A DNA stretch of 64,000 nt, from the NCBI GenBank assembly GCA_947380295.1, contig CANCQK010000002.1, forward strand, positions 10,557-74,556. The letters are read 5' to 3'. This document shows positions 1 through 64,000 of the stretch, piece by piece. Numbering within the stretch: position 1 is the stretch's first letter; each line of letters starts with the position of its first letter. A program made the position numbers and the translations under genes. The notes beneath the pieces were generated by a model. That model searched no databases and was not told the DNA's origin. It saw only the letters and a list, made by a program, of their open reading frames with translations. This DNA is from Bdellovibrionales bacterium. Lineage in GTDB: Bacteria; Bdellovibrionota; UBA1018.

Positions 1-110
1 ATAGTCATACGCCTAGTAGTACTCCTGTGTTTTAGGTCAGGGCCAGGTGGCCCGGTCTAAACGGGGGCTACTACACTCTGTACAGTGCCGCATTTTCGTT
101 TGAGTTTCAG

Positions 111-677
111 ATGTCCAGCGATGACTCGGAATTATTGAGGAGACAGGTCCGATCGTTTGCAAAAGCATCAGAAAAATACTTGGCAAATCAAGCTAGACTC
201 AATCAGGATTTTGCGACCTGGGATAAAAAGTTCGAGGCCTACCAGATGACCGAAGACTCAAGAAAATCAGAATTAAGGCAGGCTCTGGATAAGTCTTATT
301 CCGCTAGGCATTCGAGCGAGTTGATTGCGCCTCTTCTGCGTATGCGTGATCTAGGAATGTCGGAAGGTGCAGAGGCTAGTCAGGTCATTTTAGGTGTCGA
401 TCGCTTGATTGCGGAAGTTAAGAATGGCACGGGTTATTATCTCTTGGCACTCAAGCCGTTAGCGCCGTTCATGGAAAAATATCAGCTAAAAAGGGTCGCC
501 TCACCTGCAGCGATGCAGGAAAGAATGGTGAGTTTAAAGCGGTACATCGAAGAGCGGTCGAGATTGATATCAGAAAAGGCTAAGAAGACTGTTGTTAGGA
601 TTGAATCGCAGATCAATCAGTTGAACGTGGATGATGTGGACAGGTTCGTGAAAGCGGTTGAAAAAAAGAGCTTTTAG
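111..677 (+). CDS. hypothetical protein (188 aa), no recognisable motif
   Basis: Intact ORF in the six-frame track. I recognise no conserved motif. Confidence 0.4.
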   Translation: MSSDDSELLRRQVRSFAKASEKYLANQARLNQDFATWDKKFEAYQMTEDSRKSELRQALDKSYSARHSSELIAPLLRMRDLGMSEGAEASQVILGVDRLIAEVKNGTGYYLLALKPLAPFMEKYQLKRVASPAAMQERMVSLKRYIEERSRLISEKAKKTVVRIESQINQLNVDDVDRFVKAVEKKSF

Positions 678-801
678 TCCGTTTTGGTCGAAGCTCAAGA
701 TTTTGTGGTGGACGCAGAGCTACACCTCGCCCTAGGAGACGCATAATCAGGGGTAAGGCCTCAACCATGCGGCACGACCACTCTCAGTAAAAAAGATCTA
801 T

Positions 802-830
802 TTGACTCGTACTCCTGATGGGTGTACTAT
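802..830 (+). promoter_or_regulatory. sigma70-like promoter (TTGACT, 17-nt spacer, TACTAT) upstream of the toxin-antitoxin pair
   Basis: Read directly: ttgact at 802-807, 17-nt spacer, tactat at 825-830. It sits about 80 nt upstream of the 909 start. Confidence 0.45.
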
Positions 831-908
831 TTAAACATGGTCAACGTTGTCGAGCTGAGTGAGTTTCTCAATAAATAAATTAAAAAGCGGCAAATCCCGG
901 ATTTTATT

Positions 909-1127
909 TTGATCAAGCTTCAGGACTGGGTTGAAGATGTTGAGAATCGAGGCCTTGAAATTGTCCGACAAATCCCTGGTTACCACGACGAACCCCTCAA
1001 AGGAAAATTAGCTGGTACTAGGTCCATCAGACTTGGGAAGGGATGGCGAGCTTATTACCAAATTAGAGAGTCCAAGCGAATTATGGTTTGGGTTGAGAGG
1101 ATTGATAAACATGAGTCCGGTAAGTAG
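909..1127 (+). CDS. higB: HigB-like (RelE/ParE superfamily) type II toxin; the 909 start is a TTG codon
   Basis: EPLKGKLAGTRSIRLGKGWRAYYQI...VWVERIDKHE aligns with the HigB 'plasmid maintenance system killer' core (HPLKGDREGYWSITV..WRITF). It is followed by, and overlaps, an XRE-HTH gene. Confidence 0.6.
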   Translation: MIKLQDWVEDVENRGLEIVRQIPGYHDEPLKGKLAGTRSIRLGKGWRAYYQIRESKRIMVWVERIDKHESGK

Positions 1128-1431
1128 AAAAAAAAGTAAGGCACTCCAAAGTCTAGAAGCAGCAACCGGTGGGCCTGTAACCCTGGGGAAGCTCCTTGAG
1201 TCTATTCGCTTAGGTGAAGAAAAGACCCAGCCTGATTTTGCAAAAACACTTGGGATTTCAAAGTCTCATCTCAATGACATTGAGAAGGGAAGGAAGGTGG
1301 TTAGCCCTGATCGTGCTGCAAGATTTGCAAAATCTCTTGGGTATTCTGAAGAGCGTTTTGTAACTCTTTCGCTTCAAGGTATTATAGATCAGGCTGGCCT
1401 AGCTTTTCGTGTGGAACTGAAGTTTGGCTAG
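1111..1431 (+). CDS. higA: HigA-like antitoxin, XRE-family HTH DNA-binding protein; likely start at the internal Met, 17 nt overlapping the toxin
   Basis: HTH segment FAKTLGISKSHLNDIEKGRK. Toxin-then-antitoxin gene order is typical of higBA. The ORF track extends it upstream to 1033; I take the internal Met at 1111. Confidence 0.55.
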   Translation: MSPVSRKKSKALQSLEAATGGPVTLGKLLESIRLGEEKTQPDFAKTLGISKSHLNDIEKGRKVVSPDRAARFAKSLGYSEERFVTLSLQGIIDQAGLAFRVELKFG

Positions 1432-1482
1432 ATCGCACTTCGGGTCGCGTCACCCACAGCGACCCAGGAAAGACCGGTGGGT

Positions 1483-2808
1483 TTAACGCGACCCCGTCAA
1501 TTCATTCAGGGTCTTGTAGAAAGTTGGGTATGAAATCGCCACGCATTCGCTTTCTCGAATTTCGCTGGACCCCTGTGCTTTGAGTGCAGCGACGGAGAAC
1601 GCCATAGCGATCCGGTGGTCTCCGAATGAGTCAATGGCTGCCCCGCGGAGAGTTTGTGGGCCGTGGATCGCAAATCCGTCAGGATAGAGCTCGATTTCGC
1701 CTCCCATGGCTCGGAGATTTTTTGCGATGGCTTCGAGCCGATCTGTTTCCTTAACTCGCAGTTCCTCGGCCCCTCGAACGGTTGTGGTTCCGTTGGCAAA
1801 GGTGGCTAAGATGGCGATCAGGGGGAGTTCGTCAATTAGTGTGGGAACTTCGGGAGGTAAAATGTCGATGGCTCGCAGGTCTGAGTGTTCGACTTGAATG
1901 GTTCCCACGGGTTCGGGTTCGGTTGAGGTGATTTCGAACTGGATGCGTGCGCCCATTTTTTGAAGCAATGAGAGGATGCCGGTGCGCGTGGGGTTGAGTA
2001 AAACATTTTGAATTTCAATTTTTCCACAGGGAATGAGTGCCCCCAGTCCAAGCCAAAAAGCGGCACTCGAAATATCCCCGGGCACATTGACGTTTGCTGC
2101 TGAGAGGGTTTGTCCACCCTGAATTGAGAGTGACGGGTTGGGATTGTCTATTTGTCCCGTGGCTTCGACGTGGACTCCAAAGTACTTGAGAAGTCGTTCG
2201 GTATGGTCGCGGCTGTAGGTGTGGCCAGTGAGTTGGGTCATCCCTTCGGCAGCGAGCCCTGCTAATAGGACTGCACTCTTGAGCTGAGCGCTGGCTACTG
2301 GGAGCGAATAGTGGATGGGGCGGAGTGGACGAGTGCCGGTCATCTGCATGGGGGGAGTCTGATCGTCCATGAGTTGAATCTGGGCACCCATCTGTCGGAG
2401 GGGGGTAGCGATTCGCTTCATGGGGCGTTTCGATAGGGAGGGATCCCCATGGAGGTGGGTCTCAAAAGGTTGGCCAGCCAAGATGCCCATCAGGAGGCGG
2501 ATGGTCGTGCCCGAGTTTCCACAATCGAGGGAGCCTGTGGGGGCTTTGAATCCTGCTGTGCCTCGACCCTGAACGATCCAGTCTGAGCCGTCACGCGAGA
2601 TTTCAGTTCCGAGTTGGATCAGGCAACTTCGGGTTGAATTCACGTCCTGAGCTTCAAGGAGATTTGAAACACGGGTGACTCCGTTCGCGAGAGCGCCAAA
2701 AAGCAGCGCTCGATGGGAAATTGATTTATCCCCTGGGACCTCGATGGTGTGGTGCCGTTGGAGCGAGCTTCGAGTCGCCGAGTACGGATGAATGTGGATG
2801 TGGCTCAT
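1483..2808 (-). CDS. aroA: 3-phosphoshikimate 1-carboxyvinyltransferase (EPSP synthase)
   Basis: GDKSISHRALLFGALANG and LDCGNSGTTIRLLMG motifs. Length 441 aa. Confidence 0.9.
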   Translation of the reverse strand: MSHIHIHPYSATRSSLQRHHTIEVPGDKSISHRALLFGALANGVTRVSNLLEAQDVNSTRSCLIQLGTEISRDGSDWIVQGRGTAGFKAPTGSLDCGNSGTTIRLLMGILAGQPFETHLHGDPSLSKRPMKRIATPLRQMGAQIQLMDDQTPPMQMTGTRPLRPIHYSLPVASAQLKSAVLLAGLAAEGMTQLTGHTYSRDHTERLLKYFGVHVEATGQIDNPNPSLSIQGGQTLSAANVNVPGDISSAAFWLGLGALIPCGKIEIQNVLLNPTRTGILSLLQKMGARIQFEITSTEPEPVGTIQVEHSDLRAIDILPPEVPTLIDELPLIAILATFANGTTTVRGAEELRVKETDRLEAIAKNLRAMGGEIELYPDGFAIHGPQTLRGAAIDSFGDHRIAMAFSVAALKAQGSSEIRESECVAISYPTFYKTLNELTGSR

Positions 2809-2976
2809 GGGTATCTAGTATCGCAGGACAGGTGAGTTTTCGAGGTCTCTTTAAAATAGTACATTGAGAATCTTCTTGGTCGAGGTTTAATTTCGGTGGT
2901 AGGACAAAGGTAAGTTAAAGCAGGTTGACACAGTCCTTGATTTTTGAAAGATTTTGAGGATTTTTAGGAGGATACT

Positions 2977-3495
2977 ATGAAGATCAAGAGCGGAACTATG
3001 CATCAAGTTTTAGGAACCTTAGGTTTGGCACTCACTCTTTTTGTGACAGCATGTGCGACTGAAAAGAAAAAGGAAGTCACCGAAACCGAAGGCGGCGGTA
3101 TTCCTACGGCCGCTTCTGCGGACGAAACTGCAGGCGGTGATTCAGATTCAGGCAAGGCCATGGGGCTTCAAACGGTGTTTTTCCCTTATGACTCTTTTGT
3201 TCTGGATAGGACAGCTAAAGATGCGCTTAAGGCTAATGCTAATCTGTTGAAAGAAAAAAGCAGTTTGAAAGTTCAAATTGAAGGGCACTGCGATCAGCGC
3301 GGCGGGATTCAATACAACATTGCTTTGGGCGAAAAGCGAGCCAATGCGACCCGTAAATACCTCCAAGACATGGGCGTTGACGCCAGTCGATTGACGGTGA
3401 TTAGCTTTGGTAAGGAAAAGCCTCTCGATCCAGGGACCTCTGAAGCGGCTTACTCAAAGAATCGTCGATCGAACTTTGTCGTCACTTCAAAGTAG
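2977..3495 (+). CDS. pal: peptidoglycan-associated lipoprotein Pal (OmpA C-terminal domain lipoprotein)
   Basis: Lipobox LTLFVTAC. The OmpA_C core reads FFPYDSFVLD...IEGHCDQRGGIQYNIALGEKRANA. A CpoB-like gene lies downstream. Confidence 0.75.
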   Translation: MKIKSGTMHQVLGTLGLALTLFVTACATEKKKEVTETEGGGIPTAASADETAGGDSDSGKAMGLQTVFFPYDSFVLDRTAKDALKANANLLKEKSSLKVQIEGHCDQRGGIQYNIALGEKRANATRKYLQDMGVDASRLTVISFGKEKPLDPGTSEAAYSKNRRSNFVVTSK

Positions 3496-3577
3496 GACGG
3501 ATAGCGTTCAAGAAAACGTTTTCTCTCACGATCGACTTCGATAAAAGTTGATTTTTTGAAGGCATAAGGAAGAGAAT

Positions 3578-4090
3578 ATGAAAAAGGATCTCTTCCTTAT
3601 GCCTTTTTATTTGAGTCGACTTTGGATTTTATCCGTACCGGTGGCTTGTGGAGTGAGTTGCGCTCTCGTTGCGACTCGACCTGTCCAGGAGATGTCTGAT
3701 GCTGTGGCAGCGATCCGAGCAGCCCGGGAAGTTCAGGCAGATGTCCTATCTCCCGATAATTTTCGTCAAGCAATGGATCTGTTCGAGCAAGCCAAAAGGG
3801 AATATCGCTTTAAAGACTTTGCCATAGCAAAAGAGCACGCCGATGATTCTCGCGTCCTGGCAGAAAAAGCTGAGCTAGACGCGCTGCTCAATGGCGGAGC
3901 TCGAGCATCTTCGGGTGATAAAATACCTGATCCGTTGGGGGAGGGATTTCAATCGGATCAGGGTTCTGCAAATGCTCTGTCGAAGCCGAAGGCGGAACCC
4001 TATGTTTATCCTACACCTACCCCAGTGCCTGCCGAGGAGGCAGTTCAGCGCCAAATTCAGGAACAAGGCGCCGCAAACCGGGTGAAGTAG
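3578..4090 (+). CDS. DUF4398-like lipoprotein (hypothetical)
   Basis: Signal/lipobox N-terminus and an Ala-rich helical region. DUF4398 is commonly adjacent to OmpA-family genes. Identified by family resemblance only. Confidence 0.35.
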   Translation: MKKDLFLMPFYLSRLWILSVPVACGVSCALVATRPVQEMSDAVAAIRAAREVQADVLSPDNFRQAMDLFEQAKREYRFKDFAIAKEHADDSRVLAEKAELDALLNGGARASSGDKIPDPLGEGFQSDQGSANALSKPKAEPYVYPTPTPVPAEEAVQRQIQEQGAANRVK

Positions 4091-4133
4091 GTCCGAGATT
4101 CCTTTCCTATTTTGAGCATGCTATGAAAAAAAT

Positions 4134-4898
4134 ATGAAGACTTTCCATACTCAGCAGTTAATCGGAGCCGTTGTGTTTTGTTTTTTAACTTTGCAGCTTC
4201 AGGGTTGTCTGAAGACGAGGTCTCAGCTGCGGAGTGAGTCGAGTGATGAAATGAGCGAGGCAGAGCCTTCTCGAAGGGTCGCTTCAGCTCCTCCCGTGCA
4301 GGACGTTAAACCTCAGGGTGAGTATGTCATTGAGGAGTTAAAAGACGAGATTACCCGACTTTCAGGGCATCTTGAGGAACTTGAGCATCAGCAAAAGGAG
4401 TTTCAAAAAAGCTCCCATAACGAAAAAATGGGAGATGAGCTTCGAAAACTGGAAGCCCGAATCAGTCAGCTTGAAAAGAACCAGCAGGCAATTCAGGATT
4501 CACTGGCTGAATTTCATGAAATGGCTCAATCGCATCAAGACCCAAATGAGATTTTCAAGACGGCGAAAGAACTTTTCAGCGAGGGACGTTATCAGGAAGC
4601 CGCTGATCAATTGGCGAAAGTCGAAAAAAACTCTAAGGCTAAGAACAAGGACGATGCTACTTTTTTGAGAGGTGAGTGCTTTTTCAGTCTCAAGCAATTT
4701 AAAAAAGCCGTCGTCGAGTATTCAAAATTTCCAGAAAAATATACTCATTCCAGTCACTACCCTGAAGCGCTTTACAAAATCGGACTCTCTTTTGAATCGA
4801 TGGGGATGAAAGAGGATGCAAAAGGCTTCTACCAGGAGTTAGTTGAGAAGTTTCCAAAAAGTCCCCAGGCTAAGAAAATAAGAAAAAAAGTTAAATAA
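4134..4898 (+). CDS. cpoB: CpoB/YbgF-like Tol-Pal associated protein (coiled coil plus C-terminal TPR)
   Basis: Signal peptide, a central coiled coil (LEELEHQQKEFQK...ISQLEKNQQAIQD), and a C-terminal TPR-like region (YQEAADQLAKV...ALYKIGLSFESMG). It sits after pal. Confidence 0.55.
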   Translation: MKTFHTQQLIGAVVFCFLTLQLQGCLKTRSQLRSESSDEMSEAEPSRRVASAPPVQDVKPQGEYVIEELKDEITRLSGHLEELEHQQKEFQKSSHNEKMGDELRKLEARISQLEKNQQAIQDSLAEFHEMAQSHQDPNEIFKTAKELFSEGRYQEAADQLAKVEKNSKAKNKDDATFLRGECFFSLKQFKKAVVEYSKFPEKYTHSSHYPEALYKIGLSFESMGMKEDAKGFYQELVEKFPKSPQAKKIRKKVK

Positions 4899-6461
4899 AT
4901 GAGATGCCCCAAATCGATACGGCTTTTTCTGGGGTTTTTTAGTTTCCTGATTTTATCTCAAACTAGCCTTGCGACGACCTTGGTTCACACGAATGACGTG
5001 ATGGGGGATCTAGAGCCCTGCGGGTGTCGGAGTAATCCTCAGGGCGGAATGGCTCGAAAGGCGAACCTGATCAGACGCCTGATAGATCGAGACGTGATTC
5101 AACTCGATGCCGGGGATCTTTTATTTTCAACCTTGGAAATTCCCGAACTGCTTAGGGAGCAGTCTCAGGTCCAGGCTGGGTACCTTTTACGCTCAATGGA
5201 TTTACTGAGGCACGACGCTGCGGTACCTGGCGAGAAAGATTTTTCCCTCGGATTTCGAGTTTTTGAAACACTTCGCAAAAAGACTCAGGTCCAATTTGTT
5301 GCTGCAAACTTGAAACTGCGATCAGGTCAGAAGTATTTGGAGCCGCATCTCCTGATTCATCGGGGTTTGAAAGTTGGTGTGATTGGCGTGGTCGGGGCTA
5401 AGTTGAAGTGGCCAAAAGAACTCCGGGTCACTTCGGCAATTCAGGCAGTTCGTAAAGAAATCAAGCAACTGAAAGCGAAAAAAGCTGACACCATTATTGT
5501 ATTGAGTCACCAAGGGTTTGACGACGATGTTGAATTAGCCAAGTCTGTGAGCGGGATTGATGTCATTGTCGGAGGTCACACTCAATCATTTCTTCAGACG
5601 CCTGTGCATGAGGGACGCACTCTCATTTTACAGTCTTCTTTTAAAAATCAATATGTGGGGGTCTTGCCGCTTTCTCGTCCACTTAAGGAGGAAGATTATC
5701 AACTGAAAGGTCTGGATGCTGGATATGATTCACCAGTGCAGGCTCCAAGTGAGATGGATCAGTTGGTGCGTGAATTTAAGGAAGCCATTGCACGACTCAA
5801 CTCCCTCCGAGAGATAGGCCTTCACGCCCAAACCTCCGCATCTCACCCTTCGGCGCCGGCGCGGGAGGCCTCCTATCAGACCTTTCCTCAGTGTGCTCAG
5901 TGTCATCTCAAGCAGTTTGATTTTTGGCGGAAGACCCCTCACTTTCATGCTCTGAGTGCCTTGGTGCAAAAAAATCAGGAAAGTAACAAAGAGTGTCTTC
6001 AGTGCCATACCTTGGGACTAGGAGAGGTGCGTGGGTTCAGTGCAATAGAGCAGCTGGGCGAATTTAAAAATCCAGAGGGTGTTCCAGAGAGTCAGGCTAA
6101 AAGGCTCACTGGAGCTGAATGGGCTAGTTTTTTAGATCGGGTTGCTCGGGCAAAGTCTGTGGATGATTCGATCGATGTTCCCTTTTCAGTTTCTCGTTCT
6201 GTTCCCGTCCGTCAGGCCATGCAGAGTTTAAAGAGGGTCTGGGCGCTGCCTCAGTGTGAAAGTTGCCATCAGGCCGGTGGGGAACACCCCTTTTCTGGAG
6301 CCTATTCAAAAGTCGTCCAGTCGACGGCTTGCTTGAAATGTCATACACAAGAACGGGCGCCTTCATGGTATAAGGGTGGCCAACCTGACTCTGAGCTGAT
6401 CCAGACTAAATTGAAAGCGATGACCTGCCCCGCAGGGGAGCTTTCGGAGTCGGTCGATTGA
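4899..6461 (+). CDS. secreted fusion protein: N-terminal 5'-nucleotidase/metallophosphatase-like domain with substituted metal-ligand motifs, plus a C-terminal tetra-heme cytochrome c
   Basis: Signal peptide. LVHTNDVMGD, DAGDLLF, VPGEKDF (in place of GNHEFD), LSHQGFDDD, VIVGGHTQS. Four CxxCH motifs: CAQCH, CLQCH, CESCH, CLKCH. Confidence 0.55.
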   Translation: MRCPKSIRLFLGFFSFLILSQTSLATTLVHTNDVMGDLEPCGCRSNPQGGMARKANLIRRLIDRDVIQLDAGDLLFSTLEIPELLREQSQVQAGYLLRSMDLLRHDAAVPGEKDFSLGFRVFETLRKKTQVQFVAANLKLRSGQKYLEPHLLIHRGLKVGVIGVVGAKLKWPKELRVTSAIQAVRKEIKQLKAKKADTIIVLSHQGFDDDVELAKSVSGIDVIVGGHTQSFLQTPVHEGRTLILQSSFKNQYVGVLPLSRPLKEEDYQLKGLDAGYDSPVQAPSEMDQLVREFKEAIARLNSLREIGLHAQTSASHPSAPAREASYQTFPQCAQCHLKQFDFWRKTPHFHALSALVQKNQESNKECLQCHTLGLGEVRGFSAIEQLGEFKNPEGVPESQAKRLTGAEWASFLDRVARAKSVDDSIDVPFSVSRSVPVRQAMQSLKRVWALPQCESCHQAGGEHPFSGAYSKVVQSTACLKCHTQERAPSWYKGGQPDSELIQTKLKAMTCPAGELSESVD

Positions 6462-6495
6462 TCTCCGAGCGCAGGCTAAGAGTAGAAGGGCGAAA

Positions 6496-7593
6496 ATGAA
6501 AAAATATTTACTAGGAATTGAAACCTCCTGTGATGAGTGCAGCGCGGCAGTCGTATCTTTTGATCCTGAAAATCCCCAGGCGCCTATTCACGTGGAAAGT
6601 GTCGCAACCTTTTCTCAAATTAAAATTCATCAACCTTATGGTGGGGTGGTTCCTGAGATTGCCTCCCGCAATCACCTCGAAACCGTGAATGAAATGATCG
6701 ACGAGGCAATTCAGATTTCAGGGATTGATCCCAAGCGAGATCTTGACGCGATTGCCGTAACCAATCGCCCGGGCTTGGTGGGAGCATTGCTCGTGGGAGT
6801 GAGCGCGGCTAAGTCCCTCGCTTACGCTTTAAAAAAGCCCCTGATTGCAGTCCACCACCTCGAGGGACATGCGAGTAGTCTTTTCCTGTCTGACTCTATG
6901 TCTCAGAGTCGCGTTCACGAAGCCGAGTACCCGATGCTGTTGGCGATGGTGTCAGGTGGGCACACGAATTTGTACCGAATGGAGAGCCATCCATTGAGCT
7001 GGCCAAAAGACTTTTTGAAGAAATCTCTCGTAGGTCGCTCCCGAGACGATGCCGCTGGGGAGGCTTTCGATAAGACCGCAAAGCTTCTCGGCTTTCCTTA
7101 TCCCGGGGGAGTTTGGATTGATCAAGAGGGTCGCGGAGGAAATCCGAGTGCTTACCCGCTCCCACGTGCTTTGCCTCAAAAATCTACTTTGGATTTTTCA
7201 TTTAGCGGTTTGAAAACAGCTGTATCGTTGTTGGCCGATCGTCTAAAAAAAGAAGGTACCTTAGAAAAAGAAATGAAAGACGTTTGTGCCTCAGTTCAAG
7301 AGGCGATCGTCGATGCGCTTTTGAGTAAAATCTATTTAGCGATTCGTGAGCATGGGTGCCAGAGTTTAGCCATAGTCGGCGGGGTGGCTGCAAATTCGCG
7401 CCTGCGAGAGCGGTTAGATCGCGAGTGGAAAAATCTAGGACTCAATGGCGCGCCGCTTTTTCCACAGTTAAAATATTGTACAGATAACGCAGCAATGATT
7501 GCGGGAGCGGGAGTGTTTCGCTTTCTTCAAGGAAACTACTTGAAGCAAGAGGAGTACCTGACTCTCAATGCGATTGCTAACCCCGAAATTTGA
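6496..7593 (+). CDS. tsaD: tRNA N6-adenosine threonylcarbamoyltransferase TsaD (Kae1/Gcp)
   Basis: MKKYLLGIETSCDECSAAVV N-terminus; HHLEGH; SGGVAANSRLR. Confidence 0.9.
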   Translation: MKKYLLGIETSCDECSAAVVSFDPENPQAPIHVESVATFSQIKIHQPYGGVVPEIASRNHLETVNEMIDEAIQISGIDPKRDLDAIAVTNRPGLVGALLVGVSAAKSLAYALKKPLIAVHHLEGHASSLFLSDSMSQSRVHEAEYPMLLAMVSGGHTNLYRMESHPLSWPKDFLKKSLVGRSRDDAAGEAFDKTAKLLGFPYPGGVWIDQEGRGGNPSAYPLPRALPQKSTLDFSFSGLKTAVSLLADRLKKEGTLEKEMKDVCASVQEAIVDALLSKIYLAIREHGCQSLAIVGGVAANSRLRERLDREWKNLGLNGAPLFPQLKYCTDNAAMIAGAGVFRFLQGNYLKQEEYLTLNAIANPEI

Positions 7594-7600
7594 GGATTAA

Positions 7601-8428
7601 ATGGCCACCCACGGAAGAAGAAGAGCTTTAGGACAACATTTTTTAAGAGACGTCAGCATTTGTAACCAGATTGCTGAAACGGCATTAGAACAAGCCCAGC
7701 ACTTCGGCTGTAAGAGTTTACTTGAGATCGGGCCCGGCAAGGGCGCAATCACAGTGCCGATTCTCGACCGGATGCCTACTGCTCCTTTGATCGAAAACTT
7801 CACCTTAGTGGAGAGAGATCAGAGGCTAGCTCAGGAATGGAAAGTTAAATTTCAAGAGCTCAAAGAAAAAGGTCTTTGGGTTGAGCCAGGAGACTTTCTC
7901 GAAGTTCCTCGAGAAAAGTGGATCAAGTCTGAGCCTCTTGCTGTCGTATCAAACTTACCCTACTCTGCAGGGACTGCAATTGTTGTACGACTGGCTGAGG
8001 AAACTCACAGCATCCCGGTGATGGTCTTGATGTTTCAGGCAGAGGTTGCCAAGCGCCTCATGGCTGGCCCTAGTTCTGATGGGCGCGGGAGCCTCTCGGT
8101 TTGGATTCAAAACCATTGGGATGTTAAATCCCTGGTTAAAGTTCCTCCGAGGGCATTTATTCCGCCGCCAGAAGTTCAGTCTGAAGTGGTCGTCCTCACG
8201 CGACGAGAAAAACCGTGGATCGATGTCCATGCTGTCCATGAAGGCCCCCAAATCTGGCAGGCGATTCTCAAGGCTGCTTTTGCTCATCGACGTAAAATGC
8301 TCCGCTCGACTTTTCCCTGGCCTAAGGCGCTTGAGGCTTCGGGCATTGATCCTACTCTTCGAGCCGAAGCTCTCGACTGGACTCAGTGGGAAGCTCTTTT
8401 TAGAGCAGTCCTTCTAGAGCGTAAATAG
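7601..8428 (+). CDS. rsmA: 16S rRNA (adenine1518/1519-N6)-dimethyltransferase RsmA/KsgA
   Basis: LGQHFLRD, LEIGPGKGAIT, and the SNLPY motif. Confidence 0.9.
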   Translation: MATHGRRRALGQHFLRDVSICNQIAETALEQAQHFGCKSLLEIGPGKGAITVPILDRMPTAPLIENFTLVERDQRLAQEWKVKFQELKEKGLWVEPGDFLEVPREKWIKSEPLAVVSNLPYSAGTAIVVRLAEETHSIPVMVLMFQAEVAKRLMAGPSSDGRGSLSVWIQNHWDVKSLVKVPPRAFIPPPEVQSEVVVLTRREKPWIDVHAVHEGPQIWQAILKAAFAHRRKMLRSTFPWPKALEASGIDPTLRAEALDWTQWEALFRAVLLERK

Positions 8429-8513
8429 AGTCCATCTATCTTCATTTGTTAGGCCTATTTACGTCATTTTTGCTGTTTGGGCTTTTTGGTGATAGAGATT
8501 TGTTCAAAATTTT

Positions 8514-10181
8514 ATGAAAATCCGATCTTTTTTGGGGATCTCTTCCCTTGTTTTATTGCTGGGACTGAGATCCGCCTGGGCTCAACCTGAGAGGCAGGTT
8601 GAGCATTACTCATCTCGTCCTTCCATTCAATGTGTGGCTTCTGTTTCTCATTCAGATCTTTTTGAGAAATCCTGGCCCACACTTAAACAGGCCCAGTTAG
8701 AGTTTGTCGCTCAGGTTCTAGGGCTGTACCCAAGTGATGAAATTTATTTCTTAGCTCGGGATTCGGAGCTTTTCTTTGACCTCAGCGTACTCCTCATGGG
8801 AGTAGAAGATCGGACTCAATTGAGTCGCTTGCATCTTGTCAACGTTTCTCGGTCACATCTCGGAGCCCCGTTTCTTTTTGACTACTTGGAGCAAGAAGGG
8901 GTCTCCTACGAGGGTCTTCGTTCGGGGAAACGCTATCTTTTTGTCGATACAGGATTTACTGGCTCGATTCCTAGAAAGATCCTGAAACAGTTCACTAGTC
9001 ATCTGGGTCCAGAAGTGGGGGCACAATTTCATTGCCACTTTGTGTCTTCGATGAATCCCAGAATCCCTTCATCTCGCATTTTTTTAGCGACGCTCAGCCC
9101 TGCATCCGTGGGTCATGATCCGGGGTGGATGCGGAACACTGTCTTAGAGTACGAGTATCTCCATCGATTCAACTTTCGCTCCACCGAGTACGACTGGGTA
9201 GACGAGCGGTGGGAGCCCGCGGCTCCGCGCACAGATCAGGTCGAGAATGATGGTAAGGTTTCTCGGCCCGAGGCACTTCGGTATATGGAGGATCTTAAAG
9301 CCTATTCTGAGTTGGAGTCGACTCGTGCTCTATTTCGTGCTCGTCTCCACCTTTGGCAGCAGTTGAGGGAGGCAGCGGAGAACTCCGAACAAAGCGAGTT
9401 GGTTGCGTTGCTGAAGGCCCTGCTGGTTCGGCAGGATCTCCCAGGAGAGGCCATCGTTCGAGATTTTTTGGAATGGCAGGGCAAGGTTCTGTCTATTTTT
9501 ATTGAACTGGATGAGCTGGGGCTGATGCCCGAACATAGCATGGGTCCGAGTTCAAATAAGCGCCAGCTGATCCTGAAGTGCCCTCACTGGCGATCGATCT
9601 TAGAAGATCCGATCATTGAAGTCCCAAAGATCGTCGAAAATGGTGATTTTTTGAATTTGAACCGAATTCTGGACGTCCTTGATGATGTCCAAATTCAAAA
9701 AATAATCTTTCGCGCATTGGCGGGGCCTTTTCCGACCGAAGAAATTAAATTTGAAGCTAGAAAAAGTCTCCTCGCTCGAATTGACTTAGATAAAGGCAAA
9801 GAGCGAGAATGGATCGCTTTAGAGACCTTTTCTCAGGCCAGTTCTGTTGATTTAGGTCAGGTGCTCAATCGACTCATTGATGAGGGAGACTCTCAGGTTT
9901 GGTCTATTTTAGTGCTGAACGCATTTAAAAAACCCCATTCCATTGCCTGGAAATCTGAGCTTAACCTGCTTTTAGAGGTGGCTGAACCCGTTCATTTAAT
10001 TCAAATATTTTGTCACCCTCATTCCAAGGATTGGGGGGATGAGTTGGCTACTCTGACCGAACGGTGTGATCTAAAAATTCTGGATTTTATTTGGCGGCGG
10101 GTGTTGTCCAGACCTCATTCAATCGACTGGGGAGTAGGTGTATTCCTACTGGTTGAAGAGAGAATTAAAAAGTTAAGGTAA
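8514..10181 (+). CDS. hypothetical secreted protein (555 aa)
   Basis: N-terminal signal peptide (LVLLLGLRSAWA-QPE). I recognise no known domain. Confidence 0.45.
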   Translation: MKIRSFLGISSLVLLLGLRSAWAQPERQVEHYSSRPSIQCVASVSHSDLFEKSWPTLKQAQLEFVAQVLGLYPSDEIYFLARDSELFFDLSVLLMGVEDRTQLSRLHLVNVSRSHLGAPFLFDYLEQEGVSYEGLRSGKRYLFVDTGFTGSIPRKILKQFTSHLGPEVGAQFHCHFVSSMNPRIPSSRIFLATLSPASVGHDPGWMRNTVLEYEYLHRFNFRSTEYDWVDERWEPAAPRTDQVENDGKVSRPEALRYMEDLKAYSELESTRALFRARLHLWQQLREAAENSEQSELVALLKALLVRQDLPGEAIVRDFLEWQGKVLSIFIELDELGLMPEHSMGPSSNKRQLILKCPHWRSILEDPIIEVPKIVENGDFLNLNRILDVLDDVQIQKIIFRALAGPFPTEEIKFEARKSLLARIDLDKGKEREWIALETFSQASSVDLGQVLNRLIDEGDSQVWSILVLNAFKKPHSIAWKSELNLLLEVAEPVHLIQIFCHPHSKDWGDELATLTERCDLKILDFIWRRVLSRPHSIDWGVGVFLLVEERIKKLR

Positions 10182-10222
10182 ACATCTGAGATGGGTTTAG
10201 TTCAGCATCGATCTGATCTCTG

Positions 10223-11404
10223 CTACGACCAGTAACTCCAGGGTACAACAGCGATTCCTCGTTTTGGGACTTCAATCGAGTTCACTGGCGCGACTATGAT
10301 ACCTTGTTTCGCTCCTAGTGCCTTCATAGCGCCACTCATCGCTCGCTCGTAATAGCCCATCGAACTTGTAGTTACGGCCTCAGCAATGATTCGGATCGGT
10401 ATCTCATCCCAAACTAGATCAATGACCGCCCCTTTTGCGCTCTTGAAGTAAAGCTTTTGAAGTGGCTTGCCTTGATATTCATTGAAACAGAAAATCTCAT
10501 TCAAAATCATATGTCGAGCCAAAGAGAGCAAAGTCCCAGGGCCGCTTTTTTGGCGAGCTAGGTGATATGCCAAGCCGGCATCCCCAAAAATCCAATGATC
10601 ATTCCCAACTCCTGATTCGTGACAGGTAAACCGCCTTAAGAAGAATATATCCTGAAGTGCCTGGATATATTTTTTTGCCTTGCGCTTATCACTAGAAACA
10701 TATGCCAAAGATGGATACTCTCCCTCAGGCAGCGCCTTAGCAAGCATCCTCACTAATGAGATACAATACTCCGGGTCAAATCCTCTGCCATACGCTTTCT
10801 GAGCATCCCGAGCCAAAGTCGTATCCAACCACTGATCCCAGTAGGACCCTCGAACTTGATCGTCCCGCAAAAACGCAGGCACGGGCAGTCCACCCAGATT
10901 CATTTGGAGAGATAGATCTTCTACAGAAAAGCGAAGGTTGCACTCACCTTTCAGGATTGGCCCGGCTTGATTCATCCTGAATGTCGTAGGTTTTAACTCG
11001 GCAAGGCAAAGAGGATAAAGATGCACCATCCCAATCCTGCCAGTCAGCGATTCTCGAATTCCCACTTTGTTTGAGAATGCCACAGAGCCTGATAGGAACC
11101 AGCGGCCCGGAATTTTTCTTCGATCGACCAACGCCTTAAGTGAGTCAAAAAGCACAGGCACCTTCTGCACCTCATCCAAAACCGTAGGCCCGCCTGAATG
11201 GCGTGATAGAAAAACCTTGGGGGAAAGCTCTGCCTCACTCCTGACCTCCGCATCATCAAAAGTAAGATAATTTGGGATCTGAATCCGATCTCTGAGTAGA
11301 GTGGACTTACCCACCTGCCTGAGTCCCAAAACTCCGATAATTGGCCAAAAAGAAGCCATTTTTCTTAGGTATGTTTCAGCCCATCGTTCTCTTTGGTGCG
11401 GCAT
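10223..11404 (-). CDS. AAA_14-type ATPase with C-terminal DUF4143 domain (paralogue A)
   Basis: Walker A GLRQVGKSTLL, Walker B VLDEVQ, the IRESLTGR motif, and FGDAGL in the C-terminal domain. Confidence 0.7.
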   Translation of the reverse strand: MPHQRERWAETYLRKMASFWPIIGVLGLRQVGKSTLLRDRIQIPNYLTFDDAEVRSEAELSPKVFLSRHSGGPTVLDEVQKVPVLFDSLKALVDRRKIPGRWFLSGSVAFSNKVGIRESLTGRIGMVHLYPLCLAELKPTTFRMNQAGPILKGECNLRFSVEDLSLQMNLGGLPVPAFLRDDQVRGSYWDQWLDTTLARDAQKAYGRGFDPEYCISLVRMLAKALPEGEYPSLAYVSSDKRKAKKYIQALQDIFFLRRFTCHESGVGNDHWIFGDAGLAYHLARQKSGPGTLLSLARHMILNEIFCFNEYQGKPLQKLYFKSAKGAVIDLVWDEIPIRIIAEAVTTSSMGYYERAMSGAMKALGAKQGIIVAPVNSIEVPKRGIAVVPWSYWS

Positions 11405-11566
11405 AAACCTCGCAATTCATTTTTTCGAACCCAGCACTCAGATCACTAGGAAACAAAAGGGATGTAAAACTCTAAGTGCTGCTATTTTTTCACCCAATCT
11501 TGTACTAAAAGGGTAGCACTTATCGGAGAGGTAGGCACTGTTTTTCTTTTTCAGTCTAAGTAGGTG

Positions 11567-12769
11567 TCAAATTAAGGCATTCCACGGCAATGAAGCGAGG
11601 CGGGTATGGAGTACCTTCGTTTCTTTTCCAAGATGAACGATGAGGGCGTAGCCTGATGGGTGAGCTTTTAGGAAGCTCTCTGCGCTTTTCAGCGAAGAAA
11701 GCGATGCCTGACGATCTAAAGTGGGGATAATCGCTAGGGGGCGTCCAAATGCCTGAAAAATAAGCGGTACGTAGGCGCCTCCTCGAGTCCTATAAGAGTG
11801 CGTCGAATATTGAAGACCATCAGTGTAGTGATAGCCTTCGCGAAGGTTGCAGAACAGAAAGTGCGTAAATCCTTGGAGAGTTAGAAACTCGCTGGATTGG
11901 TTAGTTAAAAACTTTGCTAGCCCTGCGTCTTCAAAATAAAATGTATCTGGAGTGGACTGCCCGAGCTGACTCATTGGACGGATTAAAAATAATGCTTCTA
12001 GTGCAGAAAAAAGCTTTTTTAAAGTGATCGTAGAAATGCCTGTTTCTCGTCTGAGTGATTCCCAATGGAGAATGGATCCTTGTGTGCGGGCTAGGGTAGA
12101 GATGAGGGCCAGAAGAGTCATTTTTGGAAGAGTAGTTTCAACGATGAGGCGCAAATCTCGATCGAGCAAAGTGTCGAGATGGGTTCTGAATTTGCTTGCT
12201 CGGTGCTGAGCGTTGCGCCCAAAACAAATTCCAGGTAGACCCCCCAGCTCAAGGTAGCGAATCATTCCACTTTCGCTTTCTGAAAGTCTTGGTTTGAGTT
12301 CTCGCGTTAGAGCGCTGAGCCCTTTTTGGTGGAGTTCGATGAGGAGTGGGTTCAACGGAAGTGAATGAGATTCAGACCAGGTCATCGGTAGTAGTTCAGT
12401 GATGAGAACTCGTCCTGTCAGTGATTCCCGAATTGCTTTCCTACTCGTAAAGCGGACTGAGCCGGTGAGCAAAAATTGACCCGGCTTCTTGTGCGTGCGT
12501 ACATAGTCTTTTAGCGCCGGGAAAAGCCGTGGCGAAAGCTGACATTCGTCAATCATGAACGGTGCAGGGCGGTTAGAAATGAAGTCATTGGGACCGCTTT
12601 CACAAAGCGTGAGGTCTTCCTCGCGATCCAAGGTTCGCATGTCCTGACTGAGGTGTTCGCAAAGAGTTGTTTTGCCGGTTTGGCGATGGCCAATTACCCC
12701 AACGATGGAAGACGCCTTGAGTGCTTGAACAACGATCGGAGTGAGATGTCTTTTTCGCTCATGGGGCAT
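11567..12769 (-). CDS. AAA_14-type ATPase with C-terminal DUF4143 domain (paralogue B)
   Basis: Walker A GHRQTGKTTL, Walker B MIDECQ, IRESLTGR, and FEDAGL. Its N-terminus MPHERKR parallels MPHQRER in paralogue A. Confidence 0.7.
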   Translation of the reverse strand: MPHERKRHLTPIVVQALKASSIVGVIGHRQTGKTTLCEHLSQDMRTLDREEDLTLCESGPNDFISNRPAPFMIDECQLSPRLFPALKDYVRTHKKPGQFLLTGSVRFTSRKAIRESLTGRVLITELLPMTWSESHSLPLNPLLIELHQKGLSALTRELKPRLSESESGMIRYLELGGLPGICFGRNAQHRASKFRTHLDTLLDRDLRLIVETTLPKMTLLALISTLARTQGSILHWESLRRETGISTITLKKLFSALEALFLIRPMSQLGQSTPDTFYFEDAGLAKFLTNQSSEFLTLQGFTHFLFCNLREGYHYTDGLQYSTHSYRTRGGAYVPLIFQAFGRPLAIIPTLDRQASLSSLKSAESFLKAHPSGYALIVHLGKETKVLHTRLASLPWNALI

Positions 12770-12789
12770 GATTAAAGTTTAACTCTAAA

Positions 12790-12843
12790 AAAGGGTTCCT
12801 GTCAAATTTGATACCCCCCTACTGAAAATGACAGGAACCCTTT
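12790..12843. repeat. perfect 15-bp inverted repeat with a 24-nt loop, just upstream of the ATPase paralogue B start and in the divergent region before the fadL-like gene
   Basis: aaagggttcctgtca at 12790-12804 and tgacaggaacccttt at 12829-12843, read directly. On the minus strand it is followed by a T-run and then the start codon at 12769. Confidence 0.5.
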
Positions 12844-13065
12844 AAACAGTGGCCTCCTCAGTGTGAATTGCGCACCTAGTCAATATTTCGGGCTGTAATG
12901 GGGCCGTTGTGCCTGGCGAGGTTACCTGTTTTGGTTGACTCGGTCCGTAAGTCGATCAGCCAGCTGACTCAGAACAGACTTGCTCCCGAGTCTGATTTGC
13001 GAAATAGTGGCTCCCTGCGTCGAACGGCCCAAAAGGGCCAGCGAGCGCGACTGGAGGGAGATCTC

Positions 13066-14514
13066 ATGGGTCTAAAAAATAGATTTTCGGGTAGGGGCCT
13101 TTTCTGTGCCTGGGCGCTTTCTGCTTTTTTTGTGCAAGGGCTGGGTCTGGGCCGTGAGGCTCAGGCTAATGTGGGTGATTTTGTAGGATTTGGGGCCCGG
13201 ACGATGGCGCTCGGTGGAGCTGGCGTAGCCGGTGATACGGGTGGTTTTGCGGCTTACCACAATCCGGCAGCTTTGGCAGGGTTGGGTAAAGAGCGGCTGA
13301 CTCTCAGCTACGGCTTGGTTTTTGTGCGGCCCCAGTTTCTGCCGATTTCCGATGTCGTGACCCAAAATGACTACGTTGCAGATTCGTCGCCGCCCCTCTC
13401 CGGCACGGTCGACACCCAGTATCGGGATACCTTCGGTCAGGTGTTGGGATTGTCCTTTGAGCTTTTGCCCGATGTAGGTCACCTCACCGTTGGATTAGTC
13501 ACCTTTTTACCTCTGAATCAGTTGGCCTATATGGATTCGGGGCAGCCCTATATTCCTGAGTATTTTCTGTATCGCTCCAGAACTCAGCGGCCTCAGGTTG
13601 AGTTAGGCGCTGGATATCAGGTTCTTCCGAGCTTACGAGTGGGGGCGGGGCTTCATACCGGATTCGGGCTGACCGGGAATGCGAGCGTCTTTATGAATAC
13701 GGCGGCCAACCGGATTTCAACGATGACCTTTGCAGCCAGTCTTAAGCCCGTTTTTTCAGGGTATGTTGGGGTTTTGTGGACACCTGGTGCTGAAGAGGGC
13801 AAGCAGGAGGGGGCCTTAAATTTAGGGCTCGTTTACCGGATGGCAGCATCCTCTGATATGGTCTTGCCTATGACTGCCTCGGCTCGGGTCTTGGGGACAA
13901 CTCCAGCCGCTGTTGATCTTATTTTTACTGCCGCATCCTCCCTCTACTACGATCCTGCTGCCTTAGAGTCTGGCGTCAGTTTCAAAACCGGTGACCATCG
14001 TTGGGTCGCTCAGGTGGATTATCAGATTTGGAGTGCTTACAAGACTGCCGCTCTGAGTATGTCCCAAGGGACTGCCACCTCGGGTGGATCGCAGGGGCTG
14101 ATTCAAATTAATCCGGGCATTCTGCCTTCTTATGTTTACTCTAACATCGTGGTGCCGCGCGCAGGTTGGGAGTGGAACTTGAACCGTGGGAATACCGTAC
14201 GATTGGGGTACTCCTACCGCCCAAGCGTCTTGAAAGAGGTTTCAAATGGAGTCGGCAATGCCTTAGATCCGTCCAAGCATCTGGTGACCGCTGGCTGGGG
14301 TTTTCATTTTGATAGTTTCTTAGGGTATTCGGTTCCCGTTCAGTTGGATCTCGCTCTGAATTACCAACAACTCATGACCCAATCCATTGCCAAGGACTCA
14401 AACGGTAATGAAGCGGGTATTACAGCCAACAGCCAGCAAAAGATTGGCTATCCGGGATATAATGCGGGTGGACGCCTCTTCGGCGGTGCTGTATCTTTAG
14501 CCTTGGCTTTTTAA
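13066..14514 (+). CDS. fadL: FadL/TodX-family outer-membrane long-chain fatty acid and hydrophobic compound transporter
   Basis: Signal peptide, then GFGARTMALGGAGVAGDTGGFAAYHNPAALA (FadL N-terminal signature). C-terminal aromatic residue. A fatty-acid CoA ligase gene lies downstream. A GGAGG Shine-Dalgarno sequence precedes the 13066 ATG. Confidence 0.7.
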   Translation: MGLKNRFSGRGLFCAWALSAFFVQGLGLGREAQANVGDFVGFGARTMALGGAGVAGDTGGFAAYHNPAALAGLGKERLTLSYGLVFVRPQFLPISDVVTQNDYVADSSPPLSGTVDTQYRDTFGQVLGLSFELLPDVGHLTVGLVTFLPLNQLAYMDSGQPYIPEYFLYRSRTQRPQVELGAGYQVLPSLRVGAGLHTGFGLTGNASVFMNTAANRISTMTFAASLKPVFSGYVGVLWTPGAEEGKQEGALNLGLVYRMAASSDMVLPMTASARVLGTTPAAVDLIFTAASSLYYDPAALESGVSFKTGDHRWVAQVDYQIWSAYKTAALSMSQGTATSGGSQGLIQINPGILPSYVYSNIVVPRAGWEWNLNRGNTVRLGYSYRPSVLKEVSNGVGNALDPSKHLVTAGWGFHFDSFLGYSVPVQLDLALNYQQLMTQSIAKDSNGNEAGITANSQQKIGYPGYNAGGRLFGGAVSLALAF

Positions 14515-14557
14515 GCTCGGAGTATCGAGCGAGAAAAGCGAGAGAGGATTTTTTAAG

Positions 14558-15037
14558 ATGGCTGCGGACCAAAAATCGGGTGAAAAGCTCATTGCAACCA
14601 ACCCGAACGCACATGCTAATTATTTCATTGAAGAAGTCGTAGAGGCCGGTATCGTATTAACTGGAACTGAGGCCAAAAGCCTGAGAAACCAGTCGCCTAA
14701 TCTAAAAGATTCTTATGTTGAAGTGACTTCAACCGGTAAAAAGTTTGAAGCCTGGTTGCTGAATACTCATATCGGTCCCTACTCCCACGGCAATATCTGG
14801 AATCATGTTGCCACCCGCAGGCGCAAGCTCCTTTTGCACCACTATCAGCTCGAGCGGCTTCACGGCGCGGTGATTCAAAAAGGGATGACGATCGTTCCGA
14901 TTAAAATGTACTTTAAGAAGGGCCTCGCCAAAATTGAGATTGGTGTGGGTAAGGGTAAGAAAAAGCACGACAAGCGTGAGGATATTAAGCGCAAGACTGC
15001 TGAGCGCGAGATGGAAGTTGAAATGAGTCGCCGGTAA
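14558..15037 (+). CDS. smpB: SsrA-binding protein SmpB
   Basis: IATNPNAHANYFIEE...GTEAKSLR and a C-terminal basic tail. Confidence 0.9.
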   Translation: MAADQKSGEKLIATNPNAHANYFIEEVVEAGIVLTGTEAKSLRNQSPNLKDSYVEVTSTGKKFEAWLLNTHIGPYSHGNIWNHVATRRRKLLLHHYQLERLHGAVIQKGMTIVPIKMYFKKGLAKIEIGVGKGKKKHDKREDIKRKTAEREMEVEMSRR

Positions 15038-15078
15038 TTGCATTGTGAAAAGCCCGAGGCATCTTCCTGCCTTGCTAA

Positions 15079-17001
15079 ATGCAAAATTTACGAGATATAA
15101 CGAGAAGTCCTATGGGCTTTATTGTTCGGAAGACGATCACCGAAACTTATCTTGAACGAGTAAAAACTTCTCCCGGTCTTATCGGATTTCAATTCAGGCC
15201 GACCTATCCTGAGATGGGCCCCGTGGGGAAGTGGAAAAAAGTCACATTTAAAGAATTTCATCAGGAATGTCGCTTGGTCTCCTTTGGCCTGATGGGTCTT
15301 GGTATTCAGCAGGGGGATCGAGTCGCAATCATTTCGAACACTCGTTACGAGTGGTCCCTTGTAGATCTGGCTATCTTGGGTGCTGGAGCGGTGACGGTTC
15401 CGATCTATGCATCGAATACGGCAGAGGATACCGCTTACATCTTAGAGCACTCCGAAGCGCGAGTTGCATTGGTCGAAGATTTCAGTCAGCTTTCTAAGAT
15501 CATTGAAAAGCGGGCAGAAAACCCGGCAGCGTTTCCCGCTCTGGAGAAGGTCGTGGTTTTCGAACCTTCAGCAGTGGCTTTGGCGCTGAGAGACGGACGA
15601 GGCTTTAAGGCAGCGTTGACTCTGCAGGCACTCAAGGAGCTGGGGCGGAGAGAAGAGGGTCGCAATCCCGCGCGATTCGAGGATCAGCTCAAAAATGCAC
15701 AGCCCAGCGATCTCATCACGATTTGTTATACCTCTGGAACAACAGGCACACCAAAGGGGGTTCAGCTCACTCATGATAACCTCATGAGTGTTTTGGAGGA
15801 TTGCGTAGCAGTGCTGCGTAAATCGGTTCGCCCTGAGGCCGAGGTGGTCTTAGCGTTTCTCCCTTTCTCCCATATTTTTGGAAAAGTAGAGGCCATGGCC
15901 ATTTATACCTTCGGATGGAAATGCGTCTACTCCGAGGGGAGTGGTCAATGGATGAGCGATCTTTTGGAGATTCAGCCCACCTTGATTTTTTCGGTCCCAC
16001 GATTTTTTGAAAAAGTTTACGCCCAAATTCGATTTAAGATAGAACTCTCTCCTATCCATCGAAGGCGACTCTTTGATCGAGCGTTTGAGGCCGGAAAGCG
16101 CTACTACGACGCGATCTGGGCCAAAAAGCGACCAACGCTTTTTGAGCAGCTGGAGTTTGGGGTTGCCAAGCGATTGGTGTTTCAGAAGTTAGCGGCTCGG
16201 TTTGGCGGCAATCTTCGGTTTGCGATTTGCGGGGGGGCTCCTTTGCCGCGCGAATTAGGGGAGTTTTTTGAGATCATTGGGGTCAAGGTGCTTGAGGGCT
16301 ATGGTCTGACGGAAACCTGCGCGCCCATCGCGGTGAACTCGGTCCAAGAAACGCGGTTTGGGGCCGTGGGGCGTCCCTTGCCTGAGGTCACGCTGAAAAC
16401 TGCTGAAGACGGCGAGATTTTGGTTAAATCTCGCAAAGTTTTTTCGGCCTACTACAAAATGCCCGAAGAAACCGCTCATGTCCTAGTCGACGGATGGTTT
16501 CATACGGGGGACATCGGTTATTTGGACTCGGATGGCTTCCTTCACATCACAGACCGTAAAAAAGACCTGATTGTCACCAGTGGAGGAAAGAACATTGCTC
16601 CTCAAAAAATCGAGAACCTCGCAAGTGCTCAGAAAGTCATTAGCCAGTTCGTCGTCCTGGGTGATCGACGAAATTATCTTTCGGCCTTAATTACTCTGGA
16701 TCGAGAACGAGTGATTCAATTTGCCAACGAGAGTCAGATTTTATTTAGTGAATACAGTGAGTTAATTAAAAACTCTAAGGTCATCACTTGGGTTCAAAAA
16801 ATGGTGGATGAGATCAATCGCCCTCTCGCGAACTTTGAGAAGATCAAAAAGTTTATTATTTTACCGAACGACTTTACAGTAGAAGGGGGAGAGCTTACCC
16901 CCTCTCTTAAAGTTCGACGAACCGCAGTCCATCAGAAGTATCAACGCGAGCTAGACACCCTCTATGCTGATGCGATGCGCGTCTCAGTTGACTCCGTTTG
17001 A
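15079..17001 (+). CDS. long-chain fatty acid--CoA ligase (AMP-binding enzyme); start possibly at 15112
   Basis: AMP-binding motif ITICYTSGTTGTPKGV. Size and context next to the fadL-like gene. Confidence 0.8.
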   Translation: MQNLRDITRSPMGFIVRKTITETYLERVKTSPGLIGFQFRPTYPEMGPVGKWKKVTFKEFHQECRLVSFGLMGLGIQQGDRVAIISNTRYEWSLVDLAILGAGAVTVPIYASNTAEDTAYILEHSEARVALVEDFSQLSKIIEKRAENPAAFPALEKVVVFEPSAVALALRDGRGFKAALTLQALKELGRREEGRNPARFEDQLKNAQPSDLITICYTSGTTGTPKGVQLTHDNLMSVLEDCVAVLRKSVRPEAEVVLAFLPFSHIFGKVEAMAIYTFGWKCVYSEGSGQWMSDLLEIQPTLIFSVPRFFEKVYAQIRFKIELSPIHRRRLFDRAFEAGKRYYDAIWAKKRPTLFEQLEFGVAKRLVFQKLAARFGGNLRFAICGGAPLPRELGEFFEIIGVKVLEGYGLTETCAPIAVNSVQETRFGAVGRPLPEVTLKTAEDGEILVKSRKVFSAYYKMPEETAHVLVDGWFHTGDIGYLDSDGFLHITDRKKDLIVTSGGKNIAPQKIENLASAQKVISQFVVLGDRRNYLSALITLDRERVIQFANESQILFSEYSELIKNSKVITWVQKMVDEINRPLANFEKIKKFIILPNDFTVEGGELTPSLKVRRTAVHQKYQRELDTLYADAMRVSVDSV

Positions 17002-17047
17002 AGATTTAGATAGAACCATGTTTTCGTTTGCGCAATAAGGAGTGAAA

Positions 17048-17278
17048 ATGGCCCGAGTTACTATCGAAGATTGTTTAGATCATGTGACCAATATGTACGA
17101 ACTCGTTCACCTGGCTACCAAGCGTGCTCGCCAGCTCTACAAGGGCGCTGATCCTCTCGTAAAAAGTAAAAACCGTATTATCGTCACCGCCTTGCGCGAA
17201 ATCGCTGCTGGCCGTGTCAGAGCCGTCGTTCGCACTGCTCAGGACATTGAAGACGAAATGCCAGAAATGGCTAACTAA
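17048..17278 (+). CDS. rpoZ: DNA-directed RNA polymerase subunit omega
   Basis: [30 protein letters not shown]. Confidence 0.85.
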
Positions 17279-17287
17279 ACTTTGCTC

Positions 17288-17303
17288 AGGCCAGTTTTGG
17301 CCT
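17288..17303. terminator. short hairpin (aggcca-gttt-tggcct) between convergent rpoZ and ppx; possible bidirectional terminator
   Basis: 6-bp stem read directly. No clean U-tract on either strand, so weak. Confidence 0.25.
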
Positions 17304-18813
17304 AAGCTTGGATAGTTAAGGTCGTTTTAAAGACTTCCTCAAAAAGAGCTTTTCTCTGCTGCACTCGCAAAATGGTGAGGTCTTTTGATCCTCGACCGTT
17401 TAGCGTGATCTTGGTTCCTTGCTTTCGGATGGTTAGATTTTTGACCTTCGAGTGGGTTGAGCTAGCTCCGCCGAGAGCCTCGGTGATTCTCATCAGGGCA
17501 AGGAGTCGCAAGAAGATTTGCTTTTGCTTTTTTTGCTGAATAAAGCTCAAATCTTTTTTCGAAAGGCGAGCTAGGCTGGCTTTGAGGCAGAGCTGTGCGA
17601 TCCATTCAGTTTCCCAATTTTCCATCGCAAGAAAATCTGCGTTTCTAACAATATAGTAAGAATGCGCTTCGAAGTGGGTGGGGCTGACTGCTGAACCAAT
17701 TTCGTGAAGAATGACGCCGGCGCAGAGGTATCTCAGCCAGTCCTCATCCAGTTGATGAAGACGTTGGGTCTTACTAAAGATTTCGCTCGCTGTTCTCACT
17801 TTAGCCTGAAGGGAAGCCTTGGGAAGCCCGAATTGCGCTGCCTTTTGATAAAGCTCATCGATCTGAAATCGGCTTTCCACGCCCCCTGAATGAGTCAGGA
17901 GTAGAATCTCTCGGTCGAGAATTCCATCGCGGAGTGAATACCGAGTTGTTCTGAGGCTGTGAGCGCCTAAAAAAGCCATTTGCTCCTCGAGCAGGATGGT
18001 TCCTGCTAAGATCATTTCGACTCGTTTGGCATCCATTCCAGGGATTTTCATAAGCTCAGGACGAGAGCACCCCGTCATCCTCTGGATCAGCGTTTCAAGC
18101 TGGCTTCGTTCGATGCCATCAGTTCCATACTGCCGCTTCAAAATCCGTTCGATCGCTCGAATGGTTCCGCTTGAACCGATCACGATCGGGATTGAAGGCC
18201 ACTCTTGCTTTTGGATTTGAGAGGTGATCGTACTGCGGATTTCCTGTCTTAGGCTTTGAATCGATTCGATCTGCTGCGTTTTCGTCACGAGTGGGGGAAG
18301 GCTCTTGAGGTAGACTTGCTGAAGGCGTGCTGTGCCTAATTGGAAGCTTGAGGACTGCAGGAGTGTCGAATCACGACAGAGGCTGACCTCAGTGCTCCCA
18401 CCGCCCATATCAACAAGTCCGAAAAGCCCCGGAGGCTTTTTCTCATGTTTCAGAATAGCTAGAGCGATGAGTCGAGCTTCCTCCTCACCTGAGATTACAC
18501 GAATTTCAATCCCGGTCCGCTTCTTGACCTGCTCGACAAATAAATCTCCATCCACTGCATCGCGGAGTGCGCTGGTTCCAAATGCGATGATTTTAGAAGT
18601 CTTAAAGCGGGTTGCAATCTTTCGAAAGTTGAGGAGTGCCTCGATCGTCCGACGTTTTGCGCTGGGATCGAGTCTTTGTCGCAGAAAAACGCCTTGGCCA
18701 AGGCGGACCATGACCTTTTCTCGGTGTAGAAGACGGGCTTTGTGGTTTGAACCAATCCATTGAACGTCAAATCGAACGGAGTTGGTGCCTAGGTCAATGA
18801 TTCCAATTCGCAT
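17302..18813 (-). CDS. ppx: exopolyphosphatase / guanosine pentaphosphate phosphohydrolase (Ppx/GppA family)
   Basis: MRIGIIDLGTNSVRFDV N-terminus, 503 aa. Immediately downstream of ppk1 on the same strand. Confidence 0.85.
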   Translation of the reverse strand: MRIGIIDLGTNSVRFDVQWIGSNHKARLLHREKVMVRLGQGVFLRQRLDPSAKRRTIEALLNFRKIATRFKTSKIIAFGTSALRDAVDGDLFVEQVKKRTGIEIRVISGEEEARLIALAILKHEKKPPGLFGLVDMGGGSTEVSLCRDSTLLQSSSFQLGTARLQQVYLKSLPPLVTKTQQIESIQSLRQEIRSTITSQIQKQEWPSIPIVIGSSGTIRAIERILKRQYGTDGIERSQLETLIQRMTGCSRPELMKIPGMDAKRVEMILAGTILLEEQMAFLGAHSLRTTRYSLRDGILDREILLLTHSGGVESRFQIDELYQKAAQFGLPKASLQAKVRTASEIFSKTQRLHQLDEDWLRYLCAGVILHEIGSAVSPTHFEAHSYYIVRNADFLAMENWETEWIAQLCLKASLARLSKKDLSFIQQKKQKQIFLRLLALMRITEALGGASSTHSKVKNLTIRKQGTKITLNGRGSKDLTILRVQQRKALFEEVFKTTLTIQA

Positions 18814-18816
18814 AGT

Positions 18817-20958
18817 TTATTTTTCACTCGATTTGAATTTTTCCCAAAGTGGCGTTCCCTCGTATTCTCGAACTGCAAGCTCTTCGAAAAGAAATTGGGA
18901 ACGAATCGGGGTCTCACCCTTTCTAGATGGGGAAAGCCGATGTCGCTTCCACTTTCCTTCAGGCGTGAGGATCCGCGCCTTTACAGTATCTCCCAACGAT
19001 ACAGGTATGATCACTTCCTGAATATAGCGGTAAATTTCAAAGTCTAAAATGGGAAATGCGATTTCTAGTCGAGAATAAAAGTTGCGGGGCATCCAATCAG
19101 CACTGGAGAGATAAATTTTCTGAGCATCTCCAAAGTGATAAATCCGGCTGTGCTCTAAAAAACGATCTACAATGCTGATCACTCGAATATTCTCACTAAG
19201 TCCTTTGACGCCTGGGACAAGAGAACACGCGCCTCTGACGACGAGGTCCACCCGAACTCCGGCCTGAGAGGCGCGGTAAAGCTGTTGGATGACCGCCTCA
19301 TCCACGAGTGCGTTGACCTTCGCGAAAATACGTGCGCTTCGTCCCTGTTCGGCAGCCTGGATTTCGGCCTCAATATGACCTAAGAGCCTCCGGTGAAGCT
19401 TGGCAGGTGCCGGTATGAGCTGCTTGAAGTCTTGAGGGATTTGGCCGACAAAGATTCGATCGAAGAAATAACGGACATCCGAACAGATCTCAGCGTGTGA
19501 AGTGATGATGGCCAGATCGGTGTATTGGCGTGCGGTGGAGGCCTTGTAGTTACCGGTAGACAGGTGGGCATACCTCCTGATCTCGTCGCCAATCTGTCGA
19601 GTGATGAGAGAGACCTTGCCGTGGAGCTTGAGCTTACCAAAGCCGAACGATACCTCAACTCCTGCTGCCTTGAGTTCCTCTGCTACTTTTAAATTATTGA
19701 GTTCATCGAATCTCGCGCGGAGCTCGATCATGACCCGAATTCTTTTTTTAGAGGCAGCCTTTTTGAGAGACTCCATGACCTGAGAAATGGCATCGATTCG
19801 ATAGACGGTTTGCTCAATTTGAACAACCGTGGGGTCGTCGCATGCAGCTCGAATCCACTGCTCAAATGCATCAAATGAGTCGTATGGATGATGGAAGAGA
19901 AAATCCTCCCGATCCAAGCGGTTGAAGATCTCATGTGGTTTTCTGAAGGGTCTAGGGACTCGGGATTGCAGAGGCGAGTAGCAGAGGTGGTGGTGTTGAA
20001 TGAGACTCTCGGGAGCATGGCTTGGGAGTTGGGTAATCGCCGAAAGGCACAGCGTCCCAGGCGTCTCAATCATTTGCTGATTGAGGAGCTTTAAAGTCTT
20101 TGCAGCTTGCAAGAGAAATGGTTTTGAGGGTTTTCCACTATATTGCAGCCGGGTGGGGCGACCTCTTTCTCTTTTACCCAAACCAACGCGAACGCGATCG
20201 GGAATAGTTTCTGGATCGAGGTCTGCGAGTTCGAGAGAAAAGTCTGAGTCCCGGGTGATCTTGAATAGGGTGGGCGGTGACTGGAATCCAATTTTTTGCC
20301 CTAGGTATTGAATGAGGAGGTGATCGAGAAAAAAACCAAATAATTCACCAGTCACTTCATTCCACCTAAAGAAGCCTTGAGGAATGGATTTTGGAATTTT
20401 GAACCAATATTGATCTTGGTAGAGTAGCCCGAGCTGGAGATTCTCTAAAGAATTGAGCTTTTGATAGCTAAAAATCTCCGGCTCTTGGAGTTTTGGGAAA
20501 ATCTCCTCCTCGAAGAGGGTTCTCTCAATAATTGAACTCAAGCCGGTTTTTGTAGGCTCCGGGGCGAGGTGGACCTTTGAGGGGTCGAGCTGAGCTTCGA
20601 TTATTTCAAGAATACTGGCCTGCCGTTGTAGAAACGTCCGAGTGGCACTCAATACATCATTTCTGATGCGGATTAGCCTGAAGGTTGCAGAGATATCTTC
20701 TGGGTGAGAGTTTTGAATCGAGCGAACCAAGGATGGATATCGGATCATGAAGAACTCATCCAAATTGCCGGCTGAGATTCCAAGGAATCGAGCCCGTTCC
20801 AAGATGGGATTGGTTTCAGTGCGGGCCTCAGCGAGAACTCGCTCATTAAATTGCAGCCAACTCAAGTCTCGGTGAATGAGAGGTAAGTCGGGACGGGCTA
20901 ATAAAGCAGGTAACGTCGGGATCACAATCCCGCTAAACGAAGGTTGGTTGATAATCAT
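18817..20958 (-). CDS. ppk: polyphosphate kinase 1
   Basis: N-terminal RDLSWLQFNERVLAEA, 713 aa. PLD-like C-terminal regions. Confidence 0.9.
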   Translation of the reverse strand: MIINQPSFSGIVIPTLPALLARPDLPLIHRDLSWLQFNERVLAEARTETNPILERARFLGISAGNLDEFFMIRYPSLVRSIQNSHPEDISATFRLIRIRNDVLSATRTFLQRQASILEIIEAQLDPSKVHLAPEPTKTGLSSIIERTLFEEEIFPKLQEPEIFSYQKLNSLENLQLGLLYQDQYWFKIPKSIPQGFFRWNEVTGELFGFFLDHLLIQYLGQKIGFQSPPTLFKITRDSDFSLELADLDPETIPDRVRVGLGKRERGRPTRLQYSGKPSKPFLLQAAKTLKLLNQQMIETPGTLCLSAITQLPSHAPESLIQHHHLCYSPLQSRVPRPFRKPHEIFNRLDREDFLFHHPYDSFDAFEQWIRAACDDPTVVQIEQTVYRIDAISQVMESLKKAASKKRIRVMIELRARFDELNNLKVAEELKAAGVEVSFGFGKLKLHGKVSLITRQIGDEIRRYAHLSTGNYKASTARQYTDLAIITSHAEICSDVRYFFDRIFVGQIPQDFKQLIPAPAKLHRRLLGHIEAEIQAAEQGRSARIFAKVNALVDEAVIQQLYRASQAGVRVDLVVRGACSLVPGVKGLSENIRVISIVDRFLEHSRIYHFGDAQKIYLSSADWMPRNFYSRLEIAFPILDFEIYRYIQEVIIPVSLGDTVKARILTPEGKWKRHRLSPSRKGETPIRSQFLFEELAVREYEGTPLWEKFKSSEK

Positions 20959-21104
20959 TTGCTTTTCCCCCTGGCTGCCTGCGCCTACTGATGAAGCGCC
21001 GAGCCGTACTCTTTTAATTATCGATAGATCAGGGTGTTGTCGACTGTTTATTGATTAAAAAATGGTATTTGAATTGCAATATTCTATGTTGTTTTGGAGG
21101 TAAT

Positions 21105-21794
21105 ATGGCGCTCATGATTCGGGGCGTTATTGTTGATTTAGATGGTACACTCATCGATAGTCGCCGTGCGCATGCTTTAGCATGGAAAAAGACTCTTGAT
21201 GAAGAGGGTGTTCGCAATTCACTGGATGAAATTGAACGGTGGATGGGGTGTGATGCGAATCAGCTACTAGGGCAGCTTGCCGGAGTTGAAGCTCAATCTC
21301 AGCGCGGGCAGAGATTGATTCAGAAAAAAAGGAGAGTCTTAGAGGCTGAATATTATGATCAAATTCGACCTCATCCATGTTCTAAAGCGCTTCTGACTCG
21401 TTTGAGAGAAGAAGGGCTTCGTTTTGCCTTCATGACCTCGGCCAATCCGTGTGAGTTGAAGACCTTTCTGAATCTATTAGACTCTCAAGAGCTCATGGAA
21501 TATTCAAAAATCGAAGAGGTCCAACTTAAGAGACGGACACCAATTGAAACTGCAATTGCATCTCTTGGTATGAATCCCGAAGAACTCATCCTTCTCGGTA
21601 ACACGCCTTATGATGTGCAGGTCGCAGTCGGGCACGGAATTTCTGCGATCGCATTTCGTTCCGGCGGTTGGAGTGATGGTGAGCTGACTGGGGCCCTAAT
21701 GGTTTACGATGATATTCCCGATCTACTCAGAAAATTTGACGAGTCACCCTTGTCTAAAAAGGCTCGAGGTCAGATTCCATTAGTGGCAGCTTGA
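21105..21794 (+). CDS. HAD-superfamily hydrolase (phosphatase)
   Basis: The VIVDLDGTLIDS motif I. A GGAGG sequence lies 5 nt upstream of the 21105 ATG. The ORF track extends it to 21051. Confidence 0.7.
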   Translation: MALMIRGVIVDLDGTLIDSRRAHALAWKKTLDEEGVRNSLDEIERWMGCDANQLLGQLAGVEAQSQRGQRLIQKKRRVLEAEYYDQIRPHPCSKALLTRLREEGLRFAFMTSANPCELKTFLNLLDSQELMEYSKIEEVQLKRRTPIETAIASLGMNPEELILLGNTPYDVQVAVGHGISAIAFRSGGWSDGELTGALMVYDDIPDLLRKFDESPLSKKARGQIPLVAA

Positions 21795-21807
21795 CCCCGT
21801 GTCCTCT

Positions 21808-24402
21808 TTAGGAATATTTACTGCTCCTACTGGAGAGGATCGACTGTGTCGCAGGGCGTGATCGAGCAGGCTTTTTCACCTGAGTTTTCTTTGCTGTTGC
21901 CCGCTTCACGGTCATTGCCGTTGCAGGCTCAATTAAGGCGAGTGGCAGGACTTCGTCCATCCGGCTCACAAAATAGATTTCCAAATCCTTGAGTGCTTCT
22001 TGAGGGATCTCGTAAAGATCCTTCTCGTTGAGTTTAGGGAGAATTAACGTCCTAATTCCAGCGCGTTTCGCAGCGAGAAGCTTCTCTTTGATTCCTCCCA
22101 CGGGCAGAACCTTGCCAGTCAGGGAAAGTTCACCGGTCATGGCGACTCGATTTTTAATACATCGTCCTGAAAGAAGTGAGTAAAGAGCGGTGGCCATCGT
22201 AATCCCCGCCGATGGACCGTCCTTTGGAATTGCACCTGCGGGAATGTGAAGGTGAATGTCGTTCTCTTTAAAGAACTTAGCATCCATCTGTAGCGTGGGA
22301 ATGGCGCGTTTCTTCACGTAGCTCCAGGCGATAGCGGCACTTTCTGTCATGACTTCGCCCATTTGTCCAGTGAGCTTAAGGATGCCGGTTCCTGGGATAT
22401 CAGCAGCCTCAATAAATAAGATTTCTCCACCAGTTGAGGTCCAAGCTAATCCAACGACCACACCGGGTGCGGTGATCCGTTCGGCAACTTCGTTGTAGAA
22501 TTTCTTAGGTCCTAACCAGGTGAGCAGTTCTGATTCCTTGATTTGGATGGGTTTCAGTTTAGGCTGAGTCCGTGAATTTTTTTTCAGCTGAGCCTCAGTT
22601 TCTCTTACGATCTGAGTGGCAGCCTTTCGGGCAATCCGGTGAGTGAGCTTTTGCAAGGATCGCAATCCTGGCTCGCGGGCGTAGTCCATCATGATCTTTC
22701 GGATCGCTGATTTTTCAAATTTCAGTTGGTTTGGTTTCAGTCCGTTCGCTTCGAGTACTTTCGGAATAACGTATCGATTGGCGATGTCTTCTTTTTCTTC
22801 GAGAGTGTAGCCCGGTAATTCGATCACTTCCATGCGGTCCAGGAGGGGAGCAGGGATTGATGAAGTCGAGTTAGCGGTGGTGACAAAGAGGACCTTAGAC
22901 AGGTCGAATGGGACATCGAGATAGTGATCTAAAAAAGCTGTATTTTGCTCTGGATCCAAGACTTCCAAAAGAGCACTGGCTGGATCGCCATGGTAGCTCT
23001 GGCCCAGTTTGTCGATTTCATCGAGCATTAGTACAGCATTTTTAGATCCTGCACGTTTGAGACCTTGAATGAATTTTCCTGGCATCGCTCCTACATAGGT
23101 GCGGCGATGACCTTTGATCTCAGCCTCATCGCGCATTCCGCCTAGGGAAAAGCGGAAGAATTTTCGTCCAAGCGCTTGAGCAACTGATTTGCCTATGGAG
23201 GTTTTTCCAACGCCGGGAGGACCGACGAGGCAAATGATGGAGCCTTTTGGGTCGTTCTTGAGTTTGCGAATGGCTAAAAACTCCAGGATGCGCTCTTTAA
23301 CCTGATCGAGTCCGAAGTGTTCTTGATCTAAAGTTGCTTTGGCAAATTCAAGATCGAGAATATCAGTGGTTTCTTTACTCCAAGGAAGTGAGCACAAAGT
23401 CTCCAGATAATTGCGAGAGATATTGTATTCAGGGGATTGTTCAGGGATGGTCTCAAATCTTTCTAGTTCGTCAAGAGCGGTTTTCTTAACTTCCTCTGGC
23501 ATTTGAGCGGCTTCGATTCGTTCACGAAAGGACTGAGCGGATTTCTCCTTGCCCTCGACTTCGACACCTAGTTCGCGTTTGATGGACTTGAGTTGTTCTT
23601 TGAGGAAAAACTCCCGCTGCATTTTGTTGAGCTTCGAGTTGACGTCCTCACTGATCTTCCGTTGGATGTCTGCCACATCCTGTTCTCTGCGGAGGTGAAG
23701 AACGAGCTTCTCAAATCGCGCTCGGACCGAGAGGGTTTCTAAAAGTTCTTGTGACTCGGCTTTAGGTAAGGTGAGAGCAAAGGCGACCAAATCAGAAATT
23801 GTACCTGTTCCGGGTGCGTTAATCATTGCAAGGCGCATCTCTTCGGTGAAGAAAGGGTTCACTTCAGAGAGTTTTTTGACATGACTGATCACGGATCTCG
23901 TCAGAGCATCCATCTCGATGGACTTCTCGTGAATATCGTCGAGATACTCCGCCTCAACGACAATGTAGGGCTGATCAGCAAGCACTTTGCGACTTCTAAA
24001 TCGTTTCATGCTGTGGATTAGGAGATTCACTGATCCATCGGGCATCTTGAGCCGTTTGACGATCTTGACTGCTACACCGATCTCGTAAAGGTCTTCTGGT
24101 TTAGTCTCCTCACGGACATCTCCATTTCGAGTGAGGAGAAGACCAATCACGCGCTGGCGATTAATGGCTTCCTCAATCATCGCGACATGTTTGGGGAGGC
24201 TGATTAAGAGAGGGGCTAGAAGCGTGGGAAACACAATAGGACTGTTCACTGGTAAAATGAACAAGTTGGGCGGTAAAGCCTGCTCGGGTAAAATGAGATC
24301 ACCTGGGCGAGTAGGAGATTGGGAAGAGCTCTCCTCGCCTGAGGCTGGGTTCTCTATTGATTTCGATAGGTTAGTGTTTTCTTGATCTTTTTTATTTGCC
24401 AT
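21808..24402 (-). CDS. lon: ATP-dependent Lon protease
   Basis: GPPGVGKTS Walker A. The catalytic-Ser segment of the S16 protease domain reads PKDGPSAGITMATAL. Confidence 0.9.
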   Translation of the reverse strand: MANKKDQENTNLSKSIENPASGEESSSQSPTRPGDLILPEQALPPNLFILPVNSPIVFPTLLAPLLISLPKHVAMIEEAINRQRVIGLLLTRNGDVREETKPEDLYEIGVAVKIVKRLKMPDGSVNLLIHSMKRFRSRKVLADQPYIVVEAEYLDDIHEKSIEMDALTRSVISHVKKLSEVNPFFTEEMRLAMINAPGTGTISDLVAFALTLPKAESQELLETLSVRARFEKLVLHLRREQDVADIQRKISEDVNSKLNKMQREFFLKEQLKSIKRELGVEVEGKEKSAQSFRERIEAAQMPEEVKKTALDELERFETIPEQSPEYNISRNYLETLCSLPWSKETTDILDLEFAKATLDQEHFGLDQVKERILEFLAIRKLKNDPKGSIICLVGPPGVGKTSIGKSVAQALGRKFFRFSLGGMRDEAEIKGHRRTYVGAMPGKFIQGLKRAGSKNAVLMLDEIDKLGQSYHGDPASALLEVLDPEQNTAFLDHYLDVPFDLSKVLFVTTANSTSSIPAPLLDRMEVIELPGYTLEEKEDIANRYVIPKVLEANGLKPNQLKFEKSAIRKIMMDYAREPGLRSLQKLTHRIARKAATQIVRETEAQLKKNSRTQPKLKPIQIKESELLTWLGPKKFYNEVAERITAPGVVVGLAWTSTGGEILFIEAADIPGTGILKLTGQMGEVMTESAAIAWSYVKKRAIPTLQMDAKFFKENDIHLHIPAGAIPKDGPSAGITMATALYSLLSGRCIKNRVAMTGELSLTGKVLPVGGIKEKLLAAKRAGIRTLILPKLNEKDLYEIPQEALKDLEIYFVSRMDEVLPLALIEPATAMTVKRATAKKTQVKKPARSRPATQSILSSRSSKYS

Positions 24403-24459
24403 AGTTTTTGCCCTACCTAAATTAAGATGGGCACGATTCCAACTCTGGCAAGTAGAGAC

Positions 24460-25014
24460 TTAAATTGCAGGAGCTGAGTTGAGCTCCCGACTAATTTTTT
24501 CAATTAAGTCGTTCGCTAGGCTAGGGTCAGGCTCACCTGTGGTGCTGAAGCCCTCGGATACTCCTTGAGCATTGAGTCTTTCGACCTCTTCAGTGACAGT
24601 TGTTTTCACTTTGACGCCGCCGAGAACTTGTTCTGCGCTGACTTGGTATTTAAGCCGATTTTGGAGGTAGGTTTTCCTTGGAAATCCATTGACTTGATAT
24701 TCAATGTACTTGGATTTCGATTTGGAAAAGATCCAGTCAGTTTCTAAACTCCGTTGGGAGAGTTTTTTAAGTTCCAGTGGAGAGACTTCAGCGGGGGTTA
24801 TACTTACGACTCGCGTCAGTCTGAGTGCGGACTCAATTGCTTTCCAAGCTGCGGGGAAATCGGTCTCGAAGGTCTGCTCATTTCTGAGTTGGGCGTAGGC
24901 TAGCGTTTTAACTTCAGGAACGCTCGAGCACCCAGCTAGTGATCCAATGACCAAATAGGAAAGGCTTAAGGCAATCAGTCTCAGCTTCATTAATTTTGAC
25001 CTCGCTTTGCCCAC
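24460..25014 (-). CDS. hypothetical lipoprotein
   Basis: Lipobox IGSLAGC-SS. Confidence 0.4.
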   Translation of the reverse strand: MGKARSKLMKLRLIALSLSYLVIGSLAGCSSVPEVKTLAYAQLRNEQTFETDFPAAWKAIESALRLTRVVSITPAEVSPLELKKLSQRSLETDWIFSKSKSKYIEYQVNGFPRKTYLQNRLKYQVSAEQVLGGVKVKTTVTEEVERLNAQGVSEGFSTTGEPDPSLANDLIEKISRELNSAPAI

Positions 25015-25017
25015 AGC

Positions 25018-25629
25018 TTAACCCTTTTTCTTACTGAGATCTATGATGATTCTCACCGGTTGGGTCAACTCAAAAACCTCCACGTTCACGGCGGATTTGA
25101 GCGGAAGAGAAAATGTCCAGACTTCGTCCTCCAGTTTGGGGAGTAAATCCACACTTTCAAGAAAGTTGCTCTTCTTAAAGGCCGTAGTAATTTTTTTTGA
25201 GTCAAAGCGAAGTTCTGGGTTACCCCAGACTGAAACTCCGATTCGTTTTTGGTTGGGGTTGACTTCAACTTGAAAGTACGGAGGCCGGGGGATAGCGGCT
25301 GGCTCTCCATTTTGAGTTCCTTCAAGATCAATCACGACTCGTTCAAGTTCTTTTTGGTTTGAAAATCGAATATCTTTTACAATCACTGGATGGATAGCTC
25401 GGTCTCCTCCAATAATCAGACCATCACGGACTTGTGCTTGAGTTTTTTTGGTGTCTGCAATTGAGATTTTATCAGCTTTAAGTCTTTGGATGTCATTGGG
25501 GTGGGTCGGAAGGTTCGTCGGAGACGAAGTGGCATTTTGAGTTTTTTCAGGGATAGCGGCCCATGTTGAGTGAGGGAGGTAGATGGATCCTAAAGCGACT
25601 CCCCAGAGGACAAGCGGATTGATCTTCAT
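25018..25629 (-). CDS. hypothetical secreted protein
   Basis: Signal peptide. Co-directional with the neighbouring secreted-protein genes and spaced tightly with them. Confidence 0.4.
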   Translation of the reverse strand: MKINPLVLWGVALGSIYLPHSTWAAIPEKTQNATSSPTNLPTHPNDIQRLKADKISIADTKKTQAQVRDGLIIGGDRAIHPVIVKDIRFSNQKELERVVIDLEGTQNGEPAAIPRPPYFQVEVNPNQKRIGVSVWGNPELRFDSKKITTAFKKSNFLESVDLLPKLEDEVWTFSLPLKSAVNVEVFELTQPVRIIIDLSKKKG

Positions 25630-27461
25630 TTCTTTAGTTTAATCGCCAATTTGGGGCGATGCAAGGAATTCGAAATTCTGAGTCCGCCTAGCGCAAAGAG
25701 CCAAGGAATGAGCCATCCCAGGGCAGCGCCAAACGGAGGCTCTGATGGATCTCTCTGTACCGTCGGTGAAGTCTTGATTCTGCCGCACGCCCCAGTCTGA
25801 GTTGTTGGGTTGCCTCCTGGGAGTGAGCGGCGAATTGGGGGGCCTGAGGGGCTTTGATACCTCGCGAAGTTCTCGAGGCTTCGACACCGAGGATTGTCCG
25901 GTAGGGTACTGTTTGAGTTGATCGAGTCATCCTCGGTTCGGGTGGAACCAAAAACGACCACAAAGGGAAAATTTCGGTCTACCGAAAAGTATCCTGCTGG
26001 ATAAGAGCTGAGAGAGACGGCTTGAGTCGAGATGGATAGGGTGTAGTCTCCGAGTGCAAGTGATGGAGCTGTAAGAATTCCATCAAAGCTTTGAAAGCCG
26101 GAGTTGCCGGAATTTGCTGTAAAGTCAGAACTTTTGTAATTCGGATTCACATAGGTAAAGTTGACTGGGTTACCCATTGAATTGGTGAGGCTTAGGATTG
26201 CCTTCACGGGTGAGTAGAGACTATAACTCACAACGCGAATGACTAAGTCACCTGAGACGTTCCGAAGTGGATAGGTCCTGTTCTGTGAGTTCTGTGGAAA
26301 GACGTCAACCCATGCGAAATCCCCGGGTCGCCCATTCGCCGTGCTCATGTCAAATTGTGGGCTCTGGGAGGGACTCGGTGAAGCCAGAGGAATTGGAGAG
26401 CAACTCACAGGGATTGAACCGAGGTCCGAATCGACCCCTGAATTGACAGAGATCTTTCTCAACGGCGCAGGTCTTTGATCTGAATTGGTGGTGAGAAAGG
26501 TTTTTTTAAAATCGCGCCCTGAGCAAACAGAAACATTCATTGAAGAATAATAATAAGGGAGTGTTTGGGAACCAGCATAATAGGGTTCGATCATGAGGAA
26601 GTAGTTACCAAGCTCGAGATGACCGAAATGAAAAGAGCCAGAACGGTCAGTGAGCGCAGATGCTAAGGAAGTTCCCCGGGTTTCTGAAATGGCTACGACA
26701 TGCGCCCCGAAAACAGGCGATCCGTTTGCAGTGACCGTACCGTGGAATGCCCCCGTTAAATCGGTCTGGGAGCTCTGATAAAGACTCTGGATGCCGACTT
26801 TTTCATCGCAGCTCAAGAACGCTTGATCAGGAGCCTCCATAAAAAGCATTGAGGTTCCCAGTCCGCCAGTATGAGAAAGACCGAGGGCATGTCCGAGTTC
26901 ATGGCTGATCGTGTTTTCGATGTAGACTGGAGCCTTATTGTTTGCTCGTGAAATGACTACTCCCTCCGCAGGCTCGGTGCTGTCTGCGGGAGACGTTGTA
27001 AAATTAAAATTTCGATCATTAAGGATGATGTCAGCCTCGTAAATCTCTCCCGAATTCCTGTCATACCAGACTTGCGTGGTGCCAATGATGCTTGAGGAAA
27101 TCGAGTTAGCTGCTGTCATCTGGGAGAGAAAAAATAGCGTAGATAGCCCGTCGTTCCCCCCAGAAGTGGGGAACGTACTTCTGTCTATTCCCTGCCAATA
27201 ATTAAAGTCAACCGAACCCTGAGAAGCGGCCTTCCAGCGTTGCAATGAAGTGGTGACTGATTTGAAGAAATCAGATGCAGTTAAATTGTTTGAGTTTGCT
27301 GGATTGCCGGCAATATTAATTGTGATCGGCTGCCTCCATCGAATGGAGGCGCCATTACTCATGACTAATGGCGTAAATGCGAGAGCTTTGGTACCACTAG
27401 CCTCGATGACGATCATTGCAGCTGCTCCAAGCCATTTTCTATTCATTTCAAAAATTTCCAT
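25626..27461 (-). CDS. secreted metzincin (M10 serralysin/matrixin-like) zinc metalloprotease
   Basis: HELGHALGLSHT (HExxHxxGxxH), signal peptide, 611 aa. Confidence 0.6.
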   Translation of the reverse strand: MEIFEMNRKWLGAAAMIVIEASGTKALAFTPLVMSNGASIRWRQPITINIAGNPANSNNLTASDFFKSVTTSLQRWKAASQGSVDFNYWQGIDRSTFPTSGGNDGLSTLFFLSQMTAANSISSSIIGTTQVWYDRNSGEIYEADIILNDRNFNFTTSPADSTEPAEGVVISRANNKAPVYIENTISHELGHALGLSHTGGLGTSMLFMEAPDQAFLSCDEKVGIQSLYQSSQTDLTGAFHGTVTANGSPVFGAHVVAISETRGTSLASALTDRSGSFHFGHLELGNYFLMIEPYYAGSQTLPYYYSSMNVSVCSGRDFKKTFLTTNSDQRPAPLRKISVNSGVDSDLGSIPVSCSPIPLASPSPSQSPQFDMSTANGRPGDFAWVDVFPQNSQNRTYPLRNVSGDLVIRVVSYSLYSPVKAILSLTNSMGNPVNFTYVNPNYKSSDFTANSGNSGFQSFDGILTAPSLALGDYTLSISTQAVSLSSYPAGYFSVDRNFPFVVVFGSTRTEDDSINSNSTLPDNPRCRSLENFARYQSPSGPPIRRSLPGGNPTTQTGACGRIKTSPTVQRDPSEPPFGAALGWLIPWLFALGGLRISNSLHRPKLAIKLKK

Positions 27462-28213
27462 AAGAGGATTGAAATTCCTAGGATTCCAAAAATCATGATC
27501 ACTAAAGGGAGTGGTAACGTCGGAGGTTGAGAGATCGGATTCGCTTGAGGCAGGATTGAGTTAGATGGCTGCGAAGGTTGAATGGAAGGTGTGGGTTGCG
27601 GAGCGACCTTCTGAGACAGTTTTGAGTTTTCTGCAGGAGGCGTGGCCGACGCTTGCTGGCGGATCAGACGTTTTAAGTCGGATAGAGTCCAGGGTCTCGG
27701 GGTTTGATTCAAACTAAAGGTGGACGACGATCCCCAGAGGGCCGGACCCTTGAGAATTTCGTCTCCGTTGGCGTCTTTCTCGATAGTGAGCTTTCCAAGC
27801 ATCATCCCGTGGACGTCGAGCGTGCCTTCGGAATTGAGCGGGTTCACCATGACCACGACAGTTTCCCCCGTTTCAAAGTGCGCGGCGCCCTCGACGTGGA
27901 GACCTACCCCATCTTTTTCTCCTCCGATTTCTCGGACGAGGAGAGATGAGTTGGTGCTGGAGAGCGTCGGGCCTTTGAGTGTTTCATCGTTCTGAAAGGC
28001 ATAGTAGGTGAAAATTTTCTGGCTATTGATGCCCTTGCCCCAGTCTGAATAGTGGGTTCCAATTTTGCCCTTCAAGATCAGGGGGGCTTCTTCTACGGTG
28101 GTTGGGAAGGGTTGTTGATAGAAAGTGCTTGCGAAAGACGGCAGGCTCAAGCTCAGCCCAAGCCAGATTCCTCCGCACATCCATTGTTTAAGTTGAATTG
28201 GTCTCCTACTCAT
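27443..28213 (-). CDS. hypothetical exported protein with a Pro-rich linker and C-terminal transmembrane anchor
   Basis: Signal peptide. PQPTPSIQPSQPS... linker. C-terminal LPLVIMIFGILGISILLWKFLK. Confidence 0.4.
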   Translation of the reverse strand: MSRRPIQLKQWMCGGIWLGLSLSLPSFASTFYQQPFPTTVEEAPLILKGKIGTHYSDWGKGINSQKIFTYYAFQNDETLKGPTLSSTNSSLLVREIGGEKDGVGLHVEGAAHFETGETVVVMVNPLNSEGTLDVHGMMLGKLTIEKDANGDEILKGPALWGSSSTFSLNQTPRPWTLSDLKRLIRQQASATPPAENSKLSQKVAPQPTPSIQPSQPSNSILPQANPISQPPTLPLPLVIMIFGILGISILLWKFLK

Positions 28214-28468
28214 GAAATCCCCTTATTGCCTTGTGACTGACTTCCTAAGTCTAGCAGCTTGTTGGGGACGTTGTAGTGTGTCATCTTTGCTGGATTCGTT
28301 CGGTGTGTGTCGTCATTACTGCAGTGAATTTGGCTGGCGGGGTTTTGCAATGGGTTCCGAGGGGTTATGATTGGGATGGGGCTGATTGGATTTTTTTGGT
28401 AAAAACCGTGAAAAAAATTGCCTTTTCCAGTATCGAGTGATAACTAACGCCATCCGTTTGTAAGGTGT

Positions 28469-28544
<76 letters not shown>

Positions 28545-28684
28545 TTTTTAAATTCCTTTCTCATTGGATTTCCCTTCACTAAGCTCAAAAAATTGTGTTG
28601 TCCTGGTCGCTAGGTGAGTCTTTATTGATTCTTCCAGTCGGTCGTGTTTTAGTTCCTATTGGATCAGCCTGGGGGGGTTGGGAA

Positions 28685-29902
28685 ATGAACACGTCCATCA
28701 CGTTAGAGCAAATTCAAGAAGCGCGTCGGGTTTTAAGTCTTTATCTGACTCCCTCTCCACTTGTTTACAATGCGTGGCTGTCTGAATCCCTTCAGTGTCA
28801 GGTCTATCTGAAATTGGAAAATATGCAGCCCATCGGGTCATTTAAAATCCGCGGTGCAACCTATAAAATTACTCGTCTCACCGAAGAGCAAAAGAAGCTT
28901 GGGGTCATTGCAGCAAGTGCAGGCAATCATGCTCAGGGTGTGGCTTGGGGCTCGAGACAACTGGGTGTTAAATCTCTGATTGTGATGCCTGTTACGGCTG
29001 CTTTGGTAAAAGTTCAAAACACTCAGGCGTTGGGAGCCGAAATTCTGCTCCATGGGAGCAGCTACGATCAGGCTTATGCTAAGGCTCAGGAAATTGCCGC
29101 ACAAACCGGACGAATTTTTATTAACGCGTTTGAAGATGCAGATGTGATCCGAGGGCAAGGCGTAGCGGGTCTGGAAATTCTCGAGCAGTTGCCCGATGTG
29201 GACTGGGTCATTGGAGCGGTCGGTGGTGGTGGGCTAGTGTCAGGAGTGGGAACGGCGATCAAAGCACTCAGGCCGCAGGTTAAGATGGCAGCCTGTCAGG
29301 CTCAGGGCGCTGCTTCTATGGTGCGCTCCATTGAGCAGGGTAAAGCGACAGCGCTCGCCAAAATTGATACGTTTGCGGACGGCATCGCCGTGATGAAAGC
29401 CAGTGAGTTCATGCGTCAGATCCTGGCGCCTTTGGTCGATGAGTGGGTCGAGGTTGAAGACGATGATATCGCTGCTGCGGTCCTGACTTTGTTGGAGAAA
29501 GGCAAAACCATTGCCGAAGGCTCTGGCGCTGCTGCGCTTGCGGGGCTTTATGAGATTAAGTCCCAAATTCGGGGCAAAAAAGTAGTGGTGATTGTCAGCG
29601 GCGGTAATATTGACGTGAATGTATTAGCTCGTATTATTGATGTGGGACTCGTTCGCGCCGGCCGACGAGTCCGAGTGAATATTGTGATTCCCGACCGGCC
29701 TGGTACCCTCGCTAAGGTGACGCAGCTCATTGCTGATCAAGGGGCAAACATTTTGCAAGCAATTCATGATCGTAATGAGCCATCGAATCAGCTCAACGAA
29801 ACTGAAGTTGCTTTGACATTAGAGACCCGAGGTCCTGAGTATAGCCGAGCACTGATTGAAGAGTTGAGAAAAAGTGTAATTCGACTCGAACTCACTCATT
29901 AA
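28685..29902 (+). CDS. ilvA: threonine ammonia-lyase (threonine dehydratase), PLP-dependent with a C-terminal regulatory domain
   Basis: The GSFKIRGA PLP-lysine motif; Gly-rich loop GGGGLVSGVG. The ORF track starts at 28595; I take the Met at 28685. Confidence 0.8.
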   Translation: MNTSITLEQIQEARRVLSLYLTPSPLVYNAWLSESLQCQVYLKLENMQPIGSFKIRGATYKITRLTEEQKKLGVIAASAGNHAQGVAWGSRQLGVKSLIVMPVTAALVKVQNTQALGAEILLHGSSYDQAYAKAQEIAAQTGRIFINAFEDADVIRGQGVAGLEILEQLPDVDWVIGAVGGGGLVSGVGTAIKALRPQVKMAACQAQGAASMVRSIEQGKATALAKIDTFADGIAVMKASEFMRQILAPLVDEWVEVEDDDIAAAVLTLLEKGKTIAEGSGAAALAGLYEIKSQIRGKKVVVIVSGGNIDVNVLARIIDVGLVRAGRRVRVNIVIPDRPGTLAKVTQLIADQGANILQAIHDRNEPSNQLNETEVALTLETRGPEYSRALIEELRKSVIRLELTH

Positions 29903-29926
29903 ATTCAGTAAAGAATAAAAGCATCG

Positions 29927-31924
29927 GTGGGGGGAAATTTGATGATACGGGTTAAACGCCTTTATTTAGGTGCGCTTATCTGCGGATTGGTGCTGCTTAA
30001 TGCTTGCGGTCTGTTTCATCGAGAAAATGTGGCTGAAGGAGGAGGGGTCTGCGCGCCAACTCAGTTGAGCCAGGTGGCAGGCAGCACAGGATCAGCTGCT
30101 GTCTTTATGATGGACCCTATTGCGAGTTCTGGTAATCCCCAACTAGCACCCAATTCAAGCCCCTTGGATGAATATGCGACTACGGTTGGTCTTTCGAGAC
30201 TCTCAGGACTAGGAGTTCTCGATGGGCAGTTCGTGTCGATCCGAAACCGAGTTCATTGTTCGGATCACTTCGGAGCCTATCACGCAAAAAATCAATTCGA
30301 GTACCCTCATAGTGATTTTCGATTTCAAGAGGCAATGAGCTATTATTTTGGGGATGAGTACCAGAATCGACTGAAAAATAATGGATACCTAGTCTCTCGT
30401 GATCCAACCGTGATCATAGCTCACTGTGAGACAGTGGATAACTCCTACTTCACCAAGGCTCACGATACGTCTGGGCAGATCTATAATGGGAGAGAATTTA
30501 ATGAAGTCTGTTTAGGAGATTCAAAATACTCTCCAGGAGCTTTTTACGCAGATGACGCTCAAGTCGTCATTCACGAGCTTCAGCATGCTGCGACAGTGGA
30601 CAACTACTCGGCGATCACCAATCTCAATCAGTTTTTTTATGATGAGGCAGGAAGCCTGAATGAAGGAATTTCTGATTTTATGAGCCTTGGATTTGCCGAC
30701 AACTTGTCTCCCTCTTCTCCGGGGTTGGACAGTCGGATTTTCAGCCGCTGGGCTCTGGGCACGTTTAATCCCAAGCCTAATCATAGCAGTGTGCGAGGTG
30801 CTCATCGCTGTCCCATGTATGATTCAAAATTCTCAGATAACTGTTCGTCTTACCCTAAGTTTGCCCTGCCGTCTGAAAGTAACAACTACACGACGACAGT
30901 GAGTTTTATCTACCCGGACGGGTTAGGCTGGCCCTTTCCAGATAACTTTAAGAGCCAAAACATCCTTTCGAATATTTATCAGTCGTATGCTTATAATCAA
31001 GAAATTCACAACAATGACTTGATCGTTACAGGGGCTCTTTGGGATGTGTATTCAGCTTTAAAGAAGCTTCGATCGGGAGATGGCTGGACTGCCTTTGATC
31101 TTACTCAAAAATTGGTGATGGAAGGGGTGCGGCACTTGCCAACTCCAACACGTCAAAATCGATCACCCGTCACGTTCATTCAGTTTGCAAACAAACTCGT
31201 TGATTCGATTGCTCTCGTTCCTGAGTTCAGTGCAACAGATCGAGCTGCAATTGTTCAGGTGCTCAAAGAGCGGGGACTTTATCAGTCAGCAACGCTTCGC
31301 TCAGAGACCTGGGTGACGGAGGGTTCCGGAACATTTAAACTTCGTCCTTACACTCCGACTCCTGGGGTATTTATCCAAGACAATCCTCAAGTGCTTGCCA
31401 AGTGGCTGACGCAAATGGGGATTGATTCAGGTGTGATCGGTCAGGGGCTGTCGAGTGGGTTGAATTCGATGTTGGATCCCGGTGAGTTTGGAGTGATTTG
31501 GTTTGATCTCCAAAATGAGGATGACCTGACGGCAGGTGGGATTTTACTCACGGTGGTCTCTTCTGATTCTGATGTTGAAATCCTGGATGATTCATTCAAC
31601 GTAGGATTTTCAATGAATGAAGGGGTTGGGCAGGCTCAAATCATGTATTCGAAGGTGAATGGCAAGACCATGGCGGGAATTCTAGCTCCTCTGTCAACTA
31701 CTTCGTTAGATCAAAATTCGACTCTCAGCACTTTAGGGAACACCTATTTCACAACTGATCCATTATTTGCCTTGAGTTACCGGACTGGAATTTGGGTGAA
31801 AGTTAATCCAAATGCTGAACACGGAAAGATCGTTGAGTTTCAGGTTCAGGCGGTGCCAGCCAATGCATCGGGGGCTGCTCAGAATCAGCCCGTGACGCTC
31901 AGATTTCCAGTGGTGATTAACTAG
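29927..31924 (+). CDS. secreted M4 (thermolysin-like) zinc metalloprotease lipoprotein
   Basis: Lipobox LLNACG. VVIHELQHAATVD (HExxH) followed by LNEGISDF, which parallels the thermolysin HELTHAVT...NEAISD motifs. Confidence 0.65.
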   Translation: MGGNLMIRVKRLYLGALICGLVLLNACGLFHRENVAEGGGVCAPTQLSQVAGSTGSAAVFMMDPIASSGNPQLAPNSSPLDEYATTVGLSRLSGLGVLDGQFVSIRNRVHCSDHFGAYHAKNQFEYPHSDFRFQEAMSYYFGDEYQNRLKNNGYLVSRDPTVIIAHCETVDNSYFTKAHDTSGQIYNGREFNEVCLGDSKYSPGAFYADDAQVVIHELQHAATVDNYSAITNLNQFFYDEAGSLNEGISDFMSLGFADNLSPSSPGLDSRIFSRWALGTFNPKPNHSSVRGAHRCPMYDSKFSDNCSSYPKFALPSESNNYTTTVSFIYPDGLGWPFPDNFKSQNILSNIYQSYAYNQEIHNNDLIVTGALWDVYSALKKLRSGDGWTAFDLTQKLVMEGVRHLPTPTRQNRSPVTFIQFANKLVDSIALVPEFSATDRAAIVQVLKERGLYQSATLRSETWVTEGSGTFKLRPYTPTPGVFIQDNPQVLAKWLTQMGIDSGVIGQGLSSGLNSMLDPGEFGVIWFDLQNEDDLTAGGILLTVVSSDSDVEILDDSFNVGFSMNEGVGQAQIMYSKVNGKTMAGILAPLSTTSLDQNSTLSTLGNTYFTTDPLFALSYRTGIWVKVNPNAEHGKIVEFQVQAVPANASGAAQNQPVTLRFPVVIN

Positions 31925-31943
31925 TTAATGAAGGCGGGGATTC

Positions 31944-32777
31944 ATGCTCAAAGATCAACGAAGTATCCTCTGGATCATTCTAGTCATCCTTGCACTTACG
32001 ATCTATCATTTTGCTAATTTAAAGCGTTCACAACTGAATCGACCTGAGGTTCAAAAGCACTTTGACACTCAGCCTCTGCTTCCCTCGTCTTCGCCCCTTC
32101 CCTCGGTGCGTCCATCTTCTCAGCCCAGAAAATCCCCTCGGGCATCTGGATCAGATCAAGTTCCTAAGCATTGGAGCCAATTTAAATCTAAATATGGGGA
32201 GGATTTGATCGCTCAGTTTACGCCCGATCACCTCCTGAGCTCGATTCAGGGCCGGATAGGACAGGGCGCGCCTCAGGGGGTCGACTTCGACTTCAGGAAT
32301 GAAGGGCAGATTAAGGCAAGGGCCGAGGCGATTATTCGTGAGCTGTCCGTTCTGATCGGTGAGCGTCCAGATTGGCCCATTGAGTTTTCGGAGATTCGTC
32401 TTGGACCAGGCTCAGGGCAAGCCTATTTTCAGCAAACTTATCAGGGGCTTAAAGTCAAACCTATGGGGGGGGTGAAAGTCGATTTGGGACCCTCAGGAGA
32501 GATTATTGGGTTTTACTCTGACTACGCTGCTCAAGTTCAATCGGTGACCCCTGCGTCACTTTCCGAGTCGGTAGTTCGAGAAAAGGCAAGAGAGGCCCTG
32601 ACTCTACAAAGCTTACCGGGCTTGAGCCTCAGTTCGATTCCGCCGGGAGAGAAAATCGTCTGGGTGTCTGGGGGAGTAGGTCGTGTTGCTTACGAGTTCT
32701 TTGTTCAGGGTCGAAACGTGGTGATTGATGCTCAACAAGGACGCACCCTTCTTTTCAGAGATCGCCGGCACTTCTAG
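31944..32777 (+). CDS. membrane-anchored PepSY-like protein (possible protease inhibitor or partner)
   Basis: N-terminal transmembrane helix. The C-terminal segments end in a PepSY-like pattern (VAYEFFVQGRNVVIDAQQGRTLL). Directly downstream of the M4-like protease. Confidence 0.4.
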   Translation: MLKDQRSILWIILVILALTIYHFANLKRSQLNRPEVQKHFDTQPLLPSSSPLPSVRPSSQPRKSPRASGSDQVPKHWSQFKSKYGEDLIAQFTPDHLLSSIQGRIGQGAPQGVDFDFRNEGQIKARAEAIIRELSVLIGERPDWPIEFSEIRLGPGSGQAYFQQTYQGLKVKPMGGVKVDLGPSGEIIGFYSDYAAQVQSVTPASLSESVVREKAREALTLQSLPGLSLSSIPPGEKIVWVSGGVGRVAYEFFVQGRNVVIDAQQGRTLLFRDRRHF

Positions 32778-32806
32778 GAACTGAATAAGTTTGATATCCT
32801 GATTCT

Positions 32807-35179
32807 ATGCAATCCTTTAGGAATAGTGTTTCAATCATCGGATTAGGGATAGTTTTTGGATGCTCGTCCACGCAGCCTGGGAGGTTTTCAGACTCTCCTG
32901 ATCATGAGCGTAAGGTTTGCACACCCGAGGTGCCTGAGAAAAGGCAGACCCACCTTCCTCGCCTGGATACGCTCTCGCCTCTTGAAGGTTCAAGTGAGGG
33001 GGGGAGTCTACTTAAAGTGACCGGTCAGGGGTTTAAACCGGGAGTTCAAGTTTTTCTCGGGAGTGCTCTTTGCGAGGGTTTGAGCTTTCTAAAACCGTCC
33101 GAACTGACCTGTTCAACCTCAAGTCAACCGGCAGGTGAAGTCGACGTGATTGTCGTTAATCCAGATCAAGGCTGTGATTTAATTAAAAGAGGATTTCACT
33201 TTACGCAGGTGGTCGGTATTTTGCCTAAAAAAGTTCGCCTTGCCGTCGGGGATGAATTTCAATTTCATTCTCAAAATGCAACGGCTCCCCTCGAATTTAA
33301 AATCATCGAGGGTTCAGGAAAAATAGATTCTAAAACGGGAGTTTTCACCGCAATGGCTCCTGAAGGAAACGTCCTCGTTCAGTTGATGGACGGCAAGGGA
33401 ACCAAAGATACGGCCACGATTCAAGTTCGACCAGTTCTTGGTATTTCTGTGAGTGCGAATCAGTTGAGTGTGGGTGGAAGTGCTTTTGTATCGGCCTCAG
33501 GTGGTGTTAGTCCGTATGAATTTACGATCGATCCGCAGGATGGGATGATCGACTCGACGGGGCGGTTGACTGTCGTGCGGGCTTCGAATGATATCGCCGT
33601 CAAGGTGACAGATGTTTTAAATCATTCAGCGGTGTCCCACATTAAAGGAGTGGATGGAGTTCGGTTAAGCGGTCCACAGAAACTTGAAGTCAAACGGCAA
33701 GTCGCCCTTCCTGTTCAAGGTGGTTTCCCTCCTTATTCTTTTGAGATCGTTTCAGGAGGGGGCAAGGTGGATCCAGCTACTGGGCAGTTTACTGCAGCAG
33801 ATCAGCCCGGAAGCGTGGTCGTTTCGGTCAAGGACTCCGCGGGAAGTGCTCATCAAATCTCCATTGTGGTGATACCGGAACTGACGCTCACTCCTAGTCA
33901 GGCCGTCTTAGCTTCTGGGAGTAAGCTGCAGTTGACGGCTATGGGTGGCTTCATGCCGTATTCCTTTCGGATCAGTAATGGGGCAGGACAGGTGAACCCC
34001 AATTCCGGGGAGTACACGGCACCTGATGTGACTACTTTGGATTCGGTCGAGGTGAAGGATGCGAATGGATCAGTGTTTGTGTCTCGAATAGAAGTGAAGT
34101 CCCTCATGCAGCCGAGAGTTCTTTCAGCGTCTTTGACTCACACGTGTGCCGTAACTCACGGAGCAGCAAAGTGTTGGGGAGAGAACCTTTACGGACAGTT
34201 AGGGGACGGAAGCGAATCGAGGCGATTACAGCCTCAGGCTGTTTTGGGACTCGAGGAAAATGTTTTTAGCGTGGCGACCGGTTATCGGCATTCCTGTGCC
34301 CTGATGACTGGAGGATCTGTGATGTGTTGGGGTGATAATTCTAAGGGGCAACTCGGCATCCAGAGTGCCGCGGATCAGTCGATCGCAAAAAGCAATAGAC
34401 CTCGCACAGTTGCAGGTCTGAATCGTGGAGTGGTTGCTATCGCTGCCGGTCAGTATCACACTTGTGCAGTTCGGGATGCGAAGGTGTTTTGCTGGGGTGA
34501 TAACTCTAAAGGACAGCTCGGAGTTTCCTTTGCAAAAATGAGCAGCATTCCAGTTCAAGTGGACGGAATTCTAGACGGTGCTCAAGCGATTACCGCGGGG
34601 ACCTTTCATTCCTGTGCCGTGGTGAGCGGAGCAGCTCAGTGCTGGGGGTGGAATTATAACGGCCAATTAGGCAATGGGAGCCGAGTGGATAGTCATTTAC
34701 CGGTGGCCGTTGAAACCCTAAATCAGGGGGTTCGCAATTTAGCCTCAAGAGGAAATCACACCTGCGCTCAAACCGATCGTGGGCTTTATTGCTGGGGTTA
34801 TAATGCCTCGGGGCAATTGGGCAACTGGAGTACGCAGAGCGAATCGGTGCCTGTTCTGGTTAAGGGTTTAGCTGGAATGGTTGAGGAAGTGTCGCCTGGC
34901 TTTCAACATACGTGTGTGCGCACTTCCCTTGAGCCTTGGGTTCAATGTTGGGGGTTGAATTACTATGGTCAAATTGGAAAAAAAGGCGCGCTTTTGGAGA
35001 AATTACCTCAGCCTGTGAAGCTTTCTGGTACTGCGACCGCATTGAGCTCGGGGGTAGATCACACCTGCGCCCTTTTGGGGGAGAGCTTTTCTTGCTGGGG
35101 ACGCAACTCGACAGGGCAGTTGGGTGATCGGACCACCCAGGATCGAGCGGATTCAGACGTGAAGAGAAAATTAGATTGA
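32807..35179 (+). CDS. lipoprotein with Ig-like/IPT domains and a C-terminal RCC1-repeat beta-propeller
   Basis: Lipobox VFGCSS. Repeated CWGxNxxGQLG units, about seven in total. Confidence 0.75.
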   Translation: MQSFRNSVSIIGLGIVFGCSSTQPGRFSDSPDHERKVCTPEVPEKRQTHLPRLDTLSPLEGSSEGGSLLKVTGQGFKPGVQVFLGSALCEGLSFLKPSELTCSTSSQPAGEVDVIVVNPDQGCDLIKRGFHFTQVVGILPKKVRLAVGDEFQFHSQNATAPLEFKIIEGSGKIDSKTGVFTAMAPEGNVLVQLMDGKGTKDTATIQVRPVLGISVSANQLSVGGSAFVSASGGVSPYEFTIDPQDGMIDSTGRLTVVRASNDIAVKVTDVLNHSAVSHIKGVDGVRLSGPQKLEVKRQVALPVQGGFPPYSFEIVSGGGKVDPATGQFTAADQPGSVVVSVKDSAGSAHQISIVVIPELTLTPSQAVLASGSKLQLTAMGGFMPYSFRISNGAGQVNPNSGEYTAPDVTTLDSVEVKDANGSVFVSRIEVKSLMQPRVLSASLTHTCAVTHGAAKCWGENLYGQLGDGSESRRLQPQAVLGLEENVFSVATGYRHSCALMTGGSVMCWGDNSKGQLGIQSAADQSIAKSNRPRTVAGLNRGVVAIAAGQYHTCAVRDAKVFCWGDNSKGQLGVSFAKMSSIPVQVDGILDGAQAITAGTFHSCAVVSGAAQCWGWNYNGQLGNGSRVDSHLPVAVETLNQGVRNLASRGNHTCAQTDRGLYCWGYNASGQLGNWSTQSESVPVLVKGLAGMVEEVSPGFQHTCVRTSLEPWVQCWGLNYYGQIGKKGALLEKLPQPVKLSGTATALSSGVDHTCALLGESFSCWGRNSTGQLGDRTTQDRADSDVKRKLD

Positions 35180-35181
35180 AA

Positions 35182-35259
35182 TGGCGACCCCGGAGAGGTT
35201 CGAACTCCCGACCTGATGCTTAGAAGGCACCTGCTCTGATCCAGCTGAGCTACGGGGTC
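35182..35259 (-). tRNA. tRNA-Arg (anticodon TCT)
   Basis: Reverse complement folds as acceptor GACCCCG/CGGGGTC, D arm GCTC...GAGC, anticodon loop CTTCTAA, TΨC arm GGGAG-TTCGAAC-CTCTC, CCA. Confidence 0.8.
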
Positions 35260-35305
35260 GCATTACGCTGAGAAAGAACCTTTTTTGAGGTTGCTTCGTT
35301 TTTTA

Positions 35306-35391
35306 TGGTGCTCGCGGAGGGACTCGAACCCCCACACCAAAGGCACTGGCTTCTAAGACCAGCGTGTCTACCAATTCCACCACGCGAGCGC
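35306..35391 (-). tRNA. tRNA-Leu (anticodon TAG), type II with long variable arm
   Basis: Reverse complement gcgctcg...: anticodon stem CTGGT/GCCAG, loop CTTAGAA, long variable arm, TΨC arm GGGGG-TTCGAGT-CCCTC, CCA. Confidence 0.8.
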
Positions 35392-35459
35392 GTAAGATCG
35401 AGTATTTAAAACATTTTGACACATTTTGCCACAATCATTTTTGGGAGCGGCTGCTTTGC

Positions 35460-36098
35460 CTAGCTCCTACCCGAGAATAGGATGAGGCCCATGATTTTGT
35501 GCGAGGCACCATCGACTTCTAGGCTAGCCTCCTCCGATGCGTAGTCCAGGGCCGTCTTCTGGGATCGGTCCTTTGTGGCGCACCGGATACCGGGAGCCTT
35601 GACGAGGAGCTCGACGACCTTCCAGCAGGACTCTCGGGTGGCAAAAATCAAGGGTGTCCGCCCCAACTCGTCAATGGCGTTGACGTCAGCCTTATTTTTA
35701 ATGAGAAGTTCAGCTAGCTTAGGGGAGCAGTTGCGAGCTGCAAACATCAGGGGGCTCATTTTTGCTGAGGTCACCGTATTTACATTTGCCCCTTGATCGA
35801 TGACTCGCTGTGCATCAGTGATCCGGTCTTCTCGTGCCGCAAGTCGAAGCGAGTTGTTGAGTAGTTCTTTTTGGTCCCCTTCGAGCGAGACTAAAGTGCG
35901 GCTTGAGCTGCTCATCGATCTGCCTAAGTTCGGCGCAATATATGAGTACTCAGCAAAAAATTGATCGACAGGTAAATAATCTGCGTGCGCCAGCGATGAA
36001 ATAAAGTGGATGAATACTGTCGATAGAAAACAGACTCGAGCCCGAGTCAGTGACCGGGCTTTACGGCTGAAGCAAGTTTTCCTCATAGATCCCCCCAA
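35460..36098 (-). CDS. secreted ankyrin-repeat protein
   Basis: Signal peptide. Ankyrin repeats such as SPLMFAARNCSPKLAELLIKNKADVNAIDELGRTPLIFA. Confidence 0.7.
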   Translation of the reverse strand: MGGSMRKTCFSRKARSLTRARVCFLSTVFIHFISSLAHADYLPVDQFFAEYSYIAPNLGRSMSSSSRTLVSLEGDQKELLNNSLRLAAREDRITDAQRVIDQGANVNTVTSAKMSPLMFAARNCSPKLAELLIKNKADVNAIDELGRTPLIFATRESCWKVVELLVKAPGIRCATKDRSQKTALDYASEEASLEVDGASHKIMGLILFSGRS

Positions 36099-36186
36099 GG
36101 ATGAAGTGAGTTTCAGCTTGAAATCTCACTCCCGAAATCAAACTAACACAGAATTAATAAAATAAATGATTAAATTTGGAATTTTT

Positions 36187-37497
36187 TTAATGACACAGCT
36201 GGTTAGGCCTATCCATGGCCGCAGTCGAGTCGTCGCTCAGGAGCTTATGTAAATGGCCTACAAGATAAAGTGATCCAGTAATTAGAATTAAATCCTCTGA
36301 ACAGGCTAGCTTAAAAACTTCTTTGAGTGCAACTAGGGGTTCTGCGTGTGCGCCTCTCGCAAGATTCATCCAGTGATCATAGTCACGTAGAGGTCGACCT
36401 TTAAACGGAGTTTCAGTTAAGAAGATAGAGGTATCTGAGAGTTCAAACAGAGGTGCGATAATTTGATCTCGATCTTTGTCTTTTCCTATTCCGACTATGA
36501 TATAAAGATGCGTTCTTGGGTAATGGGGGAGTAATTTAAGCAGGCTCTTCACTCCCTGTGGATTATGATCCCCAGAGAAATAGATGGGACAAGGTGAGAT
36601 TGCACCTGTCCATTTTCCCATTCGCCCCTTCCAATTGACGTCCTTGAGCTTTGAAAGAAAAAGGGTAGGATCATAGCCGGCTTCGTTAAAGTAAGTGAGA
36701 GCCGTTGCGGTATTTTCAGCGCCTCGGCGTCCAGCTAGGGCGAGCTGTCCTTCTCCCCACTGGGTTGAAATAAAAAACTGAGGTTCCCGAGTCTGTTGTT
36801 CTACCCTCTCTGTGAAAGGGATAGACTGTAACCAAGTGCTCGCCGTCTCCTGCTGCACTTGGCGAGCGAGAGCTGCAACCTCGTCTGGGAGCGGCGAGTG
36901 AACTACGATTGCTCCCTTCTGAACAATTCCGAATTTATTCGATGCGATCTCAGTTAAAGTATTTCCTAAAAGATTTTGGTGATCATATCCAAGTTGAGTG
37001 ATGATGCAGTGATGGTGCGGGATTGCATTGGTCGCGTCCCATTTGCCACCGAGTCCAACTTCAAAGATCGCTCGATCTACGCGTGGAAAAAGCGTTCCAG
37101 AAAAAAAAGTCCATGCGGCCATGACGGTTAGGATTTCGAAGTGAGTCAGTTTGACCCCTGAGATCCGCGCTTGCACTTCACGGTAGACTTGGCAAAATTG
37201 ATCTTCAGTCAGCTGGACTCCATTGATTCGGATCCGTTCCGTGGTGCTTTCTAAATGGGGCGAAGTGTAAAGCCCTACGGTTTCGCCAGCCGCTAAAAAC
37301 AGGGTTTCCAGAGTGGCGCAAACACTGCCCTTACCGTTGGTGCCTGCAACTACAACTGTTTGGTCAGGGCGCCAGCAAGAGGGCGAGAGCACGAGCTCGA
37401 GTGCATCTTGGGTAGTCTGGATTCCGGGGGGGCGATCGGGCATGATGCCCAGGGCTTCAATTTCAGAGATGATGCGGAGAAACTCTAGATTTGGCAT
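36187..37497 (-). CDS. folC: bifunctional folylpolyglutamate synthase / dihydrofolate synthase
   Basis: VVVAGTNGKGSV P-loop, Mur-ligase-like, 436 aa. Confidence 0.85.
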   Translation of the reverse strand: MPNLEFLRIISEIEALGIMPDRPPGIQTTQDALELVLSPSCWRPDQTVVVAGTNGKGSVCATLETLFLAAGETVGLYTSPHLESTTERIRINGVQLTEDQFCQVYREVQARISGVKLTHFEILTVMAAWTFFSGTLFPRVDRAIFEVGLGGKWDATNAIPHHHCIITQLGYDHQNLLGNTLTEIASNKFGIVQKGAIVVHSPLPDEVAALARQVQQETASTWLQSIPFTERVEQQTREPQFFISTQWGEGQLALAGRRGAENTATALTYFNEAGYDPTLFLSKLKDVNWKGRMGKWTGAISPCPIYFSGDHNPQGVKSLLKLLPHYPRTHLYIIVGIGKDKDRDQIIAPLFELSDTSIFLTETPFKGRPLRDYDHWMNLARGAHAEPLVALKEVFKLACSEDLILITGSLYLVGHLHKLLSDDSTAAMDRPNQLCH

Positions 37498-38807
37498 CGA
37501 ATGACTCCGTTCGCATGAGACCAGGTTTTGAGGGAGCGAGCATTGAGGATAGGGTCATGAACTCGAAGGTAGTCGGCTCCCTTTTCGTAGAGATCAACAG
37601 AGAGAGTTGCTGTTTCGGGGTCTCTGAGATGGGCTGGGAAATTTCCGAGTACGGAGAGAAACGACTTACGAGAGTGACCTACTAGTGTTTTTACACCAAG
37701 CTCATGAAATCGTCTGAAATGCCGGATGATTTCCCAGTTTTGAGTTTGAGTTTTTCCAAACCCAAGTCCTGGGTCAAAGACGAGTTGCTCTCGGCTAATT
37801 CCAAGCTCTAATAGAGAGCGAATTTTCTGATCTCCCCATTTCAGTAGAAGATCAATCGGATCGATGCCTTCTGGGATTACTAAGTCTTTGCGAGAGGGCA
37901 CGCTCAAGCTGTGCATAAAGACAGCTGTAGCTCCAGAGTTTGCTGCGATTCGAGCCATTTCTGGATTTTCAAATCCCGACACATCATTGATCCAGTGGAC
38001 TCCACGGGAGACGGCCCAGTCGGCCACTTCTGGATTTCGAGAGTCTAAACTTAAAATGAGGTGATTTTCCTTGAGCTCAGAATCTTCTGTGAGAGCCTCT
38101 AATAGGGGTTCGAGACGACTCCGTTCTTCGCGAGGAGTGAGAGTCGTTGCACCAGGTCGAGTGGATTCTGCACCAAGGTCTAAAATGCGAATGCCTTGTC
38201 GGCTCCAAGTTCGAGCAGTTTCTAGTGCAGCCTGTGGGCATTGATGCCGACCTCCATCTGAAAAGGAATCCGGAGTGACATTTAAAATTCCCACTAATTC
38301 CGTCAATGTGAGGTTGGAGCGATGAGTGGAGGAGTTGGTGCGAAGTTCAGAGATTCTTCGTCGGTGATGAGGTCCTGAGTTCGGAAGTTCCCACTCGGGT
38401 GCTAAATCGCCAAAGGGGAGGTATGCAAAGGGGCGTTGGTCCAATCCAGCATGAGGGAGAGTTAACTCTTCTGTTGTAAAGACCTCAGAGTCACGAGCTA
38501 AGATGTCGATATCAATTTCGCGCGGAGCCCATCTGCCTCGGTTTTGACGTCCAATGTCGGCTTCAGTTTTCTTTACGAATTTGAGAAGATCGATTGATGG
38601 CAGAGAGGACGAGCAAAGAACGGCGAGATTCAGGTAAGGACGATCCCAGTGAGTGGGGGAGTCGGGGAGGAGAAGTGCAGGGGATTCATAGATCGGGGAA
38701 ATCCCTTGAACTTGAATTTTTTCCGGCGCGGATTTGAGTCTTTGGATTGCTCGTCGTAGAAAACTGAGCCGGTCTCCACAATTGCTGCCCATTCCTAAGA
38801 TAATCAT
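37485..38807 (-). CDS. fused HPPK (FolK) and dihydropteroate synthase (FolP); the ORF is open to 38870, the Met at 38807 is the likely start
   Basis: HPPK N-terminal domain: MIILGMGSNCGDRLSFL...ISPIYESPA...EIDIDIL. DHPS C-terminal domain: ILNVTPDSFSDGG pterin-binding start. Confidence 0.8.
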   Translation of the reverse strand: MIILGMGSNCGDRLSFLRRAIQRLKSAPEKIQVQGISPIYESPALLLPDSPTHWDRPYLNLAVLCSSSLPSIDLLKFVKKTEADIGRQNRGRWAPREIDIDILARDSEVFTTEELTLPHAGLDQRPFAYLPFGDLAPEWELPNSGPHHRRRISELRTNSSTHRSNLTLTELVGILNVTPDSFSDGGRHQCPQAALETARTWSRQGIRILDLGAESTRPGATTLTPREERSRLEPLLEALTEDSELKENHLILSLDSRNPEVADWAVSRGVHWINDVSGFENPEMARIAANSGATAVFMHSLSVPSRKDLVIPEGIDPIDLLLKWGDQKIRSLLELGISREQLVFDPGLGFGKTQTQNWEIIRHFRRFHELGVKTLVGHSRKSFLSVLGNFPAHLRDPETATLSVDLYEKGADYLRVHDPILNARSLKTWSHANGVIRCQI

Positions 38808-38829
38808 TTTTGCACCTGAGCTAATGGAT

Positions 38830-39210
38830 TTAAGATTGCTCCCAATCGCCGATCGTAAATGCTGCCCCACCTTCGAGGTGGGCTACAGGGGGATGCTCTT
38901 TATTTGCGCAAACTCGGAGGAGGTGATCTTTTGGTAAAAGCTCTCGGAGAGCTTCATAGACATCCCAGCCGACTTTTTCGATGAGTTGGTATTCGCATCG
39001 ATCACAGACTTCTTTTATTTTCTGGCTGAGTTCTGCATAACAGACCGTTTGCTCCAAAACGTCTGATTTGCAACCATAAGGGGCAACGGGGAAGCGGACC
39101 TGAACATCAAAGCTCACATATTGGGGAACGCGGCGTTCTTCGGCGCTGCATCCTAAATGCACGAGGAGTCTGAGTTGGTGCAGTGAGAGTTGCGTTGAAG
39201 GTGACTTCAT
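38830..39210 (-). CDS. folB: dihydroneopterin aldolase
   Basis: LHQLRLLVHLGCSAEERRVPQYVSFDVQV. Upstream of folK-folP on the same strand. Confidence 0.7.
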   Translation of the reverse strand: MKSPSTQLSLHQLRLLVHLGCSAEERRVPQYVSFDVQVRFPVAPYGCKSDVLEQTVCYAELSQKIKEVCDRCEYQLIEKVGWDVYEALRELLPKDHLLRVCANKEHPPVAHLEGGAAFTIGDWEQS

Positions 39211-39328
39211 TTTACTTCGACGCTCTGAATGGTTGGCATAGCAGTTCATATCGTCGAGTTAAGTAAAACAGTCAAGAAAAATCAGTGACTCCAGGAGGAC
39301 TGGCTTGAATTGTGTAACCTCCTGATTT

Positions 39329-40516
39329 GTGGAACTCGATCAAATCTCTCATTTCATGAATCTGAGCCTCTCCTGGCCTCAAGATCAATCGGCCTTGTCC
39401 GACATTGCAGATCAAATCGCTCGGCTCTTTGCATCACCGGTTGCAGTCGTTCTGGCTCATCTGCCCCGAGAACTCGAAGGGTACAAGATCGCATCCGAAA
39501 TGAATCTCTCACCTGTCGAAAGTGACGGACTCATTCATTTTGTAAAAAGCTGCACCAAAAAGGTGAACTCGGATCTCTATCGAGTGAGGCGTATTCAGCT
39601 CGCTTCACCCGTTGGGGTCCTAGTTCAAAATCTGACCTATGTCCATTTTGGTGAGCTCAAGGCCTCCGGCCCAGTAGCTTATGGCACCGTCATCCTCGGT
39701 ACTACTAAACCCATCGGCGCTCGAGAAGAGTTGGCTCTTTTGGTGGTCGTGCAGCGCCTGGGTGAACTGGCCCGCGTGTCCGAGCTGCAGGAGGAAATTC
39801 ATTTGCAGAGTCAATTTCTCTCCATAGCGAGTCATGAGCTCAAAACTCCTCTCACATCGATCTATGGGATTTTGCAACTTCAAGCCCGAATGCTTAAGGC
39901 GGCAAAAAACGGGCAGGTGTTGTCAGATCAAGACCGGTATGATCACTTTTTAAAAATGAACATTCGTCAAGTCGAGCGATTGAACGAACTGATTGACGGC
40001 CTCTTGGATGTATCAAGGATTCAGAATGGTCGATTTGTAGTTGAGCCGAGCGAAACCCAAATTGTTCAAATCCTGCAAGACTGCATTCAGTCCCGCCTTC
40101 AAGTGATTGCGCAAGAAGCGGGGGTTTCCATTCAGTTGGACTCGCCCCAGTCTCTGGTTGCTTGGGTCGATCCCGTTCGCTTCGAAGAGTTGGTGACCAA
40201 CTTGGTGATGAATGCAATTCGCTTTTCACCTGAGGGAGGAGTGGTCTGGGTTAGGCTTAAAGAAGAATCTGTAGGGTTTCGATTTACGGTGAGAGATCAA
40301 GGGCCCAGTGTGCCCGATGAGGATCGTGAGCGTATTTTTCAGCCGTTTGAGCGAGCTCAGCGGACTAGTCGTTTGGGCGGCCTCGGCTTAGGCCTTTTCA
40401 TTTCTCGACAGATCGCCCAGCTTCACGGAGGAAACGTGAGCCTGATTGAGAGCGTTCCGGGGAAGGGTAACGCCTTCGAGGCCTACTTTCCAATTCGAAA
40501 CCCCCGAGCCGTCTAA
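39329..40516 (+). CDS. cytoplasmic sensor histidine kinase (HisKA plus HATPase_c); no adjacent response regulator
   Basis: H-box SIASHELKTPLTSI. G-boxes DQGPSVP and GGLGLGLFISRQI. No transmembrane segment. Confidence 0.8.
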   Translation: MELDQISHFMNLSLSWPQDQSALSDIADQIARLFASPVAVVLAHLPRELEGYKIASEMNLSPVESDGLIHFVKSCTKKVNSDLYRVRRIQLASPVGVLVQNLTYVHFGELKASGPVAYGTVILGTTKPIGAREELALLVVVQRLGELARVSELQEEIHLQSQFLSIASHELKTPLTSIYGILQLQARMLKAAKNGQVLSDQDRYDHFLKMNIRQVERLNELIDGLLDVSRIQNGRFVVEPSETQIVQILQDCIQSRLQVIAQEAGVSIQLDSPQSLVAWVDPVRFEELVTNLVMNAIRFSPEGGVVWVRLKEESVGFRFTVRDQGPSVPDEDRERIFQPFERAQRTSRLGGLGLGLFISRQIAQLHGGNVSLIESVPGKGNAFEAYFPIRNPRAV

Positions 40517-41408
40517 GTTTCCTGTCATGCACCTGCGCCGTTTCAACCCACTCGGCCCATTCTCCAGTTGGGTATCGAATGATAGGAGTGCAGCTTCTGA
40601 AGAGTTGAGTGGTGATGACTTTTCCCGGTTTTCCAACTTCTTGAATCAGTTTTTTAGTCAAAGGATCGATTAACTCAATCCAGGTTGCTTCGCTAAAAAT
40701 TCGAAACTCCTGAGGCGAACAACTCCAATCCGAGTAACCTATGAGCCCAATTCTGGGCATGACAAAACCAATAGAACGAATTTGGGCTCGAGGAAAAAGT
40801 TTGGCGAGAGTCGTAAACGTCTTCTGATCAATGCACTCTGCCCCGAATAGAATTTGATCGACCTTGCAGCCGATTGTAGTTTCTGATGCACTCATTCTTG
40901 AGCAGTAACTTGCCAGTCGTCTTAGAGTTGAGAGTGGAGCTGCCAGAACGTTGATTTCAAAGCGACCTAGGTGAGCTAAGATTTCAGCATCCTGAACGGC
41001 TCCTGTGAGCGGTAAATGGAGAACCTCCAGGGTTGAGTGATGAAGTGACTCACTGAGAAGTAAAAAGTCTCCGTTTAAATGAGCAGCATCAAAAAGATTA
41101 GCGACTCGATCACCTCTTTTGAGCGTCCCAGCGGCCAATCCGCGAGCGAATATTCGCACCATTAAGTTCCATTCCTGTTTTGAGTAAATGGAATAGCGGC
41201 CATTTTTAGGTGCTTTTTGATCTTTTAAAATAATCCCATCCGGTGGAATTTGATGAGGTCTGAATTTCCAAAGCTCAGCTGGGTCTGAGATGGGAAGTTC
41301 AGATAAATCATTAACTTGATTTGGAATGTCTTTATATAGATTTAAATAGTATTGAGACGAGCTTCTTGCTGTCTGTACCAATTCACGCAATTTAGAGTCA
41401 AAAATCAT
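40398..41408 (-). CDS. PaaK / coenzyme F390 synthetase-like adenylate-forming family protein (divergent, P-loop not recognisable)
   Basis: The central region parallels PaaK (WNLMVRIFARGLAAGTLKRGDRV versus W..L.ARS..AAG...GD.V). It lacks the SSGTTG loop. Its 3' end overlaps the kinase gene by 119 nt. Confidence 0.4.
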   Translation of the reverse strand: MIFDSKLRELVQTARSSSQYYLNLYKDIPNQVNDLSELPISDPAELWKFRPHQIPPDGIILKDQKAPKNGRYSIYSKQEWNLMVRIFARGLAAGTLKRGDRVANLFDAAHLNGDFLLLSESLHHSTLEVLHLPLTGAVQDAEILAHLGRFEINVLAAPLSTLRRLASYCSRMSASETTIGCKVDQILFGAECIDQKTFTTLAKLFPRAQIRSIGFVMPRIGLIGYSDWSCSPQEFRIFSEATWIELIDPLTKKLIQEVGKPGKVITTQLFRSCTPIIRYPTGEWAEWVETAQVHDRKLRRLGGFELESRPRRRYPSPERSQSGSRFLREAGRSVEK

Positions 41409-41549
41409 CTTAAATGCCCCACCTTAGTGAGCTTCTAACTCGCTTTGTGTTTAATTCTCAAGAGGTATTCCAAACTGAAAAAACAGGCCCGTCAGTTGCA
41501 AGTTGGGTTCACTTAAAGTTGCAACTTCTGAGAGAGGCGGTTATCAAAA

Positions 41550-42671
41550 ATGGGTCGCTCGCCCACTGGACTTACGGTCGCTAAAATTCATGGTGTAAAG
41601 TTAAAAATTCACTTCAGTCTCGTGTTTCTGCTCGTTTACATTGTCTTTGTTGCGAGCGCGCAGTTTCCTTATATCGTAGGTCAATCCGGACTTGATGTAA
41701 GTGCCATCTCCTCGAATCCATTAGCTTGGGGTCTTACTTTTGCTATTGGACTTTTTGTGTCAGTGGTAGTGCATGAATTTGGTCACGTACTGGTCGCTCA
41801 ATCCATGGGGGTCAAAGTTTCTGGAGTGACCTTGATGATGCTAGGCGGTGTTTCCGAGATGGAAAAAATTCCAGAAAAACCGTTCGCTGAATTTAAGGTC
41901 TCCATTGTAGGTCCCTTAGTTAGTTTCGCAATTGCGGGAGTACTTTTTGCCTTGAGTAAAATCGTTTCAATCCCAAATATTCAATTCTTCTCCTACTGGC
42001 TTTCTAGGGCCAATTTAGTCTTAGGGATCTTTAACCTGCTCCCTGCGTTTCCGCTGGATGGTGGGCGAGTGTTTCGCTCGCTCTTAGCGGCTCGACAGGG
42101 CGAGGCTCAAGCGACAGCTACGACGGTTTCTCTAGCTAAGGCGCTGGCATGGACATTGGGCATCCTGGGTTTTTTTCAATTCAATATGATTCTCATGCTG
42201 ATCGCTCTCTTTATCTACTCCGCAGCGAGTAGTGAGCTGATGCTCTCGGAGAGTAAAGGTCTGATTCACGGAATTACTGTGGGCGATGTAGGGGTCCGAG
42301 TTCCGGTAGTCTCTGAGGAGGCCTCTCTTAAGGAAGCGGCTTCGCTCATGTTTCAGACCAGGAGTCGTGTCCTACCTGTTAAATCTGCCGACGGCATTCC
42401 AATGTTGGTCACGTTGAAACAGCTGAGGCGAGTTCCCCGAAATGCATGGAGCGAAATCCGGGTGAAGGATCTCATGATGCCCGCCCCTCAAACTCCAGAA
42501 AGCAGCGTCTTATTGGAAGAAATTCTGCCGGAGCTTGCGTCCGCCGAGACACTCCCTTTTGTTGAGAATGGAGCCATCGCAGGGGTCGTTCGCTATCAGG
42601 ATCTAGCTGATTTGGTTGACTTTCGCGGTTTAGACGAGCGTTTTGCCGAAGAGCCCAAGAAGGCAATCTAA
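41550..42671 (+). CDS. M50 (site-2 protease) family zinc metalloprotease with a C-terminal CBS pair
   Basis: HEFGHVLVAQSMG in a transmembrane helix; LLPAFPLDGGRV; C-terminal CBS-like repeats. Confidence 0.8.
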   Translation: MGRSPTGLTVAKIHGVKLKIHFSLVFLLVYIVFVASAQFPYIVGQSGLDVSAISSNPLAWGLTFAIGLFVSVVVHEFGHVLVAQSMGVKVSGVTLMMLGGVSEMEKIPEKPFAEFKVSIVGPLVSFAIAGVLFALSKIVSIPNIQFFSYWLSRANLVLGIFNLLPAFPLDGGRVFRSLLAARQGEAQATATTVSLAKALAWTLGILGFFQFNMILMLIALFIYSAASSELMLSESKGLIHGITVGDVGVRVPVVSEEASLKEAASLMFQTRSRVLPVKSADGIPMLVTLKQLRRVPRNAWSEIRVKDLMMPAPQTPESSVLLEEILPELASAETLPFVENGAIAGVVRYQDLADLVDFRGLDERFAEEPKKAI

Positions 42672-42723
42672 ATTATGAACTAAAGTAGTGTTAGGATTTA
42701 TTTGCGTTTTATTGGTATCGAAG

Positions 42724-42799
42724 TGGTGAGCCATGATGGATTCGAACCATCGACCCTCACATTAAAAGTGTGATGCTCTACCAGCTGAGCTAATGGCTC
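42724..42799 (-). tRNA. tRNA-Lys (anticodon TTT)
   Basis: Reverse complement: acceptor GAGCCAT/ATGGCTC, D arm GCTC-AGCTGGTA-GAGC, anticodon stem TCACA/TGTGA, loop CTTTTAA, TΨC arm GATGG-TTCGAAT-CCATC, CCA. Confidence 0.8.
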
Positions 42800-42874
42800 C
42801 CGTTCGATATGGGAAACATTCAGGTATCAAAGCTTGAGCAGGGTGGCAAGTCCTGAGTGCAGTTTTTTGTTTTT

Positions 42875-43798
42875 TTACTTTCCGGCGAGGAGTTCACCCA
42901 GGAAAGTCATGTGTTCAGCGTCAAAAAATTGACTCTTGTCCTGAAAAAATCCCTTAAAGGATTCACTGGGGGGGGTTTTCTTGAGCATGGAGTAGCAATC
43001 GAACTGATTGCAAAGACTCAGGATTTGGCTGCTGACATTGAGACTCAGGAGGTTTTTGCGTTCTGGGTAGCCCTTGCACTCAGCGAGTTCCTCGTGCTCA
43101 GAAATTAGGCGAAGGATCGTTGGGGTAACATATTTCTTTGATGAAAGCATTTCCACGGCGCGTTCAGGGTGTTTTTTGTACTCTTTTTGCTGCTGAGGGG
43201 TCATCGAGCTGAGTTCTAGAGATCCTTTGATGCCCAGCTTGGATTTTCCAAGGTCATGAAGCAGAGCTGCCAGAGATAGGTCGCCGATTTCGCGCGGAGG
43301 GATTTTACCTACTTTAAGGGCAAGTGCGGTCGAGAGGGACGAAACGTTAGCGCTGTGTTGGTAGTCATCGAGAGCGACGCCAGCCGAGTCGAGGATCGAT
43401 TTGAGAGTGCCTTTTTCAGAGCCGAGAAAGTCGATAATTTTTCCAACTCGAGCGGTGACTGCTTTGTAGCCCTGTTCGGTTTCTAAATTTCTCTCGGCAT
43501 TTTCTGCGTCAGTGACGAGCGTGTCATACGCCATCTCGCCTTTTTGTTTAAGGTCAATGTTCTTTTGGCTTAGGACGTTGAGTCCATCGTCCAGGTATTT
43601 GATATAAAGCTCTTCTTCTTCTTTTTTTACGAAAAGCTTTTTTACGCCCTTGCTTTTTAATTTTTCAAGTCGAGCACTATCAAAAATTTCTGACTTCTTG
43701 ATATAATGGATTTGCTTGCTTGCAATGTAAATGTAAACATCAAAGAGTACTGTGGCATTTGGACGTAACGTATTTAATCTAATAGGCATATAATCCAT
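42875..43798 (-). CDS. HD-GYP domain protein (probable c-di-GMP phosphodiesterase); start uncertain, ORF open to 43888
   Basis: LAALLHDLGKSKLG (HD) and ECKGYPERK (GYP). Confidence 0.7.
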   Translation of the reverse strand: MDYMPIRLNTLRPNATVLFDVYIYIASKQIHYIKKSEIFDSARLEKLKSKGVKKLFVKKEEEELYIKYLDDGLNVLSQKNIDLKQKGEMAYDTLVTDAENAERNLETEQGYKAVTARVGKIIDFLGSEKGTLKSILDSAGVALDDYQHSANVSSLSTALALKVGKIPPREIGDLSLAALLHDLGKSKLGIKGSLELSSMTPQQQKEYKKHPERAVEMLSSKKYVTPTILRLISEHEELAECKGYPERKNLLSLNVSSQILSLCNQFDCYSMLKKTPPSESFKGFFQDKSQFFDAEHMTFLGELLAGK

Positions 43799-44291
43799 GG
43801 ATAATAGTATTTTAGATGAGTTTAAAACAGAGTCAAAACAAATTCTTTCTGAATTAAAAGACATCGTTGAGATGATGGAAGATGACACAACGTCTCAAGG
43901 AAATGATCATATAGTCCAGTTCGCTCAGCGCATTGATCGAATAATGGGTGCATCACAGACCATTGCGATGTTATTTCCGTTCAATTCTGGGCTGAAAGAA
44001 ATCGGAAAAATTGCCTCTCTCTGTAAGGCTATGGGCTACAAGGTTTCTCAGATCGATGCCCCCGAGCTCGTGCCGCTTTTTGGTGCCTTTTGGGCAGATG
44101 CCATTGAGGCTTTGAGTGAAATCTTAGAGAATCTTGAGAACGCCTCAGAAATTGATCGAATTGTTCAGGGATTGGTTCCTTTAGTGAGAAAACGACTCGA
44201 GTGGCTGTCTTCGAAAATTAAAGCCGCGGCTCCGACTGAGCCAAATGACTCACAGGAACTGAACGACCTTCTTAATACTTTATTTAAGTAA
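43797..44291 (+). CDS. hypothetical small acidic protein (possible degenerate Hpt-like helical protein)
   Basis: FAQRIDRIMGASQTIAM resembles the Hpt H-box consensus but has Asp in place of the His. Weak. Confidence 0.35.
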   Translation: MDNSILDEFKTESKQILSELKDIVEMMEDDTTSQGNDHIVQFAQRIDRIMGASQTIAMLFPFNSGLKEIGKIASLCKAMGYKVSQIDAPELVPLFGAFWADAIEALSEILENLENASEIDRIVQGLVPLVRKRLEWLSSKIKAAAPTEPNDSQELNDLLNTLFK

Positions 44292-44314
44292 AGAATGAGC
44301 TCAGTGCATTCAAC

Positions 44315-45655
44315 TCAGCTAAACCCTTGCTTCACAGCATCTAAAAATGTCACCGTGAAGCGGTCCATTTTTTGGATCTCCTCGGCGATAATCTGATTTC
44401 TTACGACTGATTGATCGATACGAGCTTTTCCGATTCTTAGCACGGTTCGTCGATCAAACTCCTTTGAGAATTGAATCATCTGAGATTCGATTGGGATTTT
44501 TTCGGCAAAAAGACCCTTTGGAAATCCCTTGCCATCAGCTCGTTCGTGGACTGCAAGAAACATAGAACGCATTTTTTCACTGAGGGCGATTTTTCGGTCG
44601 AGGACGACGTCCATGCTGATTTGTGGGAACTTGCTGTAGGCAGTGAGTTCCTCTGGCGTGAATTCCGCCATGCGATCCTCTCGAATCTTCTTGGTGACTT
44701 CAGGAGTTAAAAAGACCATTCCTAAGTCGATTAAAAGCGAAACGAGCATGATTTCATCAATTTTTGAGAAACTGCATTGGAGGGAGAACAGAGAAGCGTA
44801 GGCCGCTATGGCGGGTGCGCGCTCGACCGAGCCAAATTCTCCGATGGTCGAGTTGTTCACGATGTCCCATGCAGAGGAGAACTCGCCTAGAGTTCCAAGA
44901 AGGTCCTGGCAGATTTCTTGGCAGGAGCTTAGAAGCTTCTCGCCCTCACCAAATGAGGCTCGCTCGGTTTGGTCAGTCAGTGTGAGGACGAGATGGGAGT
45001 ACTGTGAATAGAGTGCCATGAACTGAGCACGGCACCGGCGAGCGAGCCCTAGGTTTGTGCGGTCGTTCAGTTCTTCGATATATTTTTTATACAGAGTGGT
45101 TTTAGATCGATGAACGTAGACTTCGCCCACTTCAGCAATCTTTTTTACCTTAGCTTCGTCTGGCACATCGCCGGTAAACATAAATTTAATGAATTTTTTT
45201 CGTTGAGGCATGAGATGAAATAGCTCGAACGGGAGAGCTTTGCCGGGTAAAATGTCAGAGGACTTGAGTGGAAGGTAGGCGGCTCTGAGGACCTGGGTAA
45301 TTGCAAATTCGAGTTTACTCGTGTTGTAAAGTTCGTCCTCTAAAAGAATCAGGTCTGCACCCGATTTTTTCGCAAATGCCGCGACTTCTTTTGGGAGTGA
45401 CTTTGCAACTCCACAGATGACATAGCTGCTCGCATCGACATGCTTTGCGCTCTGAGCGAGTTCTGCAGCCATGTTTGGATTTTTTTCATCTTTTACAAAG
45501 GCTATTAGGACCGATTGCTCGAATTTTGAATCTAGGAATTCGTCAATCGATGCGTAGCTTTTGACTGTGTAGTCAAATTCTTTGGAAATTTCTGTGATTC
45601 GCTGAATGAGTTTTTCGTCCGATGTGACTAGCCCGATATCATACCGATTTGACAT
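44315..45655 (-). CDS. receiver-like N-terminal domain(s) plus a degenerate HD-GYP-type HD domain protein
   Basis: C-terminal HERADGKGFPKGL (an HD...DGxGYP variant). N-terminal CheY-like folds without a clear phospho-acceptor context. Confidence 0.6.
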   Translation of the reverse strand: MSNRYDIGLVTSDEKLIQRITEISKEFDYTVKSYASIDEFLDSKFEQSVLIAFVKDEKNPNMAAELAQSAKHVDASSYVICGVAKSLPKEVAAFAKKSGADLILLEDELYNTSKLEFAITQVLRAAYLPLKSSDILPGKALPFELFHLMPQRKKFIKFMFTGDVPDEAKVKKIAEVGEVYVHRSKTTLYKKYIEELNDRTNLGLARRCRAQFMALYSQYSHLVLTLTDQTERASFGEGEKLLSSCQEICQDLLGTLGEFSSAWDIVNNSTIGEFGSVERAPAIAAYASLFSLQCSFSKIDEIMLVSLLIDLGMVFLTPEVTKKIREDRMAEFTPEELTAYSKFPQISMDVVLDRKIALSEKMRSMFLAVHERADGKGFPKGLFAEKIPIESQMIQFSKEFDRRTVLRIGKARIDQSVVRNQIIAEEIQKMDRFTVTFLDAVKQGFS

Positions 45656-46862
45656 GTTGATCCCCCTGTTGGATCGACTTGAGTCGAATTAAAGTCACCT
45701 CAGATGGGACTAGAAACCGATGGGCTGGTCCCCAGTATCCTGTTCCAGCGTTGACATATACCCACATTTTGCCATGGCGATTGAGACCGCGATAGTATTT
45801 ATGTGCGAGTCGCACGAATATATTCCAGGGAAAAAATTGTCCTGCATGGGTGTGTCCGGAGAGTTGAAGGTCAAAACCCTCAGGCTCTGCTGCAAAACAG
45901 CTATCCGGTCGGTGGGCGAGGAGGACTTTTACGTGACAGGCTTCATCGGTTTGAGCCGCTCTTTTGGGATCAGATAAATGATCGGGAATAAAGTCGTGAG
46001 CACTGGAGTCAGTCACTCCAGCGAGGAGGAGTTTTGAGCCTTGGTGGTGAATGACTCGATTCTCGTTCAGAAGCGGGGTGAAACCTAGTTTCTCTAAAGA
46101 TCTAATCCAGTTTTCTGCTCCCCAGTAGTACTCATGATTCCCTGTGACATAGTAGGTCCCGAGCGGGGCCTTAAGTTTTGCGAGGGGTGCTATGTGTTCA
46201 GTGAGGCGATGGGGGACTCCGTCGATCAAATCGCCAGTGACAGCAATGATGTCGGGTTGAGCACTTAATACTTGATTGACGACTCGTTCTACGAACTCGC
46301 GTCGAATGGTGGGTCCGATGTGGAGATCAGAAATTTGGGCAATTTTGAGTCCCTCGAGTGATGGGGGAAGGTTGGCAATTGGAACGGTGATTTCAGTGAG
46401 CTTTGGTCCTGAGAAGGCTTCAAACAGGCCAAAGCTGGTACTGGCGCCTGCAACCCCTAAGGCGCCTGTGGGTATCCAGGTGAGGAGAAAGTCTCTTCGA
46501 ATCAGATCGGTTTCAAACGGGCTAATTAGTTTTTGAATTCCAAACCAGGACAGGTGGATTAAATCAAATGGGAGCGAAAAGATGAGGAATGAAGCCCAAA
46601 TTCCCATACTGATTGAGCCCGTCCACGCGAGGACTTTAAAAATTGAGGAATCAATGGCGACCTGTGGAGCGCGGTACACAATCTGCCAGCTGATCATGAT
46701 CAAGAAGACTCCCGAAGTGAGAATCCAGGCTAGATTCTTTCGCTGAGGCAGGAACTGCGAGAATTTAAAGCTCGTGTAATAGAACAGGATCACCAGGATG
46801 ATTGGAAAGAGGATGAGTCTGAATTTCATTCTATAGATCGTATCATAATTCTTTCTGTCCAC
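45639..46862 (-). CDS. membrane-anchored calcineurin-like metallophosphoesterase
   Basis: Four N-terminal transmembrane helices. ISDLHIG, GDLIDG, GNHEYY, and GHTH motifs. Confidence 0.8.
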   Translation of the reverse strand: MDRKNYDTIYRMKFRLILFPIILVILFYYTSFKFSQFLPQRKNLAWILTSGVFLIMISWQIVYRAPQVAIDSSIFKVLAWTGSISMGIWASFLIFSLPFDLIHLSWFGIQKLISPFETDLIRRDFLLTWIPTGALGVAGASTSFGLFEAFSGPKLTEITVPIANLPPSLEGLKIAQISDLHIGPTIRREFVERVVNQVLSAQPDIIAVTGDLIDGVPHRLTEHIAPLAKLKAPLGTYYVTGNHEYYWGAENWIRSLEKLGFTPLLNENRVIHHQGSKLLLAGVTDSSAHDFIPDHLSDPKRAAQTDEACHVKVLLAHRPDSCFAAEPEGFDLQLSGHTHAGQFFPWNIFVRLAHKYYRGLNRHGKMWVYVNAGTGYWGPAHRFLVPSEVTLIRLKSIQQGDQHVKSV

Positions 46863-47009
46863 TTAGAGCTTCAACGCGGAGACCCACTCTGCGAGACTCC
46901 CGTCTTTTGCAGTCCGTCTTAATAAGAGGGGGGCGTGAGCTAGCCTCTTAGGCACCCTTTTTGCTCCGGGCTCAAACAGGGTTATTTGCTGGGGAGGAAA
47001 GGGCAATTT

Positions 47010-48365
47010 ATGAATAATTTGTTTGGGACAGATGGGATTCGGGGACGGGCAAACGAGTTTCCACTGGATGGATCAACCTTGATTGGACTAGGAAAGGGAC
47101 TCGTCACTTATCTACTTCGTAGGTACCCCAGAAAGCGACCGCGACTCGTGATTGCTCAGGACCCCAGGCTATCCTCGATCGCAATCGAGTCCTTGCTCGT
47201 CGAAGTAGGAGTTGCGCAGGGTGCTGAGGTTTTTAGGCTGGGGGTGTTACCGACGCCTGCCGTTCCCATTTTGTGCAGTTTTTTGGGCGCTGACTTGGGC
47301 CTGATGATTACTGCGTCGCATAACCCTTACTGGGATAATGGGGTCAAGATTTTTAACGCTCAGGGACTCAAGCTCTCAGAGGCGGATGAAGTTGAACTTT
47401 CCGAGCTCACCCTGAGGGGGCCGTGCGTCGCCTACCGGGCAGATTCACCGAAGCGAACTCATGTTATGCAATATTTAGATGGGGCAAAGCAGTATCGGCA
47501 GGCGCTTCTTCGATCGCTTCAGACGGGCATTGACTGTTCAGGTTATAGAGTGGCGGTAGACAGTGCGAATGGAGCTGCTTCGAATTTGCTAGGGCCAGTT
47601 TTTGAGTGGCTTGGGGTGCAGTTGATTGCTCAGAGTCATGCTCCAGACGGAACTAACATCAACGATCAATGTGGTGCTCTCTATCCTGAGTTTCTTGCGC
47701 AGATGGTCGTGGAAGAACGAGCTCATCTTGGGTTTGCGCTGGACGGAGATGGCGATCGCTGCGTGCTCATTGATGAGAAGGGGAGTGTTCTTGCCGGAGA
47801 TGAGGTTCTTGGGATCTGTGCGCTTGATTTGAAGGCGCGGGGAGCATGCGATGACGTTATTGTTTCTACGGTTTTGGCTAACGTCGGACTGGAGATGACT
47901 CTTTTTGAGAATGGAATTTCTCTAGTGCGCACCCCGGTCGGGGATAAAAATGTAGTTTCTGAGATGGTGAAAAGATCCTCTCGCCTGGGTGGGGAGTCCT
48001 CAGGACATTTCATTTTTCTTGATCATAGCACTACTGGAGATGGAGTCTTGTCTGGAATTCAAGTTTTGCAGGTCATGGCTAGGACGCGAAAGCCTCTCTC
48101 AGAATTGAGAAAGGCAATTCGGCTTTTACCGCAGATCATGGTGAACGTCCCTGTAAAAAGGAAAGACCCATTTTCAAATCATAATGAAATTTTGGAGGTG
48201 ATCTCTTCGGTAGAGTCAGCACTTCAAAATCGAGGTCGAGTTTTAGTCAGATATTCAGGGACGGAGTCTGTCGCTCGGGTCATGCTCGAGGGCGAAGATA
48301 AAAATTGTATTAGAGTGTTTTGTGACGATATTGCAGCGACTTTAGCTAGATGTTTGAGTGAGTAG
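47010..48365 (+). CDS. glmM: phosphoglucosamine mutase
   Basis: LFGTDGIRG and the active-site TASHNPYWDNGVKIF. Confidence 0.9.
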   Translation: MNNLFGTDGIRGRANEFPLDGSTLIGLGKGLVTYLLRRYPRKRPRLVIAQDPRLSSIAIESLLVEVGVAQGAEVFRLGVLPTPAVPILCSFLGADLGLMITASHNPYWDNGVKIFNAQGLKLSEADEVELSELTLRGPCVAYRADSPKRTHVMQYLDGAKQYRQALLRSLQTGIDCSGYRVAVDSANGAASNLLGPVFEWLGVQLIAQSHAPDGTNINDQCGALYPEFLAQMVVEERAHLGFALDGDGDRCVLIDEKGSVLAGDEVLGICALDLKARGACDDVIVSTVLANVGLEMTLFENGISLVRTPVGDKNVVSEMVKRSSRLGGESSGHFIFLDHSTTGDGVLSGIQVLQVMARTRKPLSELRKAIRLLPQIMVNVPVKRKDPFSNHNEILEVISSVESALQNRGRVLVRYSGTESVARVMLEGEDKNCIRVFCDDIAATLARCLSE

Positions 48366-48450
48366 ATATTCTTATTAGATATCCCTAATGTAAGAAGAGT
48401 AGATTTTATGAAAGTCGTCTGCTAGTTACTCAAGTTGGGGATATAAAATC

Positions 48451-51081
48451 ATGCAATTTAAGATGAACAGAAGTGTGACTCACACGGCATGGGTATTGTT
48501 TTTTTATCTTAATTTTTCATTTACTTCTGCGGATGCGGGTAAGAAGGGTGTTTCATCCCGTCCTCTGCCAACGCCTTCTCCTTCTGTCAAGCCAAATGCT
48601 GCGGACTTATCTCCCGAATTGATTCAGCTTGAGAGGCTGGTTGGAGAAGATAGCTTTAGGCGAGTGGTTTCTAAAACTGATGATGTTGGCTCTCGAATTC
48701 CTAGCATTATTTTTAATGCAATCAGTCATTGGGGTTTCACGATGTATGGAACGCCTCAATTTAATTTAAATTTGAAGTTCGGTCGGGACGTTTACGACAA
48801 TAAGAGCGTTTTGGGGACATGGACCGTAGTGGATCAAGTTGGAGTGGATGGTGCGGTACCATTTTTTAATTCTAGTGTTTTATTGCCTGGGATTGCGAAT
48901 GGCTTCAATTTTTATATCGGTAGCGATGCCGGCGTGGTCGTAACTGATATTAGGCAGGTCAATTCTAAGCAGTATTCTAAAATTCCATCAATAGGAGTTC
49001 GGGCAAATAAGATTCTTAAAGGTGAAGGGTATCAAAATTTATTAAAAACCAAACAGTTAGGACTTAAAGAAGGAATAGATCAACTTGAAGGAAAGTGGGT
49101 CCAATTTACGAATGAAGTTGGGGAGAAGTTGATTTCGTTTTTGCCGGCCGACTCTGAGTCGCACGCGAGATATGCCAAGATTTGGAATATGTTCTTAACT
49201 CCTTTTCGCTTGCCGTTGACTGCGTCTAGGGTGGCTAAGATGGAGCAGGACGAGATTATTTCTTATGAGGGGCAGGGAGCCTTGCAGTCTGGCTTAGGGA
49301 CGGGATGGAATATCGATCCCACGGGATTGACGAGCGCAATCAGTGCAGGGATCTCGGTGAGTGCATTCAGTCGAGGTACGTTTAGGATCTCCATTCTGAA
49401 GGAGTCCGACACAATTGTTCGGGTTAAGGTGAGTAAGATTGGTACTCTGGGGCATCAGTGGTCGGCTGGGTCAGGTTACATGCCCGGATTTCTGGATCAT
49501 GTGGTGATCCTTCGGAATCTTGCTGGATTCATTAAAATCCTACCTTTTCAGCTGAGTCGTGAGACGGATCATTCACGGACATTTGAAGTGACTTATCAGT
49601 TTGATTTGTCCACTCAGGCGGGCGCCCAGGCCTATGAAACGGCTGTGATTGGAAATCTCCAAACTGCTGACGAACTGGCGATCACGCCTCAGGGGCAGTG
49701 GCGGACCTCGCTTGCTGAGACTGGCGTCTTGAGGTTGACTGATTATCAGAGTAAGAGTCAGACCACGACAGCATCCAATATGATGCAACTTACTTTTTTG
49801 TTCAGACAAAATCAGGTGGGTCAAGTGATTGATACTGAGGGTGTGTTAGTTTCTCCAGACGGAACTAAGCGAACGCTCACGGCGCTTGCGCAGAATACCC
49901 AGGAGTGGGGTATTATTTTCAATCAATTTCAAAAATATCAGCACAACTTTGTCGTGAACTTGGATTTGGATCTTTGTGAGCGAGAACCTCAGGCTTGCCA
50001 GAAATTTCCGATGCAGATTGAGGGTCGAATCGATGATTCGGACACGACCCAATCTGCACTGCTTCATTATATTTTAGAGGTAGAGAACTCGGTCGGGCAG
50101 CCTCAGCTTTTTCCTAGAACTCCAGAGATTCGGGATCTCAGAAACTTCACGCGCGATCCCTATCAACCCTTTTATTTTTACCATCGGGGACACGATCTCG
50201 GGTCATCTCATTTTTATTACGCTCTTAATTTGAACGCCGAACAAGTGCAGGAGTTCATTGACTTTCCGCAGGAGAAAATGTGGGATGCCTTGGAGAGAGC
50301 CTTTCATGTCCGTGAGGGAGTTTGGTCCTCGGAGAGAAGTCGATGGGCTTATGGTATTTCTCGAGCGCCCGTTTCATTTGCCGATCTATTTCTGAATCTC
50401 TTTCAGCTGAACTGGGCACCTGGCACTGATCTATTTCACGCCGAGAGGGCAATTTCGAGGTGGCTGAATCTGAGAGCCATTTCGCATCCGATCAAGAAGG
50501 CTGAGGCCTTAGCTAAAACCTTTATGGATACTCTTTATAGTAAGAATATGGTCAATCTCGTGCGAACTGTACTCGCTGAGCGAGATGTGGACTATTATGC
50601 GAGTGGATCGAATCGGGTTTTTGGAAATGTGAGTAAACAAGGGGGAACTCATCTTGCGTTTGAGGATTTAGCCAGTGATTTAGCTAAGTCAGTGGAGTTG
50701 AAAAGAAAGCCTACTCCTGAAGAGCTTGATCCTGAACTTCAAGTGAATGGTTTAAGAGTAGATGGAGTTTCGGCTAGTCAACTCAGTCTCGATCTTTCGA
50801 CGCCGATCTCGCCAGACTCTTACTATGTGGATCTCACAATCAACGACTGGTCTTCATTCTTAATTAAGAACAAACTCATTTTTGCCAAGGTCTTTAAAAA
50901 CCCGGGGCAACCTGCTGGAGAGTCAAAACTGGCTCTTGATCCCAATGATCTCACATCACCCTGGGGTGAGTTAGCTCGTCATATTAGACCTAATATTCGT
51001 TACATTTTGCGCGTCGCAACTTCGAAAGACGGACAAAAGTGGGGTCCTGTGGGTCAGACTGAGTTTCGGGTCTTGCATTGA
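48451..51081 (+). CDS. hypothetical large secreted protein (876 aa)
   Basis: Signal peptide. I recognise no domain. Confidence 0.5.
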   Translation: MQFKMNRSVTHTAWVLFFYLNFSFTSADAGKKGVSSRPLPTPSPSVKPNAADLSPELIQLERLVGEDSFRRVVSKTDDVGSRIPSIIFNAISHWGFTMYGTPQFNLNLKFGRDVYDNKSVLGTWTVVDQVGVDGAVPFFNSSVLLPGIANGFNFYIGSDAGVVVTDIRQVNSKQYSKIPSIGVRANKILKGEGYQNLLKTKQLGLKEGIDQLEGKWVQFTNEVGEKLISFLPADSESHARYAKIWNMFLTPFRLPLTASRVAKMEQDEIISYEGQGALQSGLGTGWNIDPTGLTSAISAGISVSAFSRGTFRISILKESDTIVRVKVSKIGTLGHQWSAGSGYMPGFLDHVVILRNLAGFIKILPFQLSRETDHSRTFEVTYQFDLSTQAGAQAYETAVIGNLQTADELAITPQGQWRTSLAETGVLRLTDYQSKSQTTTASNMMQLTFLFRQNQVGQVIDTEGVLVSPDGTKRTLTALAQNTQEWGIIFNQFQKYQHNFVVNLDLDLCEREPQACQKFPMQIEGRIDDSDTTQSALLHYILEVENSVGQPQLFPRTPEIRDLRNFTRDPYQPFYFYHRGHDLGSSHFYYALNLNAEQVQEFIDFPQEKMWDALERAFHVREGVWSSERSRWAYGISRAPVSFADLFLNLFQLNWAPGTDLFHAERAISRWLNLRAISHPIKKAEALAKTFMDTLYSKNMVNLVRTVLAERDVDYYASGSNRVFGNVSKQGGTHLAFEDLASDLAKSVELKRKPTPEELDPELQVNGLRVDGVSASQLSLDLSTPISPDSYYVDLTINDWSSFLIKNKLIFAKVFKNPGQPAGESKLALDPNDLTSPWGELARHIRPNIRYILRVATSKDGQKWGPVGQTEFRVLH

Positions 51082-51182
51082 TTTTCCTTCCGTGAGTGTT
51101 AACTCCTCCTAAGACCAAAATCATCAAATGCACCGCTAGCGCGGCGATGATGTCAATGCGAGCATGAGAAGGTACTGATTGA

Positions 51183-52052
51183 CTAGGTTGAGTACGTGAG
51201 CTTGCGGATGGCGGATAAAAATAATTCTTCTGACCAAATTTTGACCTCCTCCGGGTCAGTTAGAAAGGGTGCAATATCTGCGCGGGCAAGGTCCCATTGG
51301 ATTTTGGATAATCTTTCTTCGAGGAGTTGGGTTACCGTCTTCGAAGTTAAACTATTTTGTTGGCTTATTTTTCCGCCTTCTTTCATTTTCATTTCAAGAT
51401 ACGGTAGGTGCAGTGGTGTATTTTGTCCCAAGAACCAGAGTAAGTCGTAGAAATCACGACCTTTGACTCGGGTTTTCCAATCACGAAATAGTACTGCATG
51501 CATTTTTCCAGCAAATAATGAGCTCGGTTTAAGAACAGTGATGGATGCCGTTAGGGGAGGGAGTAGGTAGTGGACTTCTGTTTCAAATCCAAGTGGAGGA
51601 TAGACGTCCACTTCAAACTTAATCTGGAGATTTTGATTATTGTGGAGGCGTTGGGCGATCGCACTGGCGGCATCAATTTTCAATAAAAGAATCTTTGTAT
51701 TTGCCTTCAAAAAAGCTGATTCGATTTTTCTTTCTGGCGGCTTATTTGCAGTTTCAATTTCCACCGAAAATCCAAATGACTCTAGAGCCTGCTTGATAGC
51801 TGAAAAATAAGGCTTGAGCTTGAAATCGGGAGTAGTCCTCAAGAGGGTAAAGTCAAGATCCTCAGAAAATCTCGGTAGTCCATAAAAGATCCGTAAGGCT
51901 GTACCGCCATAAAAAGCTGCCCGATCGAAAAAATGGGCTCGTGAAAGTCCGGTCAGAGCGATTTCCTGGATGATCTGCTTCAGCGCATTTTCATACTCAT
52001 TTAGGTTCTTTGGGTTGTATTTCTTGATGAGTGTTTCAATAGGTTTAGCCAT
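51183..52052 (-). CDS. abiEii: AbiEii/AbiGii-family nucleotidyltransferase toxin (DUF1814), type IV TA / abortive-infection toxin
   Basis: AAFYGGTALRIFYGLPRFSEDLDFTL fits the DUF1814 GGTAL...R.SxDxD nucleotidyltransferase motif. 289 aa. Its start overlaps the upstream gene's stop by 8 nt. Confidence 0.7.
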   Translation of the reverse strand: MAKPIETLIKKYNPKNLNEYENALKQIIQEIALTGLSRAHFFDRAAFYGGTALRIFYGLPRFSEDLDFTLLRTTPDFKLKPYFSAIKQALESFGFSVEIETANKPPERKIESAFLKANTKILLLKIDAASAIAQRLHNNQNLQIKFEVDVYPPLGFETEVHYLLPPLTASITVLKPSSLFAGKMHAVLFRDWKTRVKGRDFYDLLWFLGQNTPLHLPYLEMKMKEGGKISQQNSLTSKTVTQLLEERLSKIQWDLARADIAPFLTDPEEVKIWSEELFLSAIRKLTYST

Positions 52053-52713
52053 GGTGTTGCTCCAGTTGAGGGATCAACCACTTGAGCAATCGATACTCAA
52101 AGCAGTTCCGGTGGTAGTAAGTGAGGATGTTCATGACCTGGTCTGGGTGAGTGGAGCTGAGAAAAGAGTTGAGCTTGATCCGGAGATGATGAGTGAGAAA
52201 ATCCTGGATCTCTGAATGCCCTTGTAATGCCACACCCGGGTGCCGGAGTTTGAGGTAATCGAGAAGTGCCTTTTCTGGAGTTGCAATCAGGAAATTAAAA
52301 TCCGGGTGTAAGATATACCCAAATGGGTATCGATGAGAATGAAGATGGTCATACTTAAAGTTCCCGAGCGAGGTTGAAAAATTGGACGACTTTCGCAGCG
52401 TGACAGAGGTTACGGTGCTGACTCGATCCATGATTAACCCGTAATGTTGTAGGGCCCACTCCGCCGAGACATAGGATGGAAAATAAAGTGCATTTGCTAA
52501 GACTTCGAGAGGTGTTTCGCGCAAGTCCTTGGTTCTCAAGTTAATGTAGTGACCACGTGAAGTCATCTCCAAGTCACCTCGTCGAACGAGATCGAAGATC
52601 TTTTTTCTCGGCTGCTTGAAGTGCTTGAATCGGTCCACTAAAAGGCGCAAGTCGGCCTGAATGGGGAGCTGTTCAAGAATAGAGAGGTCTGTATAGATGC
52701 TCTTTTTCTGCAT
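52045..52713 (-). CDS. abiEi: AbiEi-family antitoxin / transcriptional regulator (N-terminal wHTH)
   Basis: 222 aa. The N-terminus (…DLVRRGDLEMTSRGHYINL) resembles the AbiEi_4 wHTH (…L..G.L.R...G.Y). Translationally coupled to the abiEii-like gene. Confidence 0.6.
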   Translation of the reverse strand: MQKKSIYTDLSILEQLPIQADLRLLVDRFKHFKQPRKKIFDLVRRGDLEMTSRGHYINLRTKDLRETPLEVLANALYFPSYVSAEWALQHYGLIMDRVSTVTSVTLRKSSNFSTSLGNFKYDHLHSHRYPFGYILHPDFNFLIATPEKALLDYLKLRHPGVALQGHSEIQDFLTHHLRIKLNSFLSSTHPDQVMNILTYYHRNCFEYRLLKWLIPQLEQHHG

Positions 52714-52755
52714 AGTTTATTACTGATATGGTAACAAACTATGCAGAAAAAGAGC
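52699..52755. repeat. 25-bp inverted repeat (24/25 match) with a 7-nt spacer, spanning the abiEi start codon and its first 15 coding nucleotides
   Basis: gctctttttctgcatagtttattac at 52699-52723, spacer tgatatg, gtaacaaactatgcagaaaaagagc at 52731-52755. Read directly. Confidence 0.7.
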
Positions 52756-52867
52756 AAATAGATTCGATGCGCTCCCCATTTGAGCAGAAGGGCCGCCCGT
52801 ATGGGTTGTAAGCTGCAAAAGTCTTAATTTTTTTGGTTGACGAAAAGGTTCCTTGCGAGTGTCACCA

Positions 52868-54028
52868 CTAGTTAATGATAGGTTTTGCATTCTCGCTATA
52901 CGTCTTTAATACAGCAGCAACGCCCTGGCCAAGTTCAAACGAGTGGCCTAGTTCATGGAGGACGAGTTCTAGGGCTGAAATTCCAGTAATGACGTCAAAT
53001 CGGTCACAATACCCGAAGTGAGAGAGGCGGATGATCTTGCCTTCGAGTTCGTCCTGCCCTCCAGCGATCGTGACTCCGTATTGGTCTCTCATCATCTTCG
53101 GGATTTGTTTCCCGTCCTTGATGTTTGAGGGCACGACGACTGCGGTAACCGCATTGGAGGGGGCTTTCTTCGAGAGGAGTTCCAGGTGGAGAGCCTTGAC
53201 TGCGTTCCGGGTGGCGCGGGCCAAAAGATCGTGGCGTTTGAAGACGTTATGAAGCCCCTCATTGCGGAGCATTTTGAGGCTCTCTTGGAGTCCTTGAATG
53301 ATTGAGATGGCGGGGGTCCATGCAGTTTGATTTTTTGCCTGTGCTTTTCGCTCTTTGGAAAGATCAAAATAAAAACGAGGCAGCTCTGCCTGAGCATGGG
53401 CTTTCCATGCCTTTTCGTTCAGTGCAATCATCGCCAGTCCGGGAGGGAGCATGAGGGCTTTTTGTGAACCCGTGATGAGGACGTCGATTCCCCAATCGTC
53501 CATGGGGAGGTCAAAGACCCCGCAGGCGGTGATCGCGTCACAAACGCTGAGCATCCCCGCTTGGGAGGCAATTCGACAGATTTCCTGAGTGGGCATGACC
53601 ACGCCTGTTGAGGTCTCAGAGGCTTGAAATAAGATGGCCTTTGCATCGGGGTGCTGTCGCACGCACTCTTCGAGTTGGTCGGGTTCGACAGCAGTTCCTG
53701 GGGGTAGGAGAATTTCGATGGGATTGAGTGCAAACGTTTTTGCGAGTTTGGTCCATCGCTCGCCGAATTTGCCGCCATTGATCGTGATGACCTTTTGGCC
53801 TGTTGAAAACAGGTTGGTCGCGGCGGCTTCCATTGCCCCTGTGCCTGTAGTGGTGAGGATCAAGACCTCATTCTTGGTTTGAAAGAGGTATTTCAGTCCT
53901 TGGCGGACGTCTTCGAAAATGCTCTGAAATGCGGGAGTGCGATGGTGGATAATCGGCTTGGCAAAAAGCGCACTAATATTTTCTGGGATTGGAGTTGGGC
54001 CGGGAGTGAGAAGGTACGTCTTCATCAT
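52868..54028 (-). CDS. class V aminotransferase (serine--pyruvate / alanine--glyoxylate aminotransferase family)
   Basis: N-terminal LLTPGPTPIP and a PLP fold-type I pattern. 386 aa. Confidence 0.75.
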   Translation of the reverse strand: MMKTYLLTPGPTPIPENISALFAKPIIHHRTPAFQSIFEDVRQGLKYLFQTKNEVLILTTTGTGAMEAAATNLFSTGQKVITINGGKFGERWTKLAKTFALNPIEILLPPGTAVEPDQLEECVRQHPDAKAILFQASETSTGVVMPTQEICRIASQAGMLSVCDAITACGVFDLPMDDWGIDVLITGSQKALMLPPGLAMIALNEKAWKAHAQAELPRFYFDLSKERKAQAKNQTAWTPAISIIQGLQESLKMLRNEGLHNVFKRHDLLARATRNAVKALHLELLSKKAPSNAVTAVVVPSNIKDGKQIPKMMRDQYGVTIAGGQDELEGKIIRLSHFGYCDRFDVITGISALELVLHELGHSFELGQGVAAVLKTYSENAKPIIN

Positions 54029-54117
54029 AGTTGAGTTTCCTCAATAATTTTAACTTGTTGTAAAAAATACTACAATTTAGGACGGTGTTCGGGTTGGGGT
54101 GATTCCCCTGCCGGACT

Positions 54118-54537
54118 TCACTTACCGGGTTTTTGCTGCCGCTTGTTTGACTTGTCCTCGATGATCTCGTCGATGATGGCGAGCGCTTCGTGGCGCAGGT
54201 CATTTTCAAAAATAAAACGGTAGAAATTTTCCATGTCCGGGTGGTGTCTGAAATTCTTAAAGGAGGCTGACATTTCTCCGCCGCCTGCCGCTGCTAGGGC
54301 TGCGGCATTTCCGCCGCCTGCGCTTGAAGCTGCTTCTGCTTCCTCTTCGATTTCCTCAGCTTCTTCTGCTGCATCAGGATTTAACTGGGGAGGTGCGACT
54401 TCGAGAACCTCTTCCTCAATCTTGGCGTGTTTCTTCTCTGCCTTGGAATGAGAGGGGGCCTTGGAGTTCTTTTTTGAAGACTCCTTGGCGGGTTCTTTTT
54501 TTCGACTAGCAGACTTGGCGTTGGCTTTTGTGCTCAT
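54118..54537 (-). CDS. hypothetical protein with a Lys-rich N-terminus, acidic/Ala-Gly linker and conserved C-terminal helix
   Basis: Compositional only: KKEPAKESSKKNSK..., EEAEEIEEEAEAASSAGGG. Confidence 0.35.
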   Translation of the reverse strand: MSTKANAKSASRKKEPAKESSKKNSKAPSHSKAEKKHAKIEEEVLEVAPPQLNPDAAEEAEEIEEEAEAASSAGGGNAAALAAAGGGEMSASFKNFRHHPDMENFYRFIFENDLRHEALAIIDEIIEDKSNKRQQKPGK

Positions 54538-54610
54538 GATTCATTCCTCTAACGGGGCTTGATAGCGTTTTTCTACCTCAGTCAGGGAAAGATCCAAAGT
54601 AAATTTTTAT

Positions 54611-54643
54611 AGAGTTCAGGTCGAAGCGTCCGACCTGAACTCT
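54611..54643. terminator. perfect 13-bp hairpin (agagttcaggtcg / cgacctgaactct, 7-nt loop) just downstream of the thiolase gene on the minus strand
   Basis: Read directly. The flanking sequence is only moderately U-rich on the minus strand, so terminator function is uncertain. Confidence 0.35.
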
Positions 54644-54651
54644 AAAGTGAG

Positions 54652-55932
54652 TTAAATAGCCTCAACCACCAGTACCATTCCAAGGCCGCCTGCAGCGCAA
54701 ATCGAGATGAGGCCCAGGTTTTTCTTCCTGGCGCGCAGTTCGAGGAGAGCTTGAAGGATGACACGGGTGCCAGTAGCTCCAAAGGGGTGGCCAAGTGGGA
54801 TACTTCCACCGTTTACGTTGAGCCGGGAGCGGTCTACCTGGCCAATTGCTTGATCCAGGCCGAGTTTATCTTTGGCCCACTGTTTGGATTCGATGGCTCG
54901 GATCGTCGAAAGGACTTGGCCGGCAAACGCCTCATGCATTTCGATTAGATCGATGTCTTCCCATTTGACGCCTGCCATTTTCAAGGCTCTTGGAATGGCA
55001 AATGCGGGTCCAATCAAAAGGGGTTCCTTCTTAATGTCGACCCCTGCTGAGGCAACAGCTCGAATTACGCCGAGGGGCTGCATTCCAAGCTCGCGGGATC
55101 TGGTCTCGCTCATCATGAGAACGGCAGAAGCTCCGTCGGTGAGGGGGCTAGCATTTCCCGCTGTGATGGTGCCGTCTTTATAAAAAACAGGTCTCAGTTT
55201 GGAGAGCTTTTCTGCTGACGTATCTGCCCGTACGTCTGTATCACGGTCGATGAGTTTGCCATCCTGTGTGGCAACAGGGACAACGTGATTGCTGTAAAAT
55301 CCTCGCTCCCAGGCTTGGTGAGCTTTTTTATGGCTATCAGCTGCGAATTGATCCTGCTCTTCTCGACTGACTTGGAATTCGCGGGTCATGAGGTCAGCAG
55401 ACTGGCCCATGGTGAGTCCCGTTGTGGGCTCTTTGATTCCCGGAGCGAGGGGGGTGAAGAATGCAGGGCGAAGGTGGGCTGCATGGCTCAGCTTTTGAGC
55501 GGTAGTCTTGGCTCTGCCGAAATCTTGGAAAAAATCGGTTGCTTCTTGGCTGAACAAAGCTCGGATTGAGCTGATCGACTCCACACCACCTGCAATGCCA
55601 ATGTCAATTTGACCTGCGGTAATTTTTGCTGCAATTGCAGCAGCTGACTCCGCAGAGGATGCGCAGTATCGATTGATTGTGGTGCATGGAATGGATGCAG
55701 GGAGTCCTGAATCAAATAGGGCCTCGCGTGAGATGTTGGTGCCCTCAGCCGGAGGACTCACGATGCCGAAGTAAACTTCGTCCACAAGTTTTGGATCGAG
55801 GTTTGATCGGGCAATCGTTTCTCGGAGAGCGACGCCTCCCAGTGTAGAAGGAGGGGTCTTCTGAAACACAGTTCGAGCTCTGACAAAAGGCGTTCTAACT
55901 CCGTTGACTATCACCACTCGTTCCATTGACAT
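54652..55932 (-). CDS. acetyl-CoA C-acyltransferase (thiolase)
   Basis: C-terminal NGGSIPLGHPFGATGTRVILQ and CAAGGLG thiolase signatures. Confidence 0.9.
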   Translation of the reverse strand: MSMERVVIVNGVRTPFVRARTVFQKTPPSTLGGVALRETIARSNLDPKLVDEVYFGIVSPPAEGTNISREALFDSGLPASIPCTTINRYCASSAESAAAIAAKITAGQIDIGIAGGVESISSIRALFSQEATDFFQDFGRAKTTAQKLSHAAHLRPAFFTPLAPGIKEPTTGLTMGQSADLMTREFQVSREEQDQFAADSHKKAHQAWERGFYSNHVVPVATQDGKLIDRDTDVRADTSAEKLSKLRPVFYKDGTITAGNASPLTDGASAVLMMSETRSRELGMQPLGVIRAVASAGVDIKKEPLLIGPAFAIPRALKMAGVKWEDIDLIEMHEAFAGQVLSTIRAIESKQWAKDKLGLDQAIGQVDRSRLNVNGGSIPLGHPFGATGTRVILQALLELRARKKNLGLISICAAGGLGMVLVVEAI

Positions 55933-56003
55933 AAGATGCGTCTCCTTAATATTCTATTTAACATCATTGAAAGCAGAAAAAAGTCAACAGATTGCTTAAA
56001 TGC

Positions 56004-57380
56004 TTATCTTGAGGTTTCGCCTGAAGTCAGGGACCACTTCGGTGAAACGCAGTTGCCTAGCCCGTAAGTGAGGCGTTTCACGAATGTCCCGTCTGAGTTC
56101 ATGACATAAATATTTTTTTGGCCGGTACGATTCGAGCTGAAAACTAAAAAGTTTCCGTCGGGACTGAAAAAGGGGTCTTCATTATTTCCCTGATTTTTTG
56201 TGAGGCGTTCAATATGGGTACCGTCTGGATTCATGATGAAGACATCAAAAGATTTGTCAATCCACCCGGCAAATGCAATTTTTTTGTTTTGAGGTGACCA
56301 CGAAGGGGTCGCGTTGTATCGGCCTGCGTAGGTCAGTCGATTGGGCTGTGAGCCATCAGCATTCATGCTGTACACCATGGGAACGCCCGCGCGAGACGAC
56401 ACAAAGGTGAGTTGTTTACCGTCTGGACTCCAGGATGGGTCCACGTCAAAGCCAAATGACTTGGAGATTTGCTTAGTGTTTCCTGTCCTGAGGTCGAGCG
56501 AAAAGAGCTGTGGGGTGCCCATGTAGCTCAGAGTGAGTGCGAGGGTTTTTCCGTCAGGGGAGTAGGCTGCTCCGCTATTGATTCCTTTTTTATCGGAGAG
56601 GAGCCTAACGGAGTTAGTTGTAAAGTTAAATTCAAAAAGGTCGATGTTTCGGATGTTATTCGCGTGACGGTTGAAAAGGGAGTAGGCGATGCGCGTGCCG
56701 TCTGGGCTCCATGCCGGTGCAAATGCAATTGAACGATGATGGGTGACTTGCTTCACGTTAGAGCCGTCGAAGTCCATGATATAGATCTCTTTTTTACCGG
56801 TGAGATCACAAGTCATGGCGACTTTAGTTAAAAAGATTCCTGGCAGCCCCGTCAGGGCGTGCACGATATCGTTGGCAGCGGTGTGAGCTAAGTTTCGAGT
56901 TTCACCCAAAGTTGCGCGATACTTTCGAGAGAGGATCTCTTTTGCGCTCAACGTGTCATAAAAGTGGACTTCATACGTCAGGGCTTTTGATGCTTCCTGG
57001 GTGAGTTCGGATTTGATTAAAAACTCAGCGCCGATTTGGGTCCAGTCCTTCCAAGGAAAGGTGTTGAGAGAAATTCCAGTTTTTTTGGGATCTTCAACGT
57101 AAGCTGTAGGGTCTAGAAGCTTGACCATGTCCATAAAAAGGAGGTCTTGCTTGATCGTCTCGGTGAGTGTTCGAGCAACGGCTGCAGTGGTCGTTTGAGA
57201 CCGCACTGCGGGAAATGCAATTACGGTTTTTTTGACTTTTGCTTCGCCTACGGAAATAGCGTCCTCATTTGAGCTGGAAAAGGCTGCAGCCCAGGCCTGA
57301 CTGCTAAAAAAGGCAAGGCTGAGGAGTGCGTGGGCAAAAGAGACTTTGGTGCGTTTCGAAAGAAATATGCCGTTGATCAT
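56004..57380 (-). CDS. tolB: Tol-Pal system beta-propeller protein TolB
   Basis: Repeated PxWSPDG propeller blades (PAWSPDGTRIAYS, PSWSPDGKQLTFVS). Position after tolA. The likely start is the Met at 57380. Confidence 0.85.
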   Translation of the reverse strand: MINGIFLSKRTKVSFAHALLSLAFFSSQAWAAAFSSSNEDAISVGEAKVKKTVIAFPAVRSQTTTAAVARTLTETIKQDLLFMDMVKLLDPTAYVEDPKKTGISLNTFPWKDWTQIGAEFLIKSELTQEASKALTYEVHFYDTLSAKEILSRKYRATLGETRNLAHTAANDIVHALTGLPGIFLTKVAMTCDLTGKKEIYIMDFDGSNVKQVTHHRSIAFAPAWSPDGTRIAYSLFNRHANNIRNIDLFEFNFTTNSVRLLSDKKGINSGAAYSPDGKTLALTLSYMGTPQLFSLDLRTGNTKQISKSFGFDVDPSWSPDGKQLTFVSSRAGVPMVYSMNADGSQPNRLTYAGRYNATPSWSPQNKKIAFAGWIDKSFDVFIMNPDGTHIERLTKNQGNNEDPFFSPDGNFLVFSSNRTGQKNIYVMNSDGTFVKRLTYGLGNCVSPKWSLTSGETSR

Positions 57381-57390
57381 ACCTGACTGC

Positions 57391-58134
57391 CTATAATAGA
57401 GGAAATCCCACCAAAATGCCATGATTCATCATTTTTTGCCTAAGTTCTTGGGGGGGGCTGGGTAAGGGTTCGCTTTGTTCAATGGCTCTGACCACCAAGG
57501 TGTCGAATTGTGAATTGTTGGAACGGTTTTCAAAGACATATCGAATCACTCGTCCGGAGTCGGCGATAAAGATGCGAACCTGCGCGTTAAGAGTTTGCCG
57601 TTTGAGCCAGACTGGGAGTTGAAAGTTGGGGCTCAGGCGGTCCTTAAGTAAGTCACGGTAATCGGTTGAGTTGGATTCTCTCGCCTCGCCGTCTAGGCTG
57701 CTTCCTTTAGAGATCTGATTCCCTTTAATGAGGTGTACTGGAACGCTTGGACGAGATTCTTCATCCCAACTGTGGACTTTAGTCAGGGATCTAAATCGCT
57801 TAAGAATTTCTTTATTTTTTTCAGCAGGAGAGAGTTTGTGAGCTTTTGAGGTCAAGCTCATGTCGTGAGAAGGAGCGGTTTGTGTCTCAGCTTTCTGAGG
57901 ATTCTTTTTTTGCTCTAGTGCTGGAAGGTGCGCTTGCGAGGACGGTGAGGCAGTCTGGTCTTTTTTAAGCACGTCTGGCAATGCGACCAGATCCACTTTT
58001 AGGGTGGGGATGTAAGGTTTAAGGTGTTCCGTAAAGAGGAATGACTTCACTGTAACGAGTAAAAAAAACCCGATATGGCCTAGGATAGACCATTTTAGTC
58101 CTTGAGAAAGAGAGGATTCTGGCTGCTGCGTCAT
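57391..58134 (-). CDS. tolA: TolA-like / TonB-family energy-transducer protein
   Basis: N-terminal transmembrane anchor, a Pro/Lys-rich linker, and a C-terminal TonB/TolA-like domain. Sits between tolR and tolB. Confidence 0.55.
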   Translation of the reverse strand: MTQQPESSLSQGLKWSILGHIGFFLLVTVKSFLFTEHLKPYIPTLKVDLVALPDVLKKDQTASPSSQAHLPALEQKKNPQKAETQTAPSHDMSLTSKAHKLSPAEKNKEILKRFRSLTKVHSWDEESRPSVPVHLIKGNQISKGSSLDGEARESNSTDYRDLLKDRLSPNFQLPVWLKRQTLNAQVRIFIADSGRVIRYVFENRSNNSQFDTLVVRAIEQSEPLPSPPQELRQKMMNHGILVGFPLL

Positions 58135-58148
58135 TTGAACGGCCCCCT

Positions 58149-58604
58149 CTAGAGGCTAGGCTTCGATTCACCAGGCTCAGTGGCAAGCCCGACTCGGCTG
58201 ATTCCAGCTCTTTTTACTTCAGACATGACCTGAGCGATGAAGCCGTAAGGGAGTTTCTGGTCGGCCTGGATTACGATTTCGAGATTCGGTTTTGATTTCA
58301 CCATGGCTTCAAGTTTTTTAAAGAGTGTACCTGATGGAACTGGGTGATCCGCAAGGAGGATCTGTTTCGAGGGCTGGATTGCTAAAACGAGTTGGTCCGG
58401 CGTGTCATTGATTTGTCCCGCATTGGCCTTGGGGAGGTCGACTTGGAGCCCTTGCTGCATCAGGGGTGCGGAGATCATAAAAATAATGAGAAGCACGAGC
58501 ATCACATCGACCAGCGGTGTGACGTTGATTTCGGCCAAGGTCGTGGGGACGCTCTGAGAAAGTCCCCCTGAGTTTTGAGAGCGTCTGACTCCGTTCATTC
58601 CCAT
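58149..58604 (-). CDS. tolR: TolR/ExbD biopolymer transport protein
   Basis: INVTPLVDVMLVLLIIFM single transmembrane segment. 151 aa. Confidence 0.8.
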   Translation of the reverse strand: MGMNGVRRSQNSGGLSQSVPTTLAEINVTPLVDVMLVLLIIFMISAPLMQQGLQVDLPKANAGQINDTPDQLVLAIQPSKQILLADHPVPSGTLFKKLEAMVKSKPNLEIVIQADQKLPYGFIAQVMSEVKRAGISRVGLATEPGESKPSL

Positions 58605-58607
58605 GGT

Positions 58608-59312
58608 TCAGTTCCCTTTTTTTGAGGTGGAGAAGTTTCTCTGGATAATATTCATTAAATCCTGAGAGAAGCATTCCATTTCGACAGCAATTCGTCGAAT
58701 TTGGCCAGTAAAATAATTGTAGGCAACGACGGCCGGAATCGCAGCAGCAATCCCTGTCGCTGTAGTGATGAGTGCCTCAGAAATTCCGGGAGCAACGACC
58801 GCCAGGTTGGCTGCTCCACTTGCTCCAATACTTTGGAAGGCGTTCATAATTCCCCAAACGGTACCAAAGAGACCGATGAAGGGAGCCGCGCTCGCCGTGG
58901 TTGCTAACCATCCTAGGTTTTTCTCTAGGCTGCTCACTTCTTGAGTGGATGCTCGGAGGAGGGCGCGTTGAATATTGTCAACTTTTTCAAAGTGAGAAAG
59001 TCCTGAGGATTCAGTGCCAGAGATGAGTCTGAGTTCTCGAATGCCTTGATGAAAAATAGTAGAAATGGGAGACGTAGGGAGTCGGTCGGATTTGGAGAAT
59101 ACGTCTTCGATGCTCTTGCCAGTTTTGAAGAGATCCAAAAAGTCACTGTTGCTATTAAAGGCGGCCCTCATTGTTCTCCACTTAGTGAAGATGATGGCCC
59201 AGCAAACAATCGATGAAGCGAGGAGGAGAAGCAGGACAAGCTTTGCAACCCAGCTTGCCTCGGTGATGAGACTCAGTGTGTCAATGGCGTTGGTCGAGTG
59301 CGGTGTGGTCAT
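58608..59312 (-). CDS. tolQ: TolQ/ExbB (MotA/TolQ/ExbB proton channel)
   Basis: Three transmembrane segments; LGTVWGIMNAF motif. 234 aa. Confidence 0.85.
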   Translation of the reverse strand: MTTPHSTNAIDTLSLITEASWVAKLVLLLLLASSIVCWAIIFTKWRTMRAAFNSNSDFLDLFKTGKSIEDVFSKSDRLPTSPISTIFHQGIRELRLISGTESSGLSHFEKVDNIQRALLRASTQEVSSLEKNLGWLATTASAAPFIGLFGTVWGIMNAFQSIGASGAANLAVVAPGISEALITTATGIAAAIPAVVAYNYFTGQIRRIAVEMECFSQDLMNIIQRNFSTSKKGN

Positions 59313-59331
59313 GGTTTTTTAGGCCTTTCTC

Positions 59332-60309
59332 TCAGAGTTTCATCGTTTTGGAAAGTGACTTGGACTGAGTCCGAGTTTGTAATTCTCCAATTAAGGAACT
59401 TTTTCTTAGCATGCTTCGGAGTAGGTCGAGAATCAAGAGGAGTTGAAGAGTCCAGCTTGAAATCGGGCCTTCTAAACCTCCGCTTATGAAATGGAGCGCG
59501 TGAGTGGGTTTCACCATGAGGGCTCCGCTAAACTCGTTGCCCAAGATGGGGAGGCTTGCCAAGGGTTGAATGACAATGAGGCAAGCTGCCCAATAACCGG
59601 CTCCGCGTTCGAAGTTTTTGTCGGCTTGGGCTCGGAGTGATAGCGCGAGTGAGAGTAAATAGAGGGTGACCAAGTGCATCAGACTCAAATCAAATTGGAG
59701 TGCTTTGATTCCACAGTAAGCGAGGGCAATGAGCTGCATCCAAAGCCAGGTGGGGAGGTGACCTTTCAAGTAGCTAACGAGCTTAAATCGAAAAAGAAAT
59801 TCTTCTGAATAGACCAGTCCAGTCAGGGCAGCCATTCTGAGAATGAGATTTGCCAGTTCGAGCGGTGCTGCGCCGAATTGAATGAAAAGTCCTAAGTAAC
59901 GATAAGCTCCTTCAATCAAGAAAGCCAGGATGAACAAACCTGTGATGAGGGTTCCTTTTAGAAACGCAGGGATAAAAAATTTTTCAAATCGCCTTTTCTC
60001 AAAGATGGTTTGCCAAGAGATTGAGGTGATGGGATGAAGGCGCCAAATCAAAATCACAAATGCCACGGCAGAAAGTCCCATCAAGCTGACTTGGTTCGAG
60101 TACCAAAAGTCGTGAATATCTTGAAGTCCTGATCCGGGAGATCCCAAAAAGTAAGTGACGAACGACAGGCTGAGAAAGTGCACTGCCAAAACCCAAGCGG
60201 CATAAGAAACCGTTAGGATGATGGCCTGGTGGAGCCAGTTGGAGTGCAACAGAAATCTTTTCCACCGGCGTAGCGGGTGGCCGCCGTAGTCGCCGATTTC
60301 AACTGACAT
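59332..60309 (-). CDS. CPBP-family (CAAX protease-like) intramembrane metalloprotease
   Basis: Polytopic membrane protein with the SEEFLFRF (EExxxR) motif. Confidence 0.55.
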   Translation of the reverse strand: MSVEIGDYGGHPLRRWKRFLLHSNWLHQAIILTVSYAAWVLAVHFLSLSFVTYFLGSPGSGLQDIHDFWYSNQVSLMGLSAVAFVILIWRLHPITSISWQTIFEKRRFEKFFIPAFLKGTLITGLFILAFLIEGAYRYLGLFIQFGAAPLELANLILRMAALTGLVYSEEFLFRFKLVSYLKGHLPTWLWMQLIALAYCGIKALQFDLSLMHLVTLYLLSLALSLRAQADKNFERGAGYWAACLIVIQPLASLPILGNEFSGALMVKPTHALHFISGGLEGPISSWTLQLLLILDLLRSMLRKSSLIGELQTRTQSKSLSKTMKL

Positions 60310-60403
60310 AAATGTTCCCCTTGGTTTTATTATACTAAATAAATAACATTAAAAAAGTTGAAAAAATAAAAGTCGAGCTGCAAAATGGCTGAATGGGGGC
60401 TGC

Positions 60404-61084
60404 ATGCTCGTTCTAACAGAAGTTTCAAAGTGGTACCACGGACAATCGCGAATCTTTGAGAATGTCAGTTTTGAAATGAAAAAAGGAGATTTTCTCTATT
60501 TAGTAGGAGGTACGGGAGCGGGTAAGTCCTCGCTACTTCGGATGATTGCCACCGAAGAGTCACCGACATCGGGGCAAGTCTCCTTGTTCGGATACCCTCT
60601 CGCGACAGTTTCAGAAAGTACGCTACGAGCTATCCGTCAATCGATTGGCTATGTTCCACAAGGGACCCGACTGATTCCCGATTTGACTGTTTTTGATAAT
60701 GTGGCCCTGTCTCTTTCTCTAGCGGGACACCGGGTGATCTCGGCTGCCTCAAAAGCCAAGATTAGTGAGCTTCTTAATCGACTGGGATTGGAAAACAAGA
60801 GAGATCACCTCGCTTGTATGCTCTCGGGTGGAGAGGCCCAACGAGTAGCAGTGGCACGAGCGCTAGTTCGGACGCCAGAACTGATTATTGCAGATGAACC
60901 CACTGGGGCGCAGGACAGGGATTATACTTGGTCTTTGATGGATTTATTTCTCAAAGCGAATGTGGGTGGGGCCGCCGTGATCTTGGCAACTCACGATCGT
61001 GAAATTGTTCGGAGAGTTCGAAAACGCAGTGCCGTCTTACGCAAAGGGCAGGTTACACTGGAGGATGCAGCGTGTATTTATTAA
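60404..61084 (+). CDS. ftsE: cell division ATP-binding protein FtsE
   Basis: Walker A GGTGAGKSS; ABC signature LSGGEAQRVAVARAL. Followed by ftsX. Confidence 0.85.
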   Translation: MLVLTEVSKWYHGQSRIFENVSFEMKKGDFLYLVGGTGAGKSSLLRMIATEESPTSGQVSLFGYPLATVSESTLRAIRQSIGYVPQGTRLIPDLTVFDNVALSLSLAGHRVISAASKAKISELLNRLGLENKRDHLACMLSGGEAQRVAVARALVRTPELIIADEPTGAQDRDYTWSLMDLFLKANVGGAAVILATHDREIVRRVRKRSAVLRKGQVTLEDAACIY

Positions 61085-61965
61085 GGCTTGCTTTAAGACC
61101 ATGGCGCGTGGCGCCTTGGAGTCAGATTTTCTCAGCTCTGGCAGTTGGTTTTTTGCTCTTGCTAGCGGGTTTTTTGTTTTGGATGCAGGATGGCTTGAAG
61201 ACTGTTGTAGTCCGTCTCAAGGGAGAGCAGGTGATCACGGCCTATTTGCAGCCCTCAATTGAGTCTGAGGCTGTGAATCGAGTTTTAGATGATGTGCGTG
61301 GAGTTTTTGGAGCTGACGCAGGGGTTGCTGTTCAGCTCGTAGATCGAGCTGAGTTTTTGGCAGGACTCAAGGGCTCCTATCCAGAGTTGGTCCGCGATTT
61401 AGAAGACCTCGGTCAGCAGGTGAGTCAGGTCGTACCCCGGTATGTTTCTATTTCTGGAGTATTTGCGGCGAACAAATTAGACGCGGTTCGAAAGGTCTCT
61501 GGGATTGAGTCAGCTGAGGCATCAGGGGATCGATATCGTCCGATCGTAGGAGCTTTTTCTGCACTCCGTTGGATTGCGCGTGTCATTATGGTTGGAATTT
61601 GTTTTGCTCTTTTCACTGGGCTCATTCATTTGTCGCGTCTGAATGGTTACCTGCAACGAGATGCTTTGGGGATTTTACGCCTCTGGGGGGCTAGTTCGAT
61701 GTCTTTACTGGCCCCAGGATTGGTTTCAGGCTTACTTGTGGGAGCGCTTGGGGGCGTTTTGGCTACCTCGGGCTGGCTCTCCTTAGGTGCTGCGCTTGGA
61801 CGGCAGGTTCGTTCGCTTTCCCCAATTTTAAATCATCTGCCTGCCTTTTCTGCTCAAATGTCATGGATTCTTTTCTTGATAGGCGGGATTTCTGGGCTTT
61901 TGGCAGGTGTATTTGGGAGTCTTTCTGGGATTCAGCTCGATCGCCAGGAGGGGGGTCAGGGGTGA
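61072..61965 (+). CDS. ftsX: cell division permease-like protein FtsX
   Basis: Four transmembrane segments with a periplasmic loop. Overlaps the ftsE stop. Confidence 0.8.
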   Translation: MYLLRLALRPWRVAPWSQIFSALAVGFLLLLAGFLFWMQDGLKTVVVRLKGEQVITAYLQPSIESEAVNRVLDDVRGVFGADAGVAVQLVDRAEFLAGLKGSYPELVRDLEDLGQQVSQVVPRYVSISGVFAANKLDAVRKVSGIESAEASGDRYRPIVGAFSALRWIARVIMVGICFALFTGLIHLSRLNGYLQRDALGILRLWGASSMSLLAPGLVSGLLVGALGGVLATSGWLSLGAALGRQVRSLSPILNHLPAFSAQMSWILFLIGGISGLLAGVFGSLSGIQLDRQEGGQG

Positions 61966-63128
61966 TTCGGAGCATTCTTATCGGATTATCTTTGGTGAGT
62001 TTGACCTCGGCTTGGGCTGCTTCTGATGATGCGGCATCACGGCAGGCTTCGCCTCTATCGGACCAACTGATTCAAATCCGAAAAAAAATGGACGCGATTC
62101 AAAAGGATTGCTTTGCTCATCTTAAGGATCAGAAAAATGCTAGGATCGAGATTAGGAAAGTTCAGCAGTTAATGCAGCTTCAGAAGAGGCAGAAAGAGTT
62201 GGTTCTTAAAAAAATTCAAGACCTTGAAGCCACCATGGCGGATTTAGATTCTCGAAAGGTTCAGCTCGATGCAAAAGTCCAAGCTCAGCAATCTAAAGTG
62301 GTGCGTCTGATGAAGGCTCTTGAGGTTTCAAATCGTGAGGTGAAGTGGGTTGAGCCGCAGTCTGTGGCCCTCTCGCTATCGGGTTTTGAGAAGGCCGAGG
62401 CTCCCCGTCGCAGGGTAATTTCGCAGCTTGCAGATCTCGGGTTAAAAGAGCTCGAGGTTTTGCGGATTGACTTAGGGGACTTAGAGGGGCTTGAATCTGA
62501 ACTCCAAAACGAAAAACAGCAGATTGTCTACCTTTCTCATGAGGTCCAAGAGCAGGAGAGTGTCTTGGCGCTTAATCGGCAGCTTCAACTTGAAATTTTG
62601 AAAAAACAAAAGGCTCAGAGTCTTTCACAGCTTGAAAGCTATAGCAGGTTGAAGTCCTCCGAGAGTCAAGTCGAACGATTGATTGGCGGGTTCAATGCGC
62701 GAGCCGAGCTTGAATCGGTTGATCATGATGTGAGTTTTGCTAAACTTCGGGGCAAGCTCCCACTCCCGCTGGAGGGTGGAAAGGTGACTTCGACCTTTGG
62801 AAAAGGGTACGACCCGCTTTCAGGGTTGCAAATTTTTAAAAAAGGCGTTGAGATTTCAGGCACGAAAGCTCAGTCGGTGGTAGCTATCTCATCCGGAAGA
62901 GTGGCTTTTTCGGGGGAGTTGCCGAATTACGGCCAAGTCATTATTATTGACCACGGAGATCATTTTTACTCGCTCTTGGGTCATTTAGGGGTGGTTCTGA
63001 AGAAAGCAAAAGATCAAGTAAATATCGGGGACTCGATTGGGCAGACAGACTCAAGGGGAACTCCCGTTTATTTTGAGATTCGATCAAGAAACGTTGCAGT
63101 GAACCCATTGCAGTGGGTAATGAATTAG
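61962..63128 (+). CDS. envC: M23 peptidase-domain murein hydrolase activator (EnvC-like); probable GTG start overlapping the ftsX stop (GTGA)
   Basis: Signal peptide, long coiled coils, and a C-terminal LytM/M23 domain (GVEISG...GQVIIIDHGDHFYSLLGHL). The ORF is open from 61863. Confidence 0.7.
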   Translation: MIRSILIGLSLVSLTSAWAASDDAASRQASPLSDQLIQIRKKMDAIQKDCFAHLKDQKNARIEIRKVQQLMQLQKRQKELVLKKIQDLEATMADLDSRKVQLDAKVQAQQSKVVRLMKALEVSNREVKWVEPQSVALSLSGFEKAEAPRRRVISQLADLGLKELEVLRIDLGDLEGLESELQNEKQQIVYLSHEVQEQESVLALNRQLQLEILKKQKAQSLSQLESYSRLKSSESQVERLIGGFNARAELESVDHDVSFAKLRGKLPLPLEGGKVTSTFGKGYDPLSGLQIFKKGVEISGTKAQSVVAISSGRVAFSGELPNYGQVIIIDHGDHFYSLLGHLGVVLKKAKDQVNIGDSIGQTDSRGTPVYFEIRSRNVAVNPLQWVMN

Positions 63129-63145
63129 TTTAGCCTGGGGAGATC

Positions 63146-64000
63146 TATGTTCCAAATCGCAAAAAAAGTGACAATCTTTGGTTTCGTAATCCTGGTAGCT
63201 GGGCTCGGTGTTGAGATCGGTCAGAACTTTGCCAGACCTACGGCTGAGTCAGATATTGCCCGAATCTCCTCGGCGCTTGCCGCTGCCTCATCCACGGGAG
63301 AACAGGATCGATACGAAAGCATTGAGCTTTTTAGTCGAGTGCTCCAGTTCGTCAAAGCCAATTATGTCGATGAGGTCAAAAACAAGCAGCTGATCGAAGG
63401 CGCGATTAAAGGGATGCTGGAGACTTTGGATCCTCACTCAAATTTTCTCGCCGCTGATCTGTATAAGGACATGCAGACCGACACGAGTGGTAAGTTTGGC
63501 GGCTTGGGGATCGAAATTGGCATGAAGGACAATATTTTGACGATTTTGGCGCCGATCGAGGATACCCCTGCATGGAAGGCCGGACTGAAGCCGAACGATC
63601 GGATTGTGAAGATTAATACCGAAACCACCAAGGGAATGAACTTGATGGAAGCGGTGAGTAGAATGCGAGGCAAGCCCCGGACCGACGTGACTCTTGCTAT
63701 TTATCGCGAAGGATTTGATAAAATCCGGGATATTAAAATCACCCGCGATATTATTAAGATTCAATCTGTGAAGCACGAACTGCTTGAGTCTGCCTATGGT
63801 TATGTTCGTTTGACTACATTCAATGAGAGTGCAAGTAACGACGTGAAGAAGGCCATCGAGGAGATGAACAAAAAGACCAAGCTGAGAGGCCTGGTTTTCG
63901 ATCTAAGGACCAATCCGGGTGGGCTTTTGGACCAAGCCGTCGAAGTTGCCTCCTTGTTTGTCGATGACGGCGTGATCGTTTCTACCATTGGTCGAAACAA
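63146..64000 (+). CDS. ctpA: S41 family carboxyl-terminal processing protease (CtpA/Prc-like), 5' portion; continues past the window end
   Basis: My own translation from the ATG at 63146: ...LETLDPHSNFL..., PDZ segment GGLGIEIG...AGLKPNDRIVKIN, and LVFDLRTNPGGLLDQAVEVASLF (the S41 DLRxNxGG motif). Not in the ORF track because no stop codon falls inside the window. Confidence 0.85.

Follow-up and report, generated by a model that had tools for sequence, protein, structure and literature searches.

A 520-aa ORF with an ATG start, here called gene X, lies at positions 4899..6461 on the forward strand of the window (the whole stretch of DNA analysed, 64,000 nucleotides in length) and is predicted to encode a secreted protein in which an UshA-like domain with a Cys-Gly-Cys motif is joined to a tetraheme cytochrome. 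As judged by alignment to the family profile, gene X is the Cys form, and a further member, of the catalogued, uncharacterised UshA-like (seleno)protein family. We hold, with moderate confidence, that its product is a periplasmic thiol/selenol redox enzyme wired to hemes and not a nucleotidase.

The N-terminus of the protein is predicted to be a Sec signal peptide (aa 1-25, 4899..4973, forward strand) that would be cleaved after SLA, between MRCPKSIRLFLGFFSFLILSQTSLA and the TT that follows. As read from the sequence, the N-terminus is basic, the core hydrophobic and the -3/-1 residues small, and residues 5-20 form a helix in the AlphaFold model (pLDDT 89.1, pTM 0.88), which does not include the hemes. 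The public gene call for this locus (P0001) is 470 aa in length and starts at Met51 of gene X, and therefore lacks both the signal peptide and the E39-P-C41-G-C43-R44 loop; public annotation of the clade offers only "multiheme c-type cytochrome" or "hypothetical protein". Homologs beginning with "MARKANL..." were considered as selenocysteine (Sec) forms cut at a TGA codon, but the upstream DNA of one such locus (L014) reads PCGC with no TGA, and these starts are thus gene-call artefacts.

The NCBIfam model NF041198, "UshA-like (seleno)protein" (UshA_like_PCGU), matched gene X with 259 bits (E 7.7e-77) against a curated cutoff of 275; being 16 bits short, the whole-protein score alone does not place it in the family. 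Within the clade, P0005 (288 bits) and P0120 (284 bits) pass while P0028 (264 bits) and P0104 (262 bits) fail, such that the clade straddles the cutoff. The defining features of the model are nevertheless present: the N-domain aligns with positions 18-265 and the C-domain with positions 392-455 of the 519-position profile, reproducing its two-part architecture; the PCG[U/C] motif after the first strand is found as E39-P-C41-G-C43-R44; and Sec-containing orthologs with the same motif were located at 15 metagenome loci. At E ≤ 1e-30, the representative library contains 1225 matching proteins, and among the 150 with the best scores almost every one is a full-length fusion; the fusion noted in the original prediction is not unusual but the standard architecture of NF041198. 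Selenoproteome surveys list a COG0737 UshA-like CxU family (PMC2398784, PMC9312934, PMC13188914). In the literature searched, no functional assignment was found for the UshA-like (seleno)protein family, and nothing on a nucleotidase-type multiheme selenoprotein, Geobacter included. Members of the Cys form are also present in cultivable predators, e.g. Halobacteriovorax marinus.

In the E39-P-C41-G-C43-R44 loop (5013..5030, forward strand), the PCGU selenocysteine motif occurs in its Cys form; the loop is a candidate redox-active centre, situated between strand 1 and helix 1, just past motif I of the nucleotidase fold. Both C41 and C43 were present in all 112 close homologs in which the site is covered. 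They were also present in 107/107 aligned representatives (clustered at 50% or lower), a set chosen for four CxxCH motifs and an N-terminal CxC, so that this second count reflects register and not independent conservation; within the same CxC-bearing set, the residues at D33 and at positions 35 and 113 vary. Outside this set, variants such as SCGC, PCNC, PCDC and PCHC occur in full-length representatives, and other representatives are without the N-terminus. In the AlphaFold model, the loop is the least confident part of the N-domain, with a mean pLDDT of 73 over residues 41-50. The original prediction had overlooked this invariant loop.

At the 15 metagenome loci, an in-frame TGA takes the position of C43 within EPCG-TGA-(R/S).NP.GG, a match for which the chance expectation, estimated by hand, is ~0.1; the sequence is homologous both before and after the TGA, and hairpins lie 3' of it. 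Exchange of Sec and Cys between homologs is a sign of a catalytic redox residue. One Sec-containing member (L029) has four CxxCH motifs and scores 297 bits against NF041198, and most Sec-type relatives have no heme domain, which indicates that hemes are not obligatory for the chemistry of the N-terminal module. Two distant members, L029 and P0217, have a DsbA-like "CPYG" thioredoxin-fold domain fused to the module, and the two "CPYG" domains are 33% identical (E 2e-26). No consistent neighbour gene was found for the stand-alone Sec-type members (L015-L028). In one group of these, rubrerythrin, PerR and Tpx genes are close by, but an RNase G gene intervenes.

These fusions also bear on a metal-handling reading, in which the Cys-Gly-Cys(/Sec) loop, perhaps together with Cys510 of the cytochrome domain, would bind a soft metal such as Cu(I), either in a heme-copper site like that of the sulfite reductase MccA or as part of a periplasmic metal sensor or chaperone. 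CxC motifs are able to bind Cu(I), and the only locus found outside the pal cluster described below (L031) has a SCO1/SenC copper-chaperone gene near the family member, along with SurA-like and Redoxin genes. The same neighbourhood also speaks for thiol chemistry. Nothing direct speaks for a soft-metal site, however, and Sec is rare at purely metal-binding sites outside Ni, Mo or W enzymes, while the DsbA-like fusions point to thiol exchange; we therefore give this reading only a slim chance.

The N-domain (aa 26-312, 4974..5834, forward strand) was identified by phmmer and Foldseek as a 5'-nucleotidase-type metallophosphatase fold with a long linker helix. A phmmer comparison with solved 5'-nucleotidases aligned aa 25-234 of gene X at E 1e-17, and the AlphaFold model matched 3ive, CD73 and UshA in Foldseek at E 3e-21, with ~312-330 aligned columns at ~22% identity, the alignment being confined to the ~310 residues of the N-domain and the linker (helix 285-312 in the model). 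All five motifs lie on the forward strand. Motif I is degenerate (H-T-N-D33-V-M35-G, 4986..5006) and aligns with HTNDVH of the solved enzymes, the ligand His being replaced by Met; at position 35, 81 close homologs have Leu and 22 have Met, so that Met35 is not a conserved replacement ligand, and D33 is changed to Asn in 73/107 representatives. Motif II (D70-A-G-D73, 5106..5117) retains the bridging Asp, with D70 found in 102/107 representatives and D73 in 91/107 (Asn in another 15). Only a remnant of motif III can be recognised (P-G-E112-K113-D114-F, 5226..5243), aligned with GNHEF, with Asn changed to Glu and the catalytic His to Lys; among close homologs, E112 is present in 117/121 and K113 in 120/121, whereas across the family position 112 is Asp in 51 and Glu in 44 of 107 representatives and the general-base His position is occupied by Lys, Gln or Arg. 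Motif IV (L-S-H204-Q-G, 5502..5516) keeps its ligand His (121/121 close homologs, 95/107 representatives), as does motif V (G-G-H227-T-Q229, 5571..5585), in which both His (H227; 118/121 and 91/107) and Gln (Q229; 121/121 and 78/107) are kept. The register proposed in the original prediction, i.e. substitutions in motifs I and III and retention of LSH204QG and GGH227TQ, was upheld against the solved structures by both phmmer and Foldseek.

The best reading of these residues is that the product of gene X is not a nucleotidase, as the substitutions are conserved family-wide and the 5'-nucleotidase C-domain PF02872 is absent (no match at E ≤ 1 in gene X with Pfam). The complete 5'-nucleotidase residue set (Asp, His, Asp, Asn, His, His, His, Gln) was not found in gene X, which scored 51 bits against the UshA model NF007109 (cutoff 600). 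Such substitutions could also mark a former nucleotidase that is losing its function, and two loci show damage of this kind: a sister MAG (L012) has a ~1.36 kb deletion in gene X, which suggests that the gene may be dispensable, and L008 has a frame break. Decay is nonetheless extremely improbable and is effectively refuted by the conservation pattern: the ORF of the window is intact, 121 sequences at 42-70% identity share 98 positions with a conservation of 95% or more, replaced residues such as E112 and K113 are themselves nearly invariant, and the family is large.

What remains of the metal centre has to be considered separately. Half of the dimetal site (Asp73, Glu/Asp112, His204, His227) is kept together in 85/107 representatives (~80%), and Asp73, Glu112, His204 and His227 are strictly conserved within the clade of the window, which makes a metal-dependent (hydrolytic) step possible there. 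Were the protein a redox-linked metallohydrolase, its metal centre (Asp33, Asp73, Glu112, His204, His227, Gln229), either mononuclear or an altered dinuclear one, would still cleave an ester or thiosulfonate as SoxB does, and the hemes and the Cys pair would move electrons or have a regulatory part. The SoxB thiosulfohydrolase model (TIGR04486) is the best NCBIfam match of the N-domain outside its own family at 78 bits (E 4.6e-22), above that of UshA, and the four co-kept residues are of the site-2 type; the score is, however, far below the cutoff of 550 and the dimanganese ligand set is incomplete, so that gene X does not belong to SoxB. Further evidence against hydrolysis is that the general-base His is replaced family-wide, and that the four residues are lost jointly in ~20% of heme-bearing members, where CxC and hemes remain, and are likewise absent from all stand-alone Sec-type members examined, where CxC is kept. 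The redox-coupled hydrolase put forward in the original prediction could thus apply to part of the family but not to the members that lost the residual ligands, and as an account of gene X we consider it unlikely.

The region that replaces the C-terminal substrate-binding domain of 5'-nucleotidases is a c554-type tetraheme cytochrome c domain (aa 328-520, 5880..6458, forward strand). It reaches the gathering score of Pfam PF13435 (cytochrome c554), and covalent heme attachment is predicted from the c554-like fold and the four CxxCH motifs; a phmmer search of the C-domain against the PDB returned no significant match. The four motifs, present as previously described, start at C332, C366, C453 and C478 and are all on the forward strand: heme 1, C332-A-Q-C-H336 (5892..5906); heme 2, C366-L-Q-C-H370 (5994..6008); heme 3, C453-E-S-C-H457 (6255..6269); and heme 4, C478-L-K-C-H482 (6330..6344). 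The motifs of hemes 1, 3 and 4 are in all 107 representatives, this being a property for which the set was chosen; all four CxxCH occur in 120/120 of the homologs listed and in nearly every full-length representative. His348 (5940..5942) and His463 (6285..6287), both on the forward strand and both found in 107/107 representatives, align with His27 and His102 of c554, which we take to be distal heme ligands. As only these two distal His are conserved, heme 2 and heme 3 are left without a conserved His partner. A third conserved free Cys, Cys510 (T-C-P, 6426..6428, forward strand; 121/121 close homologs, 102/107 representatives), is a candidate heme ligand or CxC partner. In c554, OcwA and MccA, heme 2 is the open catalytic heme (bioRxiv 10.1101/641308).

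Another possibility is that the tetraheme domain only shuttles periplasmic electrons, the N-domain being an inert pseudo-phosphatase scaffold or a docking module. Such a carrier would be in keeping with replacement of all the classical catalytic residues (His43, Asn116 and His117 in UshA numbering), with the electron-carrying function of c554 itself and with the lack of a substrate-binding C-domain. An inert N-domain, on the other hand, would not be expected to have an invariant CxC loop along with G49-G50, G72, G111, D114 and N137, all invariant in the 107 representatives, nor to retain costly Sec in place of Cys43 in relatives; stand-alone heme-free N-domains imply that the domain has a function of its own, and two hemes without a conserved distal His are atypical of a simple wire. 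We thus find a pure carrier quite improbable, and the pseudo-phosphatase scaffold suggested in the original prediction fares poorly given the conserved CxC, the CxU of relatives and the half metal site that was kept.

Gene X is the fourth gene of a cluster that is conserved across deep Bdellovibrionota lineages, with all members on the forward strand. The first gene is pal (2977..3495), encoding a peptidoglycan-associated lipoprotein (TIGR02802 Pal_lipo, E 1.6e-36), followed by a DUF4398 lipoprotein-like gene (3578..4090; PF14346 DUF4398, 29 bits, over the cutoff), the position of which is kept in related loci, and by a gene for a cpoB/ybgF-like TPR lipoprotein (4134..4898). The latter matched NF053852, the CpoB-like predatory vesicle lipoprotein Bd0635 (E 3e-24), and TIGR02795 tol_pal_ybgF (E 2.5e-21), each below cutoff. 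At the cpoB/X junction (GTT AAA TAA ATG) the ATG of X directly follows the cpoB TAA, in agreement with the original prediction. After a 35-nt gap 3' of X comes tsaD (6496..7593; TIGR03723, E 3e-109) and then rsmA/ksgA (7601..8428; TIGR00755, E 1.7e-56).

A scan of the genome collection with one protein query, and not with a profile, gave 13 loci. Of the 11 genome loci in which X is full-length, 10 have pal 5' of it (L001, L003, L005-L011), as do L012, L014, L030 and L032. The gene after X is tsaD in L001-L011, L014 and L030, with L032 as the exception. The order pal-DUF4398-cpoB-X was present in 14/15 related loci with comparable upstream DNA, down to 28-32% identity, and the cpoB stop and X start overlap or are no more than 34 nt apart in 12/14 loci measured, which strengthens the earlier proposal of co-transcription with pal-cpoB. 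A promoter/terminator scan from pal to rsmA detected no internal signal beyond that of shuffled sequences. Gene order that is shared within one phylum can be inherited without a functional link. In B. bacteriovorus, CpoB is a marker of the "predatory vesicle" (PMC10769870). Neither the vesicle-proteome data of the CpoB (Bd0635) paper nor a search for Bd0636-Bd0638 gave any mention of gene X.

In the heme-wired redox enzyme that we favour, Cys43 (Sec in relatives) would be the attacking redox residue and Cys41 its resolving partner, and the two-electron thiol/disulfide (or selenenylsulfide) chemistry of the pair would be linked in one-electron steps, via the four hemes, to the periplasmic cytochrome pool. 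The Cys pair and the hemes likely meet at the open heme 2, at the domain interface, and the half metal site (Asp73, Glu112, His204, His227) may have an accessory part in binding substrate or metal in this clade. As substrates, protein thiols/disulfides or small S/Se compounds (such as polysulfide, persulfide or oxyanions) would be the most likely candidates, with a putative role in keeping the envelope in redox balance. A point against this reading is that Bdellovibrionota in culture are aerobic predators, in which sulfur respiration is unexpected. A bolder and rather doubtful extension is that the protein represents an unrecognised class of periplasmic enzyme, in which a gutted 5'-nucleotidase fold offers a Cys-Gly-Cys/Cys-Gly-Sec pair to a c554-type open heme and thereby connects thiol/disulfide or sulfane-sulfur chemistry to the respiratory cytochrome pool. 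In Bdellovibrionota, such an enzyme would belong functionally to the Pal-CpoB envelope module and not just lie beside it, e.g. by reoxidising or reducing envelope protein thiols during growth or prey invasion.

UshA-like (seleno)proteins have featured in selenoproteome surveys since 2008 and have an NCBIfam model, and the Cys form is widespread, with > 1200 representative clusters at E ≤ 1e-30. Its occurrence in cultivable predators makes the chemistry approachable without having to express a selenoprotein. If the redox reading is true, the family would be the second case, after MccSep, in which Sec/Cys chemistry is joined to a multiheme scaffold, and also a case of a hydrolase fold recruited for redox catalysis. 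The deep and tight operon link of gene X to pal-cpoB further hints that envelope biogenesis may be tied to periplasmic redox chemistry.

Of the known systems, NF041198 proteins share with gene X the 5'-nucleotidase-like N-domain, the PCG[U/C] loop and the C-terminal four-CxxCH region, gene X differing in having Cys and not Sec. UshA and CD73 (1ush, 4h1s, 3ive) have in common with it the N-domain fold, the long linker helix and motifs II, IV and V. In gene X, however, Met/Leu takes the place of the site-1 His, Glu that of the motif III Asn and Lys that of the catalytic His, and a cytochrome stands in place of the C-terminal nucleotide-binding domain. Among characterised relatives with an NCBIfam model, SoxB (TIGR04486; PDB 2wdc) gave the N-domain its highest score. 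This periplasmic enzyme belongs to the 5'-nucleotidase superfamily and has a cysteine-bound sulfur oxyanion as its substrate; it differs in having neither hemes nor a CxC loop, and its dimanganese ligand set is incomplete in gene X.

The cytochrome domain has the same four-heme motif order as c554 of Nitrosomonas europaea (1bvb/1ft5). Heme 2 of c554 and of the c554-like module of OcwA (6i5b) is without a distal His and forms an open site, and heme 2 of gene X is likewise without one. In contrast to c554, the domain is fused to an enzyme-like domain, has a ~70-residue insertion between hemes 2 and 3 and lacks a conserved counterpart of the third distal His, Cys510 being located in that C-terminal stretch.

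In the multiheme selenoprotein MccSep of Geobacter sulfurreducens (PDB 9wt8), a polysulfide/selenite reductase (bioRxiv 10.1101/2025.11.18.688581), heme 2 is ligated by His and Cys, and a second domain supplies the Sec. MccSep is an analogue and not a relative of gene X, since there is no homology beyond the first heme motif (profile E 0.043). MccSep has five hemes and an Ig-like C-domain that carries the Sec/Cys, whereas gene X has four CxxCH motifs and a phosphatase-fold partner domain, and polysulfide and selenite reductase activity has been demonstrated for MccSep only. The two may nevertheless share a working principle, namely a multiheme protein in which heme 2 is without bis-His ligation and a second domain contributes a Sec/Cys to the active site by way of a flexible loop that contains Gly, and Cys-type and Sec-type forms coexist in the MccSep family as well.

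The gene at 4899-6461 on the forward strand, one ORF of 520 aa (hereafter X), encodes an UshA-like (seleno)protein of the Cys type. A loop overlooked in the original prediction, E39-P-C41-G-C43-R44-x-N-P-x-G-G, lies directly 3' of motif I (residue numbers are those of X), and the top NCBIfam match is NF041198, "UshA-like (seleno)protein" (UshA_like_PCGU; E 7.7e-77; 259 bits, cutoff 275). When the domains were scanned apart, the match to the 519-position profile was to 18-265 for the N-domain and to 392-455 for the heme domain; since both are covered, the nucleotidase-like/cytochrome fusion, previously regarded as odd, is the usual architecture of the family. The observation as such was real and well beyond chance, and what had been read as perhaps a pseudo-phosphatase is now read as a Cys-type UshA-like (seleno)protein. 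The family has so far been known by name only; selenoproteome surveys list "UshA-like protein, COG0737 / NF041198, motif CxU", with no function given (PMC2398784, PMC9312934, PMC13188914).

The TAA stop codon of the cpoB-like ORF (4134-4898) is followed without any gap by the ATG of X, as was claimed for this junction. A Sec signal peptide can be read in the N-terminal sequence, MRCPKSIRLFLGFFSFLILSQTSLA/TT, consistent with the need to reach the periplasm, where c-type heme is attached, and the expected four CxxCH motifs are present in the C-terminal part (Cys332, Cys366, Cys453 and Cys478). In public records the identical protein is P0001, whose 470-aa call begins at Met51 and leaves out 4899-5048; motif I and the PCGC loop are missing from it along with the signal peptide. 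Several homologs share this type of shortened call, which renders the defining motif of the family invisible to annotation. The truncated starts of homologs that open with "MARKANL" are gene-call artefacts, and upstream of one such call (locus L014) the motif reads PCGC, not TGA.

In a phmmer search against all PDB chains, residues 25-234 aligned to snake-venom, human and Thermus 5'-nucleotidases (E 1e-17), and this alignment confirmed the motif register and ligand substitutions proposed earlier. HTND33-V-M35 stands against HTNDVH (ligand His to Met) and G-E112-K113-D-F against G-N-H-E-F (Asn to Glu, catalytic His to Lys), while LSH204QG keeps the His of motif IV and GGH227TQ229 keeps the His and Gln of motif V. 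An AlphaFold model built on 73 homologs was confident (pLDDT 89.1, pTM 0.88), and about 310 of its residues were matched by Foldseek to the N-domain and linker helix of c4898, CD73 and UshA (E 3e-21). No 5'-nucleotidase C-terminal domain was detected in X by Pfam, so that the cytochrome occupies the place of the domain that binds nucleotide in real 5'-nucleotidases. The N-domain is a 5'-nucleotidase fold without the catalytic His and without the substrate domain.

All 120 homologs listed (42-70% identity; labelled Bacteriovoracaceae, Oligoflexia, Bdellovibrionota and Bdellovibrio sp.) have exactly four CxxCH motifs. Invariant or nearly so among these close homologs are N32-D33, E-P-C-G-C-R, N-P, G-G, R53, D70, G72-D73, P-G-E112-K113-D-F, H204, G-G-H227 and Q229 in the N-domain, and the heme motifs, H348, H463, K504 and C510-P511 in the C-domain. 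At position 35, where the ligand His is lost, 81 sequences have Leu and 22 have Met, and Met is therefore no conserved stand-in ligand.

For the wider family, a profile search of a library of 1.84 billion representatives returned 1225 proteins at E<=1e-30, and almost all of the best 150 were full-length fusions with four CxxCH. For an alignment we chose 107 of them, all full-length and with an N-terminal CxC as well as four CxxCH. C41, C43, G49-G50, G72, G111, D114, N137, Q452, the four CxxCH, H348 and H463 are present in 107/107, a count which for the CxC and CxxCH motifs confirms register and not independent conservation, as these were selected for; full-length representatives outside the set carry SCGC, PCNC, PCDC and PCHC, among other variants. 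C510 is kept in 102/107, H204 in 95 and H227 in 91; D73 is Asp in 91 and Asn in 15, position 112 is Asp in 51 and Glu in 44, D33 is Asn in 73 and Asp in 30, and positions 35 and 113 drift freely. From these counts, the site-1 half of the former dimetal centre is gone.

The site-2 half (Asp73, Glu/Asp112, His204, His227) is kept in 85/107; for the window's clade, the main rival explanation is a residual metallohydrolase role. Where these residues are lost they tend to vanish jointly, which argues that the four form one functional unit. Such a joint loss is found within the window's own clade, where the homolog at L009:7980-9497 has E112L, H204Q and H227R together with an intact CxC, four hemes and Cys510. 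To judge from these substitution patterns, the site-2 unit would be accessory to the role of the CxC and the hemes.

Exchange of Sec and Cys between homologs is an established signature of a catalytic redox residue. A metagenome collection was scanned with the pattern GAR CCN TGY GGN TGA MGN NNN AAY CCN NNN GGN GG (about 44 bits; chance matches about 0.1, estimated by hand), and 15 loci were found. In all 15 the TGA lies in frame within EPCG-U-(R/S)xNPxGGxxR and the homologous N-domain runs on downstream; in every Sec form found, Sec takes the position of Cys43. Stem-loops occur 3' of the UGA and are taken as supporting evidence only, as their z-scores are modest; L016, L021, L022 and L024, for example, have a GC-rich stem of 9 bp at a distance of 22 nt. 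The majority of the Sec forms consist of a stand-alone domain (about 290 aa) and have neither hemes nor classical metal ligands; L029 combines Sec with a four-heme domain and scores above the NF041198 cutoff (297 bits). At L017:2795-4658, two Sec-type stand-alone genes lie apparently in tandem, both ORFs restarting with "VARRAT..."; the in-frame TGA within the motif was seen upstream of the second ORF only, and an Mrp/ApbC-like ATPase gene is next.

A profile of 18 diverse C-domains matched OcwA (E 8e-14) and cytochrome c554 (E 6.5e-12). The c554 residues that align with His348 and His463 are His27 and His102 respectively, reportedly the distal ligands of hemes 4 and 1; in c554, His179 is said to ligate heme 3, and heme 2 to be five-coordinate. 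A third conserved distal His was not found among the 107 aligned representatives. The stretch expected to hold it carries the conserved Cys510 instead, and position 504 in the same C-terminal stretch is Lys, His or Met in 64/107. With only two distal His conserved, two hemes have no obvious His partner, which does not fit a simple electron wire. According to the OcwA paper, the open heme of the active site is heme 2 in c554, OcwA and MccA alike (bioRxiv 10.1101/641308).

In two distant members a thioredoxin-fold domain, DsbA-like and bearing a monothiol "CPYG" motif, is part of the protein, C-terminal to the cytochrome at L029:433-2946 (reverse strand) and between two copies of the UshA-like CxC N-domain in P0217 (1207 aa). 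Pfam PF01323 is barely above cutoff in both, and the two domains share 33% identity (E 2e-26). That such a fusion recurs suggests thiol-disulfide exchange; no DsbA-like domain of this kind is encoded within the window. The one member found outside the pal cluster (L031) neighbours two SurA-like chaperones, SCO1/SenC and two Redoxin/AhpC-type proteins. In two loci of one deep clade, a 1-Cys/2-Cys peroxiredoxin gene (AhpC-TSA, 1-cysPrx_C) was also noted 2-3 kb downstream of X, at L032:10157-10771 and L033:3713-4327.

In the window, pal (2977-3495), a DUF4398 lipoprotein gene (3578-4090), cpoB, X, tsaD (6496-7593) and rsmA (7601-8428) follow on the forward strand with short gaps. The linkage of the fusion to pal-cpoB, for which a survey of relatives had been proposed, is conserved: cpoB-X-tsaD is present in 11/11 genome loci with full-length X (L001-L011, 41-52% identity) and pal plus DUF4398 in 10/11, L004 having neither although the flank is present. 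The order pal-DUF4398-cpoB-X recurs in L014 and, at 28-32% identity, in L030 (Halobacteriovorax/Bacteriovorax-type clade) and in L032, tsaD being no longer downstream in the latter; on another ENA contig a TPR/YfiO-type gene overlaps X by 4 nt from upstream. The distance from the cpoB stop to the first possible X start is an overlap or <=34 nt in 12/14 loci and the upstream side is kept even where tsaD is lost, hence the stable partner is the Pal-CpoB side. The B. bacteriovorus CpoB homolog Bd0635 concentrates into the vesicle left in prey and may be essential; the gene neighbouring Bd0635 is not mentioned in that paper or its supplements (PMC10769870).

In a sister MAG (L012; neighbour proteins 95-98% identical), about 1.36 kb of X is missing (L012:7990-8250, corresponding to window ~4960-6318), and in the frameshifted stub that is left the signal-peptide codons run, in the wrong frame, into the last ~48 codons. 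Either X has been knocked out naturally and is dispensable in this MAG, or the assembly is wrong or collapsed. The homolog at L008:6000-7479 falls into two reading frames around residue 91-93, through a frameshift or a sequencing error, and a 343-aa reverse-strand gene of unknown function (L009:7014-8045) is inserted between cpoB and X. Further along the window, a secreted-looking 555-aa ORF (8514-10181, forward) without a Pfam or NCBIfam match is conserved 3' of rsmA in L012 at 89% identity; L014 and L030 have unannotated ORFs (435-461 aa) at this position. Two adjoining AAA_14/DUF4143 ATPase genes (10223-12769, reverse), between this ORF and a 538-aa ORF/SmpB block, look like an insertion, being absent from that place in L014. 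An overlapping pair upstream of aroA (909-1431, forward), of 72 aa and a 132-aa HTH_3/HTH_31 protein, looks like a HigB/HigA-type toxin-antitoxin module.

X most probably works in the cell envelope as a heme-wired thiol/selenol oxidoreductase. By fold topology, the loop that connects strand 1 (26-31) to helix 1 (51-60) would sit on the same face of the metallophosphatase fold as the active site. Cys43 would attack the substrate and Cys41 resolve the intermediate, and the hemes would re-reduce or re-oxidise the pair, with the open heme 2 and perhaps Cys510 taking part. Among the papers retrieved, by searches not aimed at these points, none reports the pal-cpoB operon link, the joint disappearance of the half metal site or the deficit in heme ligands. 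In MccSep, heme 2 is His/Cys-ligated, Sec is carried on a flexible D-G-U-P loop from a second domain, and polysulfide and selenite are reduced (bioRxiv 10.1101/2025.11.18.688581). MccSep is a working precedent for a heme-to-Cys/Sec step; its homology to X is limited to a heme motif.

What the first reader, a model, noticed from the sequence alone, without database searches (positions are those of the whole stretch)
10223..12843. Tandem divergent paralogues of an AAA_14 ATPase fused to DUF4143, bounded by a perfect 15-bp inverted repeat: candidate uncharacterised ATP-dependent nuclease-like system
Two adjacent minus-strand genes encode paralogous proteins of about 395 aa. They share Walker A/B, the IRESLTGR motif and an F.DAGL motif, and begin with near-identical N-termini (MPHQRER / MPHERKR). 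They have diverged substantially, which argues for an old duplication kept as a pair rather than a recent copy.

The C-terminal DUF4143 is classed in Pfam with the PD-(D/E)xK restriction-endonuclease-like fold, so each protein is plausibly an ATPase-nuclease fusion. Architectures of that kind recur in anti-phage systems. As far as I know this family has no assigned function.

The pair interrupts a housekeeping stretch (rsmA ... fadL/smpB) on the opposite strand. It is separated from the neighbouring genes by 40-160-nt spacers. A perfect 15-bp stem with a 24-nt loop lies 20 nt upstream of paralogue B.
Basis: partly seen in the sequence, partly recalled or inferred. Interest (0 to 1): 0.6.

Follow-up and report, generated by a model that had tools for sequence, protein, structure and literature searches.

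The report
Two nuclease-dead ATPase genes with promoter palindrome
Two neighbouring genes of a very common but untested "candidate phage-defence" ATPase family were inserted into a housekeeping stretch of a predatory bacterium; their nuclease-like domain has lost its catalytic residues, and the inverted repeat beside one gene is a family-wide palindrome over its promoter, most likely a control site.

Summary
The two genes and the perfect 15-bp inverted repeat exist at the stated coordinates. The repeat lies on one side of gene B only, so it does not bound the pair.

Both proteins belong to the COG1373 / AAA_14-DUF4143 family, which PADLOC already lists as candidate PDC-S01. The pair sits in an accessory insertion: relatives have rsmA directly next to fadL.

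It is not a retained tandem duplicate. A and B belong to two old subfamilies, and their orthologues elsewhere are single or sit with other partners.

The C-terminal domain keeps a restriction-endonuclease fold. However, B and its 245 nearest relatives examined lack the catalytic D and ExK residues, and A lacks the lysine. The ATPase motifs are invariant. An ATPase-nuclease reading is therefore not supported.

New here: 55 of 86 B-type genes from many Bdellovibrionota genomes carry a perfect palindrome of at least 10 bp just upstream. Its sequence differs between paralogues and is conserved between orthologues. A -10 box ends about 6 nt before the ATG, which suggests leaderless mRNA.

My best reading is single-gene ATP-switch DNA-binding proteins, with B probably autoregulated through the palindrome. 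Their biological role is unknown.

The parts
11567..12769 (-). Gene B, 400 aa. Layout: AAA_14 P-loop ATPase, helical domain, winged helix (residues about 216-280, nt 11930-12124), then a restriction-endonuclease-fold C-terminal domain (residues 292-400, nt 11570-11896) that lacks catalytic residues. Walker A is at nt 12665-12691 and Walker B at nt 12539-12559.
10223..11404 (-). Gene A, 393 aa. Same architecture as B but a different old subfamily. Walker A is at nt 11300-11326. The C-terminal domain keeps the Asp (IDLV) but has EAV in place of ExK and lacks the helix Glu. An SD-like GAGG lies 4 nt before the ATG.
   Evidence: ORF. Pfam AAA_14 E 1e-22, no DUF4143 hit. PADLOC PDC-S01 E 2e-45. 30% identity to B. 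Subfamily of 119 homologues at 44-97% identity with D114/E5 at the Asp position and no conserved Lys. Upstream sequence.
12790..12843 (.). Perfect 15-bp inverted repeat (arms 12790-12804 and 12829-12843, 24-nt centre containing G6). It is a partly decayed copy of the 21-bp palindrome of B orthologues. Proposed operator of gene B.
   Evidence: The orthologous palindrome GGGTTCCTGTCAAATTC(AATA) is kept in the 79% and 66% orthologues, which lie at unrelated loci. Family-wide association of such palindromes with B-type genes.
12776..12805 (-). Promoter-like site of B: TTGACA (12805-12800), 18-nt spacer, TAAACT (12781-12776), then 6 nt to the ATG at 12769. The -35 hexamer lies in the gene-proximal arm of the palindrome. 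There is no Shine-Dalgarno sequence, so a leaderless mRNA is predicted.
   Evidence: The scan gives 10 of 12 matches. In 93 family upstream regions TAnnnT ends exactly 6 nt before the ATG in 38, and 4-9 nt before it in 67, against 56 of 603 control ORFs. An SD-like 4-mer is present in 15 of 93.
11473..11522 (.). Imperfect inverted repeat in the B-A spacer (16-nt arms, 81% complementary, 18 nt between them), 69 nt upstream of A. It contains the motif AAGTGCTAYC..TTTT, which is also found upstream of two A orthologues. Possibly A's own control element. No intrinsic terminator is predicted between B and A.
   Evidence: (repeat I9).
8429..13065 (.). Accessory segment inserted between rsmA (stop at 8428) and the fadL-like gene (start at 13066). 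It holds orf555, gene A, gene B and the palindrome.
   Evidence: L091 and L092 have rsmA and fadL adjacent (64-nt and 22-nt gaps). L089 and L090 have an unrelated 991-aa ORF there. Only the same-species loci L001 and L002 share the window's arrangement.
8514..10181 (+). orf555, a 555-aa protein with an N-terminal signal-like sequence. It has no Pfam, NCBIfam or PADLOC match. It is part of the inserted segment but unrelated to the ATPase family.

Best explanation
A and B are two separately evolved single-gene units of the COG1373 / AAA_14-DUF4143 family (PADLOC candidate PDC-S01). Together with an unrelated secreted-protein ORF they occupy a variable spot between rsmA and fadL in an uncultured Bacteriovoracaceae (Bdellovibrionota) genome.

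Each protein has a P-loop ATPase, a helical domain and a winged helix, a layout that resembles STAND / Orc-Cdc6-type switches. This is followed by a restriction-endonuclease-fold domain. The ATPase site is intact. The endonuclease site is lost completely in B and its whole clade, and is incomplete in A.

Inferred: these proteins act as ATP-dependent DNA-binding or oligomerising switches, not as nucleases.

From sequence pattern: B has its own promoter, whose -10 box ends 6 nt before the ATG (predicted leaderless mRNA), and the 15-bp inverted repeat covers the -35 and upstream region.

Shown by comparison: the repeat is one instance of a 30-50 bp, paralogue-specific palindrome that travels with B-type genes.

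Inferred: the palindrome is an operator on double-stranded DNA, most likely bound by B itself through the winged helix and/or a dimer of the dead endonuclease domain, giving autorepression.

The cellular role (phage sensing, regulation or a selfish function) is not established.
For: Family and architecture.

Catalytic residues:
- Canonical copies have EVD and ExK in 8 of 8.
- The B subfamily has Pro in 116 of 119 at the Asp position, and no Glu or Lys.
- The A subfamily has no conserved Lys.
- None of the 126 nearest 50%-identity cluster representatives has D..ExK.
- Walker A Lys, Walker B Asp-Glu and Arg120 are invariant in all 246 sequences.

Insertion and lack of a conserved pair.

Palindrome linked to the gene:
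- 44 of 88 perfect inverted repeats of at least 12 bp in 1.145 Mb lie just upstream of the 113 family genes.
- 55 of 86 B-type genes have a perfect repeat of at least 10 bp, against 1 of 490 shuffles.

DNA-level, sequence-specific element rather than an RNA hairpin:
- The -10 box lies between the palindrome and the ATG at a fixed distance.
- Some loci carry direct instead of inverted repeats of the same unit, for example L044, L056 and L070.
- It is as frequent when the upstream neighbour is divergent (23 of 33) as when it is co-directional (24 of 45).
- Mismatches in imperfect arms show no sense-strand G:U bias: 17 against 21.
- Orthologues at 66.5% protein identity share a 30-nt exact word while the flanking intergenic DNA has diverged.
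- Six loci of one MAG (CAITVN01) carry six different arm sequences.
Against: - No binding, transcription-start or expression data exist. The autoregulation step is inference only.
- The palindrome's distance to the ATG varies from 0 to 69 nt, and about a third of B-type genes lack a perfect repeat of at least 10 bp.
- Perfect stems of 15-25 bp are longer and cleaner than typical operators. This could point to a hairpin or cruciform function, or to a mechanism that regenerates perfect palindromes.
- In the window and its 98% relative the distal arm is decaying, so the element may be under relaxed constraint here.
- The palindrome is less clear for A-type genes (3 of 7).
- Loss of the canonical motif does not strictly exclude a relocated active site.
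Confidence: 0.5

Rival explanations
1. One reading: the pair is an ATP-dependent nuclease system that defends against phages, an active PDC-S01-type effector.
For: - Both proteins match PADLOC PDC-S01 over their full length.
- The family was nominated because members are embedded in BREX, DISARM and type I RM loci (bioRxiv 10.1101/2024.01.29.577857).
- The C-terminal domain has a restriction-endonuclease fold.
- The locus is an accessory insertion.
- The STAND-like layout recalls Avs and NLR immune switches.
- Nuclease-intact family copies exist in the same MAG, for example L024 291-1461.
Against: - Catalytic E, D and ExK are absent in B and its whole clade, and incomplete in A.
- 131 ORFs flanking family genes show no enrichment of defence or mobile-element families.
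- There are at least 8-12 scattered copies per genome.
- The one PDC-S01 representative tested gave no protection against T4, T5 or T7 (bioRxiv 10.1101/2024.09.26.614923).
- The pair is not conserved as a pair.
Confidence: 0.15
2. The inverted repeat works as an RNA hairpin: a 5' UTR regulator, an attenuator, or a terminator or insulator that stops read-through into the gene.
For: - As RNA the stem folds strongly, and the 15-bp helix dominates the minimum-free-energy and centroid structures.
- On the gene strand the stem is followed by a T-run (CCCTTTTTT).
- Stems differ in sequence between paralogues while complementarity is kept.
Against: - The whole 141-nt region is not significantly more stable than shuffles (z -1.78).
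- The loop is 24 nt, and the stems elsewhere are AT-rich, unlike intrinsic terminators. The terminator scan does not call it.
- The conserved -10 box lies downstream of the repeat, 6 nt from the ATG, so the main transcript would not contain it.
- It is equally frequent with divergent upstream neighbours.
- Direct-repeat variants exist.
- Arm sequence, not only pairing, is conserved between orthologues.
- There is no G:U bias on the sense strand.
- There is no Rfam match.
Confidence: 0.12
3. Gene plus palindrome is a mobile cassette. The palindrome would be a recombination or hairpin site recognised by the encoded protein or by a host enzyme, which would explain the scattered copies in many genomes.
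For: - Gene and palindrome move together: the 79% and 66% orthologues carry the same palindrome at unrelated loci.
- There are many copies per genome, inserted between housekeeping genes.
- The centre of the palindrome is flipped between orthologues: L082 has GGGGGG and L085 has CCCCCC, and a 30-nt word is shared in reverse orientation.
- Canonical relatives have an intact nuclease.
Against: - Copies within one genome are only 40-50% identical, so there is no sign of recent transposition.
- The repeat lies on one side only, and no target duplications or second end were found.
- No integrase or transposase enrichment is seen next to the genes.
- The nuclease of this clade is dead.
- The arm is unique within the window.
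Confidence: 0.1
4. The pair is a conserved core-genome duplicate with a housekeeping role at this position.
For: The flanking genes are housekeeping genes.
Against: Relatives have rsmA directly next to fadL, or a different gene between them. None of 79 other loci holding B homologues shares the neighbourhood.
Confidence: 0.01

Closest known systems
PADLOC phage-defence candidate PDC-S01 (COG1373; Pfam AAA_14 PF13173 + DUF4143 PF13635)
   Same: Full-length HMM matches (E 2e-45 and 5e-53). Same domain order: ATPase, winged helix, PD-(D/E)xK-fold domain. Single-gene units, accessory, often several per genome.
   Different: The B clade has lost all catalytic residues of the PD-(D/E)xK domain, and A has lost the lysine. 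These copies are not next to defence genes. Most B-type genes carry a paralogue-specific palindrome over their promoter (55 of 86) and a -10 box at leaderless spacing (67 of 93 family upstream regions). PDC-S01 itself has no demonstrated function, and one tested member was negative.
STAND NTPases and related archaeal Walker ATPases (PF01637: PDB 2qen, 2fna; CED-4; NB-ARC NLRs; Avs)
   Different: There is no repeat-type sensor domain (TPR, LRR or WD40). The proteins are only about 400 aa. The effector-like domain is C-terminal and is inactive here. Sequence identity is only 12-18%.
Autoregulated DNA-binding AAA+ proteins with cognate repeats beside their own gene (DnaA boxes at dnaA; Orc1/Cdc6 and ORB inverted repeats)
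   Different: There is no AT-rich unwinding element, and the centre is a short G/C run. There are at least 8-12 copies scattered per chromosome, so these are not origins. Binding has not been shown.
Catalytically inactive restriction-endonuclease-fold domains used for binding (for example TBP-interacting protein TIP26, PDB 2czr)
   Different: There is no sequence relationship. The partner of this domain (DNA or protein) is unknown.

Membership tests
Pfam AAA_14 (PF13173) P-loop ATPase | HMM score above the gathering threshold (27 bits); Walker A GxxGxGK[ST] and Walker B hhhDE | tested here: met
   A scores 80.8 bits and B 66.7 bits. G32, K33, D74 and E75 are invariant in all 246 sequences, and position 34 is T or S in all but two.
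Pfam DUF4143 (PF13635) | HMM score above the gathering threshold (28.1 bits) | tested here: not met
   B scores 21.7 bits and A has no hit. Many homologues at 40-47% identity do pass, and the domain aligns with canonical copies. This is a divergent member, not an unrelated domain.
PADLOC PDC-S01 | Full-length match to a PDC-S01 HMM | tested here: met
   Model PDLC04790: A 153 bits (residues 3-373) and B 178 bits (residues 4-399).
PD-(D/E)xK nuclease | Restriction-endonuclease-like alpha-beta-beta-beta-alpha-beta fold | tested here: met
PD-(D/E)xK nuclease | Catalytic Asp at the start of strand 2 and (D/E)xK in strand 3, plus the helix Glu | tested here: not met
   Canonical copies have E, D and ExK in 8 of 8. 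The B subfamily has R/H, P (116 of 119), I/L/V and I/T/S. The A subfamily has R, D, V/I/T and no conserved K. Window A reads IDLV...AEAV.
Anti-phage defence system | Genomic association with known defence genes (defence island) | tested here: not met
   131 flanking ORFs from the family loci show mixed housekeeping families and no defence enrichment. The window's neighbours are tsaD, rsmA, fadL, smpB, acs, rpoZ, ppx, ppk and lon.
Anti-phage defence system | Protection against phage when expressed | not testable with these tools
   The only literature test of a PDC-S01 member was negative for T4, T5 and T7 (bioRxiv 10.1101/2024.09.26.614923).
STAND NTPase | NBD-HD-WHD core followed or preceded by sensor repeats and an effector domain | tested here: inconclusive
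Conserved two-gene operon (paired paralogues) | Orthologues of A and B adjacent in other genomes | tested here: not met
   Adjacency is seen only in the same species (L001, L002). Orthologues are single or have other partners.
Intrinsic terminator or known RNA motif | GC-rich stem, 3-8 nt loop and a U-tract; or an Rfam match | tested here: not met
   The terminator scan does not call it. Rfam gives only a chance miRNA-like hit at 20.7 bits against a gathering score of 67.
Transposable element or integron cassette | Terminal repeats at both ends, target duplication, transposase or integrase, near-identical copies | tested here: not met
   The palindrome lies on one side only. The arm is unique in the window. 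Flanking ORFs show no transposase or integrase enrichment. Intragenomic copies are 40-50% identical.

The most novel reading that the evidence does not exclude
The nuclease-dead AAA_14-DUF4143 clade may be an expanded set (at least 8-12 per genome) of orthogonal ATP-driven DNA-binding switches in predatory Bdellovibrionota. Each would recognise its own 30-50 bp palindrome through the winged helix and a dimeric dead restriction-enzyme domain. That would be a previously undescribed class of self-specified regulator or selfish gene-plus-site module. It would also mean that a sizeable share of 'PDC-S01 defence systems' counted in defensome surveys are not nucleases and perhaps not defence genes at all.
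Probability: 0.2. Interest if true: 0.65.

Novelty: new variant of a known kind. Interest (0 to 1): 0.42.

Why it matters
PDC-S01 is reported as one of the most frequent 'defence systems' in bacteria and archaea, yet it has no demonstrated activity. This locus shows that a whole clade scoring as PDC-S01 has a dead nuclease domain. The clade comprises at least 120 clusters at 50% identity and is centred on Bdellovibrionota. Its members lie outside defence islands and occur many times per genome. Defensome counts based on these HMMs should therefore be read with care.

The gene-linked, paralogue-specific palindrome and the leaderless-type promoter give a concrete, testable handle on what these proteins bind and how they are controlled. 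Suitable tests are binding assays, reporter fusions and transcript 5' end mapping.

Tried and rejected
- NCBIfam scan of A and B: no family.
- PDB sequence search with B: nothing meaningful.
- Literature searches for DUF4143, COG1373 and AAA_14/PF13173 returned no functional study. They yielded only the PD-(D/E)xK classification (PMC3424549) and the PDC-S01 surveys.
- Metagenome scan with the fadL-like protein for empty sites: no confirmed relative. The question was answered instead through a protein search plus context look-ups.
These are chance hits, so the scan says nothing about a regulon.
- Rfam and tRNA scans of the region: nothing.
- Phage collection: only 4 weak hits in uncultured contigs, so this is not a phage gene.
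- Direct repeats flanking the pair that could be target duplications: only short chance matches.
- orf555 against the 991-aa ORF at the same junction in a relative: unrelated.
- Terminator-of-the-upstream-gene idea: rejected, because the palindrome is as frequent with divergent neighbours.
- A statistical test of co-variation between winged-helix residues and arm sequence was considered. It was not run, because about 60 loci with strong phylogenetic structure are too few.
Full report
**Observation**

The window holds two minus-strand ORFs: A (10223-11404, 393 aa) and B (11567-12769, 400 aa). They align end to end at 30% identity (E 2e-38).

Both match Pfam AAA_14. DUF4143 is sub-threshold in B (21.7 against 28.1 bits) and undetected in A.

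The perfect 15-bp inverted repeat is real: arms 12790-12804 and 12829-12843, a 24-nt centre, and 20 nt to the ATG of B. It is not a pair of terminal repeats, because both arms lie upstream of B. The arm sequence is unique in the 64-kb window.

**Source organism and family**

The same contig occurs in a public run (L001). A 98% relative is a freshwater Bacteriovoracaceae MAG (L002).

Both proteins match the PADLOC model PDC-S01 over their full length (E 2e-45 and 5e-53). PDC-S01 is a single-gene candidate. It was nominated because members are embedded in BREX, DISARM and RM loci (bioRxiv 10.1101/2024.01.29.577857). It has been described as an ATPase fused to a PD-(D/E)xK domain and as the fourth most common 'defence' in prokaryotes (PMC12988326). 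One member was tested without effect against T4, T5 or T7 (bioRxiv 10.1101/2024.09.26.614923). DUF4143/COG1373 was placed in the PD-(D/E)xK superfamily in 2012 (PMC3424549). The family is therefore known but uncharacterised.

**The pair lies in an insertion**

Homologues of the adjacent fadL-like gene sit in the same housekeeping block in relatives.
- In L091 (70% identity) and L092 (51%), tsaD-rsmA-fadL-smpB are contiguous, with 64-nt and 22-nt gaps between rsmA and fadL.
- In L089 and L090 (69%), a 991-aa ankyrin-like ORF occupies the junction. It is unrelated to the window's orf555.

Window 8429-13065 is thus a variable insertion at a hotspot between rsmA and fadL.

**It is not a retained tandem duplicate**

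- Of 80 genome loci with B homologues, only the same-species locus shares the neighbourhood.
- The 79% orthologue of B is single. The 66% orthologue sits behind a different, nuclease-intact copy.
- Of A's orthologues, the 73% one is single, the 66% one lies at a contig end with no family gene in the 5 kb upstream, and the 63% one is in another cluster of family copies.
- B is closer to copies on other contigs of the same MAG (50, 45 and 43%) than to A (30%).
- Each subfamily has its own graded series of relatives.
- MAGs hold at least 8 (the window's species) to at least 12 copies. These are lower bounds.
- The 131 ORFs flanking family genes are a mix of housekeeping families, with no defence or mobile-element enrichment.

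**Structure and active sites**

The C-terminal 109 residues were modelled alone (pLDDT 94.5). They match restriction-endonuclease-fold proteins: Cap4 and Can2 at 8.4, McrC at 8.1, NucS and NgoMIV at 7.9, and Hjc at 6.2.

I aligned A, B, 119 homologues of each and 8 distant family copies found in the loci. The results are below.

| Position | Canonical copies (8) | B subfamily (119) | A subfamily (119) |
|---|---|---|---|
| Helix Glu | E in 8 | R/H | R |
| Strand-2 Asp | D in 8 (as EVD) | Pro in 116 | D in 114, E in 5 |
| Strand-3 Glu | E in 8 | I/L/V | V/I/T |
| Strand-3 Lys | K in 8 | I/T/S | no conserved Lys |

Window A reads IDLV...AEAV. Among the 126 nearest full-length representatives in a library of 1.84 billion proteins, none has D..ExK.

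Walker A Lys, Walker B Asp-Glu and Arg120 are invariant in all 246 sequences. The fold is therefore kept, the ATPase is kept, and the nuclease chemistry is lost.

**The palindrome belongs to the gene family**

- In 98 upstream regions of family genes, 62 have a perfect inverted repeat of at least 10 bp and 29 have at least 15 bp (up to 25 bp). Shuffles reach 10 bp in 1 of 490.
- Of 88 perfect repeats of at least 12 bp in 1.145 Mb of loci, 44 lie just upstream of the 113 family genes.
- By subfamily, a perfect repeat of at least 10 bp is present in 55 of 86 B-type genes, 3 of 7 A-type genes and 6 of 18 distant copies.
- The elements share a plan: AT-rich arms with TGTAAAA or TGTCAAA followed by GGAAA-like inner arms, and a centre with a run of 4-7 G or C. 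Their exact sequence differs between paralogues.
- Six loci of one MAG carry six different arm sequences.
- Some loci have direct instead of inverted repeats of the unit (L044, L056, L058, L070).
- Orthologues keep the sequence. The window, its 79% orthologue and its 66% orthologue share GGGTTCCTGTCA(AATTC) at unrelated loci. The last two share a 30-nt exact word in opposite orientation, so the half-site plus centre is flipped.
- In the window the inner part of the distal arm has decayed, leaving 15 bp of an ancestral 21 bp.
- Among six plasmid-borne distant homologues, those of Azotobacter and Pseudomonas have a 12-bp palindrome abutting the ATG. One from Neorhizobium has three direct repeats. 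The theme may therefore extend beyond Bdellovibrionota, but the sample is small.

**Promoter**

In 93 family upstream regions, TAnnnT ends exactly 6 nt before the ATG in 38 and 4-9 nt before it in 67. The figure for control ORFs is 56 of 603. TGn often precedes the hexamer. An SD-like 4-mer is present in only 15 of 93.

Window B has TTGACA, an 18-nt spacer, TAAACT, then 6 nt to the ATG. The -35 hexamer lies in the proximal arm. This predicts a leaderless mRNA and places the palindrome at about -22 to -75, which is operator territory.

The palindrome is as frequent when the upstream neighbour is divergent (23 of 33) as when it is co-directional (24 of 45). It is therefore not that neighbour's terminator. 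Mismatches in imperfect arms show no sense-strand wobble bias (17 G:T against 21 C:A, out of 82). Rfam finds nothing.

**Gene A**

A has an SD-like GAGG. It also has an imperfect inverted repeat (11473-11522) containing a motif shared with two A orthologues. No terminator is predicted between B and A. Whether A is co-transcribed with B remains open.

**Interpretation**

Shown:
- the family membership;
- the insertion;
- the absence of a conserved pair;
- the retained fold with lost catalytic residues and an intact ATPase;
- the linkage of the palindrome to the gene, and its sequence conservation.

Predicted from sequence pattern:
- the leaderless-type promoter, whose geometry is conserved across the family; no transcript data exist.

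Inferred:
- the proteins are ATP-switch DNA-binding or oligomerising proteins;
- the palindrome is an operator on double-stranded DNA, probably bound by B itself.

Unknown: the biological role.

The active-nuclease defence reading, the RNA-hairpin reading and the mobile-cassette reading are less likely, for the reasons listed under rival explanations.

**Verdict**

It is wrong on the nuclease and on the 'kept pair'. The locus is an ordinary member of a very common candidate family. It does reveal a nuclease-dead, multi-copy clade with a distinctive promoter palindrome, which is worth a modest follow-up.

Noticed in passing
window 8429-13065; L089 4895-7870; L091 7937-8001; L092 7979-8001: The rsmA|fadL junction is a variable hotspot in Bacteriovoracaceae. 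It is empty in two relatives, holds a 991-aa ankyrin-like ORF in another, and holds orf555 + A + B in the window.
   Followed up: yes
window 8514-10181 (+): orf555 is a 555-aa protein with a signal-like N-terminus and no Pfam, NCBIfam or PADLOC match. It evolves fast: 89% identity in the MAG where B is 98% identical.
   Followed up: partly
L082 about 9940-9990 versus L085 about 2935-2975: The centre of the orthologous palindrome is inverted between lineages (AATAGGGGGGTATT versus AATACCCCCCTATC). A 30-nt half-site plus centre is identical in opposite orientation. A second case is L047 (ctcccca) versus L049 (ggggg), which have the same arms. This suggests flipping of the segment between the arms.
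   Followed up: partly
L044, L056, L058, L070, L003 (copy at 14449), L030 (copy at 4702): 110 nt upstream of family genes: Some family genes carry two direct copies of a 20-30 nt unit that includes the -10-proximal sequence, in place of a palindrome.
   Followed up: partly
window 11473-11522; L099 about 4890-4915; L100 about 4895-4915: A-type genes share an upstream motif AAGTGCTAYC(A/C)TTTT. In the window it forms an imperfect inverted repeat in the B-A spacer.
   Followed up: partly
L094 1455-1491 and L096 about 1437-1473 (Azotobacter and Pseudomonas mendocina plasmids): Distant plasmid-borne family members have a palindrome GGTGTAATTTCA-N13-TGAAATTACACC that directly abuts the ATG. In L098 (Neorhizobium) three direct repeats of ATCCGAATTGGACGG-like units precede the gene.
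   Followed up: partly
L027 4879-4956; L042 9024-9111: Very long perfect inverted repeats (33 bp and 37 bp stems) lie in intergenic DNA of two Bdellovibrionota MAGs. They are not next to family genes.
   Followed up: no
all B-type and A-type proteins, residues 1-7: The N-terminus M-(P/A)-H-x-R-x-R is nearly invariant across both subfamilies. Its role is unknown; it could concern the protein or the start of a leaderless mRNA.
   Followed up: no
protein P0173: A 699-aa database protein combines RrnaAD (rsmA) and fadL-type domains. It is most likely a gene-call fusion that reflects the ancestral rsmA-fadL adjacency.
   Followed up: no
L087 6565-7108; L088 449-992; L099 7189-7919: Toxin-antitoxin-like pairs (BrnT/CopG, PhdYeFM-like) lie within a few kb of some family copies. 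No general enrichment was seen among the immediate neighbours.
   Followed up: partly

Follow-up and report, generated by a model that had tools for sequence, protein, structure and literature searches.

A palindrome overlapping the abiEi start codon is very probably the operator of an AbiE toxin–antitoxin cassette from a Bdellovibrionales bacterium

Organization of the abiE cassette

AbiE toxins arrest growth, and some AbiE members confer phage resistance. The locus described here, located within a 64,000-nucleotide stretch of DNA from a Bdellovibrionales bacterium (the window), is an ordinary two-gene AbiE toxin–antitoxin cassette (Table 1). The gene calls agree with the original prediction of a regulator gene followed by a DUF1814 gene with an overlap of 8 nt, which spans positions 52045–52052. 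Homologous loci keep the order of antitoxin and then toxin, with AbiEii encoded directly downstream of abiEi and its gene overlapping or abutting that of the antitoxin; the overlap is 4–34 nt long where both genes were fully called. A single-protein search of the genome contigs with AbiEi identified only one related locus. The cassette is found in unrelated genomic contexts, one of the loci (L082) being located near a contig end, and its GC content is slightly below that of the flanks.

Table 1 Features of the abiE locus, with positions in the window
Feature	Position	Strand	Description
abiEi	52045–52713	minus	222 aa; N-terminal winged helix-turn-helix and C-terminal antitoxin domain
abiEii	51183–52052	minus	289 aa; DUF1814 nucleotidyltransferase toxin
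abiEii Shine-Dalgarno GGAG	52060–52063	minus	7 nt 5′ of the abiEii ATG, within the 3′ end of abiEi; sequence reading
Upstream (promoter-proximal) arm, IR1 equivalent	52731–52756	minus	blocks conserved in 16 loci
Upstream-arm outer block	52746–52756	minus	family consensus TGCACTTTTTT; window TGCTCTTTTTC
Upstream-arm inner block	52731–52738	minus	TTTGTTAC
Spacer CATATCA	52724–52730	minus	7 nt; dyad centre 52727
Downstream arm, IR2 equivalent	52698–52723	minus	holds the predicted transcription start, the ATG and codons 2–5 plus 1 nt
Downstream-arm outer block AAAAAGAGCA	52698–52708	minus	entirely coding sequence
Putative −35 TTGCTC	52752–52757	minus	family TTGCAC; in the upstream-arm outer block
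Putative extended −10 TGnTACCAT	52728–52736	minus	family TGTTACTAT; 18 nt after the −35, at the dyad centre
Predicted transcription start zone	52719–52723, ~52721	minus	placed from the −10 position; leader of 6–10 nt

The assignment of the two proteins to AbiEi and AbiEii was upheld by profile HMMs and by fold. AbiEi matches the PADLOC AbiEi profile PDLC02230 (1.5e-42) and, under the curated cutoff, the NCBIfam profile TAA_AbiEi (4e-9). A Pfam scan of AbiEi returned no AbiEi family match and only a sub-threshold hit to CdiI_2. A sequence search of the PDB with the AbiEi family profile gave nothing relevant, and a fold search was needed. Foldseek with the AlphaFold model of AbiEi (pLDDT 92) ranked at the top 6Y8Q, the AbiEi of S. 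agalactiae (E = 8.8e-5, probability 1.0), and 1ZEL, which is Rv2827c; the best TM-score was that with 1ZEL (TMq 0.55). Homologues of AbiEi are 222–225 residues long and cover 100% of the protein.

AbiEii matches the PADLOC AbiEii profile (1.8e-101) and Pfam family PF08843 (1.1e-32 over residues 32–267). Motifs I–IV of this DNA-polymerase-beta-type nucleotidyltransferase, defined as hG[GS]x(n)DhD with Arg, KhxAaxxR, and +DxxD (PMC3985639), are all intact: YGG48-50...R61-F-S63-E-D65-L-D67, K183MHAVLFR, and R199DFYD. In AbiE systems, the antitoxin has recently been shown to neutralize the toxin by inducing its autophosphorylation. Judging from motif numbering, Ser63 of AbiEii would be in register with T65, the phospho-acceptor of S. 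agalactiae AbiEii (bioRxiv 10.64898/2026.01.19.700257).

An in-frame TAA is located one codon 5′ of the abiEi ATG (52713–52711), which is therefore the earliest possible start of the gene. In the public annotation P0001, abiEi starts at Met50, and the 49 residues before it are missing; in the model, these contain the opening helices of the DNA-binding domain at the N-terminus. We rejected Met50 and corrected the gene start, since most homologues have Q, L or P at this position and residues 11–50 of the model have pLDDT above 90.

The palindrome and its conservation

The start of abiEi is embedded in a 59-bp palindrome (52698–52756) with 26-nt arms that are complementary at 25 of 26 positions and separated by a 7-nt spacer. 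It is the strongest inverted repeat within the 64-kb window. The repeat is real, and proved slightly longer than the 57 bp, with 25-nt arms matching at 24 positions, that had been described for it. The promoter-distal arm takes in 16 coding nucleotides of abiEi, namely the ATG and the 13 bases after it; the start codon and coding bases are thus inside the arm as had been claimed, and only the extent, previously given as 15 nt beyond the ATG, required correction. The opposite arm is indeed an inverted copy of these 16 nucleotides of abiEi. Further operator copies or half-sites were sought across the window, and the abiE site was the only one, other matches with one mismatch occurring at chance level.

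Two further elements were rejected. A perfect 10-nt inverted repeat around the palindrome (52660–52669 and 52771–52780) is off-centre by 7 nt and missing in L082, which is 77% identical. A mini-ORF on the plus strand, ATGCAGAAAAAGAGCAAATAG (MQKKSK*), arises automatically from the palindrome and is not kept in the other loci.

The palindrome is present in the same register at 15 further, distinct homologous loci, in which AbiEi is 44–77% identical, and is therefore not due to chance. The 16 loci align without gaps from −46 to +16 relative to the abiEi start, with the consensus TTGCACTTTTTTtG.at..TTtGTTAC-TATtttA-GTAACaAact-ATGCAAAAAAAGAGCA. The alignment of the 16 loci contains no conservation upstream of the palindrome, and the conserved stretch begins at its left edge. 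Pairing across the dyad is found in 82% of cells, compared with 39–50% when the partners are slid, and both sides have changed in 11 of the 26 dyad pairs, compared with 3–6 when slid and with 0/500 shuffles; because the loci are related, these changes, like the codon counts given below, are not independent events.

The edge of inter-locus conservation at the left end of the palindrome, the unrelated genomic contexts of the cassette and its slightly lower GC content would suit a structural or mobility feature, such as a cassette boundary or a recombination site. That the palindrome is such a non-regulatory feature, or an artefact of chance or duplication, is most improbable. The window contains neither a second copy nor a further half-site, be it 3′ of abiEii or at any other place, and there is no recombinase adjacent to the cassette. 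Furthermore, the palindrome keeps its register with the ATG to the exact base, and the layout matches that of experimentally proven AbiEi operators (PMC3985639, PMC7319586).

The compensatory changes of the two arms are equally compatible with a hairpin, in RNA or DNA, and with a dyad bound by protein. The dyad mismatches, counted by hand, comprise approximately 21 G–T and 10 A–C, a weak lean towards the pair that wobbles on the sense strand. The sequence itself is kept, beyond pairing, including a conserved A–A mismatch in the dyad, and the arm segment opposite the ATG is complementary at 31–62% across the family. Near-perfect arms over their full length (dyad positions k = 4–30) are found in three of the 16 loci, namely the window (25/27), L082 (24/27), and L084 (26/27), and exceed what the bipartite family consensus requires.

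Putative promoter elements within the palindrome

The genes upstream of the cassette vary among the homologous loci and are mostly divergent. Therefore, the promoter must lie in the conserved block. A scan of positions 52600–52900 for sigma-70-type promoters, at a threshold of 4 of 6 positions, and for terminators found nothing, so the promoter assignment rests on family conservation and on the analogy with the mapped promoter of S. agalactiae. The putative −35 element agrees with TTGACA at three of six positions, both as TTGCTC and as the family form TTGCAC. Its first T (52757) is conserved in 15 of the 16 loci and its dyad partner is not. Within the putative −10 element, A2 is invariant, and T6 is present in 15 of the 16 loci without a dyad partner. 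The two bases with asymmetric conservation, T at −44 and T at −15, thus correspond to position 1 of the −35 and position 6 of the −10. The first three bases of the spacer (TAT in the family) are also conserved asymmetrically, as would suit the 3′ end of a −10 hexamer.

No Shine-Dalgarno sequence was found 5′ of abiEi in any of the 16 loci. The GGAG 5′ of abiEii indicates that the organism does use Shine-Dalgarno sites, in contrast to the start of abiEi. The predicted transcription start, approximately 8 nt 5′ of the ATG, would leave the upstream arm untranscribed, and RNA beginning there is predicted to be unstructured (z = +0.7).

The original prediction included, for the case that the repeat is transcribed, a hairpin that sequesters the ribosome-binding site and the start codon. 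Transcription of the whole palindrome would place both arms in one RNA, and the resulting 26-bp stem (−41.5 kcal/mol, z = −9.6) could bury the start codon and control the translation of abiEi. Both the compensatory changes and the mild excess of G–T over A–C mismatches are compatible with such a stem. In the window, the upstream aminotransferase gene is co-directional with the cassette and no terminator-like site was detected before the palindrome, so read-through RNA containing both arms is possible. Nevertheless, control of abiEi by the hairpin is decidedly unlikely, and this part of the prediction was not supported, on indirect evidence. The conserved region starts at the left edge of the palindrome, the homologous loci share no upstream promoter, since the genes before the cassette vary and most of them lie on the other strand, and the palindrome itself holds the −35-like and −10-like elements. 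A Shine-Dalgarno sequence that could be sequestered is absent, the part of the stem that faces the ATG is only 31–62% complementary in the family, and the sequence is conserved as such, with its A–A mismatch.

The palindrome might instead be used twice, primarily as the AbiEi operator and, in read-through RNA, as a fold that silences abiEi translation or is cleaved, which would insulate the cassette from foreign transcription. The evidence for an operator applies equally to this possibility, and the hairpin energy and the nearly perfect arms of the window, L082, and L084 speak for it. We consider it an unlikely conjecture: near-perfect arms are confined to three of the 16 loci, and the upstream contexts of those three are not all co-directional or known. 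Similarly improbable is an extended version, according to which the palindrome works at two levels, as an operator in DNA and as a 26-bp stem burying the start codon in incoming transcripts, and AbiEi subfamilies are widely leaderless or near-leaderless with first codons written by the operator. If it were true, only the repressible promoter of the cassette itself could set the toxin–antitoxin ratio, as the stem would bury the start codon in transcripts from outside.

Constraint on the first codons of abiEi

Codons 4 and 5 of abiEi, which lie in the downstream arm, are constrained at the level of the DNA. Ser-5 is encoded by AGC in all 13 cases in which the residue is Ser, and AGC is the rarest Ser codon elsewhere in these abiEi genes (11%). 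Lys-4 is encoded by AAG in 15 of 15 Lys cases, compared with 34% elsewhere, and the Cys and Gly variants of codon 5 retain xGC. The fixation of the Lys-4 and Ser-5 codons shows selection at the DNA level. In the AbiEi model, residues 1–8 are without secondary structure according to DSSP, and residues 1–10 have a mean pLDDT of 69. Most likely, a DNA site fixes the first five codons of abiEi, as an operator that reaches 16 bases into the gene. The repressor-binding site and the reading frame would share the same 16 bases, with the binding site prevailing, and MQKKS and its synonymous codons are frozen among proteins that are otherwise only approximately 50% identical.

Proposed regulation of the abiE operon

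The best explanation of the palindrome, which we hold to be probable, is that of an AbiEi operator that encloses the operon promoter and overlaps the start of abiEi. The locus contains a conserved and covarying inverted repeat of 2 × 26 bp around promoter-like elements, resembling proven operators (PMC3985639, PMC7319586). By analogy with these, the palindrome is very probably the AbiEi operator, with the coding start included, and AbiEi is predicted to bind it.

AbiEi would serve as the antitoxin and as the repressor of its own operon, and AbiEii would be the nucleotidyltransferase toxin. Two blocks would make up each 26-bp arm, TGCWCTTTTT on the outside and TTTGTTAC on the inside, and each arm would probably bind one AbiEi molecule, as proposed by analogy with S. 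agalactiae. The operon promoter is predicted to lie within the operator, with the −35 in the upstream arm, the −10 at the dyad centre, and the transcription start in the downstream arm, so that bound AbiEi would occlude RNA polymerase from approximately −36 to +24 relative to the transcription start. The abiEi mRNA would have a very short leader devoid of a Shine-Dalgarno sequence. Because the predicted leader is almost absent, codons 2–5 coincide with the outer block of the downstream arm, and the operator would thereby dictate the disordered N-terminal peptide MQKKS together with its exact codons. AbiEii would be translated from its own GGAG, in a manner coupled to abiEi through the 8-nt overlap. 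The palindrome does not reveal a new mechanism; it allows the operator sequence to be predicted for an AbiEi subfamily that is centred on Bdellovibrionota and missed by Pfam.

Comparison with known AbiEi systems

An operator that includes the start codon had been called novel. The operator is very probable and does include the coding start, but its novelty was overstated, since the layout was published for S. agalactiae (PMC3985639). There, AbiEi binds two 23-bp inverted repeats that are 3 bp apart; a −35 with experimental support, TTGCTT, falls within IR1, and IR2 follows +1 (Dy et al. 2014, PMC3985639). Both cassettes are bicistronic and overlapping, with the antitoxin gene before the toxin gene, and encode an AbiEi with a winged helix-turn-helix and a C-terminal domain and a DUF1814 AbiEii with motifs I–IV. 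Only family HMMs and the fold reveal the likeness of the two AbiEi proteins (13% identity to 6Y8Q). Both loci have two long inverted repeats with a short gap between them. A −35 element (putatively TTGCTC/TTGCAC here) occupies the outer block of IR1, a −10 element, likewise putative here, is central, and IR2 is past the transcription start, predicted here. The outer block is T-rich in both, TGTTGCTTTTA in S. agalactiae and TTGCWCTTTTT here. The arms and gap are 26 and 7 nt here (59 bp), unlike 23 and 3 nt in S. agalactiae (49 bp), and the genes overlap by 8 nt rather than 4 nt. The S. agalactiae leader is 26 nt long and has a ribosome-binding site, whereas the leader predicted here is approximately 8 nt long without a Shine-Dalgarno sequence, and therefore the IR2 equivalent covers the ATG and codons 2–5. 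The predicted layout matches the S. agalactiae operator design with the 5′ leader almost deleted.

Rv2827c of the M. tuberculosis pair Rv2827c-Rv2826c (MenA/MenT-type COG5340/DUF1814) is likewise an autoregulating antitoxin, and the 23-bp inverted repeats to which it binds have gaps of 13 bp (Beck et al. 2020, PMC7319586). The repeats straddle the promoter and the transcription start (PMC7319586). They lie within −1 to −71 and end right before the start codon, wholly upstream of the coding sequence, unlike here. Rv2827c also differs in that its four repeats form two pairs, with negative cooperativity or none, and its C-terminal domain is larger than that of the AbiEi described here.

Other metagenomic AbiEi subfamilies (L007–L081), with different half-site sequences, have palindromes right before the antitoxin gene, with arms of 16–24 nt and spacers of 2–7 nt. 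In several of them, the downstream arm takes in the inferred ATG at its outer end, for example ...GAAATGA (L026, L031, L047), ...TATATGAA (L039), and ...GAAATGAAT (L045). The coding overlap, given the inferred starts, is 2–6 nt there, compared with 16 nt here. Palindromes that abut or overlap the ATG are common in distant AbiEi subfamilies, which further weakens the claim of novelty. Contact or overlap with the start codon may accordingly be common among AbiEi operators, which would imply very short leaders, and such operators may guide the design of promoter probes and EMSA for AbiE and MenAT systems.

The abiEi–abiEii pair and its surroundings

The abiEi and abiEii genes constitute an AbiE system. 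This identity, together with the 8-nt overlap of the genes, had been part of the original prediction, and is borne out by the reading-frame coordinates and by matches of both proteins. AbiEii matches Pfam family PF08843 (AbiEii; 1.1e-32) and the PADLOC AbiEii model (1.8e-101), and contains all four DUF1814 motifs (YGG48-50 ... R61-F-S63-E-D65-L-D67, K183MHAVLFR, and R199DFYD, as defined in PMC3985639), mutations of which abolish toxicity in S. agalactiae (PMC3985639). AbiE systems were recently proposed to be type VII, with AbiEi inducing autophosphorylation of AbiEii at T65 (bioRxiv 10.64898/2026.01.19.700257); Ser63 of AbiEii from the window probably occupies the same motif register. The AbiEii gene of homologous locus L092 (2142-2937) is called in two pieces of 51 and 233 aa, and possibly represents a frameshifted toxin.

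AbiEi has no match in Pfam and no sequence-level match in the PDB. It matches the PADLOC AbiEi model (1.5e-42) and NCBIfam TAA_AbiEi (4e-9, under the cutoff of that model). The AlphaFold model of AbiEi, built on 53 homologues (pLDDT 92, pTM 0.85), has S. agalactiae AbiEi (6Y8Q, E = 8.8e-5) and Rv2827c (1ZEL, TMq 0.55) as its top PDB matches. The named homologues are from Bdellovibrionota and Pseudobdellovibrionaceae. The public gene call (P0001, 173 aa) begins at Met50, just 3' of a Shine-Dalgarno-like GAGGTGA, and lacks the first 49 residues. We rejected this start, since most homologues have Q, L, or P at residue 50, and the model has pLDDT > 90 over residues 11-50. The 222-aa form, preceded by an in-frame TAA one codon 5' of its ATG, is the real AbiEi.

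On one side of the cassette is an aminotransferase/thiolase block, and on the other a convergent ORF for an 876-aa protein. Its GC content is ~0.44, as against 0.50-0.54 in the upstream aminotransferase/thiolase genes. Several homologous cassettes adjoin other toxin-antitoxin genes (HipA in L083, HicA/HicB in L089).

Table. Features of the abiE region and other elements of the window
Feature	Position	Strand	Description
abiEi ORF	52045-52713	minus	222 aa, opens at first possible start
abiEii ORF	51183-52052	minus	289 aa
Palindrome arms	52698-52723 and 52731-52756		26 nt each, 25/26 complementary, 7-nt spacer
Putative -35	52757-52752	minus	TTGCTC in window, TTGCAC in family; outer block of upstream arm
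Putative -10	52736-52728	minus	family TACTAT preceded by TGn; TGTTACCAT in window; 18 nt after -35
876-aa ORF	48451-51081	plus	convergent with abiEii; hydrophobic N-terminus; no Pfam domain at E <= 0.001
Aminotransferase gene	52868-54028	minus	upstream of abiEi
139-aa ORF	54118-54537	minus	Lys/Glu/Ala-rich, no Pfam match; between thiolase and aminotransferase genes
Other inverted repeat	3559-3605		perfect 17-nt pair, 13-nt loop
Other inverted repeat	9639-9710		24-nt pair, 83% complementary

A conserved palindrome covers the start of abiEi

The start of abiEi lies in a 59-bp palindrome, the strongest short-range inverted repeat across the whole 64-kb window. The promoter-distal arm holds the ATG (52713-52711) and the next 13 coding bases. 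A palindrome over the start codon had been correctly anticipated, although with 25-nt arms, a length of 57 bp, and 15 coding nucleotides within the arm. No further copies of the putative operator were found elsewhere in the window. The palindrome is bracketed, 7 nt off-centre, by a perfect 10-nt inverted repeat, AATGGGGAGC / GCTCCCCATT (52660-52669 / 52771-52780), which the closest homologous locus, L082, lacks and which is probably due to chance. The plus-strand mirror mini-ORF ATGCAGAAAAAGAGCAAATAG (MQKKSK*, 52736-52756) is a by-product of the symmetry and is not kept in other loci.

Comparison of the window with DNA of 15 further distinct loci, whose AbiEi proteins are 44-77% identical to that of the window, indicates that the palindrome is a conserved feature of the family. 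All sixteen sequences align to the abiEi ATG without any gap, with the consensus TTGCACTTTTTTtG.at..TTtGTTAC / TATtttA / GTAACaAact ATGCAAAAAAAGAGCA from -44 to +16 and the dyad centre at -14; no conserved sequence was found 5' of about -46. The symmetry is concentrated in an inner block (TTTGTTAC / GTAACAAA; 75-100% complementary) and an outer block (TGCACTTTTTT / AAAAAAGAGCA; 81-100%, a single conserved A-A mismatch excepted). Between these blocks, complementarity drops to 31-62% at the seven positions that lie opposite the ATG; symmetry over the full length, as in the window, L082, and L084, is atypical. Paired bases fill 82% of the dyad cells, versus 39-50% when the partners are slid by 1-3 columns, and changes on both sides occur in 11 of 26 pairs, versus 3-6; none of 500 shuffles reached either observed value.

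The overlap of the palindrome with the coding start demonstrably constrains codon choice, as judged from the aligned genes. The N-terminus MQKKS is present in 34 of 53 AbiEi homologues, while residues 6-8 vary freely; in the AbiEi model residues 1-8 are without DSSP secondary structure, and the mean pLDDT of residues 1-10 is 69. Synonymous sites would otherwise be expected to be randomised because the proteins are ~50% identical. In these phylogenetically non-independent loci, the codon of Lys-4 is AAG in 15/15 (against 34% for Lys in the rest of these genes), that of Ser-5 is AGC in 13/13 (the rarest Ser codon elsewhere in these genes, 11%), and Cys or Gly at residue 5 is still encoded by xGC. 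These three observations point to a constraint acting on DNA, not protein. In L084 both arms have changed together: TTTTTTAGCAT of the upstream arm is matched by ATGCTAAAAAA, and its TGCAC by GTGCA, a change that converts Ser to Cys.

Putative promoter and proposed repression

Two thymines, at -44 and -15, are conserved in the family without a dyad partner, and correspond to position 1 of the putative -35 and position 6 of the putative -10 element. This asymmetry would make the palindromic promoter unidirectional. Given the predicted elements at those positions, transcription should start near 52721 and produce a leader of ~8 nt. No Shine-Dalgarno sequence precedes abiEi in any of the sixteen loci, whereas abiEii has GGAG 7 nt 5' of its ATG. 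The upstream neighbours of abiEi (among them HipA, a solute-binding protein, RlmN, YkuD, and a peptidase) are not the same at every homologous locus, and most lie on the opposite strand. Therefore, the promoter of the cassette must lie within the conserved block.

The original prediction also envisaged an RNA hairpin sequestering the ribosome-binding site. If a single RNA contained both arms, they would form a very stable stem (-41.5 kcal/mol, z = -9.6), and G-T mismatches mildly exceed A-C in a hand tally, a weak and non-independent signal. However, the RNA from the predicted start is unstructured (z = +0.7), the cassette's own promoter should leave the upstream arm untranscribed, abiEi has no ribosome-binding site to sequester, and the pairing facing the ATG is poorly conserved. 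The sequestration proposal is not supported, and purely RNA-based control of abiEi is very unlikely. A secondary role of the palindrome in silencing read-through transcripts could be imagined in the window, because the upstream aminotransferase gene is co-directional with abiEi and no terminator was detected after it; we consider this role unlikely. The AbiE cassette is genuine and conserved, and the palindrome is most likely its autoregulatory operator. RNA polymerase would be occluded by AbiEi bound to the two arms, and the coding overlap is probably a simple consequence of the near-absent leader.

Comparison with other known or probable AbiEi operators

Among more distant AbiEi relatives (70 loci scanned), palindromes directly 5' of abiEi are the rule, with 16-24-nt arms and 2-7-nt spacers. 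These subfamilies (L007-L081) have long palindromes of their own, such as ATTTC...N4...GAAAT. The downstream arm takes in the ATG in L026, L031, and L047 (...GAAATGA), L039 (...TATATGAA), and L045 (...GAAATGAAT), lies over a GTG start in L062, and stops 3-5 nt short of the ATG in other distant loci. Since the arms reach the ATG in several distant loci, operator-start overlap appears widespread in the AbiEi family, and abiEi genes may generally have short leaders or none. The 16-nt reach into the coding sequence in the window is extreme among the loci compared. The expected novelty of an operator over the coding start holds to the extent that we found no published AbiEi operator inside coding sequence within the limited literature searched, but not for the overlap as such.

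Among characterised systems, Rv2827c has 23-bp repeats with 13-bp gaps, straddling the promoter within -1 to -71 (PMC7319586). The S. agalactiae operator is TGTTGCTTTTATACCACAAATAT-N3-AAAATTGTAGTGTAAAAGCAACA, with the -35 TTGCTT within IR1, the -10 17 bp further on, at the centre, and IR2 after +1; its AbiEi binds in two events and represses the promoter (PMC3985639). Similarly, the upstream arm in the window and its family carries the putative -35 in its outer block, with the putative -10 downstream. In S. agalactiae, transcription starts at a mapped site 26 nt 5' of the ATG (PMC3985639), whereas the leader predicted in the window is about 8 nt. The probable operator in the window shares the published S. 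agalactiae design, of which it is an incremental variant.
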